Shown piece after piece: positions 1-64,000 of a stretch of DNA of 64,000 bases. The notes below the pieces were generated by a model. It worked only from the letters and a program-made list of their open reading frames with translations, was not told the origin of the DNA and ran no database searches. Positions within the stretch are counted from its first letter, which is position 1, and each line of letters opens with the position of its first letter. A program made the translations under genes and the position numbers. The stretch lies in NCBI RefSeq assembly GCF_009914755.1, contig NC_060928.1; one strand, 5' to 3'. This DNA comes from the human T2T-CHM13v2.0 reference genome, Homo sapiens.

Positions 1-1339
1 TTTTCACTCTGTGTGTTCTTGTAGTTGACCCTGCATAAAATCCAGGCTGGTTATTTTTTGAAGAAACAACTTACAATCTATAAGAAAGGAATGTTCAACT
101 TCACCATAGGAATTCAGTCCAAATGCATTTATTGAGCGATATCAACCTGATATGAAAGCCGTATATTCTATTCTTGTTTTATCTTTTATTGTTCTTTATA
201 TTTTCTGGTCCTATTTACCTCTTTGTTTAATCTTTACATTTTTTCTAGTACTTTATTATTGTTCACAGTTTATTGTGTAAGCCTAGAATTGGTTTTCATG
301 CTTTAGCCATTACTTTTCCTTTATGAGATGTTATTGTACTTGGAAAAGATAATGTGTGAATCAGTGTTTGATGAGCCAAAATTATGGGAGAGATTTTTAA
401 ACTTTGACTTAGAGAAGAACCTTTTTTGAACTCTGTTACTAGGTGTGATTGGTGTGTCTTGTGACCTCCCATTGGACAGTGTACTTTTTATATGGTATTT
501 ATGTTTCTTTTTTCATTGCAGCATTACAGGGTGTCTGTTTTCTACAGTGCCTTCTTATTACTAAGCTTTGAACATTGTAGGCACCCATAAAGTCTGAGGA
601 CATTTAAGTACATTTGAGAGTAGGATTAGATGGAAGATGAGAAAATTTCCATCCAAAGCAGAATTTTCTAATCTGATTCTGTATCATAATGTGCTTTATT
701 TATTTCCCAGTGGGATATAAAGCATTCCTAGGTATACTAAAGTTTCCAAAAAAAAATCTGTAGTACAGACAGTTGTTTAATTTCATTTAACCTGCTGTTC
801 CTCACATTTATCTGACAAATACACTTTTGTATCTGGGCTCTGCAGTAGACAGAAATGCACCTCAAATTAATTGAAGCCCAAAAGGGGATTTAGTGGCTTA
901 TGAAACTGGGAAGAATTCTTGGTGAGTTCACAGAACAGACAAGCTGCAGGATGTCACTGACTGAGACTGGGGACTCAACAGTCTTTCTCTTCATCCATTT
1001 TCCTCTTTTGATTCTGCTGGTTTCATTTTGGGTGCTGACCTCACCCTTTCCTGGTGTGGACAGTCCTGTGCCCTTTCAACACGACGGGGAACAACCTCAG
1101 CTGAAAGGGAACATGTTGATTTCTACACTTCTAAATATTGATTTTTCCAAAAGGTTTCATCCCTGTGATTGGCCTCCATGCTGTAGACCAACCACTCTTG
1201 TCAGGGGAGGAGTTTACTAAGATTGGCTATATCTAGGTCTTTTGTCCACATATGTGGCCTGGATAGGATGTGTAGAACCCACTTCTTTAAGAAGAGAGTT
1301 AGGAAGGCTTGTTGGGAAGAGCAGAAATAATAACCATCA

Positions 1340-1815
1340 CTCATCATTCAACAAATATTTATTGAACGTTTTTCCTCAGCCCCTCAGGCACTTTTCTAGA
1401 CATTAGGGACCTAACACTGAACAAAATAAATGAATATTCCTTCTTCCAGGGAGCTTACATTGCAGTGTAATAAAAAGGCAACATTCTAATAAAAATGAAT
1501 AAAAATGATAAGGAAAACTATGTTTGACTACAATAAGTACAAGGCAGATAAAATAAAGCAGAAGAGTAAGAAGTATCTGTGGGGAGAAGGGAGTTAAAAT
1601 TTTAGTGTGTCCAGGGAAAGCCTCTCTGATGAGAAGGTCACTTAATTAAATATTGGAAGGAAGTGAAGGAGGGAGCCCTGCATATATCCCATTCAGAGGA
1701 CACAGCAGATGTGAAGGACCTGGGGCAAGTGTGCCTGGTGTGTCTGAAGGAGGACATAGAGAGTAGAATGTGGGCATGGAGAAGACCATGGAGGACATGG
1801 AGGGTAGAGTGTGGG
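1340..1815 (-). mobile_element. L2 3' fragment
   Basis: Contains 'cattcaacaaatatttattgaa...ggagcttacattgcagtg...cagggaaagcctctctga...gtgtgcctggtgtgtctgaagg'. Confidence 0.75.
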
Positions 1816-2271
1816 CAGTAGGTTCCAGATTTAACCTTTAAAATCCGAATTTTTGTGGGCATTTTATGGTCTTCTGGTCTGATTTCTAGTGCTACAGAGT
1901 CCATTCCTTCATAATATTTATTACAGCTGAATTATGTGCAGAGCTGCTGTTCAGGCACCACACATTTTTATTTTAGAATAGCTATTGGTTTCTCTTAGCT
2001 ATTGCCTTAAAATATATACTTCTAATTTTTTAGTGTGGGTATAGTGATTGTAGTACTGGTAAAATGATTTATGGAAGAATATAATCTACTGTGAGATAAT
2101 CTGCATGTGTTGTGAATCAGGTAGTTGCTGTGACAAATCCAGTCAGTAGGTTCCAGATTGAACCTTAAAATCCTCACTTCTTTTGGGCATTTTATGGTCT
2201 TTTGGTCTGATTTTAGTGCTACAGAGTCCATTCCTTCATAATATTTATTACAGCTGAATGATATGCAAAGC
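1816..2271 (+). repeat. Spaced direct repeat of ~128 bp (1816-1944 and 2144-2271)
   Basis: Both copies read cagtaggttccagatt...gggcattttatggtctt...tagtgctacagagtccattccttcataatatttattacagctgaat. Confidence 0.95.
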
Positions 2272-3399
2272 AAATGTTTGATACAGTGGAGAATGAACTG
2301 ATCTTACCTTGTGAAACTTGGGGAAAAGACACTTTGGCAAAAATGTGATTCAGAAATGAGCACTTATGAAGTTCCCAAGGAATTGGGCTGAGATAGTAGG
2401 AAGTCTTGTGCTGAGCTCTAAAGGCTGTTTATAAAAAGCAGACGTGAGGAAAAGGCAATTTTTGATAAGAAGTGTAGGAGTGTAAGTATATAAAACAGAA
2501 GAGGATTATGGTCAGGTCACCTGCCTAACTCGAGCAAGGAGTCTGCTAGAGAAAATGGGAAGTAAAATCAGATTATTAGAAAGCTTTGTGTTCTGTGTTA
2601 ATAACGGGAACTCTCTCTGGAGAGAGTTTGAGGAAGATTATTCTAGAAATGTTGTGTCACTTTGGGCCACTTGGCCATATTCCACACTCTGCTCTGTGTT
2701 ATAGGGGACAATTTATAATTGCAACTTCCTTAGGTAATAATAACAGTCTTGGCAACTTGATGTTTTTTTAGGCCCTTCCCATGGATATTCTTTTCATATC
2801 TGTAAGATGTAAATTTTTTTAAAAATATTAGTATTTCTTGAAGGATTAATGGGAGAAACTTTGGAAAATTCCCTACTGCTTAGAAGTGATTTTGTTTGTA
2901 GCATGTAAGATATATATACCTTCTCTTTGCTTTTTTTTCTTTTTCCTTTCTTGGTTTCCACTAAATTCTTAGCCCTAAGTTCCTTGCTTTTTTGTCTCAG
3001 CTTTCTTCTTATATGAAGTATCAAATTTAAAAAAATCTTTAAAAAGCCTACAGAGGGTGATGGAGCTTAGGGATTAGTTCTCATGCCACTTATTTTCCCT
3101 AATTAAGAACTCTGAAATGGAAGTTGAAAATGTTGGTATAACCTTTTTATTAATGGGGAAATGGGGTCATGCCTGCCACTTCCATCTCCACAACAATCCA
3201 TTGTATAAAATGTTAAGTTCACTGGTACTTTTGATTTGAGGGGAGAGACATTTATATTGGATAAGTATATATCAGAAGTCTGTGTCTTTTGAATGGTCTT
3301 CCGAAATTCTTATCTCCATTCTTCTATAATTGTTGAATTATTTTCCTTAAGCTGTACTGCAGAATAACACCTATAAGATAAGCTTTCAAAGTGACTGTG

Positions 3400-3792
3400 T
3401 TAAGCAGCCTTCATTCTCCAAGAAAACCACTTTGTGCCTTCTTTTCTCAAAACCTCACACAACTTCCTCCCCCTCACCATTAGCTTACTAGTATTTCACT
3501 GCAAAAATAAGTCCTCAGAAACCTGCATCATAATCCCGCCAAATCTCCCAATCACCCCCATTAGTCTCATCTAGTCTGCCTTCCCTAGTTAGTATTGATA
3601 AACTCTGTGTGTTCCCATCTAAAGCTAACTTTTCTGCCTGTGATTTGGATATTGTCTCTTTTCAGTAGTTTAAAGATACTTAAACTGCTTCTGCATTTAT
3701 CCCCTATCTCTCCTGCAGCATTAACCTGTCTCTACTAGATCATTCTCACATTCCAAAATTGCTGTAATATCTCCCATAAAAAAAAGAAATCT
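3400..3792 (+). mobile_element. L2 fragment (upstream part of a split element)
   Basis: Pyrimidine-rich L2 ORF-like sequence ending 'gctgtaatatctcccataaaaaaa'. Left boundary approximate. Confidence 0.7.
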
Positions 3793-4002
3793 GTAAATTT
3801 GTTTAAGTTTCTTGTAGATTCTGGATATTAGCCCTGTGTCAGATGGATAGATTGCAAAAATTTTCTCCCATTCTGTAGGTTGTCTGTTCACTCTGATGAT
3901 AGTTTCTTTTGCTGTGCAGAAGCTCTTTAGTTTAATTAGATCCCGTTTGTCAATTTTGGCTTTTGTTGCTATTGCTTTTGGTGTTTTAGTCATGAAGTCT
4001 TT
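3792..4002 (-). mobile_element. Internal L1PA ORF2 fragment (211 bp) with no tail of its own
   Basis: Translates [52 protein letters not shown]. About 94% identical by manual comparison to 5799-6009 in the opposite orientation. Confidence 0.93.
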
Positions 4003-4029
4003 AGCTGGGAGGCAGGAGGAACTTCTCTA

Positions 4030-4600
4030 AGACTCAGGAATTCTACTTTTAGTTATACATATTAAACAATCTCAAATATTGAGGTCATAAGGAAAATATT
4101 ATAAGGTGTTCATTCCAACACTGCAGAGATATTTATAACTGCCAAATAGTAGGATGTATAAGTTGTGGTATATTTATACAGTGAAGTAGTATGCAGCCCT
4201 TAAAATGAATATAGTAGAGCTACTTTCATCAGTGTGGATTTCTCTCAAAAGCATAATGTTGAATTAGAAAAGCAAGGTAAAGTATGATGCATTGAGTATG
4301 ATACTATTTATAAAGAGCTTGAATGCCTGAGAAACAATACTATATCATGTGTATGCCCATACACATGTATAATACATTTTACATGATAATTATAAACACT
4401 GGTTTTAGAACCCTAGGGAAAAAGTGAAGGAAATGGAGTTGGGATGTACTCAACTGTTGGTGTGGGATGTTTTTTCTTTAAAAATGAAGATTGAAACAAA
4501 CATGACGTAAGGGTAAGATCTGATAAAGTTGAGTGGTTGATACACAGGAATTTGTTATTACATACTCTATTTTACAGCTACTTTTGAAATTTTTCTCAGG
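4030..4600 (+). mobile_element. Old L1M (L1ME-like) 3' fragment
   Basis: Degenerate 'gtggtatatttatacagtgaagtagtatgcagcccttaaaatgaat...tctcaaaagcataatgttgaattagaaaagcaag', typical of L1M 3' ends. Boundaries approximate. Confidence 0.65.
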
Positions 4601-4702
4601 TAAAAAGTATAAAACTAACATAATACAACAATTTTTAAAATAAAATGATTGCTACCAAAAAACAACAAAAAAAACCCTTCAGACTGGTAGCTTTAAACAA
4701 CT

Positions 4703-4913
4703 TTAAAGCTTGAGCTCCTTCTAAATTTCCCAAAGTCTTTCAGCACTCTCTTTCAACTGGGCCTCCTCTTCAGAAGTCACCTTTATCTTTATAAGATCTG
4801 TAGTACTATTCTGTCCTAGGATACAAGGAATGCTAAGGAATGTTACTTCATTTATCCCATAAAAGCTCTCAATTATGATGGAAACTGGATGCACCCTCTT
4901 AAGATTATTCAAA
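4703..4913 (-). pseudogene. LDHAL6EP: LDHAL6B-type pseudogene, 3' part
   Basis: Translates [68 protein letters not shown]. Premature TAG at 4721-4723, natural TAA at 4703-4705. Continues exactly where the 5' part stops. Confidence 0.92.
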
Positions 4914-6860
4914 GAGGAAGTCAAATTGTCTCTGTTTGCAGATGACACAATTGTATATTTAGAAAACTCCATCATCTCAGGCCCAAATCTCCTCAAGCTG
5001 ATAAGCAAATTGAGCAAAGTCTCAGGATACAAAATCAATGTGCAAAAATCACAAGCATTCCTATACACCAATAATAGACAAATAGAGAGCCAAATCATGA
5101 GTGAAATTTCATTCACAATTGCTACAAAGAGAATAAAATACCCAGGAATACATCTTAAAAGGGATGTGAAGGACCTCTTCAAGGAGAACTACAAACCACT
5201 GCTCAACGAAATAAGAGGACACAAACAAATGGAAAAACATTCCATGCTCATGAATAGGAATAATCAATATTGTGAAAATTTGGCCATACTGCCCAAAGTA
5301 ATTTATAGATTCAATGCTATTCCCATCAAACTACCACTGAATTTCTTCACAGAATTGTAAAAAACTACTTTGAAGTTCACATGGAACCGCATATCCAAGA
5401 CAATCCTAAGCAAAAAGAACAAAGCTGGAGGCATCACACTACCTGACTTCAAACTATACTACAAGGCTACAGTAACCAAAACAGCATGGTACTGGTACCA
5501 AAACAGATATATAGAACAATGAAACAGAACAGAGGCCTCAGAAATAACATCACACATCTACAACCATCTGATCTTTGACAAACCAGACAAAAACAAGCAA
5601 TGGGGAAAGGATTTCCTATTTAATAAATGGTGTTGGGAAAACTGGGTAGCCATATGCAGAAAACTGAAACTGGATCCCTTCCTTACACCTTATACAAAAA
5701 TTAAATCAAGATGGATTAGAGACTTAAATGTAAGACCTAAAACCATAAAATCCATAAAAGAAAACCTAGGCATTACCATTCAGTACATAGGCATAGGCAA
5801 AGACTTCATGACTAAAACACCAAAAGCAATGGCAACAAAAGCCAAAATTGACAAATGGGATCTAATTAAACAGAAGAGCTTCTGCACAGCAAAATAAACT
5901 GTCATCAGAGTGAACAGGCAACCTACAGAATGAGAGAAAAGTTTTGCAATCTATCCATCTGACAAAGGACTAATATCCAGAATCTACAAAGAACTTAAAC
6001 AAATTTACAAGAAAAAAACAAACAACCCCATCAAAAAGTGGGCAAAGGATATGAGCAGACACTTTTCAAAAGAAGACATTTATGCGGCCAACAAACGTGA
6101 AAAAAAGCTCATCATCACTGGTCATTAAAGAAATGCAAATCAAAACCACAATGAGATTCCATCTCATGCCAGTTAGAATGGCGATCATTAAAAAGTCAGG
6201 AAACAACAGGTGCTGGAGAGGATGTGGAGAAATAAGAATGCTTTTACACTGTTGGTGAGAGCATAAATTAGTTCAACCATTGTGGAAGATAGTGTGGTGA
6301 TCCCTCAAGGATCTTGAACTAGAAATACCATTTGACCCAGCAATCCCATTATTGGGTATATACCCAAAAGATTATAAATCATTCTGCTATAAAGACACAT
6401 GCACACGTATGTTTATTGTGGCACTGTTCACAATAGCAAAGACTGGGAACCAATCCAAATGCCTATAAATGATAGACTGGATAAAGAAAATGTGGCATAT
6501 ATACACCATGGAATACTATGCAGCCATAAAAAAGGATGAGTTCATGTCCTTTGTAGGGACATGGATGAAGCTGGAAACCATCATTCTCAGCAAACTAACA
6601 GAAGAACAGAAAACCAAGCACTGCATGTTCTCACTCGTAAGTGGGAGTTGAACAATGAGAACACATGGACACAGGGAGGGGAACATCACACACTGGGGCC
6701 TGTCAGGGGGTCAGGGGTCATGGGAGGGATAATATTAGGAGAAATGCCTAATGTAGATGACAGGTTGATGGGTACAGCAAACCACCACAGCACGTGTATA
6801 CATATGTAACAAACCTGCACATTCTGCACATGTACCCCAGAACTTAAAGTATAAAAAATA
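4914..6860 (+). mobile_element. 5'-truncated L1 (L1PA7-like): ORF2 RT/C-terminus and 3' UTR
   Basis: Encodes [11 protein letters not shown]...GYKINVQKS...WIKKMWHIYTMEYYAAIKK. The 3' UTR ends ccccagaacttaaagtataaaaaa. The TSD pair is 4901-4913 and 7278-7290. Confidence 0.95.
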
Positions 6861-7277
6861 CTTTTGCACTAACCTAATAGTAAAACATGACTAGATTAAT
6901 CAGCTCATACAATGTGAATTATTGACCAGTATGAAACAGAGACCAAAGTCAGTGCTGGCTACTACTTAGGAGATGCAAAGATAATTCCTCTGATGGATTT
7001 CTAGATTCATTTAATTGCTTAATGACTTAGAGATAATTAATTCTCAACAAATATTCATTTGAAATAAATTCTGACAAGTTGTCCATAATCCTTCCAGAAT
7101 TCAGTAATAAATCAAATGCACCTTTTTTTTTTCTCCTTGTAACTTCCCATTGACAGTGTCATGTCATTAAAACCCAGGCTATGTGTGGCTGCTCTTTCCC
7201 ACTGCAGTGAAAGACATTTCAATGGGAAATGAGTTTGCCTATTAAAAAATGTTTACTGTTGTTTTCTATTAAAAAAA

Positions 7278-8222
7278 AAGATTCTTCAAAATACTTTCTG
7301 TTAAATCAGCTACAGATAGGCCAATGGTCCAATTAGTACAACCTTTCATTTTAACTATCTCATAGCCACAGGCAATCACTTCTTTGTGGACTTTTTCCCA
7401 CTGTTCAGGATCTTTATCAGTTCCTATATCTGAGTTCAGATCCGTCAGAGGGATGCCAGCAATATTGACTCCACTCCACACAGGAATACTTGAGTCCCTA
7501 TGCTGTCCAAGAATCCACCTATGACAGCTTTCAGAGTGGATATCAAGCCTTTGCCCAGTGAAGAAACGGAAATGGGGAGTGTCCAGATTACAGCCACTTC
7601 CAATAACACGGTTTTGGGGAAATACACTCAATTTCCAGAATACATAAGTTACAATATCCAGTAAATTAGAAACTACTATCAGTTTGTGGTGGGGATTGCA
7701 TCGGGTAATACTGGAAATAATTAATTTAAAAATGATCACATTTCACTGGACTATATCAAGGTGTGTTTCTCCTTTTGCTGGAACACCTGCTGTAATAATG
7801 ACTAAGTTGGACTTTGCAGTGACACTGTAGTCTTTGCTGAAAACAATGCTTGGCATTTTTATGGAAGGGCTGCCATGTTGAAGATCCGTTGTCTCACCCT
7901 TCAATTTGCCTTCGTCAACATCCACAAAGGCAAGTTTATCACCCAAACCTTTTAATAAGATGCTGAGAGCACAGGCCATGCCAACTGATCCAGTTCCTAT
8001 AATGGAGATCTTATTGGGATGAGCGGCCCCCTCCAAAGTGAAATTCTTGGCAAGTTCAAGCTTGACAGTCACCATCTTGGAAATGGGAGTGAAGGTCCAG
8101 CCGCCCCTGAGTGGGATGTGTGTGGCCTCATGGGGGCACTGAGCCAGCCCCCAACAAAGGAAATGAGCTCCTGCAGCACCTATTCTCTTGCTGGTGGGCA
8201 GAACTCCTGCAGCTCAGCTCAT
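7278..8222 (-). pseudogene. LDHAL6EP: LDHAL6B-type lactate dehydrogenase pseudogene, 5' part (intronless)
   Basis: One reading frame: a 49-codon extension MS*AAGV...FTPISK, then MVTVK...[12 protein letters not shown]...DLQHGS...IVQ*NV...IGSGCNLD...ESILKNL. In-frame TGA at 8214-8216 and 7743-7745. The family call is firm; the exact symbol is recalled from locus position and is less certain. Confidence 0.9.
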
Positions 8223-9326
8223 GGTCGTTAGCTCACGCAAGAGGCAAATGGATGAAAGCAGCGGCAGAAATCTCCTTGAGGTGTGGAAGAAACCCTGACG
8301 GTTTGAAGGCCTCCTCGCCCTTTGCTACTGTGGCTGCGCAAGGCCACTCCCAGCTCGTGCAGGGCTCACAGAGACCTGGCCCCTTAATATGTTATTTTTA
8401 GTTTTACAAATATGTGGTATTTTTTACACCATTAAGACGGTTCCGAAAAAATGGACTGTGATCATTAAGGCCAAAAGTAATTTTAGCTTTGCCTTTCAAA
8501 GTGCCATATTTTGTTGCTTAGAGAAGCGCTGCACCTTTGCAATTATTTTTGTCATGGTGCTCAAACACGCTGAAACTAAGTACGATAGATGCAAAGACAA
8601 AGAGATGAGAATTCCAATCTCCACTCCACACTTGGACTTTGAAGAAGTTTGACTATGTGAGCTTCTTTTAAAAAGTCAATATTACAATGTGATAATAAGA
8701 CTTGTCCTAACTACTTTACAAGGTTCCTGTGAGAAAGTCAGGGTGAAAAGTCTAGGGAGCTTTAAAAAGAGTATTGTAACTATTTGACAAACTATGTCAC
8801 TGAGTCAGTGACAAAACCAAGTCTTCTGATTTTTCCTTCTTCATGAAAATGATGCATTAAAAATTAAAGAAATAAAAGCTTAGAAGTCCTCAATTATCTG
8901 CTTTTTTGAAGATAAGATAGTCATGGATAAATGCAATCATTCGATAACTAGTAATGTTTAGATAATCTCAAATCCTTCTACCAGAACTTTAATAACATTT
9001 ATTCAAAATCAAATATCTGCCTCTTTCCCCAATCACCATCTCCTTTATAATTAAAAAGTGAGGACTATGAAAAACAAGAAGGCTTAACCCATGAATTAAA
9101 ATGATATTTCTCTAATATACTGAAATTTTGCCTTATGAATGGTTAAACTACATTTTCTTTAAGTTGGCAAGTCTTAATATGTGTTTACCTATTTATATTA
9201 TCCCAAATAAGAAATTTGATGGAATCTTTTCACTTCTCAACCAGTTGTTTAATATTTGGTATCAGGATGCATTCTATTTGTAAATATAATAGTTCTATCT
9301 CAGAAAAAAAAAAAAGAAAGAAATCT

Positions 9327-10620
9327 ATTTTATTCTCTCCTCCCCTAGCTTCCCCATTTCTCAGCTTTTTTTGATAGCAACATTTCTCAAAACAATTATC
9401 TTTACTCTCTGGTGTCCACTGTAACAGCTCTTGTCAAGATCCCCAGCCAGACACAGTGGCTCACGCCTGTAATCCCAGCACTTTGGGAGGCTGAGGCGGG
9501 TGGATCCCGAGGTCAGGAGTTCGAGACCAGCCTGGCCAATATGGTGAAACTCTCTCTCTACTAAAAGACGAAAAAATTACCCAGGCATGGTGATGTGCAC
9601 CTGTAGTCCCAGCTACTCAGGAGGCTGAGGCAGAAGAATCACTTGAACCCGGGAGGCAAAGGTTGCAGTGAGCCGAGATCGCGCCACTGCACCACTGCAC
9701 TTCAACCTGGGCAACAGAGCAAGACTCTGTCTCAAAAAAAAAAAAAAAAAGAAAAGAAAATCCCCAGCACCTCCATCTTGCCAAATTTATTCGTCCATTC
9801 TTAGCTCCCATCTTACCTGAACCTTCAGCAGCCTGTGATTTAACTGATTCACTCTCCTTATTGAGCTGTTTCTTCACCTGGCTACTGGTGAAGTCTTGGT
9901 TTTCCTCCCCTTTTTCAGTGTTCTCTGCCTATATCTTCTCCTATTCCTATACAAATTAGGGTGACCCAGGACTTAACTCTTACCCCTCTGCTCTATCTAC
10001 ACTCACAGCCAGGATTGTGCCATCCTTTCTTATGGTACCAAATACTGTTTACATGGTGATGTCTCTCAAATTTACGTCTTCCCTCTCCGTCTTTCTGCTT
10101 GGGCTTTTGGTAGGTAATTCCTGCCTAAAACTTCCAAAACTCCTTATTGTAGCCTATTGGGTCCTACAATCTGGTTCACCCCTTACCTATGCAACTTCTT
10201 TGCCTGCTGTTTTCTCTCCTTTGTTCCTTCAGCTTCCACCACATTTGGATTCTTTCTTATCTTGTAACTGCCAAGCAGCTTCTTCTCACAAAGTCTTTGC
10301 ATTTCCCATTCTTTTGGCCTAGAATGTTCTTTCCTCCAATTTTTGCATAGCTTGTATCTTTACTCCAGTGTCAAATGTATTTCTTCAGAGGCCTTCCCCT
10401 ATCACCCTGTCTAAGATAGTACCTTTTTTACTTGTTTTATTTTTTTTTCTTAGTACTTATCAGCACTTTATATTTTATTTTTCCTCTGTGGTAATATGAG
10501 TCTAAAGAGGGCATGTAATTAATCTATCCACCCCTGTTTCCCTAAGGCTTATAGTATTGCCTGGCTTATAGTAGATTTTCAACAACTTTTCGTTGAGTGA
10601 ATGAATATATAAATGAATGG
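9327..10620 (+). mobile_element. L2 (downstream part, to the 3' end), interrupted by an Alu
   Basis: Runs from 'ctagcttccccatttctc...gcaacatttctcaaaacaattatct...gctcttgtcaagatc' to the 3' terminus 'gcctggcttatagtag...gttgagtgaatgaat'. Confidence 0.8.
9445..9760 (+). mobile_element. Alu (AluS, Sg-like)
   Basis: Full dimer with A-tail. TSD aagatccccag (9436-9446) / aaaatccccag (9757-9767). Confidence 0.96.
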
Positions 10621-10894
10621 AGTTGTATGATACATTATTGTTTTATATGTAAACCATGTGATTAATCCCTCAATATTTTTGAATTCAAGGTACAGATAAA
10701 TGTTTACTATAATATAATGTTTAAACATAATGTAAAAGTGGCTAGCTAGAACATGTTGCATGTCAATTTGTAAAAAGGAATTTCCTGTGAGTGATACATG
10801 GGAAGGCCCTTTTTGTTCCCTTCTCTGGAACTAATAGTAATTCCACAGGAACCTTGTGGAACTAAATTGTGTTTCCTTGGTTCTTCTCATGCAG

Positions 10895-11052
10895 CTGAAG
10901 AATAAGTTCATGAAAAAATTGCCACGTGATGCAGAAGCTTCCAACGTGCTTGTTGGGGAGGTTGACTTTTTGGATACTCCTTTCATTGCCTTTGTTAGGC
11001 TACAGCAGGCTGTCATGCTGGGTGCCCTGACTGAAGTTCCTGTGCCCACAAG
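10895..11052 (+). CDS. SLC4A4: SLC4A4/NBCe1 internal coding exon (158 nt), cytosolic N-terminal domain
   Basis: Boundaries ttctcatgcag|CTG ... ACA AG|gtaagc. Encodes [52 protein letters not shown](R), recognisable SLC4 sequence. Phase matches the next exon. Confidence 0.97.
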
Positions 11053-11239
11053 GTAAGCTGCTCTCCTACCTGGGGTCTACAATGTGCTAATAGGGTTATC
11101 TCCTCCCATTCAGGCTGGAGAATCAATAGAATGAGGAAATATTTAGTGCAAACACATTGGAGAGGTTTAACTTGAAATAATGACTGTTTGACTTTTATAC
11201 TGTCAAATTTCTTGGCACTTATATAGTAATAATAATAGC

Positions 11240-11410
11240 AATTATAATAGTTTATTGGGCAGTGTACTAGGTTCTTCTTTTGGATTATTCTACTTAATCC
11301 TTACAATAATATTTTAAGGGACAAACTATAGTTATCTGGTTTTACAGATGAAAAAAGGTCTAAGAGTTTAAGTAATTTGTCCAAGGTCATACAGTTAGTA
11401 AATGGTTCAG
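11240..11410 (-). mobile_element. MIR
   Basis: Contains 'ttttacagatgaaaaaaggtctaagagtttaagtaatttgtccaaggtcatacagttagtaaatgg'. Confidence 0.75.
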
Positions 11411-13359
11411 AGGTCATAGTTGCTTTCATTTACTCTGTTTTATCAGAAAATTGGTAGTAGGTTTATACACACATATATATATTAAAATCATCAAGCTGTA
11501 TACTTAAGTTTGCATACTTCACTATTAAATGTTGTGTCACAAATTTTTGTTTTAAAGTGAAGTATATTAATGTTATTATAATCACGTACTCATTTCACTG
11601 CATAGTACCTGAGAAGTCATCCTCTTCATCCGCCTCTGAAACTGAGCTCCACAGAGTTAGGAAGCTTGACCTGGGAGTGCAATTAGTTGACTAGAAGTTA
11701 ATGTTTCACTTAAATTTGTGCTGCAGACAGTTTAAAGAAAACTTGTAGTCTTCAGGTTGACAGAAAATTAAAATATGAATAGGACTTTTTTTTGGGATGG
11801 GGGGTGGGGGAGTTGTTTTCTGTGGGTTCCAGGGCAAGGACAGGTTCCTTTAGGTTTCCTCATGTGAGCAGGAAGGGCTATGAATCCTCCTCAGTGATAG
11901 ATGGATCCTCCTCAGCTCAGACGGTCTGAGCATGATTAACCAACAGTGTAAAGAGGCTCAAGATTTCTTTAGAGCCTGGTTAGGAGGAAAATTAAGAGAA
12001 AATTTCCTTTAGGCTTCTTAATTCATAGATTGCAGGCTATTCTTCCTCATCATACAGGTATTTTTTAAACCCATTTTTATATTTCTTAGACACTTAAAAT
12101 AGGAATGATACATAGGGCTGTTATTGGACAAATAGCAGTGGAAAAGAGATGATCATAGCTTATTCACTTAATAGGATTATGATGATTTGTGTTTTCTGTA
12201 ACGTAGCTTTTTGCTTGAAAACATTCCAGCAGAGCCTTGTGGTTCTATCTGTGCAGTCACCTGGCGAACAGCTGACTCAGATAATGGCTGGAGTCCAGCT
12301 CTGTGCCCCTATGGCTTTATTTATGTCTCTCTAGACTAACTTTACTAGGGGTTGAAAGAAAAAAACATGCCCAGAAGTGTTAAAGAAAATTGCTCTTGGC
12401 TTTTCATTTTTATTACCATTTTTCTTTAGAAGGTACAAATAAAAAATGCTTTAAAAGACTTTTATTTAACAAAATACGCATTCATTGAGAGCAAATCATG
12501 ACCATTTTTTGTGTCCTGCTTATCATTTCTTTCTGTCTGGCTCACTAACTTTTTTCTTTTATAATGGATGGTAGGGCTAGTGTAGAGGTAAAATACAGCA
12601 TCACTTAAATTAGCAAAAGGAGCCAGGCAATTCAAGGCAACGTAATTCAATAATATTATATAACTATTTCAGGGCAATAATCTGAACGATATATCCTTGC
12701 ATGTTAACATTTTTCCAGGAAATAGCTTCATCCATTTGCTGTCCTCTGAACTAGTACAAGCCTTAATCACTGAGTAGGGAGTCTCATTAGCTTTTTGTGT
12801 GTAGGTAATGTGGGGTCATTTACAGTGGCTGCATCCTGTGAAATCCAATAAAGGAAATCCCACAAGGAATGTGGTAGGCATGGTGAAGGACTGCATGTAC
12901 ATTTCATGATATGTTTTAATGTGCATGCTACTCTATCGTACTGAAAGGAAACCTGAAAAATCTGTGTTTGTGTGTATCTTTTTATGGTCATTTTTCTTTT
13001 TAAAGGTGGAGGAAAGTTATGCTGCCATTATTATGATTATTTCTGTTTCTAATAAACAGTATTACTACCATGCACCTTCTAGGAAATATGGCTCTAGCAG
13101 CTCCCATTTCTTGTGCGGAGTTCACCAATTTCATTATTTACTCTCTTACTTGCTTGATCTGTTTTAGCCTCCACTTACAGCTGGATGACTATCAACCGGG
13201 TGAATGTCTATCTATGTAGGGGCCCCTCTTGCCATTCATGTGAAAGGAAACAAACCCTATTCTTTGATCTTTGGTTACTGGATAGGATATGTTTATGATT
13301 TTCCTAGTATCTTACAGGCACTTTGCTTGCTGTCATCTTATGTCTATCCACAGAGGCCA

Positions 13360-13362
<3 letters not shown>

Positions 13363-13431
<69 letters not shown>
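13363..13431. repeat. Compound (CT)n(AT)n microsatellite at an Alu tail
   Basis: Directly visible in the sequence. Confidence 0.97.
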
Positions 13432-13434
<3 letters not shown>

Positions 13435-13441
13435 TTTTTGA

Positions 13442-13741
<300 letters not shown>

Positions 13742-16700
13742 TGAGCTATATAGGGGATGAATGTTCTTCTTATACCATTTTGCAGTTGAGAGATGAAGGC
13801 AAAGGGAAGATTCAGCATCAGTGCTGGGAATAGAACTTTAAATAGATTTCTGAATCTGAGACAAGAGTTTTAGGGACAGCCTAGGGAGATTCTAGAAAAG
13901 ATTGGAATAAAATGTTTTAGGGTTCTCTTATAAAGAAGAATAAAACCCTAGTTTGTGCTTTTCTAATCTTGATTTGCACATGTAAGGTAATTGGTTATTA
14001 AGTAAGCTCCAGACTGTTAAAAATTTAGAATGTTTACCCTCTTAGTGGCACTGTAAGATAATATATATATGTTACAAATAATTATTTATCTAAAAGAAGT
14101 AGTTTGTGATTAATTGTCAAAGCCATTAAAAAAACTTAGAGGGATTGGGATGGAGATCCTGCTAGTTCAATTTTGTCACATCCACCAGTTTAATTGCTAG
14201 CTGCTATTAATATTTACCGCATGTAATGCAGTTGGTTATGGTGGGTTTGTGGTCCTCATGAATCCATTATGGAAGCCACAGTTTAGCCACATTTTCCAAA
14301 GCTGATAAAGATGAATAATGGGTTATTGAATTCACTGTTGTTTTGAGAGAAGGATATAAAGGATTGGTACATGCTGAGTTTATGCTAGAAATAGCTGTGA
14401 TGTATCAGGAAAGAGGGGGGTGCATATCTTTTCCGAAAACATCAAGTGGTTTAGGAAGGCTAGCTCCTTTTCTCATATTATGCTCTGTTTCTGCTTATAA
14501 TTATTTTGTGAATGTGAGTATAGGCCGTTGGTTCCGGACACAGATTATTTGGTTAATACATCCTTTTGTTGTGGAGAATGCTGGAGGCATCTTCCGCAGG
14601 CATAATTAACTATATGAAAAAACTCAGAAAAGTAGAAAAGGGCCTCATGAAGATTATTCAGATAACTAGACGCTATTAAAAATTGTAACTCTGACTTATT
14701 TATTTATGAGTGAATAAAAAGAACTTAGTAACATAAATTAATGCTTTTTTTTTCCAAGCTGTCAAAGTAGGCTGTGCCCTTGCAGCCACACAAATGTGAT
14801 GTTTACTCTAATTTGTTAATAGAGAAAAAAGCTTCTGGATAAAAATAACATCTGTCCATTGACAAAAAACAGCTTGGGTCATGAAAGGAGTTTTCAGTAC
14901 ATTATAAAAGCTGAGTTTGGCAGGATGTACTTCAATCATAAAAGTTGTAACAGCTTTCGCTTCTTTGAAGGTTAAAGGAGAGAAAACATATTTCAGGCAG
15001 AGGGAACTTCAACTTGTTGGATTGTTTTGTGTTCAGTTTTCTCGGATTTCTCATCCCATTTCAATAATGCAGTCCAGATTAGAAGCTTCTTAAAGGTGTC
15101 CATTCCTCCAGATGACATTTTTGGCTTGAGGTTATGTTTCCTGCTGCTTATGAATGCTTGGATTCTCTCTATTTATCATTTTAAGGAGGCAGATTTACTG
15201 AATTATTCCTGATTGGAGTAATGTGAAAATTTTAACTGGTATGTCCACCATGTTGGTTTGGCCCTTGGTGTTATTCCATTAATGAAGAAATACCTTCTTT
15301 AAAAAATAAAAATTGCATTACCCAGGAAAGAGGAATACTACTTTTATATCTGTGTTACTGAACCAATATAATTCTCATATATTGTGTTTATTGCTATCGT
15401 GTAGACACCATTGATCTGCTGCTTCCTTTCATTCTTTGACTGGTTCTATTTAGCAGAGAACAAAGAGTAAATATTTTATAGAAAATGTCTGTCCTCGTCT
15501 CATAGGATGTAACTTGGAGGCTCCATTACTCTATCAGCTATTGGAATACCCACTGCCTGCCAAAGTTTATGTTTGAGGACTATTAATGACTGAGAATGTT
15601 TTTTCACTAACTAGACAATGTTTTGGCTTTGTTGCTATATAGTCAACCTGATAATTAACTCATTATCAGTGTCAGTTGATAAATACATTTCCATAATATG
15701 TATTTGTAAGCTATAATCATGATGGAGGTGCTAGGGAGAGGTAGGAAGAGATACAGAGTGTTTGGAAAAGTTTTGGATATTATGCATTACTGAAAAGTTA
15801 ATATTTAGATACATGAAGATAATAAAAATGGAAGCAGAAGAAATCTATTATTTAAAAATGTACTAAGGATCCAGGTGTTAGATATTTTCTCTTGTGGCAC
15901 AGCATCTGCCCCTTTTCACCTAAACCCACACCCTTATTGAATTGAAACATGACCATCTGTAGTCAGGCAAACGAAATTGAGAAATGTGACCAGTACTTAT
16001 GTTTCTCAATGGGATTAAAGCATTATTTTGCTTTAATCATTAAATATATTTTGTGCATGTTGCACTCAAATCAGTGATCAGTCCCTTTAGAAAAATACAC
16101 TTTACAGTCCTAAAGAAGCACTTTATAATACTATACGTAGTGGCATATAATTAGGGGCCAGCTTCGAAGGGACAAAAGTTCTAGTGTCAATTGAACTTCA
16201 GTGTTAAAAGAGCTGAAATTCAATTCAAATAATGACTTCCTTCATACTTGAACAGACTTTGGTGCCTGCTGATTGCTATCTACTTTGGTAACACTTGAAA
16301 GTGAGTGTGCTGCTTCACTTCAGAGCTGGTTTCTAAGCAAATAAGTACTAAGTGGTTTTATGGTTATTCTGGTATAAAACCTGAGTATTCAAACTTTCAG
16401 ACACCTTTTTACATTCTTCATTTCTGGGATTTTAGAATCCCTTTTGGGTTGAATTTTATGATAAAAAAAAAGTAATTATACATTCAAGGGCATTTTGGAA
16501 CAGACCCAAACATTTTTTAAAGTATTTGCTGTCAATCCTTTTTTATTTGAAGTGAGGGATATAAATAAGTAAGTTAAAAATAAAATTCTGCTGAGCAAAA
16601 TGGCAAGCTGTTTCTGGTACCATAAAAATCTTACCTAAGATTTCTTGTCCCTGGCTAAGCATCCAGAAGTGACCCAGAGTGACCTATGGAAGACTTATGG

Positions 16701-17924
16701 AAGTCATTTTTGGACTTCTGTTAAATCACAACCTTGGTATATCAGTTGGGCAGGTAGTATTAGGCAGAAATATGTGGTGAAAAGAACAGGAGGTAAGAAT
16801 GCCTATATATCTACTCTTTGTCATTTACTAGGCACAGATCTTGGGCTCTTCCATTAACCTCCACCAGCCTCATTTTCCTCACCATTAAATGGGAATAGGA
16901 TACTTTCTTTACTGCAGAGGGTCATATGGAAATGTAAATAAAGTGATGAATGTGAAGTGCTTTGGAGGCCTTATAAGCTGGGCAGGCATATGATGTTATC
17001 ATTTTTATTGTCCTCATTATCTCCCCGTTAGGTGATACATGATCAATATCAAGGTGGGATTTATCCCACGTCACCTTTTGTAGATTTTTTTGTAAATTTT
17101 TTCTTACTCATTTACTCATCAGATCCCCGCATCCACAGTGCCAACATGCCACAGGGCAAAGGCCCTGTGTGATAAGTGAGGGATTTTTTCCAACTTGGTT
17201 AGAGGTGAACCTAAGTGGGGTTAAGTTCGTTATTGTATGTTTCAGGACCTGTTTGCTATGAAGCAATGTTTTGTGCATTATGAAGAAAAAATGTTGGTAA
17301 ATGACAAGAGGACACCCACAAAATAATTTTGACTGTCTGTGAATGATGCTTTATTTTGAATTTCTCTCATATTTCTCTTCCCTTACTTTGGCTGTCACCA
17401 TGTGGCTTACTTGTAGAGGACTTGGTTTTTGCTGATTCCCAGTCACTTCTGAGTAGACATATTTCTTAAAAGTGTGGAGACGATCATCTGTCACTGCCCA
17501 TATTGGGTAAGGAAAAGTCAGAGAAATGTGAAGATGCACTAACTCTTTCTAGTTATTGTGCTTGATGGGTTTGCTCCAAAGATTCTGAAAATCAGTAGAA
17601 ATGGAGAGAGAAAAAAAGTTTAAAATAGAAAGATTGAATGACTCATATTAAGCACTTGAAGTGCACCTTTCCTGCTCAGTGAAGAAGCTTCTCAGGTTTC
17701 TATGCTATATTCTCATTTGCCTCCAAATAAACTGAACAATGAACTGTGTTTTGCAATAGTGCGAAAGAGTATATTCTGTACTACCAATAATATATTACCT
17801 TTGTTTTAAAGGTGAATTCTAGACCTAACCTTTTTATGAACTAAGTTAAACATTTCTCAGTTTTATGTATGTTGAGTTTGATGAAATGTGTGTTATAGCC
17901 TTTGCTTCTTTCCTTTTCCATTAG

Positions 17925-18012
17925 GTTCTTGTTCATTCTCTTAGGTCCTAAGGGGAAAGCCAAGTCCTACCACGAGATTGGCAGAGCCATTGCCACCCTG
18001 ATGTCTGATGAG
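17925..18012 (+). CDS. SLC4A4: SLC4A4 coding exon (88 nt)
   Basis: Boundaries ttttccattag|G TTC ... GAT GAG|gtagga. Encodes (R)[29 protein letters not shown]. Includes R298 (NBCe1-A numbering; AGA at 17983-17985). Not in the ORF track. Confidence 0.97.
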
Positions 18013-18291
18013 GTAGGAAATCAGGAAGATGGAGTTCTGTGAATGTCCTACTTGTTTGTTGTCATACTGTGAATTGGCTGTCACAATTTATTCAATTAGA
18101 ATTATGTGGTTACTAGACTTCCTTATAGCATGAGGTACGGTCATTTGAGACAAATGAGCTGAATCCTATATGGTTTGCAAAAAGTAAGGCATGCATTTTG
18201 GTTTTCTATGGGATTCTAAACTCTGTTGGAATAAAACATATTTTCCTTTCTTTTACCAAACATTTTCATTTCTTAAAACTGATATATGTCA

Positions 18292-18633
<342 letters not shown>

Positions 18634-19299
18634 TTAACTTAAACTTTATCTCTTGAAGTTTTAATACACTAATTCTGGGAATTCAAATGTCTATATTCTA
18701 TATTATTTCAGAAATGATGGGTTCTATAAAATAATGTCTAATAAAATGGATAATGCATTTTTTCTTAGGTATCAGAAAGTACATGTTTTATGGTTTTCTT
18801 ATTTCGTGGGAAGGAATGATACACATCTAAAAATGCATTAGCAACCATTATGGCAAAGTATCTGTACAGGTTGGAATTATGACCCCATTTATTTTCATAA
18901 CAGCCTGGATGTTACATGCATTTTAGATATGAGAAAATTCTGAACTATTCCCATAGGAGGAGAAATACTGTTAGAATACAGGATCATTAGTTTCTGCTCC
19001 TGGGTCTTTCTGGGCTTACTATTTCCCCAAATGTATTGCTTTTGCTTCATTGCTTGATTTGTCGGTTTTTCTGTGTGTTAAGTGGAGAAAGGGGTACCTT
19101 TCTCCTTAGTTATAGATGTTCCATGTGGTGATTACTCAGGTAGCTATTTTATTCTGTGACTGAAAGCTTTATGGCTATGCTGCTTTTTCCCTTCAAGGGA
19201 ACATTTATTTTATTCATCTCAGTGCATTCATTTTATTTTTTGCATTTTTGTAATTTAGATCTGTTTTAAAAAATACTTTCTCCTAAGATGTATCAATTA

Positions 19300-19750
19300 A
19301 GAATACTTTAACAAGTGAGATTTAGAGTGGCTTAAACAATTTGGGATTTATTTGGAAGTTTGGAGGTAGGTAGTTGCTGGGGTTATTTTAACATAACGGC
19401 TTAATGATAAATCAAGAGCTAAGGCTCTTGCTAAATTTATGATCTTAAAATAGCATGTTTTCTTTTCCTGTCAGTATGGTAAAACGACATTGCCTACCAT
19501 CAGCTCCAGTCATCTTATCTGTATTTATTCAAAGTAGGAAGAACAGTGTGGTAATGCTAGCTGTATCTCCCTTTTTAAACAGGTATTCTAGAGCTTTCCC
19601 AGACAGCCTTTTTCTTATATCTTATTAGTTGGAATTGTTCATCTTTATCTGCACAGTTGGCTGGGAAAGTGAATCTGTGACTTTCCAGCCTCTATCATGA
19701 GAAACAGCAAGAGAAAGAAAATAAGGTTGAGGATGGCTATATCAGCCACA
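19300..19750 (-). mobile_element. MaLR LTR remnant (MLT1J/K-like)
   Basis: Contains 'agtggcttaaacaa...cagctccagtcatc...ggctgggaaagtga...cagccaca'. Boundaries approximate. Confidence 0.55.
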
Positions 19751-20666
19751 GATTATGTGCTGGCATTTTGTGTCACCCTCCCCTCAACCCCACAACCCCC
19801 AGACTGTTAAATGTTACTTAATTGATAGCTTTTAAAAATTCTTTTCCTAGAGAAGTGGTTTAGTCACAATCTTTAAGAATAGGTAAGGGTATTGAACAGG
19901 GACCATCTTCTCTTCTGAAGACTAAAGAATTTGACTTATGAAGTATGAAAGACTTAGGTTATATGTAAAGAAATTTCAGATCATCAGCTCTGTTAGAAAA
20001 ATGGAATGATTGACAGAAAGATTGTGTACATTTTGGAACCTCTTTCTTTGGAGATCTGCATAAAAGATATGAAGCACTTGCTGCATTAGATGGTTTAGTT
20101 GTTGTCTTGCTAAAAGATAGACAGATGATTGACTATTTAAGGCCTTTTGGTTAATGTGCTGCCAATATAACCCAGATTTTTCTTTTTTAAATATCTCACA
20201 TTGTGTGTTTGAGAGCTCAGTGTTTGGGTCTTAACCCGATCTTAACACTCAGCTTGAACTTTTCCTTCTTGAGTTATCAGCAATTTTTATCCCAGTAGTT
20301 TTTATTTCAGGGAATGACTCTTCAGTATATTTCTCCAAACCATTTTAATCTGGCTCCCATAGCAACTGTATCAGTAGTGGTACATACCAGTGGGAGCTGA
20401 AAGGCAATGTTGTTTTATATTATTGGTAGGAAAAAAAACCACATAAAAACATAGCTGTTTCTTCAGGCCTCTGCCTCTATTCTTTGAAATCATAATCTGA
20501 ATGCCTATATTTTCGGGGGGCAGGCTGAATAATAGGGACTATCAGAGCATGGCTGGATTAATATTAATAGCACAGTTGTTATGGGCTGCATTCTTCAGGC
20601 TTGATATGGTGTGAAGCATGTACAGAGTTATCTTTTTGGATGAGCACATCTTTTATTATTCTTTAG

Positions 20667-20821
20667 GTGTTCCATGACATTGCTTATAAAGCAAAAGACA
20701 GGCACGACCTGATTGCTGGTATTGATGAGTTCCTAGATGAAGTCATCGTCCTTCCACCTGGGGAATGGGATCCAGCAATTAGGATAGAGCCTCCTAAGAG
20801 TCTTCCATCCTCTGACAAAAG
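20667..20821 (+). CDS. SLC4A4: SLC4A4 coding exon (155 nt)
   Basis: Boundaries attctttag|GTG ... AAA AG|gtaaat. Encodes [51 protein letters not shown](R). Confidence 0.97.
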
Positions 20822-21465
20822 GTAAATTATAGGCAGTTGATAATTTTCAGTAGCTGAGATGACTCTGAGAAGGAGGTTGTGTTAAAAAAAAAAAGTGAAG
20901 TCAACCTGTTGTTCTAATATTTTCAGGTTCCTGTTTAACTTGATGTATTTTCTCAAATGGATCACTTATGTGCCTTGGTTTCACGTTTCCTTGGCATTGT
21001 AAAATAAATGTTATGTGGTATGATGTTCTTCAGTTATTATAAATTGGAGATCTCAGATTACTACATGGGAATGTATCACAGACATGCTTTGGCGATGTTT
21101 TGGGGACCCCCTGTATATCTGGAAACATAAATTTACTGAAGATGAGTCCTTGTAGATGTACATGGTTAAGACATTGGGTAAAATAGTTGAAGAGAAACAA
21201 TTTTCTAGAAATCTATTTTTTCCCAGTTGAAGCAGTTTCCCTCTTTTAAGACATACAGTTCATTCAACTTTCCTATTCATCCAGTCATTTGTATTGGTTC
21301 TAAATGTAACACTTAAAGAACTGTCTGTTAGATAGCAGAAAGAAATAACAATCTTTCACCTTAAGGGTTTTCACTCCATCTCTCCATTAGCCAGAGCATG
21401 ATACAGCTAAGAAGCGAATGAATAAAATAAACTAATATACTCTTGGGCTCTGTTGTCTTGCTTAG

Positions 21466-21579
21466 AAAGAATATGTACTCAGGTGGAGAGAATGTTCAGA
21501 TGAATGGGGATACGCCCCATGATGGAGGTCACGGAGGAGGAGGACATGGGGATTGTGAAGAATTGCAGCGAACTGGACG
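21466..21579 (+). CDS. SLC4A4: SLC4A4 coding exon (114 nt), Gly/His-rich linker before the membrane domain
   Basis: Boundaries tcttgcttag|A AAG ... GGA CG|gtaact. Encodes (R)[37 protein letters not shown](R). Symmetric phase 2-2. Confidence 0.96.
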
Positions 21580-21654
21580 GTAACTGACAGTTTCCTTTGC
21601 CATTCATGATGAGGTTCTCCTTAAATGTAAATTTCCCTTCATCTATCAACATAT

Positions 21655-22110
21655 TATTCACTAGTTTGTTCATCTGTTCAGCCAACAAATATTTATGGTA
21701 TACCTATTTGTCACAGGCACTGGGAATATAGCAGTGAATTAAATGATACTGTATTCCCATAAGGATCTTATATTGTAGTGACAAGACATAAACAGTAAGT
21801 GAATAAGTAAATGTGGTGATGGTTTTATGGGGAAAATTAAGGCAGAAGTAGGGACTTTGAGGATGGGAGTATTGTATTCCAATTTTAGATAAGAGTGGTC
21901 AGAGAAGGCCTTACAAAGAATGGCAACATTTGAAGAAAGTGCTACAGGAGGTGGGAGACAGACCAGGTGGGTGTGGTGGGTGTGTGGGGGTGGGCTGCAA
22001 CAGAGTGCCTGGTGTGTGACAGGGCTGGCATCAAAGCCAGCAAGACTAGAGGGGAATGACTGAGGGTGTGTTAGGGTCAGAGAGATGGCAGAGGACTGAC
22101 AGATGTACCA
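21655..22110 (-). mobile_element. L2 3' fragment
   Basis: Contains 'ccaacaaatatttatgg...caggcactgggaatatagcagtgaa...gtggtcagagaaggcctt'. Confidence 0.75.
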
Positions 22111-23019
22111 GCCTTCACCTCTTGGCTTTCATAATTCCATTTCTCACCTGTATGTGTATTCAACAGTGAGTAGCATGATATAGGAATGAGTTCTCACTGT
22201 TCTGCCTCCTTAGCCTGCAATTGGGAATTCAGGTTTCCTAAATTGCTTCAGCTAATTTCTTTCCATGATAACTCTTCCTTCCCTACCATTAGATTGTTCC
22301 TTTTATTGGGTGTTAAGTAAAATTTTAAGTGGGATACTTATTTTATGAAGATATGGCTTTTTAAAAACACTGCAGGGTTTTTTTTAACATGAAAAGGTAT
22401 GTCATTATAATATGCAATTGAATGTGAATGAAATGAAGTTATTTCATTCTCCTGATGACCCACTTGGATTTCTCTCTCAAATTAACAGGATATTATTCCT
22501 CTGTCCTTTATTCTGAAAGGATAGAGAACATAAAATCTTCTCTCCTCTCCTCCCCTAACCTTTTTTTGAATAGTTTTTTGTAAATTATTTCCATTAGGAA
22601 TATCCTTTTCTTTTTTTACAGACATGAGTTCTGGGCTTTAATTTTTAATTTAATCAGAATATATTTCATTCTTTTATATTTCACCTTTGCTAAACTAATT
22701 GAATGTCTGTAGTATGCCTGGTACCATGCATAGCCCTGTGAATACTAAGAAAACTGAAGCAGGGCACTGAGTGCGGCTAAGGTCCAGTGGTTGTGCAGAC
22801 AGATAGATGGACGATCCTAATAAAATGTAATAGCCAAGAGTGGAAATATGAACTGTAAGTGCAAGGTCAAGACTTCGGAGAGCTGTTGAGCTTCAGAATA
22901 GGGCATTCTAGGCAGAAGCCCTGGGGAAGACTGAGGTTTGAGGCTTGGTTGGGAGGGTGAGTAGACTGACGTGCAAGTCACTCAACTGACCTGCTGACAT
23001 TTGTCATGGGACTCAGCTG

Positions 23020-23412
23020 CATTTCCTCCCATCACACACCTCCATGGCTTCCTCCCTTAGTTCCTTCAGGTCCTTACCCTAAAGTCACCTTCTTGGAGAC
23101 CTTTTCTGGCCACTCTATCTAAAATTTCAACCACCTTTTTTCCAGTACTACATAATGCTCTTTCCCATTTAATTTTTCTTTTGATTTTTATCACTATGTG
23201 TTGCATTTATTCATTTATTGTCTGCCTCCTTTTCATCCCCAGAGTAAACTCCATGAAAGCAGAGGTTTTTTGATGCATGTTGTTCACTGTTATGTCCTCA
23301 GCACTCAGAAGAGTGCCAGAGTGTGGGCATATCGCAGGTGCTCAGTAGCATTTATTGAAGATGAAAGAATGAATGATGAATAAATGAGTGAGTGAATGGA
23401 TGAATGAATGAG
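23020..23412 (+). mobile_element. L2 3' end
   Basis: Contains 'gtaaactccatgaaagcagagg...tgttcactg...caggtgctcagtagcatttattgaa...gaatgaatga'. Confidence 0.8.
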
Positions 23413-23771
23413 GGTGGAAAGGGTACTATGGCGAGATGATGAAGGGCCTTTATATGATCTGCTTGCATATTAGGACGTTTTTCTCTAGGCAATGAAACAT
23501 TTTAATGTATTTACACAGTTCACTCTTTTCTAAAGACCAACTGGCTGATCTTCAGGAAATGTGACACCTAATTTGGTGACCCAAAAAGAAAGAGATAGAA
23601 GAAAATTTATTCCTTTATAGTTTTCTGGTTTCATCGTAAGTGGTTAAGTAGTATCTTGTCACTGATTCAAGCATTTTAAATATGTTGTGTTTGATTTAAT
23701 GAGTTACCTCTTGATTAATTTGATGGTAATTTACTTTACATTTAGTGGATGTTTGCATTCTCTCTGCCCAG

Positions 23772-23946
23772 GTTCTGTGGTGGACTAATTAAAGACATAA
23801 AGAGGAAAGCGCCATTTTTTGCCAGTGATTTTTATGATGCTTTAAATATTCAAGCTCTTTCGGCAATTCTCTTCATTTATCTGGCAACTGTAACTAATGC
23901 TATCACTTTTGGAGGACTGCTTGGGGATGCCACTGACAACATGCAG
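23772..23946 (+). CDS. SLC4A4: SLC4A4 coding exon (175 nt), TM1
   Basis: Boundaries ctctgcccag|G TTC ... ATG CAG|gtgggt. Encodes [58 protein letters not shown], including S427. Confidence 0.97.
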
Positions 23947-25019
23947 GTGGGTATGGTTTTGAGGAGGACACAAATAGTACAGCCCAGATTGCCTTCCTCA
24001 CCCCTACAGCTCAGTTAGAAGCAGATGGCCTTTCAGTTACTCAGCGTGATTTTCTTTCTTTTGCTGGATGCTGCATTTTACTTTGCTTCTGGCCTGCTGC
24101 TGTATTTCCAGCATTTTAGTAATTATAAAAATAGCTCGATGAAATCTGGCTTGAGTCACAAGTAGGGAAAGGAAGGGAAGGAAATGAGGATATACAATTC
24201 TATTTGGGCAAAAGCATATCAGCTGCTTTAATTTTGTACAGTGCACAAGGTTTAGATCTTCTACTAGTTTGACTATGTGGAACATATTCTGTTAAACTTG
24301 ATGATTACACTTTCTTTGGGAATGTATGATTAGCTTAATTTTACACATGAGCAAATAGCTTCCAACCATTGAGCGATTTGCTCAAAGTTGGGTTTGCATG
24401 TTTACCAGTATAATTTGGTTTTAATGAATATAAGCTAACAGTTATATCTCCTGCAGGTGGACCTGATTCTCATTAAGCTGTAACGACTCTGGCTTGACTT
24501 ATTTTGTATGATTAATTGTAACCACAATTAGTTGGTTACTTCTCAGATAGCATTATCTTCCTTTTGCAACAATAATAAAGTTTTGGTGATAGAAAAGATG
24601 TGTCTGATTCCCTCCACCAACCAGAAAAATATGTCCCAAATTACTTTTAGTTGGTCCAATCCTTTTCAGAAAAGCTATTGTGCTAGGTGATGAATACGAG
24701 TAGTGAATGAAGTTATATTCCTATGAAAAGGACCAGATTGAAGCCCTTTTCACACTTTTCCTTCCACTTTACTATATATTATTGTATAACCTATGTGGTA
24801 TTCATAAGTGATGCCAGCCAGCTTATTTTTTTTTTAAATGCAGCTGATTCCATAGGATTGCTGTTTTTCTACTTTGGTTTTCTTTCCTGGGCACATGCAT
24901 ATTTTAGATTTTTGTCTAAATACAAAAATACTATGGAGATTATAACATCTATGTTGACCTAAGTAAAAAGGGAGAAATTATACAATTGTATTTTAGTTTG
25001 TCAAGTGCAGTTTTATCTT

Positions 25020-25305
25020 TTAGTTCTTATCTAGTACTGCATAGCATGTTACCCCAAAACTTAGAGGCTTGAAACAACCATTTTATTACTCTCTTTCATG
25101 GCTGGATGGTGGGTTGGCTCAGCTGAGTGGTTCTCTCTTTGGTCCCTCATTCACTTGCAGTCAGATGGCAGCAGAGGTTGAGGTCACGCAGCAGCTTCTT
25201 TACTCATGTGTTGGTGCCTAAGCTAGGATGTCCAGAATATTTGGGGTCTGGATACTCTCCACACGACTTCTCCACATAGCTAACTTGGGCTTTCTCACAG
25301 TGGGG
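25020..25305 (-). mobile_element. MaLR LTR remnant (MLT1)
   Basis: Contains 'ttaccccaaaacttagaggcttgaaacaacc...ggctcagctgagtggttct...ttgcagtcagatggcagc'. Confidence 0.7.
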
Positions 25306-28037
25306 GGACTGTGATGACGTCTAAGAGCTCATGCTCCATCAGAAAGAGGCAGTTGCCACTCAGCTTTGCTTTTTCCCACATAAATGTGTACGCAGTATTG
25401 CTTCATTTTCTGATCTTCAAAGAGAGGCTGAAAATTCTGATTCTTAGTGAAACCAGTGATTTTTAAATATTGGCAACTGATTAACATTTTAGGAAATAAT
25501 ATCGTGCTGGTCAAAGAACACATACCTCTGTGTTACCAGTGAGAGATCTGCAGCATGGGTTATGAGAACCAACTCTAATAGGACATAGAGATGAAATAGA
25601 CAGAGCATGTTTTTCTCCTTTTCCCTCATTTGTAAGACAAAACTGAATACATTAAATTGTAGTAGTGATGTCAGTAATAGAATTTTTATAAAATTTGATC
25701 TATATCCAAGTTGGGCAGCTATTCTTCATCTAAATGACAGCGTAAGGATAACTAAAACAGATCGTTCAAGAAAAAAAATGGAGAAGATGGCACTGGGGAA
25801 ACACCCTACGGCCAGCTTGAAGAAGTTAATACAGGCAACCACATGTTAAGAAAATAGAAGAAAGCTGTGATTTTGAGAGGGCGGTAAGAACAAAACTGTC
25901 TTCCGTCTGTCAGAATGTATAGAGACTTTCTTGTGTTGTGCAGATAATTTTTAAACTTTTTTTGATGGACATTCTCATTGAGATGGGGACATTGCAATAT
26001 TGCCTATGTGTATTAGTTTATTGCCTTTTTTGAATTGAATTGTAATTCTTTGCAACCTCATAAGACTTGGCTTTACAATGCTGCATCTGACTGTAGAGAA
26101 GAAGTCTGTTCAGATCTGTTTTGATCCCTCCTAGATGGATGAACTTCTTTATGAGTAGGTTTTGGGAAAGTAGAGCACTCTATTATGTAACATACATAGT
26201 TAATTGGTATTTTTCTCCTATGTGATATATGACCTGGGAAAGGCCTTGCTGGTGGAATTAGCTATTTTCTGTGTTCTAAAGATTTCAAGAGGAACGTAAA
26301 TACTTTCAGTGCTTCAGGATGTTAAGTAGTCCACTAAAATAACCATTTGCTGGATGTGACTCCTAAGAGCTGACTTTCAAATTTATGGGGAAATTTTCCA
26401 GATGTAATTTGATTATTTTATTAATAGATTTTTTAACCTCCATTGATAATTTCACTGAAACTGTGGATGGATTGTTTGAAAATACTGAAGAACATGTTTT
26501 TCACTCTCTTCCAAAGCTTTTTTCCTTTAAGAAACATATTGGCAATATCTTTCTCCTAGAATACAATTTTGATACATCTAGAAATTACAGTAAGTGGCAA
26601 AAACACTGAAAAAGAGGCATAGAAAATTAATGACTATGAATTTAAATTTGTTGAACCAAAACTTAACAAATATTAATAGTTTTATATATTTTAAGGACTA
26701 GGGAGTAAGGTGATTTAATGTGGAATTTAAGGTGGAAGATAATCTCTTGATTGAAAGGGTATGTACTTTACCGCACAAAATTTTTGATTTTCTGGCAGGA
26801 GAAGTCTTCTTGACCTGGGACCAGGATAAGGAAATATTTTGTAAATTTGGTGCTAAGGCCCAGGTCATTTTACAGGTCTATGGCAGAAGTTGATTCATTC
26901 CTTGCAAATATTTATGGAGTGTCTACTATGTGTTTGACACTGTTTTAAGTGCTGGAGATAAAGATAGATGAGCAAAATAGACAGGAATTCCAATTTTGAA
27001 TCCCAGTTATAGTGTAGGGTATTGATGAAAACAGTCTTTTTCAGTCACCCCCAAGAGATACCAGTAGTGGGGTGTAGTGGGCTTATTTAGGGGATGAAGT
27101 CCTCTGGCTTCACTTGCTTTTCTAAACAGTAGACCAAGACTAAGCAGAAAAGCATTGGCAGAGCCTGAAATAATCTGCAGTTATGTCACATGCCTTCATA
27201 AATGTGGCAGTGGGTTATTCACAAAAGCACAGGCAGCTCAAATGAGTCAACTGAGAACAGTGTCCTTGCTTTTAAAGGCAGACAGCTCAGAGATGGTTCA
27301 CATAGGGCCTTTATTGTCAGGCTACAAATAGACATGGGTGCTGGGTAGAAACGTGTTGTGAAAACACAGATGAGTCACTGCATGGCTGTTGTCTAAGCAA
27401 ACTCTTCTGCCAGCTTCTGTTCAGAAGGTCTTGCCTGTTTGAAGCATTTATGTTAGAGCATATATATACACATATATAATTAGAAGCAGATTATTTTGGG
27501 AGCTATGTAGATTATTTCCCATGAAATTATGTTCAAAATAGAACAGTTGAGGCTACAGTGACTCTAAGTACAATCATACAGTTATAATGCTGACATAGAT
27601 GATTGCATGAATTCACTAGCTTGGCGTACACATTTTGCCCATTAGGCTGCTCTGAGAGAACTCTGGGACTTACAGAATGGGTATTCACAAATTTCTTGTT
27701 AAATGTCAGCAGTAAACTTTAGCTACGGCTTCTTTGAGTAACTGAACCACTCAGCCAAGAGTTGACATTACATTCATCTGAGATGCAACCCTGGCTTGTG
27801 ACTGTTTCCTTTTTTTATGGTACAGCAATGGAGGACTAGAACATAAGCTTTCCGAAGTCTGAGAATTATGTGACATTCTTATTTTCCTTTTCTTATAGTA
27901 AGTTCCACATTAATACTCTGGTCTCCTTGCCATATTGTCAGGTAAACAAAGGCTTTTCATCCTTACCATCCTAAATAACGTGTCCCCTTCATAACTAAAC
28001 TCTCTGTAACCATGCATGCCAACTCACTACATTATTG

Positions 28038-28365
28038 CAGTCATTCCTCGATATCAGCAGAGGATTGGTTCCAGGACCCCCTTTCCTCCCATGGATACCA
28101 AAATTCATCGATGTGCAAATCTCTTTTACAAAATGGAGTACTATTTATGTAGTACCTTTGCACATCCATATACTTTAAATTATCTCTAGGTTACTTATAA
28201 TGCCTAATACAATGCAAATACTATGAAATACGTTATACTATATTTTAAATTTTGTATTAGCATTTATTGTTATATTGTTATGTTTTATTTTTATTTTTTC
28301 CTATTTTTGATCTGCAGTTGGTTGAATCCACTGATGTGGAACCCATTCATATGGATGGGCCAATT
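28038..28365 (+). mobile_element. MER2-family Tigger DNA transposon remnant
   Basis: Contains 'cagtcattcctcgatatc...gattggttccaggacccc...ggataccaaaat...gttggttgaatccactgatgtggaaccca'. Confidence 0.85.
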
Positions 28366-29569
28366 CATTTATATTCTTGGTTGCCAAACAAGTATACTGC
28401 TTAATTCATGTAGCTACTTCTAATTAAATTGTTAAATGTCAGCATATAAATATATTTCAGTAGAATTTATTACTACTATTGGTTGTTCATTCAAAGTACT
28501 GTCTGAATGGAACCTATGCAAATTAAATCAACACATATTTATGGATTACTTAGTCTATGGGCAAGATACTTATATAAGGAATAATTTTTGATACCTTGTG
28601 AAAAGTCTTATATTATTTAAAAAATTGTTCCTTTTAGTGTTATGAGATACAGAAAAGTATTTTAATTTAAATCTACATTGTTGATTGTGAATGAATAAGC
28701 ACAGTCTAGAGTGAAGACTGAGTGAAGAAAGTAATTTTAATTTTTTTCCAGGAGTAAATATAATCCTATTTTCACAAACCTTTTAGCAAAAGAATACAGT
28801 AAGATTTTTAGATTCTGTGAATTTTGTGATATTTATGGAGCTTAACAGAGCACATTTTAAGGGAACTTGTCTCATAATAAGGAACATTTATAGTTGCCAT
28901 CTCCAAATTTGAGACTTTATTTTAACATAAAGCTGTGCTGAGAATATTTAATCAATCTGCTTAAGTTGGAACTATATCATTTCTTATTTACATGTGATGT
29001 TCCTTGATAAGATAGACAAATCTTTACAAAGCCTATTATGTGTAATTTATAACAGCAAGATTAAAGCAAATTGGTAATTGCTTTACTATATTGAGAATTG
29101 TACAAGAATTTCAATTTAGCTGAGTGTTGTACTTTGGCACCAAAATGCATTTCCTCCTTGAAGTGAAAATATAAGGTGACGTTAATCTACACTATCAACA
29201 TATTCCAGTTTCAAAGTTAGGTAGAGATTGTCTGTTGGAATGACACAATTTTGGTAGGTAAAAATAAATAGACATATTTAGTGACAAAATAAGGATTCTG
29301 CATTACCTGGTTGCCTTTAAAACTTATTAGCTATTTCTTCTTTAAAGAAGCTTTAAATAATGTGCTTTGCTTCATGGGCAAGTTGTGAATTAAATCCTGT
29401 TTGATTGAGGTTAAGTAATGTGTATTTGGTGGGTTTTTTTATTTGAAAGACCTTTGTCACCCTATTTCCTTGATGATCAGAAAATGATAGTGATTTAGGC
29501 AGGGATGTGGGGAGTCTCAACTGATGCTAAATTCTAATTCTTATTTTGTGTTTGACTTGCAACTGTTTT

Positions 29570-30600
29570 GAGAATAAGATATAATTATGTATTGTAGAAA
29601 ATTCCAAAAATCCAAAAAAATTACGTAGAAGGTAATTTTGCCCTTAAACCCATCAACCAGAATTGATCATTATTAACATTGTCATGAACACTTTCCCATA
29701 CATCTTAAAATTCATGTGTATACAGATAGATTGACATAAAGGATGCTGTTACATAACTTTAGTATTTCATGGATGTCTTTCCACTTCAGTATGAATATTT
29801 AACATCATTTTTAATGACCACATATATTTATGCACATGATGCATGTGCTATTACTATAACAGAGCCCCTCTTAGTGGACTTTTAGTTTTTCCCAGTTTTT
29901 TATAAACAAAAAAATGTAGGTGATTAACTACATGTTTATTATCTGTGATTACCTTCCTAGGGCAAATTTCTAGCAGAATGATAGCAGGATGTGCTCATTT
30001 TATTTTTTGATATTTGTTTCAAATACACTACACAAGGCTATACCAGTTCATATGTCTACCAATAACGGACAAGGATGTCCACTTGCTTATACCCTTGTAA
30101 AAACAGAATTTTGTCCCATATTCTCATTTTTTGTCGTTCTGTGGGTTGAAAAATAATGGTTCATTTTTGTTTAATTCTAATTTCTTTGATTACTTAGTGA
30201 GGGTGAATCTCCTTTTACATTTTTATTGATTGTCTATACTTCTTTATACTTGTATCATTGGTATATTTTCCTTTTGGGGCATTAGGGTTTTTTTCATTGC
30301 CTTATGAGAACTCTTTGTATAATAAGGATATTTTCTCTTTGCTTGTGAGAAATATTACAAAACATATTTTTCTTAGGGTTACCATATGTCTTTTAACCTT
30401 ATTTATGATTTCTTTTGCTGTATAGATCTTAATTTTTGTGTAGCCAAAATCGTCAATTTTTTAATAGTTTCTTCTTTTCATGATATATTTAGAGAGGTTT
30501 TCCCTACCCCAAGATAAAGGAAATATTTACCCACATATTTTAGTTCTTTTCTGTTTTCGTTTAAATTTTTTATCCATCTGGAATTGGTTTTTGTGTAAGG
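29570..30600 (-). mobile_element. Old L1M (L1ME-like) fragment
   Basis: Degenerate antisense L1 3' region, e.g. 'tttctttgattacttagtgagggtgaatc...tttttatccatctggaattggtttttgtgtaagg'. Confidence 0.7.
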
Positions 30601-31039
30601 TTATACTGGCCTAATGTTTCCGATGATCCAGATACGTATTCACAGCTCTTCAAACAAAAAAAATATTAGAAAGCCCTCCATGTCTTGCTCATCCAGCCTA
30701 TTAGACTTGGAACTCTTGGTAAGATTTTTGGCTCAAACTTTTCTTCAAGCAGGGAGATAATTCGTCTTTCAAGTCTTGCCTCTTTTTCATTTCCTGCTGG
30801 GCATTGTAAACAGAAATCCTTGCTTATGACGACAAAGTACTTTAGGCAGAGCGGGTGGCAATAAGGATTTGGCAGCTGTGATCTGTCAGGACAGAAATCA
30901 CTGATTTATTGGCTGTAGCTACACAGGGGAAATAAAAAAATGAGGGTTGTATATCCAGTCTCCTTCCCCAATGTAGATGAATGGTCTGTGTGACCAATCG
31001 TTACTGATATTCTGAAGGAGAAGGGGAGGTACATCTCAC

Positions 31040-31195
31040 ATTTGGGGCACATGGGAATCACTTGGGGGACTTAAAAACATACTGAATCCCTAGGCATTGT
31101 CTTCATTGGTTCTGATTTAATTGTTTAGGGTGGAAATAAAGAATCAGTATTTTTTTTATTAAAAAATCTTCTGAGATGACTCTCATGTGACCCAA
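31040..31195. mobile_element. MER5-family hAT remnant
   Basis: Contains 'gaatcacttgggggacttaaaaacatactga...ttctgatttaattg...gagatgactctcatgtg'. Confidence 0.65.
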
Positions 31196-32692
31196 ATTTG
31201 CTTTAGATACTTGAATCATTTCTCCACTTATTTTTGATCGTGTGGTTTGTCTTATGCTGGTGACCTGACATCAAAATTCATATAGGTTAATTCTGCTCTG
31301 ACTGCTTATTTCCAGTGACATTGGGCTACCTCATAATTCTTGACTAAACTTTAGTTTCAAAGGCTTATCTAGCAAAATTTAATTTTATTATTTATTATTC
31401 AATATGCTGCAGAGTTCCTTATGAACACCACCAAAAAGACTGGTGTTTCTTTTTGCTGTTATAAACAAACAAAATTCTAAAGCCTGAAACACGACAGTAA
31501 TGTTGGTAAATGCTTTATCATTTGATGCCACCTTTATCTTCCATACTTTAGTGGGTGGAAAATTGTCAAAAAAAATAGAAAATTTTTTGTTTTCCTAGGC
31601 TGTTCTGTCACTTTTCTCCTTAGCCTTTTTTCCCCTTCTGTTATTGTCACTCAGCCTCCCTAAACAGGTTTATAATTATTAATCCAAATAATAAAGTCCT
31701 TAATAAAAAGGACATAAAACAACAAAAGTCACTTTTTAGTGTTATACGAAGAAACCAAATTGCGATAAATCCAAGTTGACAGCATAGATTTTTAATATTT
31801 GATGTTTCATCATCTTGAATGTGCTTGCGTTGCCTTAGCCATGACAGGTATTGGTGGCCTTGGCAGCCCTTGCCCCAAGTTGCTGAAAGACATAAAATGC
31901 TGATATTACAAATTGTGGTTGGCTTTTAATTTTTTTTAGAATCTTGCTCCTATGGTCTGATTTCTTTTAGTAAAAAATATGTTTTACTATTCTGGGACTT
32001 GTCCTAATTTCTTGACTTTAAAAAAACATGGGCCAAACACGGGCCATCCTTGGTTTAATTGTATACCCTAATACAAGCTGAAAAATATTCACAAATGTTT
32101 TTGGATATCGATTTTGACTTCACTGCTGTAAAGTAAAGCAAGCTATTTTGTTTATTATCATTGACTTGCACGTGATGCAAAGGAATGGAAAGAAGCGTCT
32201 CTTAATGGCCGTAGTGTTGCCGCCTAAGACTTTTCTGTTGATTTAAAATTTACTCTGGGAAATACTGTAGACCTAAAGAGGCTTTTTTTTACCTGTTTCT
32301 TCTGAAGACTAATTTTTATCTTTTCACATCATTTCTTTTGAATTTCTTTTTCTCTCCTTCGTCTCTTAAAGGAAAGAGAAATAATAGAGAGAGGCTGAAA
32401 AGAAGGTGGTGAAAAGCAGCCAAGGAAAAGAAATCAACATTAGATTGTATCTCTGCTTTATATGAGACTCTGTTCTTAGCTCTTTACATATTATTCTTTC
32501 ATTTTATCCAAATAATTATCCCGTGAAGTAGCTATTGATTTTACAGAAGAGAAGTAGGATTTAGAAAGGTTACCCAGTTGGTCACTGGTAGAACTGAGAT
32601 TTAAATTCAGATGTCCCTGACTCCAAGACATGCTCTTTGTGCTGAGCCACCTGGAAGAGACCTTAGAGATTATCCAGTCCAACCTCCTCATC

Positions 32693-32985
<293 letters not shown>

Positions 32986-35747
32986 GTCATCTAATATTTA
33001 AATAAGTACAGTACACATATGGTTGCCATGTATTGAAAAGGTTTTTATCAGTCAGAGACTATGCTAAGCACCTTACATACATTATCTATCTAATGTGCAT
33101 ACTAACTCCAGGAAGCATAGGTAGGTTAAATAACTTGCTTAAAGTCATTGATCCAGGAAATAATATGGTATAGATGTCTATCTGGGATTGTCTAACTCCA
33201 GAGTCCGGTGCTCCACTACAGTGTCTCAATTTTTCCTCTCCATAAAAATACTGAAATTTACTGAGGTGAAGTGACATTTCTAAGACCATCAGCTCTCTTT
33301 GGCAGAACGGAGCCCAGACTCCAGATTTCTGACTGCCAGTTGTTTGCTCTTTCTACTGTTCCACAGTGGTGTCACATCAGAAGTGGAATAAAATGAAAGC
33401 CCAACCAAAATGGACTAGAGCACTTTGTGGCATCCTATTGCTCCACACCTCAGAGCTTAGCTGTCTGCAGCCTCATAAATTGCTAGGGAATATGTTCCTC
33501 TGAGAAATCAGGTGTAGAAATGCCTTTATGAGTTATGGCTTTTAAAAATACACATATCCACACATTGTTTTCCTTTTTGTATGAGTGAACACTGAATATA
33601 ATAAATCAGAAAAGAGGTTTCTGATAGTTCACCTTATAAATTGCTTTAAACTTTACAGTTAAACTACAGTTATTCATTACATGTTATTTTTTAAATTTCT
33701 GTATTGTGAAGAGGAAGATGTCAAATAGTTCTTTTCTCAGAAATACTGGAAACATCTCTAAGTTTAAGCAAGTTTCCAGTGCAGTGTGTATAATAAATCA
33801 CCTGTCTGTGTTTCAAGATTGTCAGCAACAGAATGAAAACTGTAGCACTTACCAAAGGATCAAGTACTGAAATAAAAATATGCCTTTTAACAGTCATATG
33901 GCTTCCATAAATCAAAGTGGTTTTCTGGAAGAAATTGGTTGTTATCTTTACCGAATGAGCAACAATGCCTGTTGACCTTTGATAAGTGGAACCTAGAGTG
34001 TCATTTGGGTCTTGCTTCTTGGTTCCTTTAACATTTGCTGAGTGTCTACAGACCACATGTAGAGATGGTGGATAGCATGATGAGAGAAAGAGAAACATGG
34101 ATGATGCCAGAAGACCCTGTTCTTATCCTCCCCAAGATTAATAGCTATGTCAAATCAAGTAGAGAATGCAAAAATCTCTTCTTTTGTATTGCTCTTTTCC
34201 CCTTTATATTCTCCCTTACACTCAGTCAGTGCTGTTTTGATCCATAGTAGTGATAAGAAATATCACTCTTTGCTTAATAAAGAATGTTGTAGTATATCTG
34301 CCTATCACATGCACCCAGAGTGTAGCTTGTCCTGCCACAGGAAGCATTCAAGCTTCTACCTTTCATCTTATGCATACACTGGTGTAAGTTGTAAAAAAGA
34401 AAGATAAATTATAAAGACATAGAAAGCCCACTGTCTATGCACAAGGGTTGAAATCCTAGTCTGTGGTACACCTTTTATCCTTACCAGGGGTGAAGTCTGG
34501 TTGGGCAAGTACATACACTAAAGACCCAAAGACTTGTTGTGTCACATTGAATGTGAATTTGTTCATATCACTTAACTCCCTTGAATCTCAATGTCTAAAT
34601 GTTTCAGAAATCAAGGCAAATGCTATTTGTTGGCCTAGGATAACCTTTTTCTGTCTTCTCTGCATAAATACATCTTGGTTCTGCTGCCCTTCCTTGTTAT
34701 TCTGGTTTCTGTCCCTGTGAGGAAGAATGAGCAAGATAGTCTCTCTACGGAATGGCTATAAATAATGAGATGGTACCCTTCAGCCATGTGCTGGACCTAC
34801 ATCCATGTAAATGGAAGTCCTTATGAGACCTTCCTGCCAGGCTTCAAACCTAGATTTGTGTATGAACTGGAGTTGTTCTGGATTGTTTCAGAGTGTGTGT
34901 ATTTGCCATGAGAGAAGCCAATCTTACTATTTAATTGTCAAGTCTTGTTTTTTATCCACCGTCATCCCAACTACATTATTATCTAGTGCTGCTCTAAAGG
35001 ATTTTTGTTTGTTTTCTGAATTGAATTCCACCCTTAAAATAGGAGGATGTGCTATTGCTAATGTCAATCTATGGAGAATGTTGCTGTCTCTGAAGTAGTG
35101 TTGTAAGAAATATTTTGAGTAATTATTGTAATAATGGTCTCCTAAGCTTTTGAGTGGCACTTACTGTGTAAGTTTTGTAAGTTGATTTAAAAAACAATTT
35201 CTTCATAATCATTTTATGTATATTGTATTTTCTTTAAAAATGATAAGTGAATGAGAAGTTGCTGGAGAACTTTTGGGACAGTGGTAAGAGGTGGCCTAGT
35301 GAGGCTGACAGATGGATAGGTTAACTCGGAGGTTGAGGGTCACAGGAAATGACTGAGGGACACTGCAGATTCCCCAGAAATCCACTCTGCTCCAGTCAAG
35401 GGGTCATTTCAATTAAAAGGCTTATTTTATGTGGCATAAATCATACTTCTAACAACATGTAATTTATTGTTTAATTGAAGAGAGAACTCTTCCTATACCA
35501 AGAGATCACATGATTTTGCTCCACTGTTTTATCTACCACTGCATATATTATTGTGTCCTTTAAAGCTATAGAATTTCTTTACTCATTTGAAAATGTTTTA
35601 TTTTAAAAGTTTTAATGTTCAGATTTATAGCTTCATGTATGAATAAAGGGTTTCTGTCATCTTTTTATGTTTAAAAATCATGTCTTCATAAAATATTATT
35701 TTATGTCTACAAAAGAACCTTCCTACAAATACACATGTGCTTGTCTA

Positions 35748-35833
35748 TAGGTTGGTGCAAAAGTAATCGCGGTTTTTGCCATTACCCTAATTATTTTAAT
35801 GGCAAAAACCACGATAACTTTTGCACCAACCTA
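35748..35833. mobile_element. MADE1 (Hsmar1 mariner MITE)
   Basis: 37-bp inverted arms taggttggtgcaaaagtaatcgcggtttttgccatta (35748-35784) and taatggcaaaaaccacgataacttttgcaccaaccta (35797-35833), with 2 mismatches. Confidence 0.95.
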
Positions 35834-36720
35834 ACTACTAACTAAACTAATAACTAAAGTTTGAAATAATGAAAAAATAGGAAACAGCCTAGTTTGTCAT
35901 CCTTGAAAGCATTGGTCCTGAGTGACGTGATTAGGAAAGTTAGGATCGTTTTGTAAGTCAGTGATCCTCGTTGACACGTCACCTTTGTTTTTATTATTCT
36001 AAAGGAAAATGATGGGTTGATTTCCAGAGATGTAACTAAAAGGAAATGTGGCCATAAAAGACTACTTATTTATGTTCCAGCACATATATTTTCTCTAGAA
36101 ATAGTTAATTGAAGCTCTTCTATAAGTTTACATTGGACAATGAAAATGTAATGAGAATGTCTTTTGAAATTGGTGTCTTAGAAATTGCAGAATGGAGGAC
36201 AAATCACTTTTTTGGTCCCCTTTGTGCCCCTCTCTATTTCAAAGGTGTTTCTCTAGGAAAAAAATAGCTTTTGTACATAAAAGAGAGCTACTGATAAGTG
36301 CCTACTATGTGCAAGGCGAAATCAGGCTAAACACTGAAAGGAACCACAAAGAGGAAATTGCCACCAAAAGTACCAAGTCACTTCTAACCATTTGATTCTG
36401 ACGTGTAGAAGCTTCAGTTAGTATTTTAGTAAGGATCGGAGCCACCTTTTGCCTTCTACACACCAGCCATCATAGTAATTATAGTGCTTTAGAGCAGGTC
36501 GACCCTTGGAGTAGGGAACCATGACTAAATTGTAGGTGAAATAAATGTGAAATAAGTGGTGGCAATATGCATATGGGTAAAAGACTTTGTTCTTCATTCT
36601 TGATATGTTTGCTAAGACCCTCCTAATAGTATATTCACGTGGCTTTATTTGCCTAGTGACATCACAAATGAGAAGAAAAAAGATGTGTTTCATTTAACAT
36701 CTATATTTTCTTTATTTTAG

Positions 36721-36854
36721 GGCGTGTTGGAGAGTTTCCTGGGCACTGCTGTCTCTGGAGCCATCTTTTGCCTTTTTGCTGGTCAACCACTCACTATTCT
36801 GAGCAGCACCGGACCTGTCCTAGTTTTTGAGAGGCTTCTATTTAATTTCAGCAA
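36721..36854 (+). CDS. SLC4A4: SLC4A4 coding exon (134 nt), TM2-TM3 with the ion-binding SSTGP motif
   Basis: Boundaries tttattttag|GGC ... AGC AA|gtatgt. Encodes [44 protein letters not shown](K), including T485 and G486. Not in the ORF track. Confidence 0.97.
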
Positions 36855-37054
36855 GTATGTACATACATATTTAATTGCAAATTAGAATTGCTTAATTGTA
36901 GAACCTTTATAGGCTAGATAGAGCATAGAATAGTGATTAGGCAGATCCAAGAATCACTCAGAATACTGGAATGTTCAGATGTGAGAGGTGAAAGGGCCTT
37001 AGCAATTAGGTAGTCACCACTTGTTTCAGATGTGATTCGATTGAGGCTCTTATG

Positions 37055-37205
37055 TTGTGTGTATCCTTGCTCCCTTCCCACTTACTCTCTTTCCCATTGT
37101 CCTGCCCTGTGCTCTAGGGGCTGATGCCTGTGGACAGCAACACCCATGCCCCTTTGCCTTCTGGCTTCCTCTTGGGTTTGGCTAATGGGGAGTACCAACA
37201 AGACG

Positions 37206-37260
<55 letters not shown>

Positions 37261-37480
37261 CTGAGTATGTCTGCCTTTCCCCAGCTCACCGTCTTTGTTT
37301 TAGCACAGCATTCTGGCAGTGCTTATCCCCGAGGACTTTAGCCCCTGTCAAGTGGCTCATCCACCTTGACTCTAGCCCTCACCAGGCTCTGGTAGCTCTA
37401 TTCCTTCCTTGGCCTTTTCAAGCCTGAAGTTAGTAGTGGCTTCCTGCTGTTGATGGTCCCTGAGTGCCTTGCCATTTGTT
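37055..37480 (-). mobile_element. ERVL LTR remnant (LTR33-like)
   Basis: Contains 'ccctttgccttctggcttcctcttgggtttggctaatgggg...gtagtggcttcctgctgttg...ccctgagtgcct'. Confidence 0.65.
37209..37258. repeat. (AG)25 microsatellite
   Basis: Directly visible in the sequence. Confidence 0.98.
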
Positions 37481-37669
37481 ATTACTTCAGAATGCCTTCT
37501 ATTTCCTGCCATAATCCTGACTGACATGCTAGAGAAATTAAATTGATTAAGTTCACATCATTCAATAATGAAAGAGACTGGATGCTCTTTACTTAGTCCA
37601 CTGCTCCTCACCCCAGTTTCATGTTCTTAACTAAAGATAGCTTCCAAAACTCAGCTGAATAAATACCTA

Positions 37670-37890
37670 ACATTTATTGAGAGTTGATCATGTACCAAGT
37701 ATTATCCTAGGCACTTTACATGTACTAACTCATTTAATTCTTACAGCAATCCTGTGAGGTAGGGACCACATCCTGATTTATAGATGAAATAACAAGCACA
37801 GGAACAATAAGTAAATTGCCTAATATTATATCACAAGTCATCGGTGGGGCTGGGATATGAATTCCTGCTTTCTGACTCCAGAGTCCAAGT
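37670..37890 (-). mobile_element. MIR
   Basis: Contains 'catttattgagag...ggcactttacatgtactaactcatttaattcttacagcaatcctgtgaggtagg...tctgactccagagtcc'. Confidence 0.8.
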
Positions 37891-40800
37891 CTCTTCAGGA
37901 ATCACTAGAAGTTTCTAATGGACATTGCAATTATGATATCAGCATTTTCTTTTAGAAATTTATGGATCATTTTAAGAAGGGGAAACGTGAGTTTCCCCAA
38001 GTGGCCACATTAATACACAAATAGATTCAAAATCAAATTGGGTATTCCAGCCTCTTTCTAATGTAGTTGATACCTCTAAGAGAGAATTGCCTTTACTGGC
38101 AGATCTCAATCCTTAGGTAGATTGAAGAATGTCTCATGGCCTGCTGGCACTCCTTGTTGGCATTCCCATAGTCTTATATTGTTATACATTTTTAGGATTT
38201 TAATTTTAGAACTGTCATTACCTTCATAGTACATCATGGACTTATGGACTCATATATAGCCTTTGAAAGTATGTGTGTTATCAAAAATAGTCATAAGATG
38301 GAGGAGGGAATGAGGATTTAAAACCAGCTTTTTGAAAACAGGGTTGAGGATATCAGCAGGAGTCTTTTGAGAATGTAAAAAGTTCCAAATTTTAAGTAGT
38401 GTTGTGAATTTTCTGTAGGTAATTATTATTATAAATCCCTTCTCTATCATAATTCTCAGAAGAACATTGGAAAGAATTTTATTCATGTTAGTTTATAGAA
38501 AGAGTCAAACAGTTTTTATATGTTTAAGGAAACATTGTGTGAGACAAGAAAGCCTTTGTGGAAAGATTAAACAAGGATGTACTATAAACAGGAACAAACA
38601 TGCACAAACTTTGCAGAAAGATTTATTGGATGAAATGTGATCAGAGCCTTAATCTACAGAAAATGTTTGCATCCCAGTTTGTTTTAAGTAATTGTGAGAT
38701 ACAGATTATTTCCTTTCACTAAGCAAGTTCCTTTCTCGTTCTCCCTTTTTTTTCTATCATAATTGGTAACATAACATAGTTCCAAGTGATTTATTTGAAA
38801 ACAGTTGTACATCAACAAGAAACATTTGAGAAGCCATGCTTTAAATCCATCACTTAGTAATATGTGGCAAGCGTTATTTTAATCTCAATGCTATATCATT
38901 TGTTTATGTTATAGCAGCAGCAGTGATAATCTTCTGTCTAGATACAAAATATTTGGGTAGATCACTATTTCCAAAAGTGTGTTTCATCAATTACTAGACT
39001 CATTCCATGCTCCATGAAAAAAAAAAAACCTCTGTGGTCCCAGTAAGTCTGGGAAGTGCTGTATACTATATACCCCCCTCTTGGTAGTTCACTTTAGACT
39101 TTAGCATGCAAGTGATCTGAAAAAGTCCTTCAGTTAAGAACTATTTTACTTTGTCTTGCCCAGATTTTCCCCAACATATTTTACCACTGTTGAAGAATAG
39201 GTAGATCCTTGCTTTGTAGGTTCACTGGACTCAAACTCTGCATAATCATGGATTTATTTCTGAGGTTTTGATATTTGCCCTGTAAACTGGAGAATTATAA
39301 AGGAATATGAATGATATGCTGCCATCTCTTAAAATCAGTAATAGAAGGAAGAAAATAGCTCACAACTTTTCAAAGATACTTGTAGTTTTATTTCCCAAAT
39401 TCTGCAATCTGTTTTGCATTATTTTTACACATTTTATCACAATAATAATTAGATTCCTTCTTTTTACTTGGGTGAGGAATCTGAAAGATGTTTCAGCAAT
39501 GTGTTCTAAGGTATATAAAAACTTCACAATTAAGGTTGGATTTTAACTTGTATTATTATCATTTGGTCATTCAGTATTTTTCCCTATATTCTTTAAACAG
39601 TTTACTTTTAAGCCTTCAAATTTTTAATTCGTCCATGATATTACCGGATGTATTTTTTTAGGGAGTTTATATTTATTTGTCAGTGGCTGCACATTAATTT
39701 CTGTAGCATATTTCAGATGTGACTTCTTCAGTTTGTCTTGTATCCTTGGTTTTATGCTACTGAGAAACTATGACTCAAAAAATCTAGGAACACTGAGTGG
39801 TACCATAATGATATGAATCTATTTTTTCCTTTTAATTCACCATAATTTCTTCTTTGATCTCTAATATCATTTCCTGTTGCTTTTTAAAACTTAATTGCTG
39901 TTTAAATTTGGCACCAAGGGAATTTATTGGATGTAATAATACCATTTTACTGTAATCATTACTGATGATCAACTTATTTACATTTTTCTCATCCCTTATT
40001 CCTCTTTCTTCTTGATGCTCTACACATATCACTTTCATAATGAAGTGCCATTGGTTTTATTGACTTTATTTGGGTCATTCTTGTTGAACTACTGTAGTAT
40101 TGCTTAAGTCTTTTAAAGCAGCTAGTTTAGCATATTGTTTAGATTCTAAGGTTTAAGTTTATACATGTATCTTTTCCTTTGTACCCAAACTAATGTTGTT
40201 CCTAACCATTAGCTAGTTAATGGATTTGTTTCTCATCCTATCCTGTAAACATTAAATCTATAAACAACTACTAGCATTCTTAGAACAAATCAAGATTGCT
40301 CTTTCATCTTCTTGCTAGGGTAGCAAAACTAGGTAATTGTTTAAAATTTTTATTTTAATTTAAGGAAAAAGTATGTTGTCTCAGAAGTAACAGAACTGTA
40401 TTTCTTAGTTGTTATTCTGACACTGACTCATTGTATGATAATGTAAATTATATCAAATTTCTAGAACTCAGTTTTTTCTATAGTTTACTTATCTCACATA
40501 GGCATGCATAGGATGAAAACAGTGGTGTTCCGGACACAAAGCAAACTGCAAAGGAAAGTAAAAGTTATCTTCAGAAGGATCCCATAAAGTCTATTGAAGA
40601 TAACTTTACCCCAGTATTAATAATCTCCTTCTTCGGTAATGTATTTCAATTTGCATGATTAGATAAGAAGAGAAAAACAAAAGACATTGACTTTAATATT
40701 CACCCTCTCTAGAGCTAAATACAAATCAGATGGGGAATCATGCTACAATTTTTAAAAGGAAAACCTAAGAATCAAGAGATTTGGTTTCTGGTCAAGCTCT

Positions 40801-40904
40801 GTCAGGAAAGGCCTTAAAACTCTGATGTTGGATAAATGATTTAACTTCCATTGGTCTTGGTGTCTTTATCTATAAAATGAGTTGTAATTTGACAGATTGG
40901 TGTC

Positions 40905-41348
40905 TGTATTAGCCAGTGTTCTCCAGAGAAACAGAACCCATAAAATGTGAGTGTGTGTGCAGATTTATTATAAAGAGTTGGCTCATGCAATTATAGAGGC
41001 TGACAAGGCTGACAGGCTGGAGACCCAGGGGAGCCAATGCTCCTATTTGAGTCTGAAGGCTGTCTGCTGTAGAACCAGGAAGAGCTGATGTTGTGGAAGT
41101 TCAAAGGCAGTCTGCTGGAGAATTCTCTGCTGCCCTGGGGAAGGTCAATCTTTTTTGTTTTATTCAGGCTTGCAACTGATTGGATGAGTTCCTCCCACAT
41201 ACTATGGAGGGTGATCTGCTTTACTCAAAGCCCACCAATTTGAATGTTTATTTCTCAAAAGACACCCTAACAGAAACACCCAGAATAATGTTTGACCAAA
41301 TGTCTGGGTGCTTCGTAGCCTGGTCAGGACATAAAATTAATCATCACA
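40905..41348 (-). mobile_element. MLT2 (ERVL) solo LTR inserted in a MIR
   Basis: TG...CA ends; 'tgtattagccagtgttctccagagaaacagaacc...cagaaacacccagaataatgtttgaccaaat...cataaaattaatcatcaca'. Confidence 0.88.
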
Positions 41349-42980
41349 GTACCTAAAGAACTTTAAATTCTAATATTCTATAATTTTGAGCTATCATAGG
41401 AACAGTCATGTCTTGGTTGCATGAGACATAGTTCATAGGTCAGTGTCAGTAACTGTCTCAGCCAAGTCTTAAGTTACAGACATGCATTTATTCATCCTGC
41501 AAGTCTTTATTGGGCACTTTCTATGTGCCAGGCACTGTGCTAGGTAAAGAATTTGAATTTTATTCTAAGGGCAATGGGAAGCTATTGAAAGATTTAAGCT
41601 AGGGTGTCTGACTTTCATTAAAAGGGATAATTTTGGCTGTGGTGTGGAAAATGGCTTTGAGTGAGGCGAGTATAGATATCAGTAAGGATATCAATGAGGG
41701 GGTTTGTATCAGGCAAAAACTTACCTGTGGGTTGGGTAAGATTGGGTTGGTGCTGGTAGAGGTGGAGAGTTGACTGCCTATGGGAAAGTTTTAAGATATA
41801 TCATTAGCAGTTATCAGAAACTCATTGTCTAAAAGCAAGGTTCTAGAGTGTCAAGCATGCACAATCCTTGACTTATTTCTTATTCTCATGCAAGTAATAC
41901 CTACTACCCGCTTTTTCGTCACAAATAAATAGAGTTTAAAAAATCATTGTAAAGCACTCTCCACATAATTTTAAAGGGATCAGTATAAAATGGTAAGACA
42001 TTAACACTTGACCCATCCTTTCAGAGTTGTGAATCTTGAACTATTAATCAATCAGTTGTAAGAAATGGGAAAGGCCTCAAAAGACAGTGATCTCCTTAGA
42101 TAGAAGTAGCCTATTCTAAGTCTGCTGTGGGACAAACACAGAAAGATGTTGGTCGCAAGATGCTTCACACCCAGCTTCAGCAGAAGAATATCAGATCTGT
42201 GAGCAAGCTTCATAAGAAGTGGAAGGGTCTGGCAGTAGCATGGCAAGACAGCCTTTCTTGATCTGATGACAGATCATATTTCTAATTCCACCTCATGTTG
42301 GTGGCACACTGTCCACACACAGTGAGCATTACAGGCCATCTTGTGCCACGTTATCTTTTTAACTATTTTTTCCTCTTCCTGGCCTTGCTCTCTCTGGTCT
42401 GTCCAGAAAGTTTCTACTACTTATCCTTGAACACCTTGAATTTTTTCTGCGACTTCATCTTTCCTTCCAGCCAGAATTAGTTACTCCTTCTTCTGTAACA
42501 TTATCACTTAGTATTTTATAGTGCGATTACATTTATCGATTTGTTTCCCTCAGTAGACCGTGATGACATAGGGACAGAAAATATATTGATCTTCATGTCT
42601 TTATGAACCCATAAAACTCATACAAACGTTTATTGAACACATTCTAGGTACCAGTGCTATGCTTGCAAATTGTTTACTCTATAAACTCTATGAAGGTAGG
42701 GACCATATTTTTTGAATGAGAAAAATAATAAGGTTTTCACATATAAATGATATAACTACTTTCAATGCATTTTCCTCAAACTTTTATTGCTATTTTAAAA
42801 ATTGTATCATTAAACTAAATTCTTAAACTTAGTGCTTTCTGGCTAAAGTAGAGTTTCACATTTAGTGGCTAAAGGTGATCTTGTATTTTTGTCAATCTTT
42901 CTGTAGACATTTGGTAGTTTTATATTATTCTTTGTGTTCCAAGGAGGAGGAATCTAAACATTTTTCTTTCTTTTTTCCAG

Positions 42981-43252
42981 GGACAATAATTTTGACTATT
43001 TGGAGTTTCGCCTTTGGATTGGCCTGTGGTCCGCCTTCCTATGTCTCATTTTGGTAGCCACTGATGCCAGCTTCTTGGTTCAATACTTCACACGTTTCAC
43101 GGAGGAGGGCTTTTCCTCTCTGATTAGCTTCATCTTTATCTATGATGCTTTCAAGAAGATGATCAAGCTTGCAGATTACTACCCCATCAACTCCAACTTC
43201 AAAGTGGGCTACAACACTCTCTTTTCCTGTACCTGTGTGCCACCTGACCCAG
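42981..43252 (+). CDS. SLC4A4: SLC4A4 coding exon (272 nt), TM4-TM5, KKMIK motif and start of extracellular loop 3
   Basis: Boundaries ttttttccag|G GAC ... CCA G|gtgagg. Encodes [90 protein letters not shown]. Confidence 0.98.
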
Positions 43253-44142
43253 GTGAGGGCATTACGCTTTGTGTTTATGCTCGCTTTGTATTTGGAGGAA
43301 GGTGTAGGCTCCATGCTTGCAAATTTTCAACATGCTGTCATGGTCCTCAGGAATTAGTCTTGTTTTTTTCTCTGAAAAACTCTGCTACTGAATTTGATGT
43401 CTCATTGCCTGAGGTATTTTAGCTGTATGATTCAACCAGGAAGGAGACCAGGAGCTCTGGAATGTGAACATAACCAACTCAATATTTTGAAATTAACTCA
43501 AACTGTGGGATTTGCAAGGAATTCATGTGTACATTATTCTTGATTTTATAAGTGGGGAAACCTGGATACATGTATTAACAGATATAAATATGTGACAAAC
43601 CTATCCTTTGCTGCTTCTTTATTGGTGTAGGAATGTCTTCCTTTAAGTAAACCTTTAATACATGATTTTAAACTTATAGAAGAAAAAGATACTAATCCAC
43701 TTCAGATAATTTAAAGAATTAAATTATGAAAAAAAGAAATTCAGATTGGAATTGCCTACTGGTAGAATTTTATAGTTTATCTCTACTAGACAAATAAGAA
43801 AAGAAAGGAAGAGAGAAGAAGAAATGAAAGAAGGAATGTGATGTTCTAGGAGTAGATTTATATTGTAGAATCCAGAAGGACATAACAGCAAAAGTAACTC
43901 CTGGAAAGGAGTGTGATTCTCTATATCTTAGCCCTTTAAAATCTATCATACCAAACATGAGTTGACATCAGAACTTTTTCACAAAAAAATAAAAATAAAA
44001 AAATGTTCAGCTTGGTCTTTGGAATTCTTTCTTGGAGTAATTCCATTATAAAATTCCATTTTATAATATGAAAGGCATTTCAAAAAAGGATTTACTTTGA
44101 GGGAAATTGTTTTAGATCTTCTCTCATAGAAAAAGGAATAGG

Positions 44143-44414
44143 GACTGGGTGTGGTGTCTCATGCCTGTAATTTTGAAATTAACTCAAATTGCAGTATTTG
44201 CAAGGAATTAAAGTCTGTATTATTCTTTGTACAGCACTTTGAGAGGCTGAGGCAGGTGGATTGCTTGAGCCCAGGAGTTTGAGACCAGTCCGGGCAACAT
44301 TATGAAACCCTGTGTCTACAAAAAATAGAAAAACCAGCCGGGTGTGGTGGCACGTACCTGTAGCTACTCAAGTGGCTGAGGGAGTAGCAAGACCCTGTCA
44401 AAAAAAAAAAAAAA
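44143..44414 (+). mobile_element. Rearranged AluJ-like element (insertion in left arm, deletion in right arm)
   Basis: AluJ-type 'ttgcttgagcccaggagtttgagaccag' and A-tail. TSD agaaaaaggaatagg (44128-44142) / agagaaagggatagg (44414-44428). Confidence 0.88.
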
Positions 44415-45889
44415 GAGAAAGGGATAGGCATTTGTGTCAGACAATTACATGTTAGTAGCACTAGTGATTCTAGGTTATGCAATTAGATACAGGTCTATGT
44501 CCCTTAAAATAAAAATTGATATACAGTCCATACTTTTTACTAAGGTCTTTTAGCACCAGAAGTACAGCAGTGTTCAAAGGGCTGGGACACAAATGTGGGG
44601 CACATTCATGCAATATCCACTGCGACTTACAGATTCTGAGGAAAAAGCTCTTAATGTTTACCGTAAAACAAACATGGTTATAGACTAGAATGCAGAATGC
44701 TTATGAATTTAAAAAATAAGCAAGATACTACTTTTTATGCTTGTGGCATGCTGTTTCAGATTGCTCCTAGATATTTTGGTATGCAATGCATTCTTCTCTG
44801 CTACGTTGGTGAAGAAGTCTTAGAAGACTGATATGTGTCTTGAATTGAGAAAAAAGAGAACACTACTTCCCTCACAATAGGCAGTCAGTAACACTGATGA
44901 CAAGCTAGGGCATTGTTGGGCTGTGTGCTCATGGATTCTTTTTGTGTTAAGATAAATTAGCACACATTAAAATAAAACCCATATTTAAAAGCAATGCAGA
45001 AAGTTATATAAAGTAGAAATTTAAAGATTCAAACTAATAAGAATGCCATATAGTTATGAAAGCTAACTAGCGTTCAGCTGTATACTGATTTGAAATATTT
45101 GATAATTTAAAAAGTACTTGGAAACAAGCACAATATGTGTCATTCAACCCATGATATATATTATTATTAGAATCAATTAAATGTGCTCCCCAGAGAAACA
45201 CAGATGTTATTGTCACTCAACTATATGGAGCTCTTCCTAGGAAAGAAGGGGGATAAAACTCCCCCTTCAGTCAGTGCTTCAGGGAAGTCCAGCTGTTCAA
45301 AATATTGGCTTCACAAACATTTAATTGTGAGATTTTCAGCCTTCCTTTACATTTATTAATTTATACATAAATATATGTGTAAGTTTATTTATTTACGACT
45401 TCTTAGGCAGGTTTGAGTAATCATACACCAAGATTTTCTAAAGGAAAAAAAACACTTTGAGATATTCATGAAGCCAGATGTGGGCTTTGTCAACACACCT
45501 GTCACACAGAAAAAAACATCTAATGTCAACCCCATACCTACCTGAGGCGAATGGAAACTTGTGTTCGTTGTTTTATAATTTGGATGTTGGCAGAGAAGGT
45601 AACATGAAACCAAGGAAGACATATCTAAATGTGTTCAAATTATAAAAAGTACTATGGTTTTACATGTAATTTTCCTTCTAAGAAGGATCTTTGTTTTTTT
45701 TGAAAAAGTGACGTTAAGGGTGGAATCTATTTTACACTTGCATAGCAAGTGCTGACATAAGTGGTGATAGCTTTTCCTTTGTCCAGTTTTTCCCAGGCTG
45801 TGTAAAAAGTCAGTGCTAAGTAACTAGGAAGTTGTCCAGAAGGACTCTGACAATTCCTGCTACCTCTAGTTGGTACCAATAAAGTACTG

Positions 45890-46140
45890 TCACAGGACTT
45901 TGAAGTCAGAAGATCCTGTATTCAAGTCCTGGTTTGGCTCAGGCCAAATGTGTGACTTTCAGCAAGTTCCTTTTCCCAAGGTATATTAGCCCCATCTTCC
46001 TAACCTGTAAACTAAGGTTAATAATAGTACCTACCTTATAGATTTATTTTGAAGGAAAAGAAAGAGCTATTACAGATAAAATTCTTAGGACAGTTTCTAA
46101 TATGTAATAAGTAATCAACTGTTAGCTGCCATTATTATTG
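45890..46140 (+). mobile_element. MIR
   Basis: Contains 'ggactttgaagtcaga...ttcaagtcctgg...gtgtgactttcagcaagtt...ctgtaaa...ataatagtacctacctt'. Confidence 0.75.
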
Positions 46141-48125
46141 CTATTACTGATCCTTAAAATTTAGGGTTAGTATTTAGCCTTGAAGTGTAAGTAATAGAAT
46201 AAACAGACCTATCTTCATCATCCTTCCTTCTAGGCATACATTGTAGGGCAGTTGGCCCATTATGCAACAAGACTGTTGGTTGTACCTCTTATTGGTACTC
46301 ATGAAAGATATATATGTGAACATGAAGAATTTTTTAAGTCTATGGAGATGAAATCTATTTGTGGTTTGGAAAAAGGCAGTGGATAGTTATTTGCACTTTC
46401 ATGACAATTTCATATTTAACAAAACCTCATAAGATTAATGATTGTGTATCTCCCCCATAACCTTAGTACTTTTTGACAATGTTAATACTTCTCCATAACC
46501 TTACTGCTTTTTGGTAGCAAACTGAATACATTCATCATCAATTTAGTATTTCTTGATATCAAACTGAAAGATGATAGTGAGAGAGTAATACAGTTGCATA
46601 TAGAGCTCAAGTAAATATTCTAAAAATAACAAAAGACTGGCCTTTCATCACAACGTGCACTCTTAGTAAAATAATTCAATGAGTCAATAATAGTTAAACT
46701 GGCGTATGACTTGTTTTTCAACACTGGGACAGCATGTAACAGTGAACCAGCAATTGCACAGATGGAGTCGTGATCCTGCAAACTGAGAAATGATTTTACA
46801 GGAATGGAAATAGGGGCCACTAATTACTAAAGAAACCTCTCTTCATGGCCACAATATATTGTGGCTTTTTTATATGTGTGTGCTTTGTCAAGGCAACACT
46901 TCCTTTTCTCTTTTTTTCTTTCGTCTTCTCACTTGCTTCCAAAAAGCCTAATCATTTCCTAATTTTTCTTTTCTAAATGCACTTTTTTCTCCATTCATTT
47001 TGCTCCCAACTACTGCTTGGTAACCCAAGTCACATATATAGGTTTACTGAGCAACTAAGGAAGCTTAGTTGCAAGTGCTAGTAGGAAAATCAGTCAGAAA
47101 GTTTGACATATGTGAGTGGATACATGCCATACATGGGTGGTTTTTGTGCTAAGATTTGCTTTTCTTAGAAATGGGATAGCTATTAATTAGTAGACGAAAT
47201 GGATGTTAAATTTCCCACTGTACTTTGATGATTACATAGCAGAGTGTGTAAGAAAAACGATAATTTAGTTCAAAAGCCAAAAGTGAAAACTGAAAAATAT
47301 CCAATTGAAGAATAATACACAATATCTAATTTCATCACCAACACCCCAATTTAGAAATGTTAATGTGATAAAGTGTAAATACTATGTGCTTTAGAGTAAA
47401 CAAAACTGAGTTTGAATTTCAGTGTTACCCAGAACTAGGCTAATTACTTAATCTCTTTGTTTGATAAACTCTGAACTGGGTTAGTGATTGTGCCTATTCT
47501 TAGAGGTTACTATAAAGGTTAAATGAGATAGTATATGCAAAATAGTTTGGCACCTAATGGACACTGAGTAAAAATTTGTTCTTTTTCATATTTCTCACTA
47601 TCCTACAAAAGATGCCCCAGTGAGTTTAATCTTATAATAGTTGTATTCTTTAAAGATTTCAAACATTTAATTTTCCCATAAATTTTCCTAGGGAAAGATA
47701 CTAACAAGGCTTCTACTGCAAGTCTGCCTTCTCCCCCAAAATTAACAACCAGTGTGCTGTTATAGATAAATATGAAACATTGAAGCTGTATTTACAAAAA
47801 AAAGTTAAAGCTTCATTGCATTGTAGTTAGAGTATTTAATACTATTGCATTGAATCTCGAGGCTACAAAAGTGTTGTATATTATACATAGTCATTAAGAA
47901 AAAGGCTTTAAAGTCTAGGGGCGAGGTGTTCAATTCTTCTAAGAGGAATCTCTTTAATTTATTCAAAAGCATAAATACTAGAATTTTGGAAATAGGGAAA
48001 AGAACATGGGCATCCCCCCAACTTTCACTTGTTTTCTCTTCTGTCCTCTGTCCTTTTTTACTTCTCATTCATTCATCAACAAAAATTTTCTGAGGGCCTG
48101 TTTCACTGCTTTTTAAGAATTGTGC

Positions 48126-49040
48126 AGAAAATTTTTGCAATCTGTCCATCTGACAGAAGGCTAATATCCAGAATCTACAAAAAATTTAAACAAATTTACA
48201 AGAAAAAAACAAACAATCCCATCAAAAAGTAGGCAAAGGATATGAACAGACACTTCTTGAAAGAAATTTATGCTGCCAACAAACATGAAAAAAAGTTCAT
48301 TATTGCTGGTCATTGGGGAAATGCAAATCAAAACCACAATGAGATACCATTTCAGGCCAGTTAGAATGGAGATCATTAAAAAGTCAGGAAATAGATGCTG
48401 GAGAGGATGTGGAGAAATAGGAATGTTTTCACACTGTTGGTGGGAGTGTAAATTAGTTCAACCATTGTGGAAGACAGTGTGGTGATTCCTCAAGGATCTA
48501 AAACTAGAAATACCATTTGACCCAGCAATCCCGTGACTGGGTATATACCCAAAGGATTATAAATCGTTCTGTAAGGACACATGCATAAGTGTCTTTATTG
48601 CAGCAATATTCACAATAGCAAAGACTTGGAACCAACCCAAATGCCCATCAATGATAGACTGGGTAAATAAAATGTGGCACATATGTACCATGGAATACTA
48701 TGCAGCCATAAAAAATGATGAGTTCATGTCCTTTGCAGGGACATGGATGAAGCTGGAAACCATCATTCTCAGCAAACTAACATAGGAACAGAAAACCAAA
48801 TACCACACGTTCTCTCTCATAAGTGGGAATTTAACAATGAGAACATATGGGCACAGGGAGGGGAACATCACACACCGGGGTCTGTTAGGGGGTTGGGGGC
48901 AAGGGGAGGGAGAGCATTAGGAGAAATACCTAATGATGGGTTGATGGGTACAGCAAACCACCATGGCACATGTATACCTGTGTAAAAAACCTGCACATTC
49001 TGCACATGTATCCCAGAATTTAAAGTATAATGATAATAAA
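48126..49040 (+). mobile_element. 5'-truncated L1 (L1PA7/8-like)
   Basis: ORF2 C-terminus and 3' UTR. Perfect TSD aagaattgtgc at 48115-48125 and 49041-49051, with a tttt/aaga endonuclease site. Confidence 0.96.
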
Positions 49041-50300
49041 AAGAATTGTGCTACTTGCAGTGAAGTAGAATACACACATATACAAACACATATTATAAAA
49101 TGTATTGTTTTTTAAAATAGTGTTAATTGCTTTTTGAATGAACAAAAGTGAGAGTTTCATTTAATCCAAACTTTGGAAATAAATTTCTAATCTAATACCT
49201 CTGTTCATTTGCCTAATGTGTAAATCTTGCAGTGACTATATACTCAAGGCACATTAATATTTTGAAAAGGGTCAAAGAAAATTTTCTGACCAGGTGTCAG
49301 TTTTACATCCTGAGGGAAAAGAAACTTTGCTAAAAATAATGAACTATAAAAGTAAGAAAAATAGCCTCAAAGGGATAGACACTATATTGTTAACAAAAGG
49401 GATATATTTTATTGATTTATTGTTGACTGTTCCAGGAGAACATGCTTAACAATATATGTGTAAGTAAGGTGAGTAAATTCTTTCTCAGGAACCAAGTGCA
49501 TCCCTGTCTATATTATCTTCAAGTAATAGTTGGCTTTTTTCCTGGTATAAAACTGTAAGACCAAGCCTGGTCTGGAAGTAACCATGGCTTCCAGTTCCAT
49601 ACCTTTAAGTCATTCACAGCATAAGGAGGCTTCTAGATGCTCTAAAATAGTTGTCACTGGAGTTTCAACATCATTTCTTTCTACATAATTTTTCTAATAT
49701 ATTAATAAGCGCTGTGCAACAATATGTTATAGCCATTCAAAAGAACTGCTGGATTGCATCCCCTGTGTTCCCATATTATAGTCAATATGTGTTTTTTAAT
49801 TAGAAAGCCCATTAAAAGAAAATAAGAAAATAAAAGATCATCCTAACTTACCTCCCATGAACTATATCATAATATATGCAATTTTATTTTTATTGTGTGC
49901 CATTCCCTCTTTATGAGGTAGGTTTAAATCATAAACTAATGGTAAAACAAGGAAGTATAAGTTCTTCTGCTGTAGCATCCCTCAGGCTTGCATTTGTGAG
50001 ACTCCTTTACCGGCACAGTTGACATTTTATCATTTATGGTAATAGTGTTTTGGAAGAGACCCATCATTTTAGTTTGCTTTTACTGTCTTAACCTATGTTT
50101 TAGCAGTTTCTGCATAATGCTTGCCGGAATCAGAAAATGGGATTGTCATCAGACCTGGAAAATTCTCTAGTTTTGGGTTGTGTAAAAGCAGATTTGTAAA
50201 AGTTTCCCCATGGTAATGTCTATAACACATCTCCAAGATGTAATGATGGGTGGGTATGAAAGAGAAGTTTTTGTGAAATTGGGGACAAAATATACCCATC

Positions 50301-50464
50301 TTTTTTTTTTTTTTTTTGAGGTGGGGTCTTACTCTTTCACCCAAACTGGAATGCAGTGGCATGATCATAGCTCAGTGCAACTTCAAACTACTGGGCTCAA
50401 GTGATCCTCCCACCTCAGCCTCCTGAGTAGCTGGGACTACAGGCACATGCTACCATGCCCAGCT
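50301..50464 (-). mobile_element. Alu right-arm monomer (FRAM or truncated AluJ)
   Basis: Poly(T) plus a single arm. Degenerate flanking repeats aaatatacccatc / aaatatattcatc. Confidence 0.88.
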
Positions 50465-51859
50465 TAAATATATTCATCTCAATATCTCCACAGTAGCTCA
50501 GCTCTTTAACTTCCAGCACACCATCGTAGATGAACTTGTGAAGAGTGCCTGTAGATTAAAGAGTATACAACTTGAACTTGCCTAGTTGTGGTGAAAATCT
50601 CAATCATTAAGTCTTGCTGAAAATACTTGGGAAAACTAAAAGGATAATAAGAAAAAAAAAAAAGAAAAACTTACTACTGATTTTGTCTGTTTTAATACTT
50701 AAGGCTGAGATAGTAGCAAATAATTTCCCTAGAAGCTACTTCTCTCAGTTTTCCTTTGTCTTCCCTCAAAAGCCATTTTTACCCTTTGTTGCCTTTATTG
50801 ACCTAGAAATTAGAAGCATACATATTTAACTTAATCAAAAGGTACTAGTGTGCTCAAGTTATCCAGAACCCTTAAATAAATCTGACATGACCATGTGGCA
50901 GAGCTTATTTAATTTTATCCTTTATCTATTTTCTAGTTACTTAATTGCCTTAAGATGTTTCTTAAATGTAATGGAATAAAACTTTAAAGTTTCATTATCA
51001 TGGAAAATAGTCTTAAAGTTTTTCTTGTTCACATCGGGTTAATCAGTGCCACATAGCTGTAACCCTAAGAAGCCATGTTGAGGGCACAGGTTCAGATTAG
51101 GCTAATATTTATTAAGCACCATCCAAATGCCAGACATTTTACTAGGGGATTTTAATCAACTATATCTTAATAACATCGTATATTTAACCATCACATAAAT
51201 CTTGAGAGATAGCTGACATTCATCCCAGGGACAAGGTCTGCTTTCTCCAGGTCACAGAGCTAGGAGTAATCTTAGCTGCCATTTATTTAGATCTATCCTG
51301 TGTTTACAATTTTGCCTACACTGTGTTATTTTATCTGCACAGTAACCTTATGAGGTAGATGGTTTCAAATCCAGTTTTACAAATGAGGAACATGTGGTCA
51401 AGAGGTGTGAAGTAACTCCTCAAGATTATGTGGTGCGGGAGCCTAAGGGCACTATGCTCAGAAGGTGCTGGGTCCAGAATTCAAGCCCAGTTTTTCTAGT
51501 ACCCCCTTCTCCACATTGTATTAGGTGATACATAAAAGCAGACAGATATGACCTTAGTGACCAGTTGTTGCTTACACTTGACCTCACAGTCTCACGTGAG
51601 TTTGTAGCTGTTCCTGATGGTACAGTTCCTGCTAATATGTAAAGCAGAGGAGCCATGGGGTAGTTCCTGGGGCCAGGTCACTAGAAGATAAAGGGGAAGA
51701 ACCTTTAACAGTGCAACAGATACTCCCCTATGCAAGAGGTGTGCCAACACTGACACATGGATGTCACCTCCTTTTTTCTCTCACAGCTCCCACAACTGCA
51801 GCCATACTTGATCCACTTGTTCTTTCTCTAAATCTCTCATTAAACATGAAGAAGTCAGC

Positions 51860-51967
51860 TTAAATGCCTAGTGTTCCATTATTGGAATGCTAAGCTTGTG
51901 GGAGTTATTTATATCCTACTGCTCAAGGTCATCGCCAAGGTCTGATTTTTCACACACAAAAAATTTT
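51860..51967 (+). mobile_element. MER85 (piggyBac/PGBD3-derived MITE), both termini damaged
   Basis: 'ttaa atgcctagtgttccattattggaatgctaagcttgtgggagttatttatatcctactgctcaaggtcatcgccaaggtctgatt' matches the recalled MER85 consensus. Confidence 0.88.
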
Positions 51968-53446
51968 TGGAATAAATAGTCTAAGAAGGAAAAGTCACAG
52001 ATACATTTGTAAATGTCAATTACTTACAATATCATTCCCTCATTCCAGAAAATCAGCTAAAATCTGATACATGGGAAGGAGGAAAGAGATATGAAAATCC
52101 AAGTATGGAAAACGATCAACCTGTGGAAGCTCTCTGAAAGCCAGTATGAAACAGAGATTGTCCCAGTGGTAATTGGCTAAATCTAAGTTAGCCAGATTCC
52201 TAGGGCAAAGGGTTTCTTTGCCTCATGAGCCAGGATGCTGAGTAAATGGGAGAGACAGTGTAGAGTGTTTTGGCTTTTCCATTTGACTTTTCCAGAATCC
52301 TAATTAAGGAGATTGCAGATTCCATATAAATGGATCATTCTGCAATTGGTTGCCAAAATATTTGCACCTGGATCCAAATGGTAACCAACGGTTCTTGTAG
52401 ACCAAGCTTCCAATTGGGATTGATCATTTTCTTTTCTGTGAGCCTAAAGAAATTTACTTTTAATCTTGTTTATGGACTCTAACATACCCTGCCAATATGC
52501 AATTATGAAACTGCTTTTTAAATGTATTTATTTTCAAGTCTTTCTTCTGAAGCAGATACTTATTAAAATAAGTATGGAAAGTGTTATATACTTTTTACTG
52601 TCCTTTTGATGCTGGTCTTTTGGGATTTTGAGAGCCAATGTGCTTTAATAGCTTGTCTTAGGGGAAAAAAATTGAAATTCTAAAAGGAATTTAAATGAAC
52701 AGAATTGATGCTTATCCAAAACTTGAGAGCAGCTACTAAAAGTTCAGATTGCAATCCTATTTTAGTACACCCCTGGCCTTTATTATCCATCATTCATTTC
52801 ATGAAGAAAGAGCCTTGAATATCTTTCCTCCTCAGTCTTTACTCCTTGTTTTTATGCAGAAAAGTGTGTTGCAAAAAGACCTTCAAACTCTCGTGACAGG
52901 AAGCTGATAAAATTGCATTAAAGAATCTAGCTCAAGAAGGGAAGCTTCTCAACACTATCCAAATAGTATCTGTAATTTCATATATGTTGCCTTTCCTCAA
53001 AAGCTCAGACAGATCAGACATTTCAGATCACAGTTGAGAGTCACATCATCTAACATTGGCAAGTACTATCTCACCTTGAATTCTGTGGCCACATAAGTCA
53101 TCTGATTTTGATGGTTAGAAATGCTGTGTAAGACAAGAAAGAATGCTGAACAAGGTCTTGCTACCAACTCTGCTTCTGATAAACTATAACCCTGGGCAAG
53201 TAACTGGCATAGCAAGCTTCAGAGTCCCATCCAATATGAAATGGGTATAAAAGTATACCCATTATATGCTCTAGGATGTTTTAAAATGAAGAAATACAAT
53301 GTAAGAAAATGTTCTTTCAGCTTTTTAGAACAACATAGTAATATAAACCTAGATTTTGTTAATAATTATTTACTAACATCTTCTTCCTTTTGAGAATGGA
53401 TTCATTCGGCTTTATTGTTTAGACCAAATGTCCTTTAGCCTGTTTT

Positions 53447-55794
53447 TGTTTTTGTAACTTTCATTTAAGTTCGGGATACATGTGCAGGTTTGTTACATAG
53501 CTATATGTGTGCCATGGGGGGTTGTTTTAAAGATTATTTCATCACCCAAGTATTAAGCCAAGTACCCATTAGTTGTTTTTCCTGATCCTCTTCCTCCTCC
53601 CACTCTCCACCCTCTAATAGGCCCCAGAGTGTGTTGTTCTCCTTTATGTGTCCATGTGTTCTCATCATTTAGCTCTCATTCATAAGTGAGAACATGCAAT
53701 ATTTGGTTTTCTGTTCCTGCATTCGTTTGCTAAGGATAATGGCCTCCAGTTCCATCCATATCCCTGCAAAGGGCATGATCTCGTTCCTTTTATGGCTGCA
53801 TAGTATTCCATGGTGTATATGTACCACCTCTTCTTTATCCAGCCTATCATTGATGGGCAGTTAAGTTGATTCTATGTTTTTGCTGTTGTGGATAGTGCTA
53901 CAGTGAACATAGGTGTACATGTGTCTTTGAAATAGAACAATTTGTATTCCATTGGGTATATACCCAGTAATGGGATGGCTGAGTCAAATGTTATTTGTGT
54001 CTCTAGGTCTTTGAGGAATCACCACACTGTTTTCCACAATGGTTGAACTAATTTACACTCCCACCAACAGTGTATAAGTGTTCCTTTTTCTCTACAACCT
54101 CACCAGCATCTGTTATTTTTTGACATTTTAGTAATAGCCATTCTGACTGGTGTGAATAGTATCTCACTGTGGTTTTGATTTGCATTTCTCTAATGATCAT
54201 TGATGTTGAGCTTTTTTTTCATATGATTATTGGCTGCATGTATGTCTTCTTTTGCAAAGTGTCTGTTCATGTCCTTAGCCCACTTTTTAGTAGGGCTGGT
54301 TTTTTTTCTTGTAAATTTGCTTAAGTTCCTTATAGATACTGGATATTAGGCCTTTGTCAGATGCATAGTTTGCAAAAATTTCCTTCCATACAGTAGGTTG
54401 TTTGTTTACTCTGTTGATAGTTTATTTTGCTGTGCAGAAGCGCTTTAGTTTAATTAAATTCCATTTGTCAATTTTTGCTTTTGTTGCAATTGCTTTTGGC
54501 ATCTTTGTCATGAAATCTTTTCCCATGGCTGTGTCCTGAATGGTATTGCCTATGTTGTCTTCTAGGGTTTTTATAGTCTTGGGTTTTGCATTTAAGTATT
54601 TAATCCATCTTGAGTTAATTTTTTTATGTTGCATAAGGAAGAGGTCCAGTTTCAATTTTCTGCTTATGATCAGCCAGTTATCCCAGTACTACTTATTGAA
54701 TAGGGAATCCTATTGCTTCTTTTTGTCAGGTTTGTTGAAGATCAGATAGTTGTAGATGTGCAGTCTTATTTCTGGATTCTCTATTCTGATCCATAGGTCT
54801 ATGTGTCAGTTTTTGTACCAGTACCATTCTGTTTTTGTTACTAGAGCCAGGTAGTATAGTTTGAAGTTGGGTAACATGATGCCTTCAGCCTTGTTCTTTT
54901 TGGCTATTTGGGCTCTTTTTTGTTTCATATAAATTTTAAAATAGTTTTTTCTACTTCCACATTGAGAAGAATCTCAGTGGTGGTTCAATAGGAATAACAG
55001 TGAATATATGAATTACTTTGGGCATTATGGCCATTTTAACAATATTGATTCGTCTTATCCATGAGTGTAGAATGTTTTTCTATTGTTTGTGTCATTTCTG
55101 TTTTCTTTAGCAGTGGTTTGTGGTTCTCCTTGTAGAGATCTTTCACCTTCCTGGTTAGCTGTATTCCCTAGGCATTTATTCTTTTTGTGGCAATTGTGAA
55201 TGGGAGTTTGTTCCTGATTGTTGTTAATATTTAGGAATGCTAGTGATTTTTGCACATTGGTTTTGTATCCTGGGACTTTGCTGAAGTTATTTTTCAGCTT
55301 AAGAAGCTTTTGGGCTGAGACTGTGGGGTTTTCTAGATGCAGGATCATGTTGTCTGCAAACAGGGATAGTTTGACTTCCTCTCTTCCTATTTGGATGCCC
55401 TTTATTTCTTTCTCTTGCCTGATTGCCCTGGCCATTACTTCCAATACTATGTTGAATAGGAGTGGTGAGAGAGGGCATCCTTGTCTTGCACAAGTTTTCA
55501 ATGCTTCCAAGTTTTGCCCATTCAATATGATGTTGGCTGTGGGTTTGTCATATATGTCTCTTATTATTTTGAAGTATGTTCCTTCAACACCTAGTTTGTT
55601 GAGAGTTTTTTTTAACATGAATGGATGTTGAATTTTATCCAAAGACTTTCCTGCATCTATTGAGATAATCTGGTATTTTTTTCTTTAGTTCTGCTTATGT
55701 GATGAATCACATTTATTGATTTGCATATGTTGAACCAACCTTGCATACCAGGGATAAAGCCTACTTGATCGTGGTGGATTAGCTTTCTGATGTG
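53447..55794 (-). mobile_element. 5'-truncated L1 (older L1PA, about L1PA11-14)
   Basis: Antisense ORF2 (DKIQHPFM...[17 protein letters not shown]...SLFADNM) and 3' UTR. TSD ctttagcctgtttt (53433-53446) / cttcagcctatttt (55795-55808). Confidence 0.95.
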
Positions 55795-57222
55795 CTTCAG
55801 CCTATTTTAATTCCCTCTGTGATCTGTAATGAAACAGAATAAGAACACAGATAATATGCACATGTACTTGCTTTACTGCTGAAATAGAGAAACTCTGGCA
55901 ACAGCTAGCTTTAGTTTAACAGTTTTACAATCTAAAGTCTTGAAAGACCAGAGTGAATTCCAAAATTGACCAAAAGTAGGGCTCAAGATAAATATTTTAT
56001 CTCTTTTAGTTGTTTTTCTTGTTTTTTTCTTCCCCAATTTATCTGCTCTCATTCATTTTTAGTCATGAAATGCCCTCTTTTCTAACTTCCTTTATTGACA
56101 GTAAACAAATATTTTTGAGTTCCTGTTAAGAGCTACACTGGGTAGATTTTAGGGAAAAACAGTGAATGAGATAAGCTTCTTCTGTCCCTCCCTTATGGAT
56201 CTCATACTCTAATGTCAGCTATCAAAACCTGTGTGTTTCTTCTTAAAGGTTTATATAGGCAGGACTTGAAGCATGGCAAACTAAAAAGGCAAGCTAGTGG
56301 CTCAGAGGGACTGGAGTAGGGATCAAACAGTAGCTAGCAATTCAGATGTTAAATAAACTATGGGACCCTAAACAAACAAACAAATAATTAAAAACCCTGA
56401 TGTGTTGTTTTATAATATTTCTATAAATTAGGAATATGCTCTAATAGTTTATTTTATAATACATAAAGCTTTGCAAAATAGGAAAAAGGCTTATCTGATA
56501 AAGAAAAATATTTTATAGAATACTTTTTAAATACTGTTTTTTAATTTTCAGACACATAAAATTTTAAAAAAGGAATGAAACATTTCCAAGAGGAAGGTTG
56601 GTTTAATAAATTAGGTTCTTCTTCAAGTGCCATCTTCAACCTATAAATGACGCCACATTATATGAAAATAATTTTTAAAATTAGATTAAATGTTCATCTC
56701 CATTATATTTTTATTATTTAATACTGTCTCTTGTTTTCACACATTTTGCAAAGATAACCTTTCTCATACACTGTTGAAATTTCCAAAAGCTACAAATTAT
56801 TTAAGTCTTAATTAGTAAAGCTTCAATATGGGAAATTTTCCTGTACATTCTGAAGCCAGTGGTCAACTTAATCAATTATGAACAGCCCTTGTTCCACTAG
56901 CAAAATATATTGAGTACCTTATAGTATCAGGGAAGTTTTATTTCTTTTTTTTTTTGAAACCTGAAACAAATTTTAATACCGTCTCTTTAAATATTCACCA
57001 TCATTTCTTATCAGATTAGAGCACAGCAGATGTGTCCAAATCTTTGTTTTATCTAGGTGAAAGGTGAACACATTTATAATAAATAAAAATTCATTGTGCC
57101 CTTATGTTGTTATTAAAGACATTTTTACTGTATAACCCTGCTTTTAAAAATACCTAATTATGCATTTAAGGTCTTTTTCTATTTTAGTTTTATAGTATAA
57201 AATAATTATCTTTTGCTTACAG

Positions 57223-57293
57223 CTAATATCTCAATATCTAATGACACCACACTGGCCCCAGAGTATTTGCCAACTATGTCTTCTACTGACATG
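57223..57293 (+). CDS. SLC4A4: SLC4A4 coding exon (71 nt), glycosylated extracellular loop 3
   Basis: Boundaries ttttgcttacag|CT AAT ... GAC ATG|gtaagt. Encodes (A)[23 protein letters not shown] with sequons NIS and NDT. Phase matches the previous exon. Confidence 0.95.
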
Positions 57294-59162
57294 GTAAGTG
57301 ACTTACTATTTTAAATTACCTTCATACTGACTGCATATTGTATACTTGTTTATAATACTTATAATATATGATGTCTTCTACCACTCAGCAATTCTGGCAT
57401 GAACACATACGTAACAATTATTGACAGTGGAGGGACGGGAAAAAAAAAAGCCACTTTCCTTTGCTCTAGTCAGCACTTTTTTTTTATTTGCCTTAAAAAA
57501 AGCTGAAGCCAATATTTACTTCTATAACATGCTTTTTAAAACTTCTTAGAATTTAACTGCCACATTGCATTAATTGTAACCTCGAAATATTTTCACAAGG
57601 GAAAATGTGAGAAGTTGGAAAATGAGAGCACAGTATCCTCTCTCTGTTTCTCGTATGGTTAAGAATTCTTACCAACCAAATGGTGCTGTGTTCTCTTCAC
57701 TAAGAGTGATTGTAGCAGGACCTTTCCCCTGTCACTTAGAACGGACTGTGCCTCTGTCACATGATATCCTTTCCCATGGCTGGTAACCAAGGATCTTTAG
57801 GAGACTGGAACTAAGCTTTAAAAATGAGCTGTTTTGCATGGAAGGTCACACACTGGAAGGAGGCTTTTGTATTGGAGAAAAAGGGGAAAGTGCTGTTTCA
57901 GACTTCCAATTGTGCTCCTTCTATGCTGAACATGGAATCTTACCAAAGAATATCAATCTTTCAGTTATAAAGACAGAAGCCATAATACCTTGTGTTGATA
58001 GAGTGCCCATCTCTCAGGAGACCCGGACATTTCTACAGATATTATGTAGTGAGTGCCCTAACATCCCTTTCAAAGATGATGTTTTGTATCTTTCCTGGGC
58101 AACTCTCACGTGACCCTCTTTTTTGTTTTTATATTCTGTGGCTCTCTTGACTGCTTTTTTTGCTGTTAAAGTCTTCTCTGACTTTTCTCAAACTTACTTC
58201 TCTATTTCTTCCATGTTTGATGTTAGGTGTGTGAAAAAGTATGTGTATATGTTTTACCACATGCATACAGAAAGGAGTTCAACTTTCAGTCTTTCAACTG
58301 GTCAGCCTATTGCCTAAAAGGTCTTGCCTAAATACAGGCAAAACTGCCTCCTTCTAGATTTGAAAGAATTTTATTCAAAATTCTTATAGTAAAAATATAA
58401 TTAATAAACTATAATTTAATAATATATATTTTAATTAAAATATAGCTAATATAGTTAATAAAAACATAAGTTAATTTGCAATAAATATTAGTGAAACACT
58501 CACTTCCACTGACTTAAGAAAAGAAATTGTTATCTAACTTAATTCTTTTTGTAACTAATCAAGGGAATCATTAAAATTAATGAACTTTTAAGCCCTGTCG
58601 TTGGGAAGTCCTGGCAGAAACTCCAGCAATTGATATGTATTAAAACAAAATGTTACAATAAGGTTCTTGAAAAAAAATGGAAGTTCTGATTGACTTCTAG
58701 TGTGACTGTGATAGAGACATAGAGGCATAATGTCATTTCAACTTAGCTACTATTTATAGAACACCTACTAGAGACCACATGTGTTACACATATTCTCATC
58801 ATTGTAGACCTTAATATGTACTATAACCATCAACATAAACTACCAGGGTTAATTACTTCTATTTTATACATGAGAGAAACTGAAGCTCCAGAGGGTAAAT
58901 CACCTTTCTTGCTTTAGGTCACATAGCCATATATTAGTAGAACAAAGATTTGAAGTGAAGTCTGGGTGGTTCTTAGACTGGTGCCATTCCTCGTATACCA
59001 TGATGCTTCAATGTACACAAATGGCAATGTTTACCCTTCCAGTTCCTATAGATGCCCCATATTCCAGGGCAGCAATCCCTTCATATGCATCAATTGCATA
59101 CCTTAATTAAAATGTGAAGGTGCTATGTTCAGCACCTCTAGGGAAAGAAGTTAGAAGAAAAA

Positions 59163-59163
<1 letters not shown>

Positions 59164-59205
<42 letters not shown>
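59164..59205. repeat. (TG)21 microsatellite
   Basis: Directly visible in the sequence. Confidence 0.98.
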
Positions 59206-59206
<1 letters not shown>

Positions 59207-59364
59207 TCATGAAGGCCAACTTTTATTTTATCCTTCATTTCTCCTTTTTCATTTATATCATTACCCGTATTTATATGTTGTGTATACACACACATACAAT
59301 ATAGGTAAATGACTCAGAAATGAGTTTTAAACAAATATGATTTATTACCATCAATCATAATGAT

Positions 59365-59835
59365 CAATTATTGAGGCACCTACTAGGTGCCAGACTCTTC
59401 ACAGTAATTGTCTATAATTCTCACAATCACTTTATGAGTTATTAGATGTTACCCCTATTTTATAGATGAAACAGAGACTTAGAAAAGTTAACTGACCTCC
59501 CAAAGACCATACATATTACAAGTACATGGTAAAATGAGGATTTGAACTCAGGGTTTTCTGCCTCTAGAATCTGCCTTATTTCTATCCTTTCAGGAAGCAG
59601 CATAGTGTTTTATGTAGAGGAACTCACAGATATTGAGTTCTTGTGTCAGACTGCCTGGTTCAAGTGCAGGGCTCCATGACTTAATAAGCTGTGGAACCTT
59701 CTTAGTTTCCCATCTGCAACATCGGGATGGTAATAGTACTTATCTCAAAGGTACTGTAATTGTCAACTTAATAGATAGGCAGAACTTAGCATAATGGATG
59801 GCATGTAGTCATCTCTCAGTCAGTGTTAGGTATTG
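59365..59835. mobile_element. Two adjacent MIR remnants in opposite orientations (about 59365-59575 minus, 59595-59835 plus)
   Basis: 'ttttatagatgaaacagagacttagaaaagttaactgacc...aggatttgaactcagg' followed by 'gtcagactgcctggttcaag...ttagtttcccatctg...taatagtacttatctca'. Confidence 0.7.
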
Positions 59836-61129
59836 TTACTGTTCTTTCTAGGTATTATCATTTGATTAGGTCATGCAGCCTCCATAACTCAGAAGTTTAA
59901 TGGAGAGAGGAAATTGGGAAGCCCATCTTCTGAGAGGCTATTGCGTCCTCCGTCTGCTTGGTTATGCTAGCCGGCTCTCCTATCCTGAACCTTTCCTAGG
60001 ACACACAGTCATCAGGACTTAATTTTCCTTTTTTCATTTCAGCCATAATTAGATTGTGAGAGAAGGTACAGGAAAAGTGACATGCATCCCCTGGAGCCAG
60101 CAAGGCTTGCTCTCACAGGCCTTCAGTACATCCTGTCAGATGAAGGAAGGTCTTTTCCCTTCAGCTTCACTAGCATGAAGACAAGCTTTCTTTTTCATGG
60201 TGGTAGGGATATGTTTCAGGGAAAAGAGCAGGAGAGAGGGGTATTAGAGCATTTAAACAGAGATTAGAACTCTAGGATAACTATGTCTCAAGATAAAAAG
60301 GCAGGTTTTAAAATTTCCATTTATTGTTGGAATGGTGTCTTTATTTCTTCTCACTTTCTCCAATTTTTCTATAGATTTCTTGCTTGGTATATCCCTTTAA
60401 CTTGCAAACCAAATTCCTTAAAAGGTTCCTGTAAACCTTTAAAATTAGCCACAGCTTGTTCACACTGTATCTAGATAATGAGCATTAATACCTGTTGGCT
60501 TGCAGTTTCCAGCTCTCAGAGTGTGAGACACCAGATTTCAAAATCAAATGTCAGTTTCTTCTGAAGAAGTGATTGAAAGGATCAGTTAGTATTTTGTTTT
60601 TCCACATCAGATTCCTTTTTTTTAAATTGAGGCATACCTTAAAATACACAGTTCTGAAGTATTCATTGAAATGAGTTTTGATGGTTGTAACTACTATCCA
60701 AACAAGATATAGGACATTTCCATCATACCAGAAGGTCCCATGGAATGCTGTATTTTGTTTGATACCCTAGCTTTCTTTTTGGGGGATCTTTCTTTGCCCA
60801 AATACTCTGCCCCTAGCCTTCAGATGGCAGATACCTGAGCCCTTTCCAAAGTGGTTGAATGCCTCAGAGAAGTTTCTCTCAGCTCTGCTTCTCTGCCTCC
60901 CATCTTAAGAAAGTGGCTTCCTTACACTTAAGAGAGGCTCCATGTATCTAAGGGGGAACTCTTTTAGCTTTCCTGTCCAACCCCCAGTCTTTCGTGTATT
61001 ACCCATGCACTTGGCAAAGACCGTGAGAAAATTTGGTGAGTGGATGCAGACTTGATCTATGCCTAGGACTCCTCTGAATTCTGCTCTGTCACCCCAGTCT
61101 GCATGTAGCCATTAAAAATTCGTTAAATA

Positions 61130-61228
61130 GAAAAATTAGTTGGGCATGATGGCACACACCTGTAGGGTTACAGTGAGCTACAATCATGCCACTGCACTCC
61201 AGACTGAGCAATAGAGTGAGACTATGTA
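61130..61228 (+). mobile_element. Internally deleted Alu right-arm fragment
   Basis: 'aaaaattagttgggcatgatggcacacacctgtag|ggttacagtgagct...gccactgcactccag...agagtgagact'. Confidence 0.8.
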
Positions 61229-61630
61229 TTAATATCTTAAAAATAAGTAAATAATAAAATAAAAAATGTTTGACTTTTTTCCTCATCTTAATGGTGAGTT
61301 TTTTAAAACTATGATTTTTTAGGGTATCTAGCTTGCTTTGGTTGTTAGGATGGGAGTGATGGCCTCTCACAATTTTCTATAATCCCAATCACAAGCAGAA
61401 CAACCAGTTTATCTTGATGTCTTATAATGGTATAGACAACTGTAACTCAAATGCATGCTGTAGATGATAAGGTAAGATTTCAGATTACTGAAAATCTGGC
61501 TCACCACTGTGGGGGAAAAAACTCTAAATAAGTACATCAACAACTTAACCTTGAGGCTTTTATTAGTGGTATCACTCTCATTTATATTTTTAAAAGCACA
61601 TATTTTATCAGTCAGTACTCAAAAGGGCTA

Positions 61631-62206
61631 CAGCACGTCCTCAGATTACACCACTTCATTGTAACGTTGATGAAAAAAAGAGAAATTGACTCTCAGGCTA
61701 CTGCCTATGTGGAGTTTGCATGTTCTTCTCATGTCTGCATGGGTTTTCACTAGGCACTCTGGTTTCCTTCCACATCCCAAACACATGCATATTAGGTTCA
61801 TTGGCGTGTCTTAATTTCCCAGTTAGACTGAGTGTGGGTGTGTGTGTGAGTGCACCCTGTGATGAGATAGTGTCCTGTCTAGGGATAGTTCCTGACTTGC
61901 ACCCTGAGCTGCCGGGATAGGCTCTGACCACTCACAACCCTGACCTGGAATGATAATAATTATCTTACTTATTTTTACTAATCTTTCTTAAATGTATGTA
62001 TAGCTCACATTTATTTTAACATTTAATATTAGAAATGTTTTGATCTTTATTTAGAAGTTTGGTGATGTTTTTGTGACCAGGAATATGCCATAGGGACTTA
62101 ACTCTTGCTTATAGTGATTAGCCTATGGTAAAACTGGTGGTTATACATCCATTTTGCTTAAAGTTCCAGTTTCCATGAACCTATTGATGACACTGAGGAT
62201 CTACTG
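61631..62206 (+). mobile_element. MER6A-like Tigger DNA transposon
   Basis: ta|CAG...CTG|ta ends with TIR-like cagcacgtcctcag / ctgaggatctactg. Internal 'gtggagtttgcatgttct...gtctgcatgggtttt...ggtttccttccacatcccaaa'. Confidence 0.85.
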
Positions 62207-63421
62207 TAATACAGAACCTTTAATTATTATTTTTATTATTATTATTACTTATTATACTACCCAGAGATGCTGTTAATCATGGGACTAAGAACCTTCATGA
62301 TGATTCTAGGAATTAACATTCATTTCATGGGAAATGGAATGTCGTATTAATATTCTTGTGCAAAGCATCCTTGTGATTTTCTCTCACCGAGAAAGTCAAG
62401 TGTAAAAACCATTCTGTCCTTAAATCTCCTTGAAGATTACATATTCCTACTTTTAAAAGTATTACGTAAAATTTTAAATATGCACTAAAATAGAATAAAG
62501 CAGTGAAGCCCCATATACGCATCACCTAGCCTCAATGGCTTTGAACATTTTGTCCATCCTGTCTCATATTATCCCTCACTTTTTCCTTTAGGGAGGATAC
62601 TGTGGTCTTTTAAATTTTAAAATAAATCCTTTGGTATGCATACTACTTTTCAGAACTGCGAGAAGATCCACTCAGTATAACAGGGTAATTCTCTTGAAAA
62701 AGATATCTCAAAAAATAGATTGAAATCTCTTTTCATGAGATTTACCACAGTTAAGATCCTCAGCAACTTGATCATTTTCTTTAAATCTTTTCCCCCAGTA
62801 CCCATTTACCTAAACAATCTGCTTCAGCCCATCTGGTCTATTCGCTGTTAGATCCCCACACAGGTGAGCATTCAGTAAGTCTTTAAAACTGAATGAAGCA
62901 TTGTATGTTCCCATATCAGCATCTTTGCTCTTGATGTCTCTCTCTCTAATACTTTACTTCTTTTTTGCTGCCAGTGCAGAAAGAAATGCACATCTAAAGT
63001 TTGTCGCTTTTATTCCCTTTTGTTACAGTTTTGCTGTCCTTCTGCTCTTACTCCTGCTGCCCTTTGAATACGAGAGTTCTGCAAAAACCAGTCCCTCTTT
63101 TAGGGCTTAGTTTAAATTTTGTTTTCTCTGTACTCAATGAAGATGATTATTCCCTCTTCTGACCATCTGATCTTCATACCACTCATTTAGATACTTCCTT
63201 TTACTGGGTTATATTATTAGTTAATATTTAAGTTAACATACTTTATTTCTCTAGGGAAAGTTTTAAAAGTTGTTGTTTTATTTATCTTTATTGTACCTGT
63301 AAAGGTTACATTCGTTCATTCATGCACTTAGGTCTCAGTGCATTTTCTATTTTCCTGTGGCCACATTTTTCTATTTTCTAGATGTGACTGTTAACTCAAA
63401 ATATTCTATATCTAATTGAAA

Positions 63422-63613
63422 TAGTTTTGCCAGATTTAGCAAACAAAAATAAAACATGCCCAGTTAAAGATGAATTTTAAATAAATATTGAATAATTTTA
63501 GTATAAATATGTCCTAAATGTTACATATGAAACACTTATACTGAAAATACTATTTGTTGTTTACCTGAAATTCAAATGTAACTGGGCATCCTACATTTTA
63601 CCCAGCAACTCTA
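63422..63613. mobile_element. MER53 palindromic hAT MITE
   Basis: 'tagttttgccagatttagcaaa...tgcccagttaaa...ctgaaattcaaatgtaactgggcatcc...cagcaactcta'; internally palindromic, about 192 bp. Confidence 0.88.
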
Positions 63614-63913
63614 AATTGAAAGTTTATTTTAATTTAATCTTGTCCTCCAGATAAAAAGAGTAGATAAATTGGTAGATATCTTCCTTGAATATGTCATATA
63701 TTCCAGACATGATGACAGATTTCGTTTGTTCAATCAACAATGATTTCTTCAGTGCCTAATGTATCCCAAATTGAATTCTGCTACTGTCTTGCTCTGCTCT
63801 TTTCTTTTTTTTTCCTTATTGATGCACAGTCCCTTTGGTCCTCAGGCACCATACATTTATCATTTTTAGCTTTTATCCATCCTTAGTCAAAACAGTTACT
63901 AAGTCCTGGGACG

Positions 63914-63990
63914 TCTCTCTCTCTGTCTCTCTCTCTCTCTCTTTCTCCGTCCCTCTCTCTTCCTCCCTCCCTCTCTCTCTCTCCTTTCTC
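63914..63990. repeat. CT-rich simple repeat
   Basis: Directly visible in the sequence. Confidence 0.9.
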
Positions 63991-64000
63991 CATTCTTGCA

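What the first reader, a model, noticed from the sequence alone, without database searches (positions are those of the whole stretch)
3778..9326. The LDH pseudogene and its genomic flanks appear to have arrived as antisense cargo of one retrotransposition event, splitting an ancient L2
Seen: AAAAAAAAGAAATCT (3778-3792) recurs as AAAAGAAAGAAATCT (9312-9326), 14/15 identical with AAAGAAATCT exact. The right copy follows a + strand A-tract (9304-9315) with a variant poly(A) signal AATATA at 9283-9288. Removing the block rejoins '...atctcccataaaaaaaagaaatct|attttattctctcctcccctagcttccccatttctcagc...', which reads as contiguous L2 by recalled consensus. The block is about 3.1 kb without the later inner L1. 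It holds an inverted L1PA fragment, an old L1M remnant, the whole LDHAL6-type CDS on the minus strand, and about 1.1 kb of sequence upstream of the LDH ATG. The LDH copy has no poly(A) or TSD of its own at its 3' end. Knowledge: TSD, tail and an AT/AAAA-type site are hallmarks of L1 target-primed reverse transcription. Inference: this is not an ordinary processed pseudogene. An intronless LDHAL6 locus, with its promoter-side flank, was duplicated via an antisense read-through RNA, a route that can move a gene together with its regulatory DNA.
Basis: partly seen in the sequence, partly recalled or inferred. Interest (0 to 1): 0.85.

Follow-up and report, generated by a model that had tools for sequence, protein, structure and literature searches.

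The report
LDH pseudogene moved as antisense cargo
A dead lactate-dehydrogenase gene copy in an SLC4A4 intron arrived, with about 0.9 kb of DNA from in front of it, as a backwards-read RNA pasted in by the LINE-1 machinery; the mechanism is known, but no locus it could have been copied from survives in this complete human genome.

Summary
AAAGAAATCT flanks the block (3783-3792, 9317-9326). The right copy follows a 12-A tail. A profile of 20 other L2 copies places the two outer flanks consecutively, overlapping only in the duplicated A-rich stretch.

The block (3793-9315) is a LINE-1-type insertion with composite cargo:
- an inverted 211-bp L1PA piece;
- an L1M-like 3' end with its own A-tail (paralogue on chr5);
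- a spliced LDHAL6-type copy on the minus strand, cut 28 nt after its stop;
- about 0.9 kb of its 5' flank.

A chr8 paralogue holds that flank next to about 190 bp of the same LDH 5' UTR. It has AATAAA where the window has AATATA, and no A-tail. So the LDH copy and its flank were copied through a plus-strand, LDH-antisense, polyadenylated RNA.

No LDHAL6B-type locus shares the flanks, and the left flank maps elsewhere. The cargo is 73-77% identical to its paralogues, while the inverted L1 piece is only about 2.4% decayed. Either the direct source is lost (favoured) or the L1 piece came later.

The inner L1 carries its own 3' transduction from chr3 (90% identical). The mechanisms are known, so interest is modest.

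The parts
3650..3777 (+). Left half of the split L2 element (reverse-transcriptase region)
   Evidence: Aligns to positions 4-92 of a profile of 20 other genomic L2 copies, E 1.9e-9. The motif at 3760-3777 occurs 609 times in the genome against 77 for the reversed control.
3778..3792 (+). Left copy of the target-site duplication, AAAAAAAAGAAATCT. The implied nick on the bottom strand is TTTT/A.
   Evidence: 14 of 15 identical to 9312-9326; the last 10 are exact.
3793..4003 (-). 211-bp L1PA ORF2 fragment, inverted. Its 3'-most L1 base abuts the duplication (twin-priming geometry). No L1 3' end and no tail.
   Evidence: The best 40 scored of 2671 candidate copies are 95-97% identical. 198 of 211 identical to the inner L1. 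5-6 differences from the majority of 20 L1PA copies, none shared with the inner L1.
4004..4015 (.). Short filler between the inverted L1 piece and segment A. The boundary is uncertain by about 10 bp.
   Evidence: No L1 or chr5 homology here.
4016..4657 (+). Segment A: 3' end of an L1M-like sequence, containing AATAAA near 4640.
   Evidence: 356 of 488 (73%) and 148 of 199 (74%) identical to chr5 C5:33725207-33726134. Positions 4144-4276 hit several other loci, and one of these also matches the end of L1 ORF2.
4658..4673 (+). A-tail of segment A (AAAAAACAACAAAAAAAA, together with the two A before it).
   Evidence: The chr5 paralogue runs on as CCTATTTG with no A-tract at this point.
4678..4906 (-). 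3' part of the LDHAL6-type processed copy: last 69 codons, stop at 4702-4700, then only 28 nt of 3' UTR.
   Evidence: Homology to LDHAL6A, LDHAL6B and three other copies stops at 4677-4678, while all of those run on into a longer 3' UTR. Translation.
4907..6866 (+). Nested, 5'-truncated L1PA (a later event).
   Evidence: Splits the LDH frame cleanly. Best genome hits for 5782-5992 are 94-95%.
6867..7279 (+). 3' transduction carried by the nested L1 (6867-7270) plus its A9 tail (7271-7279). The AAGATT duplication lies at 4901-4906 and 7278-7283.
   Evidence: 378 of 418 columns (90.4%) identical to chr3 C3:194927704-194928117. There, ATTAAA is followed by no tail.
7280..8385 (-). 5' part of the LDHAL6-type copy: coding region from the LDHA-type ATG at 8076, the LDHAL6B-type N-terminal extension, and the 5' UTR.
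   Evidence: 81% to LDHAL6B on chr15 and 79-91% to LDHAL6A exons. LDHAL6A exon 1 and exon 2 are joined without the 438-bp intron. Family homology is visible to about 8371-8385.
8386..9303 (+). Segment C: AT-rich 5' flank of the LDH copy, ending 15 nt after AATATA (9283-9288).
   Evidence: With 8199-8385 it is colinear with chr8 C8:87614458-87622911 at 72-77%. chr8 has AATAAA at the matching place and then AAGTACTAG, with no tail.
9304..9315 (+). Poly(A) tail of the outer insertion (12 A).
9312..9326 (+). Right copy of the target-site duplication. Its first A bases merge with the tail.
9327..9441 (+). Right half of the split L2. An Alu follows at about 9442-9767.
   Evidence: Aligns to L2 profile positions 86-196 from window 9312, E 1.7e-9. 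Alu hits.

Best explanation
Window 3793-9315 is one insertion made by the LINE-1 machinery (target-primed reverse transcription) into an L2 in an SLC4A4 intron. It was about 3.15 kb when it landed. A nested L1PA with its own transduced tail added 2.37 kb later.

The template was a polyadenylated plus-strand RNA. It ran antisense through an LDHAL6-type processed pseudogene and on through about 0.9 kb of that pseudogene's 5' flank. It was cleaved 15 nt after a poly(A) signal that is still AATAAA in the chr8 paralogue.

A second cDNA, primed from the other side of the break on an L1PA RNA, gave the inverted 211-bp L1 piece at the 5' end (twin priming). It was either the same read-through RNA or a separate L1 RNA.

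The cargo was already an old composite at its source:
- an L1M-like 3' end with its own A-tail (relative on chr5);
- the LDH copy, cut 28 nt after its stop and abutting that A-tail;
- the flank whose relative on chr8 keeps about 190 bp of the same LDH 5' UTR.

The cargo is only 73-77% identical to those relatives, yet the L1 piece is young. The direct source locus must therefore have existed until the L1PA era and is now missing from this complete genome.

Shown: the boundaries, the duplication, the tail, the L2 continuity, the splicing, the chr8 and chr5 relations, and the ages. Inferred: twin priming, the order of events, and the lost source.
For: Insertion hallmarks:
- 10 of 10 (14 of 15) duplication at both ends, a 12-A tail and a TTTT/A nick site.
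- The L2 halves are consecutive in a profile of 20 independent L2 copies, at positions 4-92 and 86-196.
- The inverted L1 piece has its 3'-most base next to the left duplication.

LDH copy:
- It is spliced; LDHAL6A intron 1 is absent.
- It has no tail or duplication of its own.

chr8 relation:
- chr8 holds the homologue of 8199-9302 in the same order, including LDHAL6A exon-1-like sequence (58 bp at 77.6%, E 8e-8; 45 bp at 73%, E 6.5e-4).
- It ends with AATAAA and no tail where the window's tail begins.

Ages:
- Per-lineage divergence is 8.8-11.0% for C against chr8, 10.3% for A against chr5, and 4.4% for the nested L1's flank against chr3.
- The window's LDH has 76 lineage-specific changes in 714 polarised columns, 10.6%.
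- The inverted L1 piece differs at 5-6 of 211 sites from the majority of 20 L1PA copies. P(6 or fewer differences) is 7e-4 or less if it were as old as the cargo copies.
- No copy of 4004-4720, 7280-8450 or 8290-9300 at 90% or more exists in T2T-CHM13. The same search did find the 91% chr3 source of the nested L1's flank.
- An intact duplication is more likely for a young event: P(10 of 10) is 0.40-0.54 at 3-4.5% decay against 0.12 at 10%.
Against: - The source locus is not in a gapless genome, so a loss must be assumed.
- Twin priming normally leaves the direct part starting near the inverted part. Here at least the last 860 nt or so of L1 are missing between them, and no sense L1 3' end is present.
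- The RNA must have read through the AATAAA and A-tail of segment A.
- A against chr5 and C against chr8 have nearly the same divergence (18.0% and 19.1%). A single old chimeric event predicts this; under this reading it is a coincidence.
- By point estimate the inverted L1 piece (2.4%) looks younger than the nested L1 (4.3-4.4%), which should be the later event. The 95% interval of 0.8-5.5% covers it.
- No other primate genome could be examined.
Confidence: 0.55

Rival explanations
1. An old chimeric retrocopy made directly from chr8 and chr5 transcripts. Roughly twice as long ago as the nested L1, reverse transcription started on the tail of a chr8 plus-strand RNA (antisense to an LDH retrocopy then present on chr8) and ran to that RNA's 5' end in the LDH 3' UTR. 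It then switched to the tail of a chr5 L1M-derived RNA, and the product was sealed into the L2 with the duplication seen today. chr8 later lost the LDH body. The 211-bp L1PA piece entered much later at the 5' junction, for example as a patch of a double-strand break.
For: - A against chr5 (18.0%) and C against chr8 (19.1%) are equally diverged, and the LDH lineage is 10.6% diverged. This is as expected if all three were copied at one time.
- Each plus-strand segment ends in its own A-tail exactly where its paralogue has AATAAA and no tail, so no read-through of a poly(A) signal is needed.
- No lost locus is needed, only a deletion on chr8, where an L1M 3' end without its tail abuts the LDH remnant.
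- An L1 only 73-75% identical to L1PA sits inside the chr8 homologue but not in the window. This fits an old split.
Against: - A tailless internal L1 fragment would have to land, with no duplication of its own, exactly between the left duplication and the 5' end of the old insert, and in the orientation expected for twin priming. No mechanism favours that base pair.
- The mismatches of the L1 piece are spread evenly, with perfect ends, so it is not an old piece overwritten by gene conversion.
- It shares none of the inner L1's 9-10 private variants, so it was not templated from that neighbour.
- A 10 of 10 duplication and a pure 12-A tail are less likely at 10% decay (0.12 against 0.40-0.54).
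Confidence: 0.25
2. An ordinary processed pseudogene. LDHAL6A or LDHAL6B mRNA was inserted here on the minus strand, the sequences on either side are local intron DNA and unrelated repeats, and the AAAGAAATCT pair is chance.
For: The LDH copy is intronless and colinear with LDHAL6A exons and with LDHAL6B. RefSeq lists it simply as a pseudogene (hub annotation).
Against: - There is no poly(A) and no duplication at the LDH ends, and the 3' UTR is cut 28 nt after the stop.
- The L2 halves that enclose the LDH copy and both flanks are consecutive in the family profile.
- The 5' flank recurs on chr8 joined to the same LDH 5' UTR.
- The chance of the 10-mer at a fixed place is 2.7e-6.
Confidence: 0.02
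3. A DNA-level (segmental) duplication of a chr8-like locus into this intron, with no RNA intermediate.
For: About 1.1 kb is colinear with chr8.
Against: - Homology to chr8 ends exactly 15 nt after the poly(A) signal, and a 12-A tail follows in the window only.
- A 10-15-bp duplication and a TTTT/A site flank the block.
- The left part comes from a different chromosome and carries its own tail.
Confidence: 0.03

Closest known systems
L1 3' transduction, partnered or orphan (read-through of an L1 into its 3' flank, which is then pasted elsewhere). Definitions seen as passages in PMC7058536. Moran 1999, Goodier 2000 and Pickeral 2000 are recalled, not read.
   Same: Unique non-L1 DNA ends at a downstream poly(A) signal, with an A-tail, a target-site duplication, a TTTT/A site and L1 sequence at the 5' side. 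The nested L1 in this same block is a textbook case; its flank is 90.4% identical to chr3.
   Different: For the outer event no source locus is found, no L1 lies upstream of any paralogue, and no sense L1 3' end precedes the cargo. The only L1 sequence is a 211-bp inverted internal piece.
Twin priming and L1 chimeras with other RNAs in opposite orientation. Passages in PMC13174262. Rates from passages in PMC12016303: 5' inversions in 18.4% of germline L1, 21.9% of somatic L1 and 3 of 23 processed pseudogenes. Ostertag and Kazazian 2001 was seen only in that reference list.
   Same: Two cDNAs of opposite orientation lie within one duplication. The inverted one sits at the 5' end with its 3'-most base next to the target.
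   Different: Here the tail-primed template is a non-L1 RNA and the inverted piece is L1. In the catalogued chimeras L1 is the 3' part. At least about 860 nt of L1 and an unknown stretch are missing at the junction.
Gene duplication by retrotransposon-mediated transduction (the AMAC1 family, by SVA; Xing et al. 2006, PMC1693794). Seen only as cited and summarised in PMC9917352.
   Same: A whole gene-sized unit with flanking DNA is copied to a new chromosome as passenger of a read-through transcript.
   Different: The passenger here is antisense to the transcript and is itself a retrocopy. It shows neutral decay (codon positions 24, 26, 25). No new gene resulted.
Template-switch chimeric retrocopies (U6/L1 and mRNA chimeras). 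Mechanism passages in PMC13174262. The Buzdin et al. papers are recalled, not read.
   Same: Segment A with its own A-tail is joined head-to-tail, in the same orientation, to the next plus-strand RNA copy, all inside one duplication.
   Different: If it happened, the switch is dated to the old cargo and not to the young L1 piece. It cannot be told apart from a nested insertion at the source.
Ordinary processed pseudogenes of the LDHAL6 family (chr15 LDHAL6B, and the chr12, chr6 and chr11 copies).
   Same: Intronless, colinear with LDHAL6A exons, and carrying the LDHAL6B-type N-terminal extension. On 444 shared columns it is 84.5% identical to LDHAL6A and 84.7% to LDHAL6B.
   Different: It lacks its own tail, its own duplication and most of its 3' UTR. 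It shares no flank with the other copies.

Membership tests
LINE-1-mediated (TPRT) insertion | Target-site duplication flanking the insert | tested here: met
   AAAGAAATCT is exact at 3783-3792 and 9317-9326 (14 of 15 over 15 bp). It occurs 3 times in the window against 0.93 expected. The L2 profile coordinates overlap only there.
LINE-1-mediated (TPRT) insertion | Poly(A) tail at the 3' end, downstream of a poly(A) signal | tested here: met
   12 A at 9304-9315, 15 nt after AATATA. The chr8 paralogue has AATAAA and no tail.
LINE-1-mediated (TPRT) insertion | Endonuclease-type nick site (TTTT/A) | tested here: met
   The bottom strand at 3777/3778 reads TTTTTTTT/ATGGG. TTTT/A is listed as a cut site in PMC12016303. 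The exact nick is blurred because the duplication starts with A bases.
Twin priming (5' inversion) | Inverted 5' segment and direct 3' segment from adjoining parts of one RNA | tested here: inconclusive
   Orientation and position fit. The direct part is not L1, at least about 860 nt of L1 are missing, and the source RNA is unknown.
L1 3' transduction (outer event) | A source locus where an L1 lies directly upstream of the transduced DNA | tested here: not met
   No copy of the cargo at 90% or more is in T2T-CHM13. The chr8 and chr5 paralogues have no L1PA in that position. Other genomes could not be searched.
L1 3' transduction (nested L1, 4907-7279) | L1 3' end followed by unique DNA that matches another locus, then a signal, tail and duplication | tested here: met
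   6853-7268 is 90.4% identical to chr3. There is ATTAAA, an A9 tail in the window only, and an AAGATT duplication. No L1 stands at the chr3 site today.
Ordinary processed pseudogene | Loss of introns | tested here: met
   LDHAL6A exons 1 and 2 are joined. The copy is colinear with six further exon matches.
Ordinary processed pseudogene | Own poly(A) tail and own target-site duplication at the cDNA ends | tested here: not met
   The 3' UTR stops 28 nt after the stop codon against the A-tail of segment A. The 5' end runs straight into the chr8-like flank.
Template-switch chimeric retrocopy | Two RNA copies in the same orientation inside one duplication, the upstream one ending at its own 3' end | tested here: inconclusive
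   Segment A ends at its AATAAA plus an A18 tail and is followed by the next plus-strand copy. A nested insertion at the lost source would look the same.
Functional retrogene moved with its promoter | Purifying selection on the coding sequence | tested here: not met
   Lineage-specific changes by codon position are 24, 26, 25 (chi-square p 0.96). There are in-frame stops.

The most novel reading that the evidence does not exclude
The SLC4A4 intron preserves the only complete copy of a vanished human locus. An LDHAL6 retrocopy with its upstream DNA was itself re-copied, backwards, by the L1 machinery in the L1PA era. The source was later lost from the lineage, leaving only a gutted relative on chr8. 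It would be a dated, second-generation 'retrocopy of a retrocopy with flank'. It would also be direct evidence that antisense read-through RNAs can carry a gene-sized unit plus its promoter side.
Probability: 0.5. Interest if true: 0.45.

Novelty: new member of a known kind. Interest (0 to 1): 0.35.

Why it matters
- It is a worked example of how a pseudogene that looks 'processed' can have reached its present site by a second, antisense round of retrotransposition together with DNA from in front of it. Parent assignment and dating from the coding part alone would then mislead.
- The RefSeq LDHAL6EP span (7278-8280) covers only the 5' part. The 3' part lies at 4678-4906, beyond a nested L1.
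- The age mismatch between cargo and L1 piece is a concrete, cheaply testable question: lost source or later patch.
- No gene function, regulatory effect on SLC4A4 or new mechanism is indicated.

Tried and rejected
- **Direct search for other L2 copies.** Searches with the flanks found only the window itself. BLAST against about 180 kb of held sequence found nothing. A first profile from 29 motif hits was spoiled by L1 antisense copies and matched only the left flank. It worked after a more specific motif search.
- **Was the inverted L1 piece copied from the nearby inner L1?** Templated repair, gene conversion or the same RNA were considered and rejected. There are 0 shared private variants among 5-6 and 9-10 differences, and the mismatches are evenly spread. 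The 20 reference copies were picked from the best hits of the two pieces, so they are not a random sample.
- **Were the inverted piece and the inner L1 made in one event with a distant second nick?** Rejected on geometry. The inner L1 has its own clean AAGATT duplication, and LDH is continuous across it.
- **ADAR editing of the cargo RNA.** An excess of chr8-A/window-G sites (35 against 9) has an ADAR-like 5' neighbour pattern. However, of the 7 sites that could be polarised, 3 are G-to-A on chr8 and 1 is A-to-G in the window. The LDH body and segment A show no excess. Not used as evidence.
- **Is the chr8 copy itself an insertion into an L1M?** Only one comparable L1M 3' end was at hand, so this stays inconclusive.
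- **Orphan remainder of the LDHAL6A 3' UTR (a trace of the source).** Only the gene itself was found, and the known paralogues were missed too, so the search was too insensitive to count.
- **Selection on the LDH frame.** There is no frameshift in the frame read and there are three in-frame stops (MS* at the head of the N-terminal extension, read; Q*N and EI*K). The substitution pattern is neutral.

Full report
**Observation.**
AAAAAAAAGAAATCT lies at 3778-3792 and AAAAGAAAGAAATCT at 9312-9326. A run of 12 A occupies 9304-9315, and AATATA lies at 9283-9288. The exact 10-mer AAAGAAATCT occurs three times in the window on both strands, against 0.93 expected from shuffles. The two relevant copies sit at places fixed by other evidence: the first base of L1 homology and the end of the A-tail. 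The chance of the 10-mer at one fixed place is 2.7e-6.

**The L2 is split by the block.**
Direct searches with the flanks found only the window. The 18-mer at 3760-3777 occurs 609 times in the genome against 77 for the reversed control. A longer L2 motif occurs 23 times against 0. From 26 L2 copies I dropped 6 that are visibly interrupted just after the motif and built a profile from the remaining 20.
- The left flank aligns to profile positions 4-92, ending at window 3787.
- The right flank aligns from window 9312 to positions 86-196.

The halves are consecutive and overlap only in the duplicated A-rich stretch. Everything from 3793 to 9311 is therefore inserted DNA.

**Anatomy, left to right (plus strand).**
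1. 3793-4003 is a 211-bp L1PA ORF2 fragment in inverted orientation. Its 3'-most L1 base lies next to the duplication.
2. About 12 bp of filler follow.
3. 4016-4657 is an L1M-like 3' end with AATAAA, followed by an A-tail at 4658-4673.
4. 4678-4906 and 7280-8385 are an LDHAL6-type copy on the minus strand.
5. Within that copy, 4907-7279 is a nested L1PA insertion.
6. 8386-9303 is AT-rich DNA, followed by the tail.

Without the nested insertion the block is 3148 bp.

**The LDH copy.**
- It matches LDHAL6B on chr15 at 81% and LDHAL6A exons at 79-91%.
- LDHAL6A exon 1 and exon 2 are joined without the 438-bp intron, so it is a processed copy.
- It includes the LDHAL6B-type N-terminal extension and the 5' UTR. 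Family homology is visible to about 8371-8385.
- On 444 columns shared by all copies it is 84.5% identical to LDHAL6A and 84.7% to LDHAL6B. Its terminal branch is 0.097.
- The frame has no frameshift where read. It has three in-frame stops (M S * at the head of the N-terminal extension, read; Q*N and EI*K).
- The 75 changes specific to this copy within the core coding region fall 24, 26, 25 on the three codon positions. It has decayed neutrally.
- At the 3' end, homology to every relative stops at 4677-4678, 28 nt after the stop codon. All relatives run on into a longer 3' UTR.
- It has no tail and no duplication of its own.

**The 5' flank and chr8.**
A whole-genome search with 8290-9300 found one other place, on chr8.
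- Alignment shows colinear homology from window 8199 to 9302 at 72-77%.
- On chr8 the homology is interrupted by Alus and by a 6.5-kb cluster that includes an L1 only 73-75% identical to L1PA, with its own tail.
- The chr8 stretch includes LDHAL6A exon-1-like sequence (58 bp at 77.6%, E 8e-8; 45 bp at 73%, E 6.5e-4). The junction between the LDH 5' UTR and the flank is therefore shared by descent.
- chr8 has no LDH body. There was no hit in the genome search and none in 30 kb around the site. An L1M 3' end without its tail abuts the remnant.
- At the far end chr8 reads GTAAATAAAATCTATCTATCTCA and then AAGTACTAG. The window has AATATA, the same 15-nt spacing and then the A-tail.

This is the mark of an RNA copy of a chr8-like locus, made on the plus strand, which is antisense to LDH. 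The chr15, chr12, chr6 and chr11 LDHAL6 copies share nothing with the window beyond 8262-8270.

**The left flank and chr5.**
Segment A matches chr5 at 73-74%. chr5 has AATAAA, the same 13 nt after it, and then CCTATTTG. The window has an 18-nt A-tail at that point. Segment A is therefore a separate polyadenylated copy, in the same orientation as the flank. It is joined tail-first to the truncated LDH 3' UTR. The two flanks do not come from one colinear locus.

**The nested L1 as a yardstick.**
After the L1 3' end at about 6866 come 400 bp that match chr3 at 90.4% (378 of 418 columns). chr3 has ATTAAA and no tail. The window has A9 and an AAGATT duplication. This is a standard 3' transduction. 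No L1 stands at the chr3 site today.

**Ages.**

| Comparison | Substitution divergence | Per lineage (Jukes-Cantor) |
|---|---|---|
| C against chr8 | 19.1% (147 of 769) | 8.8-11.0% |
| A against chr5 | 18.0% (78 of 434) | 10.3% |
| Nested L1's flank against chr3 | 8.3% (34 of 412) | 4.4% |

- The window's LDH has 76 lineage-specific changes in 714 polarised columns, 10.6%.
- The inverted L1 piece is 95-97% identical to its best 40 scored of 2671 candidate copies.
- It differs at 5-6 of 211 sites from the majority of 20 L1PA copies, about 2.4% with a 95% interval of 0.8-5.5%.
- The inner L1 differs at 9-10 sites.
- If the piece were as old as the cargo copies, 6 or fewer differences would have probability 7e-4 or less.

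The cargo's relations to chr8 and chr5 are therefore at least twice as old as the L1 piece at its edge.

**Explanation.**
Either way, the LDH copy and its 5' flank reached this intron as an antisense RNA copied by the L1 machinery.

The favoured full account (0.55) takes the structure at face value. It is one insertion of L1PA age, with twin priming giving the inverted L1 piece. The cargo was transcribed from a source locus that already held segment A, the truncated LDH and the flank.
- That source would be a sister of the chr8 locus.
- It is absent from T2T-CHM13. No copy at 90% or more was found, although the same search found the 91% chr3 source.

The main rival (0.25) is an old chimeric retrocopy made directly from chr8 and chr5 transcripts by template switching.
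- It explains the equal ages of A and C, and why each ends at its own poly(A) site.
- It then needs a tailless L1 fragment to land later at exactly the 5' junction, in the twin-priming orientation.

I found no sign that the piece was overwritten or templated from the inner L1. There are no shared private variants, and the mismatches are evenly spread with perfect ends. An ordinary processed pseudogene (0.02) and a DNA-level duplication (0.03) are contradicted by the missing LDH tail, the enclosing L2, the chr8 junction, the tail and the duplication.

**Comparison with what is known.**
- 3' transduction, including orphan events without the L1, is well described (passages in PMC7058536).
- 5' inversion by twin priming occurs in about a fifth of L1 insertions and in 3 of 23 processed pseudogenes (passages in PMC12016303).
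- L1 chimeras with other RNAs, in opposite orientation when twin-primed, have been catalogued (passages in PMC13174262).
- Whole-gene duplication by SVA transduction is known for AMAC1 (Xing 2006, seen only as cited in PMC9917352).

This case is a new member of that kind. Its unusual traits are a cargo that is itself a retrocopy carried backwards with its upstream DNA, and the missing source. No paper in the library holds 'LDHAL6EP'. 'LDHAL6B' with 'retrogene' gave one unrelated paper (search listing only).

**Limits.**
- No other primate genome, RepeatMasker or Dfam was available. The orthologous empty-site test, the subfamily names and the hunt for the source outside CHM13 remain open.
- L1M, L1PA and L2 labels rest on homology to copies in this genome and on recalled family features, not on a curated library.
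- The own-genome search scores only the best candidates and is insensitive below about 75% identity over short queries.

Noticed in passing
window 4907-7279; chr3 C3:194927704-194928117 (L034 1494-1907): The 'later inner L1' carries its own 3' transduction of about 400 bp from chr3. It is 90.4% identical, with an ATTAAA signal, an A9 tail and an AAGATT duplication. The chr3 site has no L1 upstream today.
   Followed up: yes
window 4678-4906 versus RefSeq LDHAL6EP 7278-8280: The RefSeq pseudogene span covers only the 5' part. The last 69 codons, the stop and 28 nt of 3' UTR lie 2.4 kb away beyond the nested L1. The 5' UTR homology runs on to about 8371-8385.
   Followed up: yes
window 8268-9302 versus chr8 (L005, L029): The substitution pattern is strand-asymmetric: 35 sites are chr8-A/window-G against 9 the other way (p 1e-4), in the same direction in all four sub-alignments. 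At those sites a 5' T is enriched and a 5' G is depleted. Polarity is unresolved: of 7 sites with outgroups, 3 are G-to-A on chr8, 1 is A-to-G in the window and 3 are ambiguous.
   Followed up: partly
chr8 C8:87614445-87614460 (L005 about 2446): On chr8 an L1M 3' end lacking its last bases and its tail abuts the LDH 5' UTR remnant. This is either a deletion that removed the LDH body, or the chr8 copy is itself a 5'-truncated insertion into that L1M. Only one comparable L1M end was at hand.
   Followed up: partly
L015, L016, L017 (chr15, chr12, chr6 LDHAL6 copies): These three copies share homology with each other, and partly with LDHAL6A genomic DNA. It extends well upstream of the 5' UTR and downstream of the LDHAL6A AATAAA. 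They may stem from longer transcripts or from DNA-level duplication of LDHAL6B rather than from independent mRNA copies.
   Followed up: no
window 7280-8213 and 4700-4907, minus strand: The LDH frame has no frameshift over about 380 codons and a single gap opening against LDHAL6B, despite 10.6% lineage-specific substitution. The chr11 copy has 13 gap openings against the window. The substitutions themselves are neutral by codon position.
   Followed up: yes
window 9442-9767: An Alu with a long A-tail sits in the right half of the split L2, outside the block.
   Followed up: no

What the first reader, a model, noticed from the sequence alone, without database searches (positions are those of the whole stretch)
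4901..7290. Second, nested L1 with a ~410-bp 3' transduction splits the LDH coding sequence
Seen: the L1 ends at about 6860 (aacttaaagtataaaaaa), but the right TSD is not there. Non-L1, non-LDH sequence (6861-7270) follows, with ATTAAA at 7241-7246 and an A-tract from 7271. The TSD is AAGATTCTTCAAA (7278-7290), matching AAGATTATTCAAA (4901-4913) at 12/13, at a ctt/aaga site. The duplicated bases are LDH codons (LKNL / LNNL), so the breakpoints are well defined. Inference: this is a classic 3' transduction, and the tag identifies the source L1. With the outer event, it would be a transduction nested inside a transduction.
Basis: partly seen in the sequence, partly recalled or inferred. Interest (0 to 1): 0.7.

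Follow-up and report, generated by a model that had tools for sequence, protein, structure and literature searches.

The report
Parentless L1 transduction splits LDH pseudogene
An old, broken LINE-1 jumping gene sits inside a dead lactate-dehydrogenase gene copy and carries about 410 bases copied from chromosome 3, where no parent LINE-1 is found today, most likely because the parent was lost from the population; it is an ordinary fossil of a known process.

Summary
A 5'-truncated L1 (4914-6858, +), a 410-bp tag (6859-7268), an A-tract and a 12/13 target-site duplication interrupt LDHAL6EP in mid-codon sequence, and other LDH copies show the empty site. The tag has one paralogue, C3:194,927,712-194,928,117 (90%). 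That site is the donor: it has no poly(A) and runs on upstream.

No L1 lies directly upstream of the donor, none of this age was found in 19 kb, and no sibling carries the tag. The tag starts inside an 80-bp MADE1 element. The best-scoring L1, 390 kb away, shares no excess of variants with the copy.

Tag divergence (8.1%) matches twice the L1's private branch (7.8%), so both arrived together, inferred at about 35 Mya. Best reading: a 'parentless' 3' transduction from a source L1 that never fixed. This class is described in primates and dogs. Rivals are a template-switch chimera or later removal of the source.

The nesting in an outer transduction is unproven: a 14/15 outer duplication exists, but no young donor was found. 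One side lead: the LDH copy has no frameshifts and pN/pS 0.46, so it may have been functional until near this insertion.

The parts
4901..4913 (+). Left target-site duplication copy; carries one derived base (4907); its last 3 A's are microhomologous to L1
4914..6858 (+). 5'-truncated dead L1 (end of ORF2 plus 3' UTR plus 6 A), about 9% from its nearest relatives; L1PA7/8-like (label recalled, no subfamily library here); tail lacks AATAAA
6859..6880 (+). Start of the tag: right arm of a MADE1 element, matching the arm of the 80-bp element at the C3 donor
6859..7268 (+). Transduced tag, single paralogue G000:C3:194927712-194928117 (+), 33 mismatches in 408 aligned bases
7241..7246 (+). ATTAAA polyadenylation hexamer, also in the donor, where a U-rich stretch follows the cleavage site
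7271..7279 (+). Poly(A) remnant, absent at the donor; last two A's belong to the TSD
7278..7290 (+). Right target-site duplication copy, ancestral LDH state; inferred nick 5'-TCTT/AA-3' on the minus strand
7278..8222 (-). LDHAL6EP, 5' part of the reading frame; premature stops at 8214-8216 and 7740-7742; no frameshift
   Evidence: gene name from the annotation given
4678..4900 (-). LDH retrocopy, 3' part (last 66 codons, stop, about 25 nt of 3' UTR); outside the annotated span of LDHAL6EP
3778..3792 (+). Candidate outer TSD, left copy (14 of 15 with 9312-9326; A-rich)
3792..4003 (-). Inverted 211-bp L1 ORF2 piece of similar age; possible twin-priming end of an outer event
9304..9326 (+). A-tract and candidate outer TSD, right copy

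Best explanation
This is one L1-mediated insertion (L1 3' end plus a 410-bp chromosome 3 tag plus poly(A), inside a 13-bp duplication) that most likely arose by read-through 3' transduction from a source L1 that is inferred to have sat in a MADE1 element on chromosome 3 and to have been lost without ever fixing. Shown: the tag is copied from C3:194.93 Mb, in a 165-kb intron of a minus-strand FGF-family gene and antisense to it; it ends 22 nt after an ATTAAA; the donor has no poly(A) and no upstream L1; the insertion sits at an endonuclease-type site in LDH codons; L1 and tag have matching ages. Inferred: a full-length L1 inserted at the A-run in the MADE1 right arm; its transcript ran past its own weak signal to the ATTAAA; ORF2p nicked the LDH copy at TCTT/AA, copied 2.36 kb and joined at 3 nt of microhomology. 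The daughter then fixed on chromosome 4 while the parent allele was lost. The product is a dead fossil in an SLC4A4 intron.
For: One paralogue at 90% (2 of 2 candidates scored, self included). The donor continues into an intact 80-bp palindrome upstream and has no A-tail downstream. No plus-strand L1 hit longer than 23 nt in 9.2 kb upstream and no L1 row in the next 10 kb. Tag divergence 33/408 = 8.1% (95% CI 5.6-11.2) against twice the L1 private branch, 7.8% (6.0-9.9). The tag begins just behind a 10-A run in the donor, an endonuclease-type target, and an Alu with an 18-nt TSD used the other arm of the same element. The L1 tail lacks AATAAA, a minority ending (123 exact matches against 1,204 for the AATAAA-bearing form). 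The element is length-neutral at 80 bp once the Alu is left out, as an empty site should be. Donors without a parent are common: PMC4862182 (passages) found no clear full-length donor L1 at non-human primate source loci bar one; PMC7980453 (passages) reports 17 of 18 and PMC13141329 (passages) 24 of 27 dog transductions as parentless.
Against: The source L1 itself is not seen anywhere, and no sibling with the tag was found, so read-through is not demonstrated. The junction has only 6 A's and lacks the C that interrupts the donor's A-run, so one or more A-tract contractions must be assumed. The implied nick (TTTT/CT) is not the best consensus. The donor's 10-A run is itself unusual (0 of 30 sampled arms exceed 5 A's) and a never-fixed source does not explain it. 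The published parentless counts come from young dimorphic insertions, not 35-My-old fixed ones.
Confidence: 0.68

Rival explanations
1. Template-switch or RNA-level chimera: ORF2p began on a polyadenylated antisense chr3 RNA, copied 410 nt to the A-run, then jumped to the poly(A) end of an L1 RNA. No L1 ever sat at chr3.
For: No L1 at the donor. The junction falls in an A-run, which gives pairing with an L1 tail. The L1 3' end is complete and both parts have the same orientation, as switching predicts (PMC13174262, passages).
Against: It needs an independent plus-strand transcript; the host gene is on the minus strand and no other copy of such an RNA was found. In the passages and section read from PMC13174262, the U6 and mRNA partners sit 5' of the L1, the reverse of this order. 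Parentless transductions are common, so the missing L1 is expected without it.
Confidence: 0.15
2. True 3' transduction, but the source L1 was common or fixed and was later deleted, leaving its poly(A) as the 10-A run in the donor MADE1.
For: The donor's right arm has a pure 10-A run where 30 of 30 sampled arms have at most 5 A's, and the daughter lacks the same core letters.
Against: It needs a small target-site deletion and then a clean A-to-A deletion that happens to be length-neutral. An Alu tail with 10 A's lies 44 nt upstream and could have templated the run (family D3). Plain A-tract drift is also possible.
Confidence: 0.12
3. Two separate insertions: a trans-mobilised or orphan tag first, then an L1 landing exactly at its 5' end.
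For: The L1 ends in its own short A-run before the tag.
Against: One TSD pair brackets both parts and none brackets the L1 alone. Ages match. The tag would have to start by chance at the donor's A-run.
Confidence: 0.03
4. The L1 at C3:194,536,316-194,537,073, 390 kb upstream on the same strand, is the source, separated from the tag by splicing or a rearrangement.
For: It is the best non-self hit among 40 scored of 11,264 candidates, by 3 bits.
Against: In 1,645 four-way columns it shares 2 splits with the window copy against 6 and 3 for two unrelated controls, and 0 doubletons in the eight-way alignment. It has the fewest private changes (49 against 62-64), so it scores well with most copies. 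It has its own tail and an unrelated flank.
Confidence: 0.02

Closest known systems
L1 3' transduction, 'parentless' class (PMC7980453, PMC13141329; class 1 source loci of PMC4862182)
   Same: L1 plus unique tag plus poly(A) inside one TSD; tag maps to one locus with no adjacent L1; downstream poly(A) signal used.
   Different: Those sets are young dimorphic insertions where the parent may still segregate. This one is about 8% diverged, so the parent is likely gone for good.
Catalogued CHM13 L1 3' transductions (bioRxiv 10.1101/2021.07.12.451456; 183 in the top confidence bin, passages read)
   Same: Same genome and same structure.
   Different: The top bin has identified parents. Whether this locus is in a lower bin (Table S13) could not be seen.
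L1 chimeric insertions by template switching or RNA ligation (PMC13174262)
   Same: Two same-strand RNA-derived parts inside one TSD.
   Different: In the parts read, U6 and mRNA partners lie 5' of the L1; here the non-L1 part is 3' and ends at a genomic poly(A) signal.
MADE1 miniature element (PMC1784062: 80 bp, two 37-bp inverted repeats)
   Same: The donor element is 80 bp without its Alu and has 22-nt perfect terminal inverted repeats; intact relatives match Rfam mir-548.
   Different: The donor copy is split by an Alu and has a 10-A run in the right arm; only 22 nt of it were carried to chr4.

Membership tests
L1 target-primed insertion | Target-site duplication around the whole insert | tested here: met
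   13 bp, 12 of 13; 5 of 20,000 by chance; empty site in LDH paralogues
L1 target-primed insertion | Endonuclease-type site and 3' poly(A) | tested here: met
   5'-TCTT/AA-3' (a variant of TTTT/AA); A-tract 7271-7279 absent at the donor
L1 3' transduction | Non-L1 sequence between L1 3' end and poly(A) that maps to another locus | tested here: met
   One paralogue at C3, 90% over 408 of 410 bases
L1 3' transduction | Poly(A) signal near the tag's end, present in the donor | tested here: met
   ATTAAA 22 nt upstream of the end of homology, with U-rich sequence downstream in the donor
L1 3' transduction with identified source (classic) | Same-strand related L1 directly upstream of the donor | tested here: not met
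   None in 19 kb upstream; the L1 390 kb away is not related
Parentless 3' transduction | Donor maps uniquely and is an empty site | tested here: met
   80-bp MADE1 continuous through the tag's start
Parentless 3' transduction | A source L1 once existed at the donor | not testable with these tools
Transduction family with siblings | Other L1 copies with the same tag | tested here: not met
   Searches found none; the search lists lower bounds only
Template-switch chimera | Independent transcript ending at the tag's poly(A) site | not testable with these tools
   No expression data; the host gene is on the opposite strand
Outer 3' transduction (nesting) | TSD plus L1 plus a donor of matching age for the cargo | tested here: inconclusive
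   TSD 14 of 15 and inverted L1 piece present; cargo paralogues only 73-86% and on three different chromosomes
MADE1 | 80 bp with terminal inverted repeats, abundant | tested here: met
   80 bp, 22-nt perfect arms, 1,956 exact motif matches, 3 of 3 intact relatives tested match mir-548 at 89-96 bits
L1PA7/L1PA8 subfamily | Diagnostic 3' UTR positions against subfamily consensus | not testable with these tools
   No repeat library; label rests on about 9% pairwise distance and recall

The most novel reading that the evidence does not exclude
The L1-plus-tag insertion is at or near the lesion that killed a once-functional anthropoid LDH retrogene (no frameshift in 370 codons, pN/pS 0.46). The 10-A run in the chr3 MADE1 is the poly(A) scar of the removed source L1. 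The whole unit sits inside an older 5'-inverted L1 event whose donor has also vanished. Together they would give a datable three-layer record of gene death and source loss.
Probability: 0.1. Interest if true: 0.45.

Novelty: new member of a known kind. Interest (0 to 1): 0.2.

Why it matters
As it stands it matters little: it is one more fossil 3' transduction, in an intron, inside a pseudogene. It is a clean teaching case that a tag can point to a donor whose L1 is gone, so catalogues that demand an upstream parent miss such events. It would matter more if primate orthologues show that this insertion ended a working LDH retrogene, or that the donor's A-run is a scar of L1 removal. It also adds sense-strand poly(A) hexamers about 3.6 kb before an SLC4A4 exon; any effect is untested.

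Tried and rejected
1) Source L1 directly upstream of the donor: none; the only long L1 nearby is an old minus-strand copy (73%) downstream of the tag.
2) The L1 390 kb upstream as source: rejected. I compared 7 of the 39 non-self hits (7 of the top 8; one minus-strand hit was skipped).
3) C8:78.94 Mb as a sibling: it matches only donor sequence starting about 40 nt past the tag's end (82% over 258 bp), with no L1 and no tail.
4) Window 8446-9302 as an orphan transduction of the old L1 at C8:87.62 Mb: rejected, because window 8268-8413 also matches the far side of that L1, so the window holds the empty-site version. No LDH coding remnant was found in 4.6 kb further upstream at C8.
5) Rfam over 2500-10500 gave only Alu-related matches.
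6) The tag as a repeat with its own TSDs: only its first 22 nt are repeat-derived.
7) Dating the donor's Alu against the event: 14 of 243 non-CpG differences (5.8%, CI 3.2-9.5), which cannot order it against the L1.
8) Four paper look-ups found nothing held (Szak 2003 twice, Pickeral 2000, the journal version of the CHM13 repeat paper).

Full report
Observation. The window shows, on the + strand, a 13-bp duplication (4901-4913 and 7278-7290, 12 of 13 identical), a 5'-truncated L1 (4914-6858), 410 bp of other sequence (6859-7268) with ATTAAA at 7241-7246, and an A-tract at 7271-7279. Such a match arose in 5 of 20,000 random position pairs. On the - strand the LDH frame breaks after ESILKNL and resumes at KRVHPVS; Pfam Ldh_1_C positions 2-104 lie on one side and 108-163 on the other. 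Four of five LDH paralogues checked show the uninterrupted site by exact motif and the fifth aligns across it. The right TSD copy keeps the ancestral base. The inferred nick is 5'-TCTT/AA-3', and the 5' junction shares 3 A's with L1. This is one target-primed insertion.

The donor. A search of the whole genome with the tag scored 2 candidates and both matched: the window and C3:194,927,712-194,928,117 (+), 90% over 408 bases. C3 is the donor. It has no A-tail where the window's begins, it has U-rich sequence after the cleavage point, and it runs on upstream. FGF-family exons on the - strand lie at C3:194,866,360 and C3:195,031,240, so the donor is intronic and antisense to that gene (FGF12 by recall).

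The source L1 is missing. There is no plus-strand L1 hit longer than 23 nt in 9.2 kb upstream and no L1 row in the next 10 kb. Instead the tag begins in the right arm of a palindrome with 22-nt perfect inverted ends, split by an Alu with an 18-nt TSD. Without the Alu it measures 80 bp. Its end motif has 1,956 exact matches in the genome, and 3 of 3 intact relatives tested match Rfam mir-548. PMC1784062 (passages) describes Made1 as 80 bp with two 37-bp inverted repeats and as the source of mir-548. No sibling carries the tag; these searches give lower bounds.

A false lead. The best non-self L1 hit lies 390 kb upstream of the donor on the same strand (40 scored of 11,264 candidates). I compared it with 6 controls from the same list. 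It shares 0 doubletons with the window copy in the eight-way alignment and 2 four-way splits against 6 and 3 for controls. It has the fewest private changes and its own flank. It is not the parent.

Age. The tag differs from the donor at 33 of 408 bases (8.1%, CI 5.6-11.2). Twice the L1's private branch is 7.8% (64 of 1,645; CI 6.0-9.9). The match says both parts arrived together. With recalled primate neutral rates this is roughly 30-40 Mya, which fits L1PA7/8 (label recalled). The MADE1 sets an upper bound: Hsmar1 entered primates about 50 Mya (PMC9062482, start of abstract in the listing).

Mechanism. Most likely (0.68) an active L1 inserted at the A-run of this MADE1, read through to the ATTAAA, and seeded the chr4 copy; the daughter fixed and the parent allele did not. 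The L1 tail lacks AATAAA, an ending found 123 times against 1,204 for the AATAAA form; this is weak support, since tails also decay after insertion. Missing parents are ordinary. PMC4862182 (passages) found a full-length upstream L1 for 3 of 6 human calls and no clear one at non-human primate source loci bar one. PMC7980453 (passages) and PMC13141329 (passages) call such cases parentless, 17 of 18 and 24 of 27 in dogs. Against this reading: the parent is not seen, the junction needs A-tract contraction, and those counts come from young insertions.

Rivals. Template switching from an antisense chr3 RNA to an L1 tail (0.15) needs no lost element but needs a transcript for which I have no evidence; in the passages and section 12 read from PMC13174262 U6 and mRNA partners lie 5' of the L1. 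Later deletion of the parent (0.12) would explain the donor's 10-A run, where the first 30 listed arms (28 elements, all on C1) have at most 5 A's; a neighbouring Alu tail or drift could also explain it. Two separate insertions (0.03) do not fit the single TSD.

The outer event. A 14/15 A-rich pair lies at 3778-3792 and 9312-9326, next to an inverted 211-bp L1 piece and an A-tract. The piece is 90-94% identical to four L1 relatives. The enclosed sequence has no donor of that age. Window 4025-4657 matches C5:33.7 Mb at 73-74%. Window 8268-9302 matches C8:87.6 Mb at 73-77% and spans an old L1 and Alus that entered C8 later. The LDH copy is 14% from the C11 exons and 16-22% from other retrocopies. 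A young outer transduction would need its whole donor to have been deleted. It is possible but not shown.

A side result on the LDH copy. Against the intact C15 copy it has one 3-nt deletion and no frameshift, with two premature stops. On its branch, 25 synonymous and 43 non-synonymous changes over 213 codons give pN/pS 0.46, against 0.76 and 7 frameshifts for the C11 retro-pseudogene and 0.72 in neutral simulations. The substitution signal is marginal (one-sided p 0.03-0.05). The frameshift deficit is strong if the whole branch were neutral (p about 2e-4), but modest for the time since the L1 arrived, when about 2-3 would be expected. So the copy, or a lost parent of it, was constrained for roughly half its branch. 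The insertion may lie near its death, but the order of lesions cannot be set here.

What is in print. A search for LDHAL6EP, LDHAL6E and three sister names returned 6 papers, none containing the first two terms. The CHM13 repeat preprint lists 183 top-confidence L1 3' transductions (passages); its supplements are closed, and Szak 2003, Pickeral 2000 and the journal version were not held, so this locus may already be listed there.

Verdict. A real, previously unremarked member of a known kind: a parentless L1 3' transduction. Interest 0.2.

Noticed in passing
window 4678-4900 and 7278-8222 (-): The LDH retrocopy has no frameshift and pN/pS 0.46 on its branch, which suggests it or a lost parent was functional for part of its history. 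The annotated span of LDHAL6EP (7278-8280) omits the 3' part at 4678-4900.
   Followed up: partly
L002:1486-1498 (C3 donor): A pure 10-A run replaces the family core of the MADE1 right arm; 0 of 30 sampled arms have more than 5 A's there.
   Followed up: partly
window 8268-9302 versus G000:C8:87614802-87622911: Old paralogue (73-77%) of the region upstream of the LDH copy, including part of its GC-rich 5' end. At C8 a near full-length old L1 and several Alus inserted later, and no LDH coding remnant was found in 4.6 kb upstream.
   Followed up: partly
window 4025-4675 versus G000:C5:33725200-33726134: Old paralogue (73-74%) that ends in AATAAA and an A-rich tail abutting the truncated LDH 3' UTR head to head; may be a separate old retrocopy.
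   Followed up: partly
window 3778-3792, 3792-4003, 9304-9326: Candidate outer TSD (14 of 15) with an inverted L1 ORF2 piece and an A-tract; no donor of matching age found.
   Followed up: partly
L079:1824-2078 (G000:C8:78938624-78938878): A 255-bp stretch 82% identical to donor sequence just past the tag's poly(A) site, with no L1 or tail beside it; origin unexplained.
   Followed up: partly
L073 (G000:C8:56556701-56558850): A control L1 with a 5' inversion (323 bp inverted next to the forward part), a typical twin-priming product.
   Followed up: no
L054 and L067: Two of the 30 sampled MADE1 arms have long A-tails inside the element's centre, so MADE1 is hit by retrotransposition elsewhere too.
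   Followed up: no
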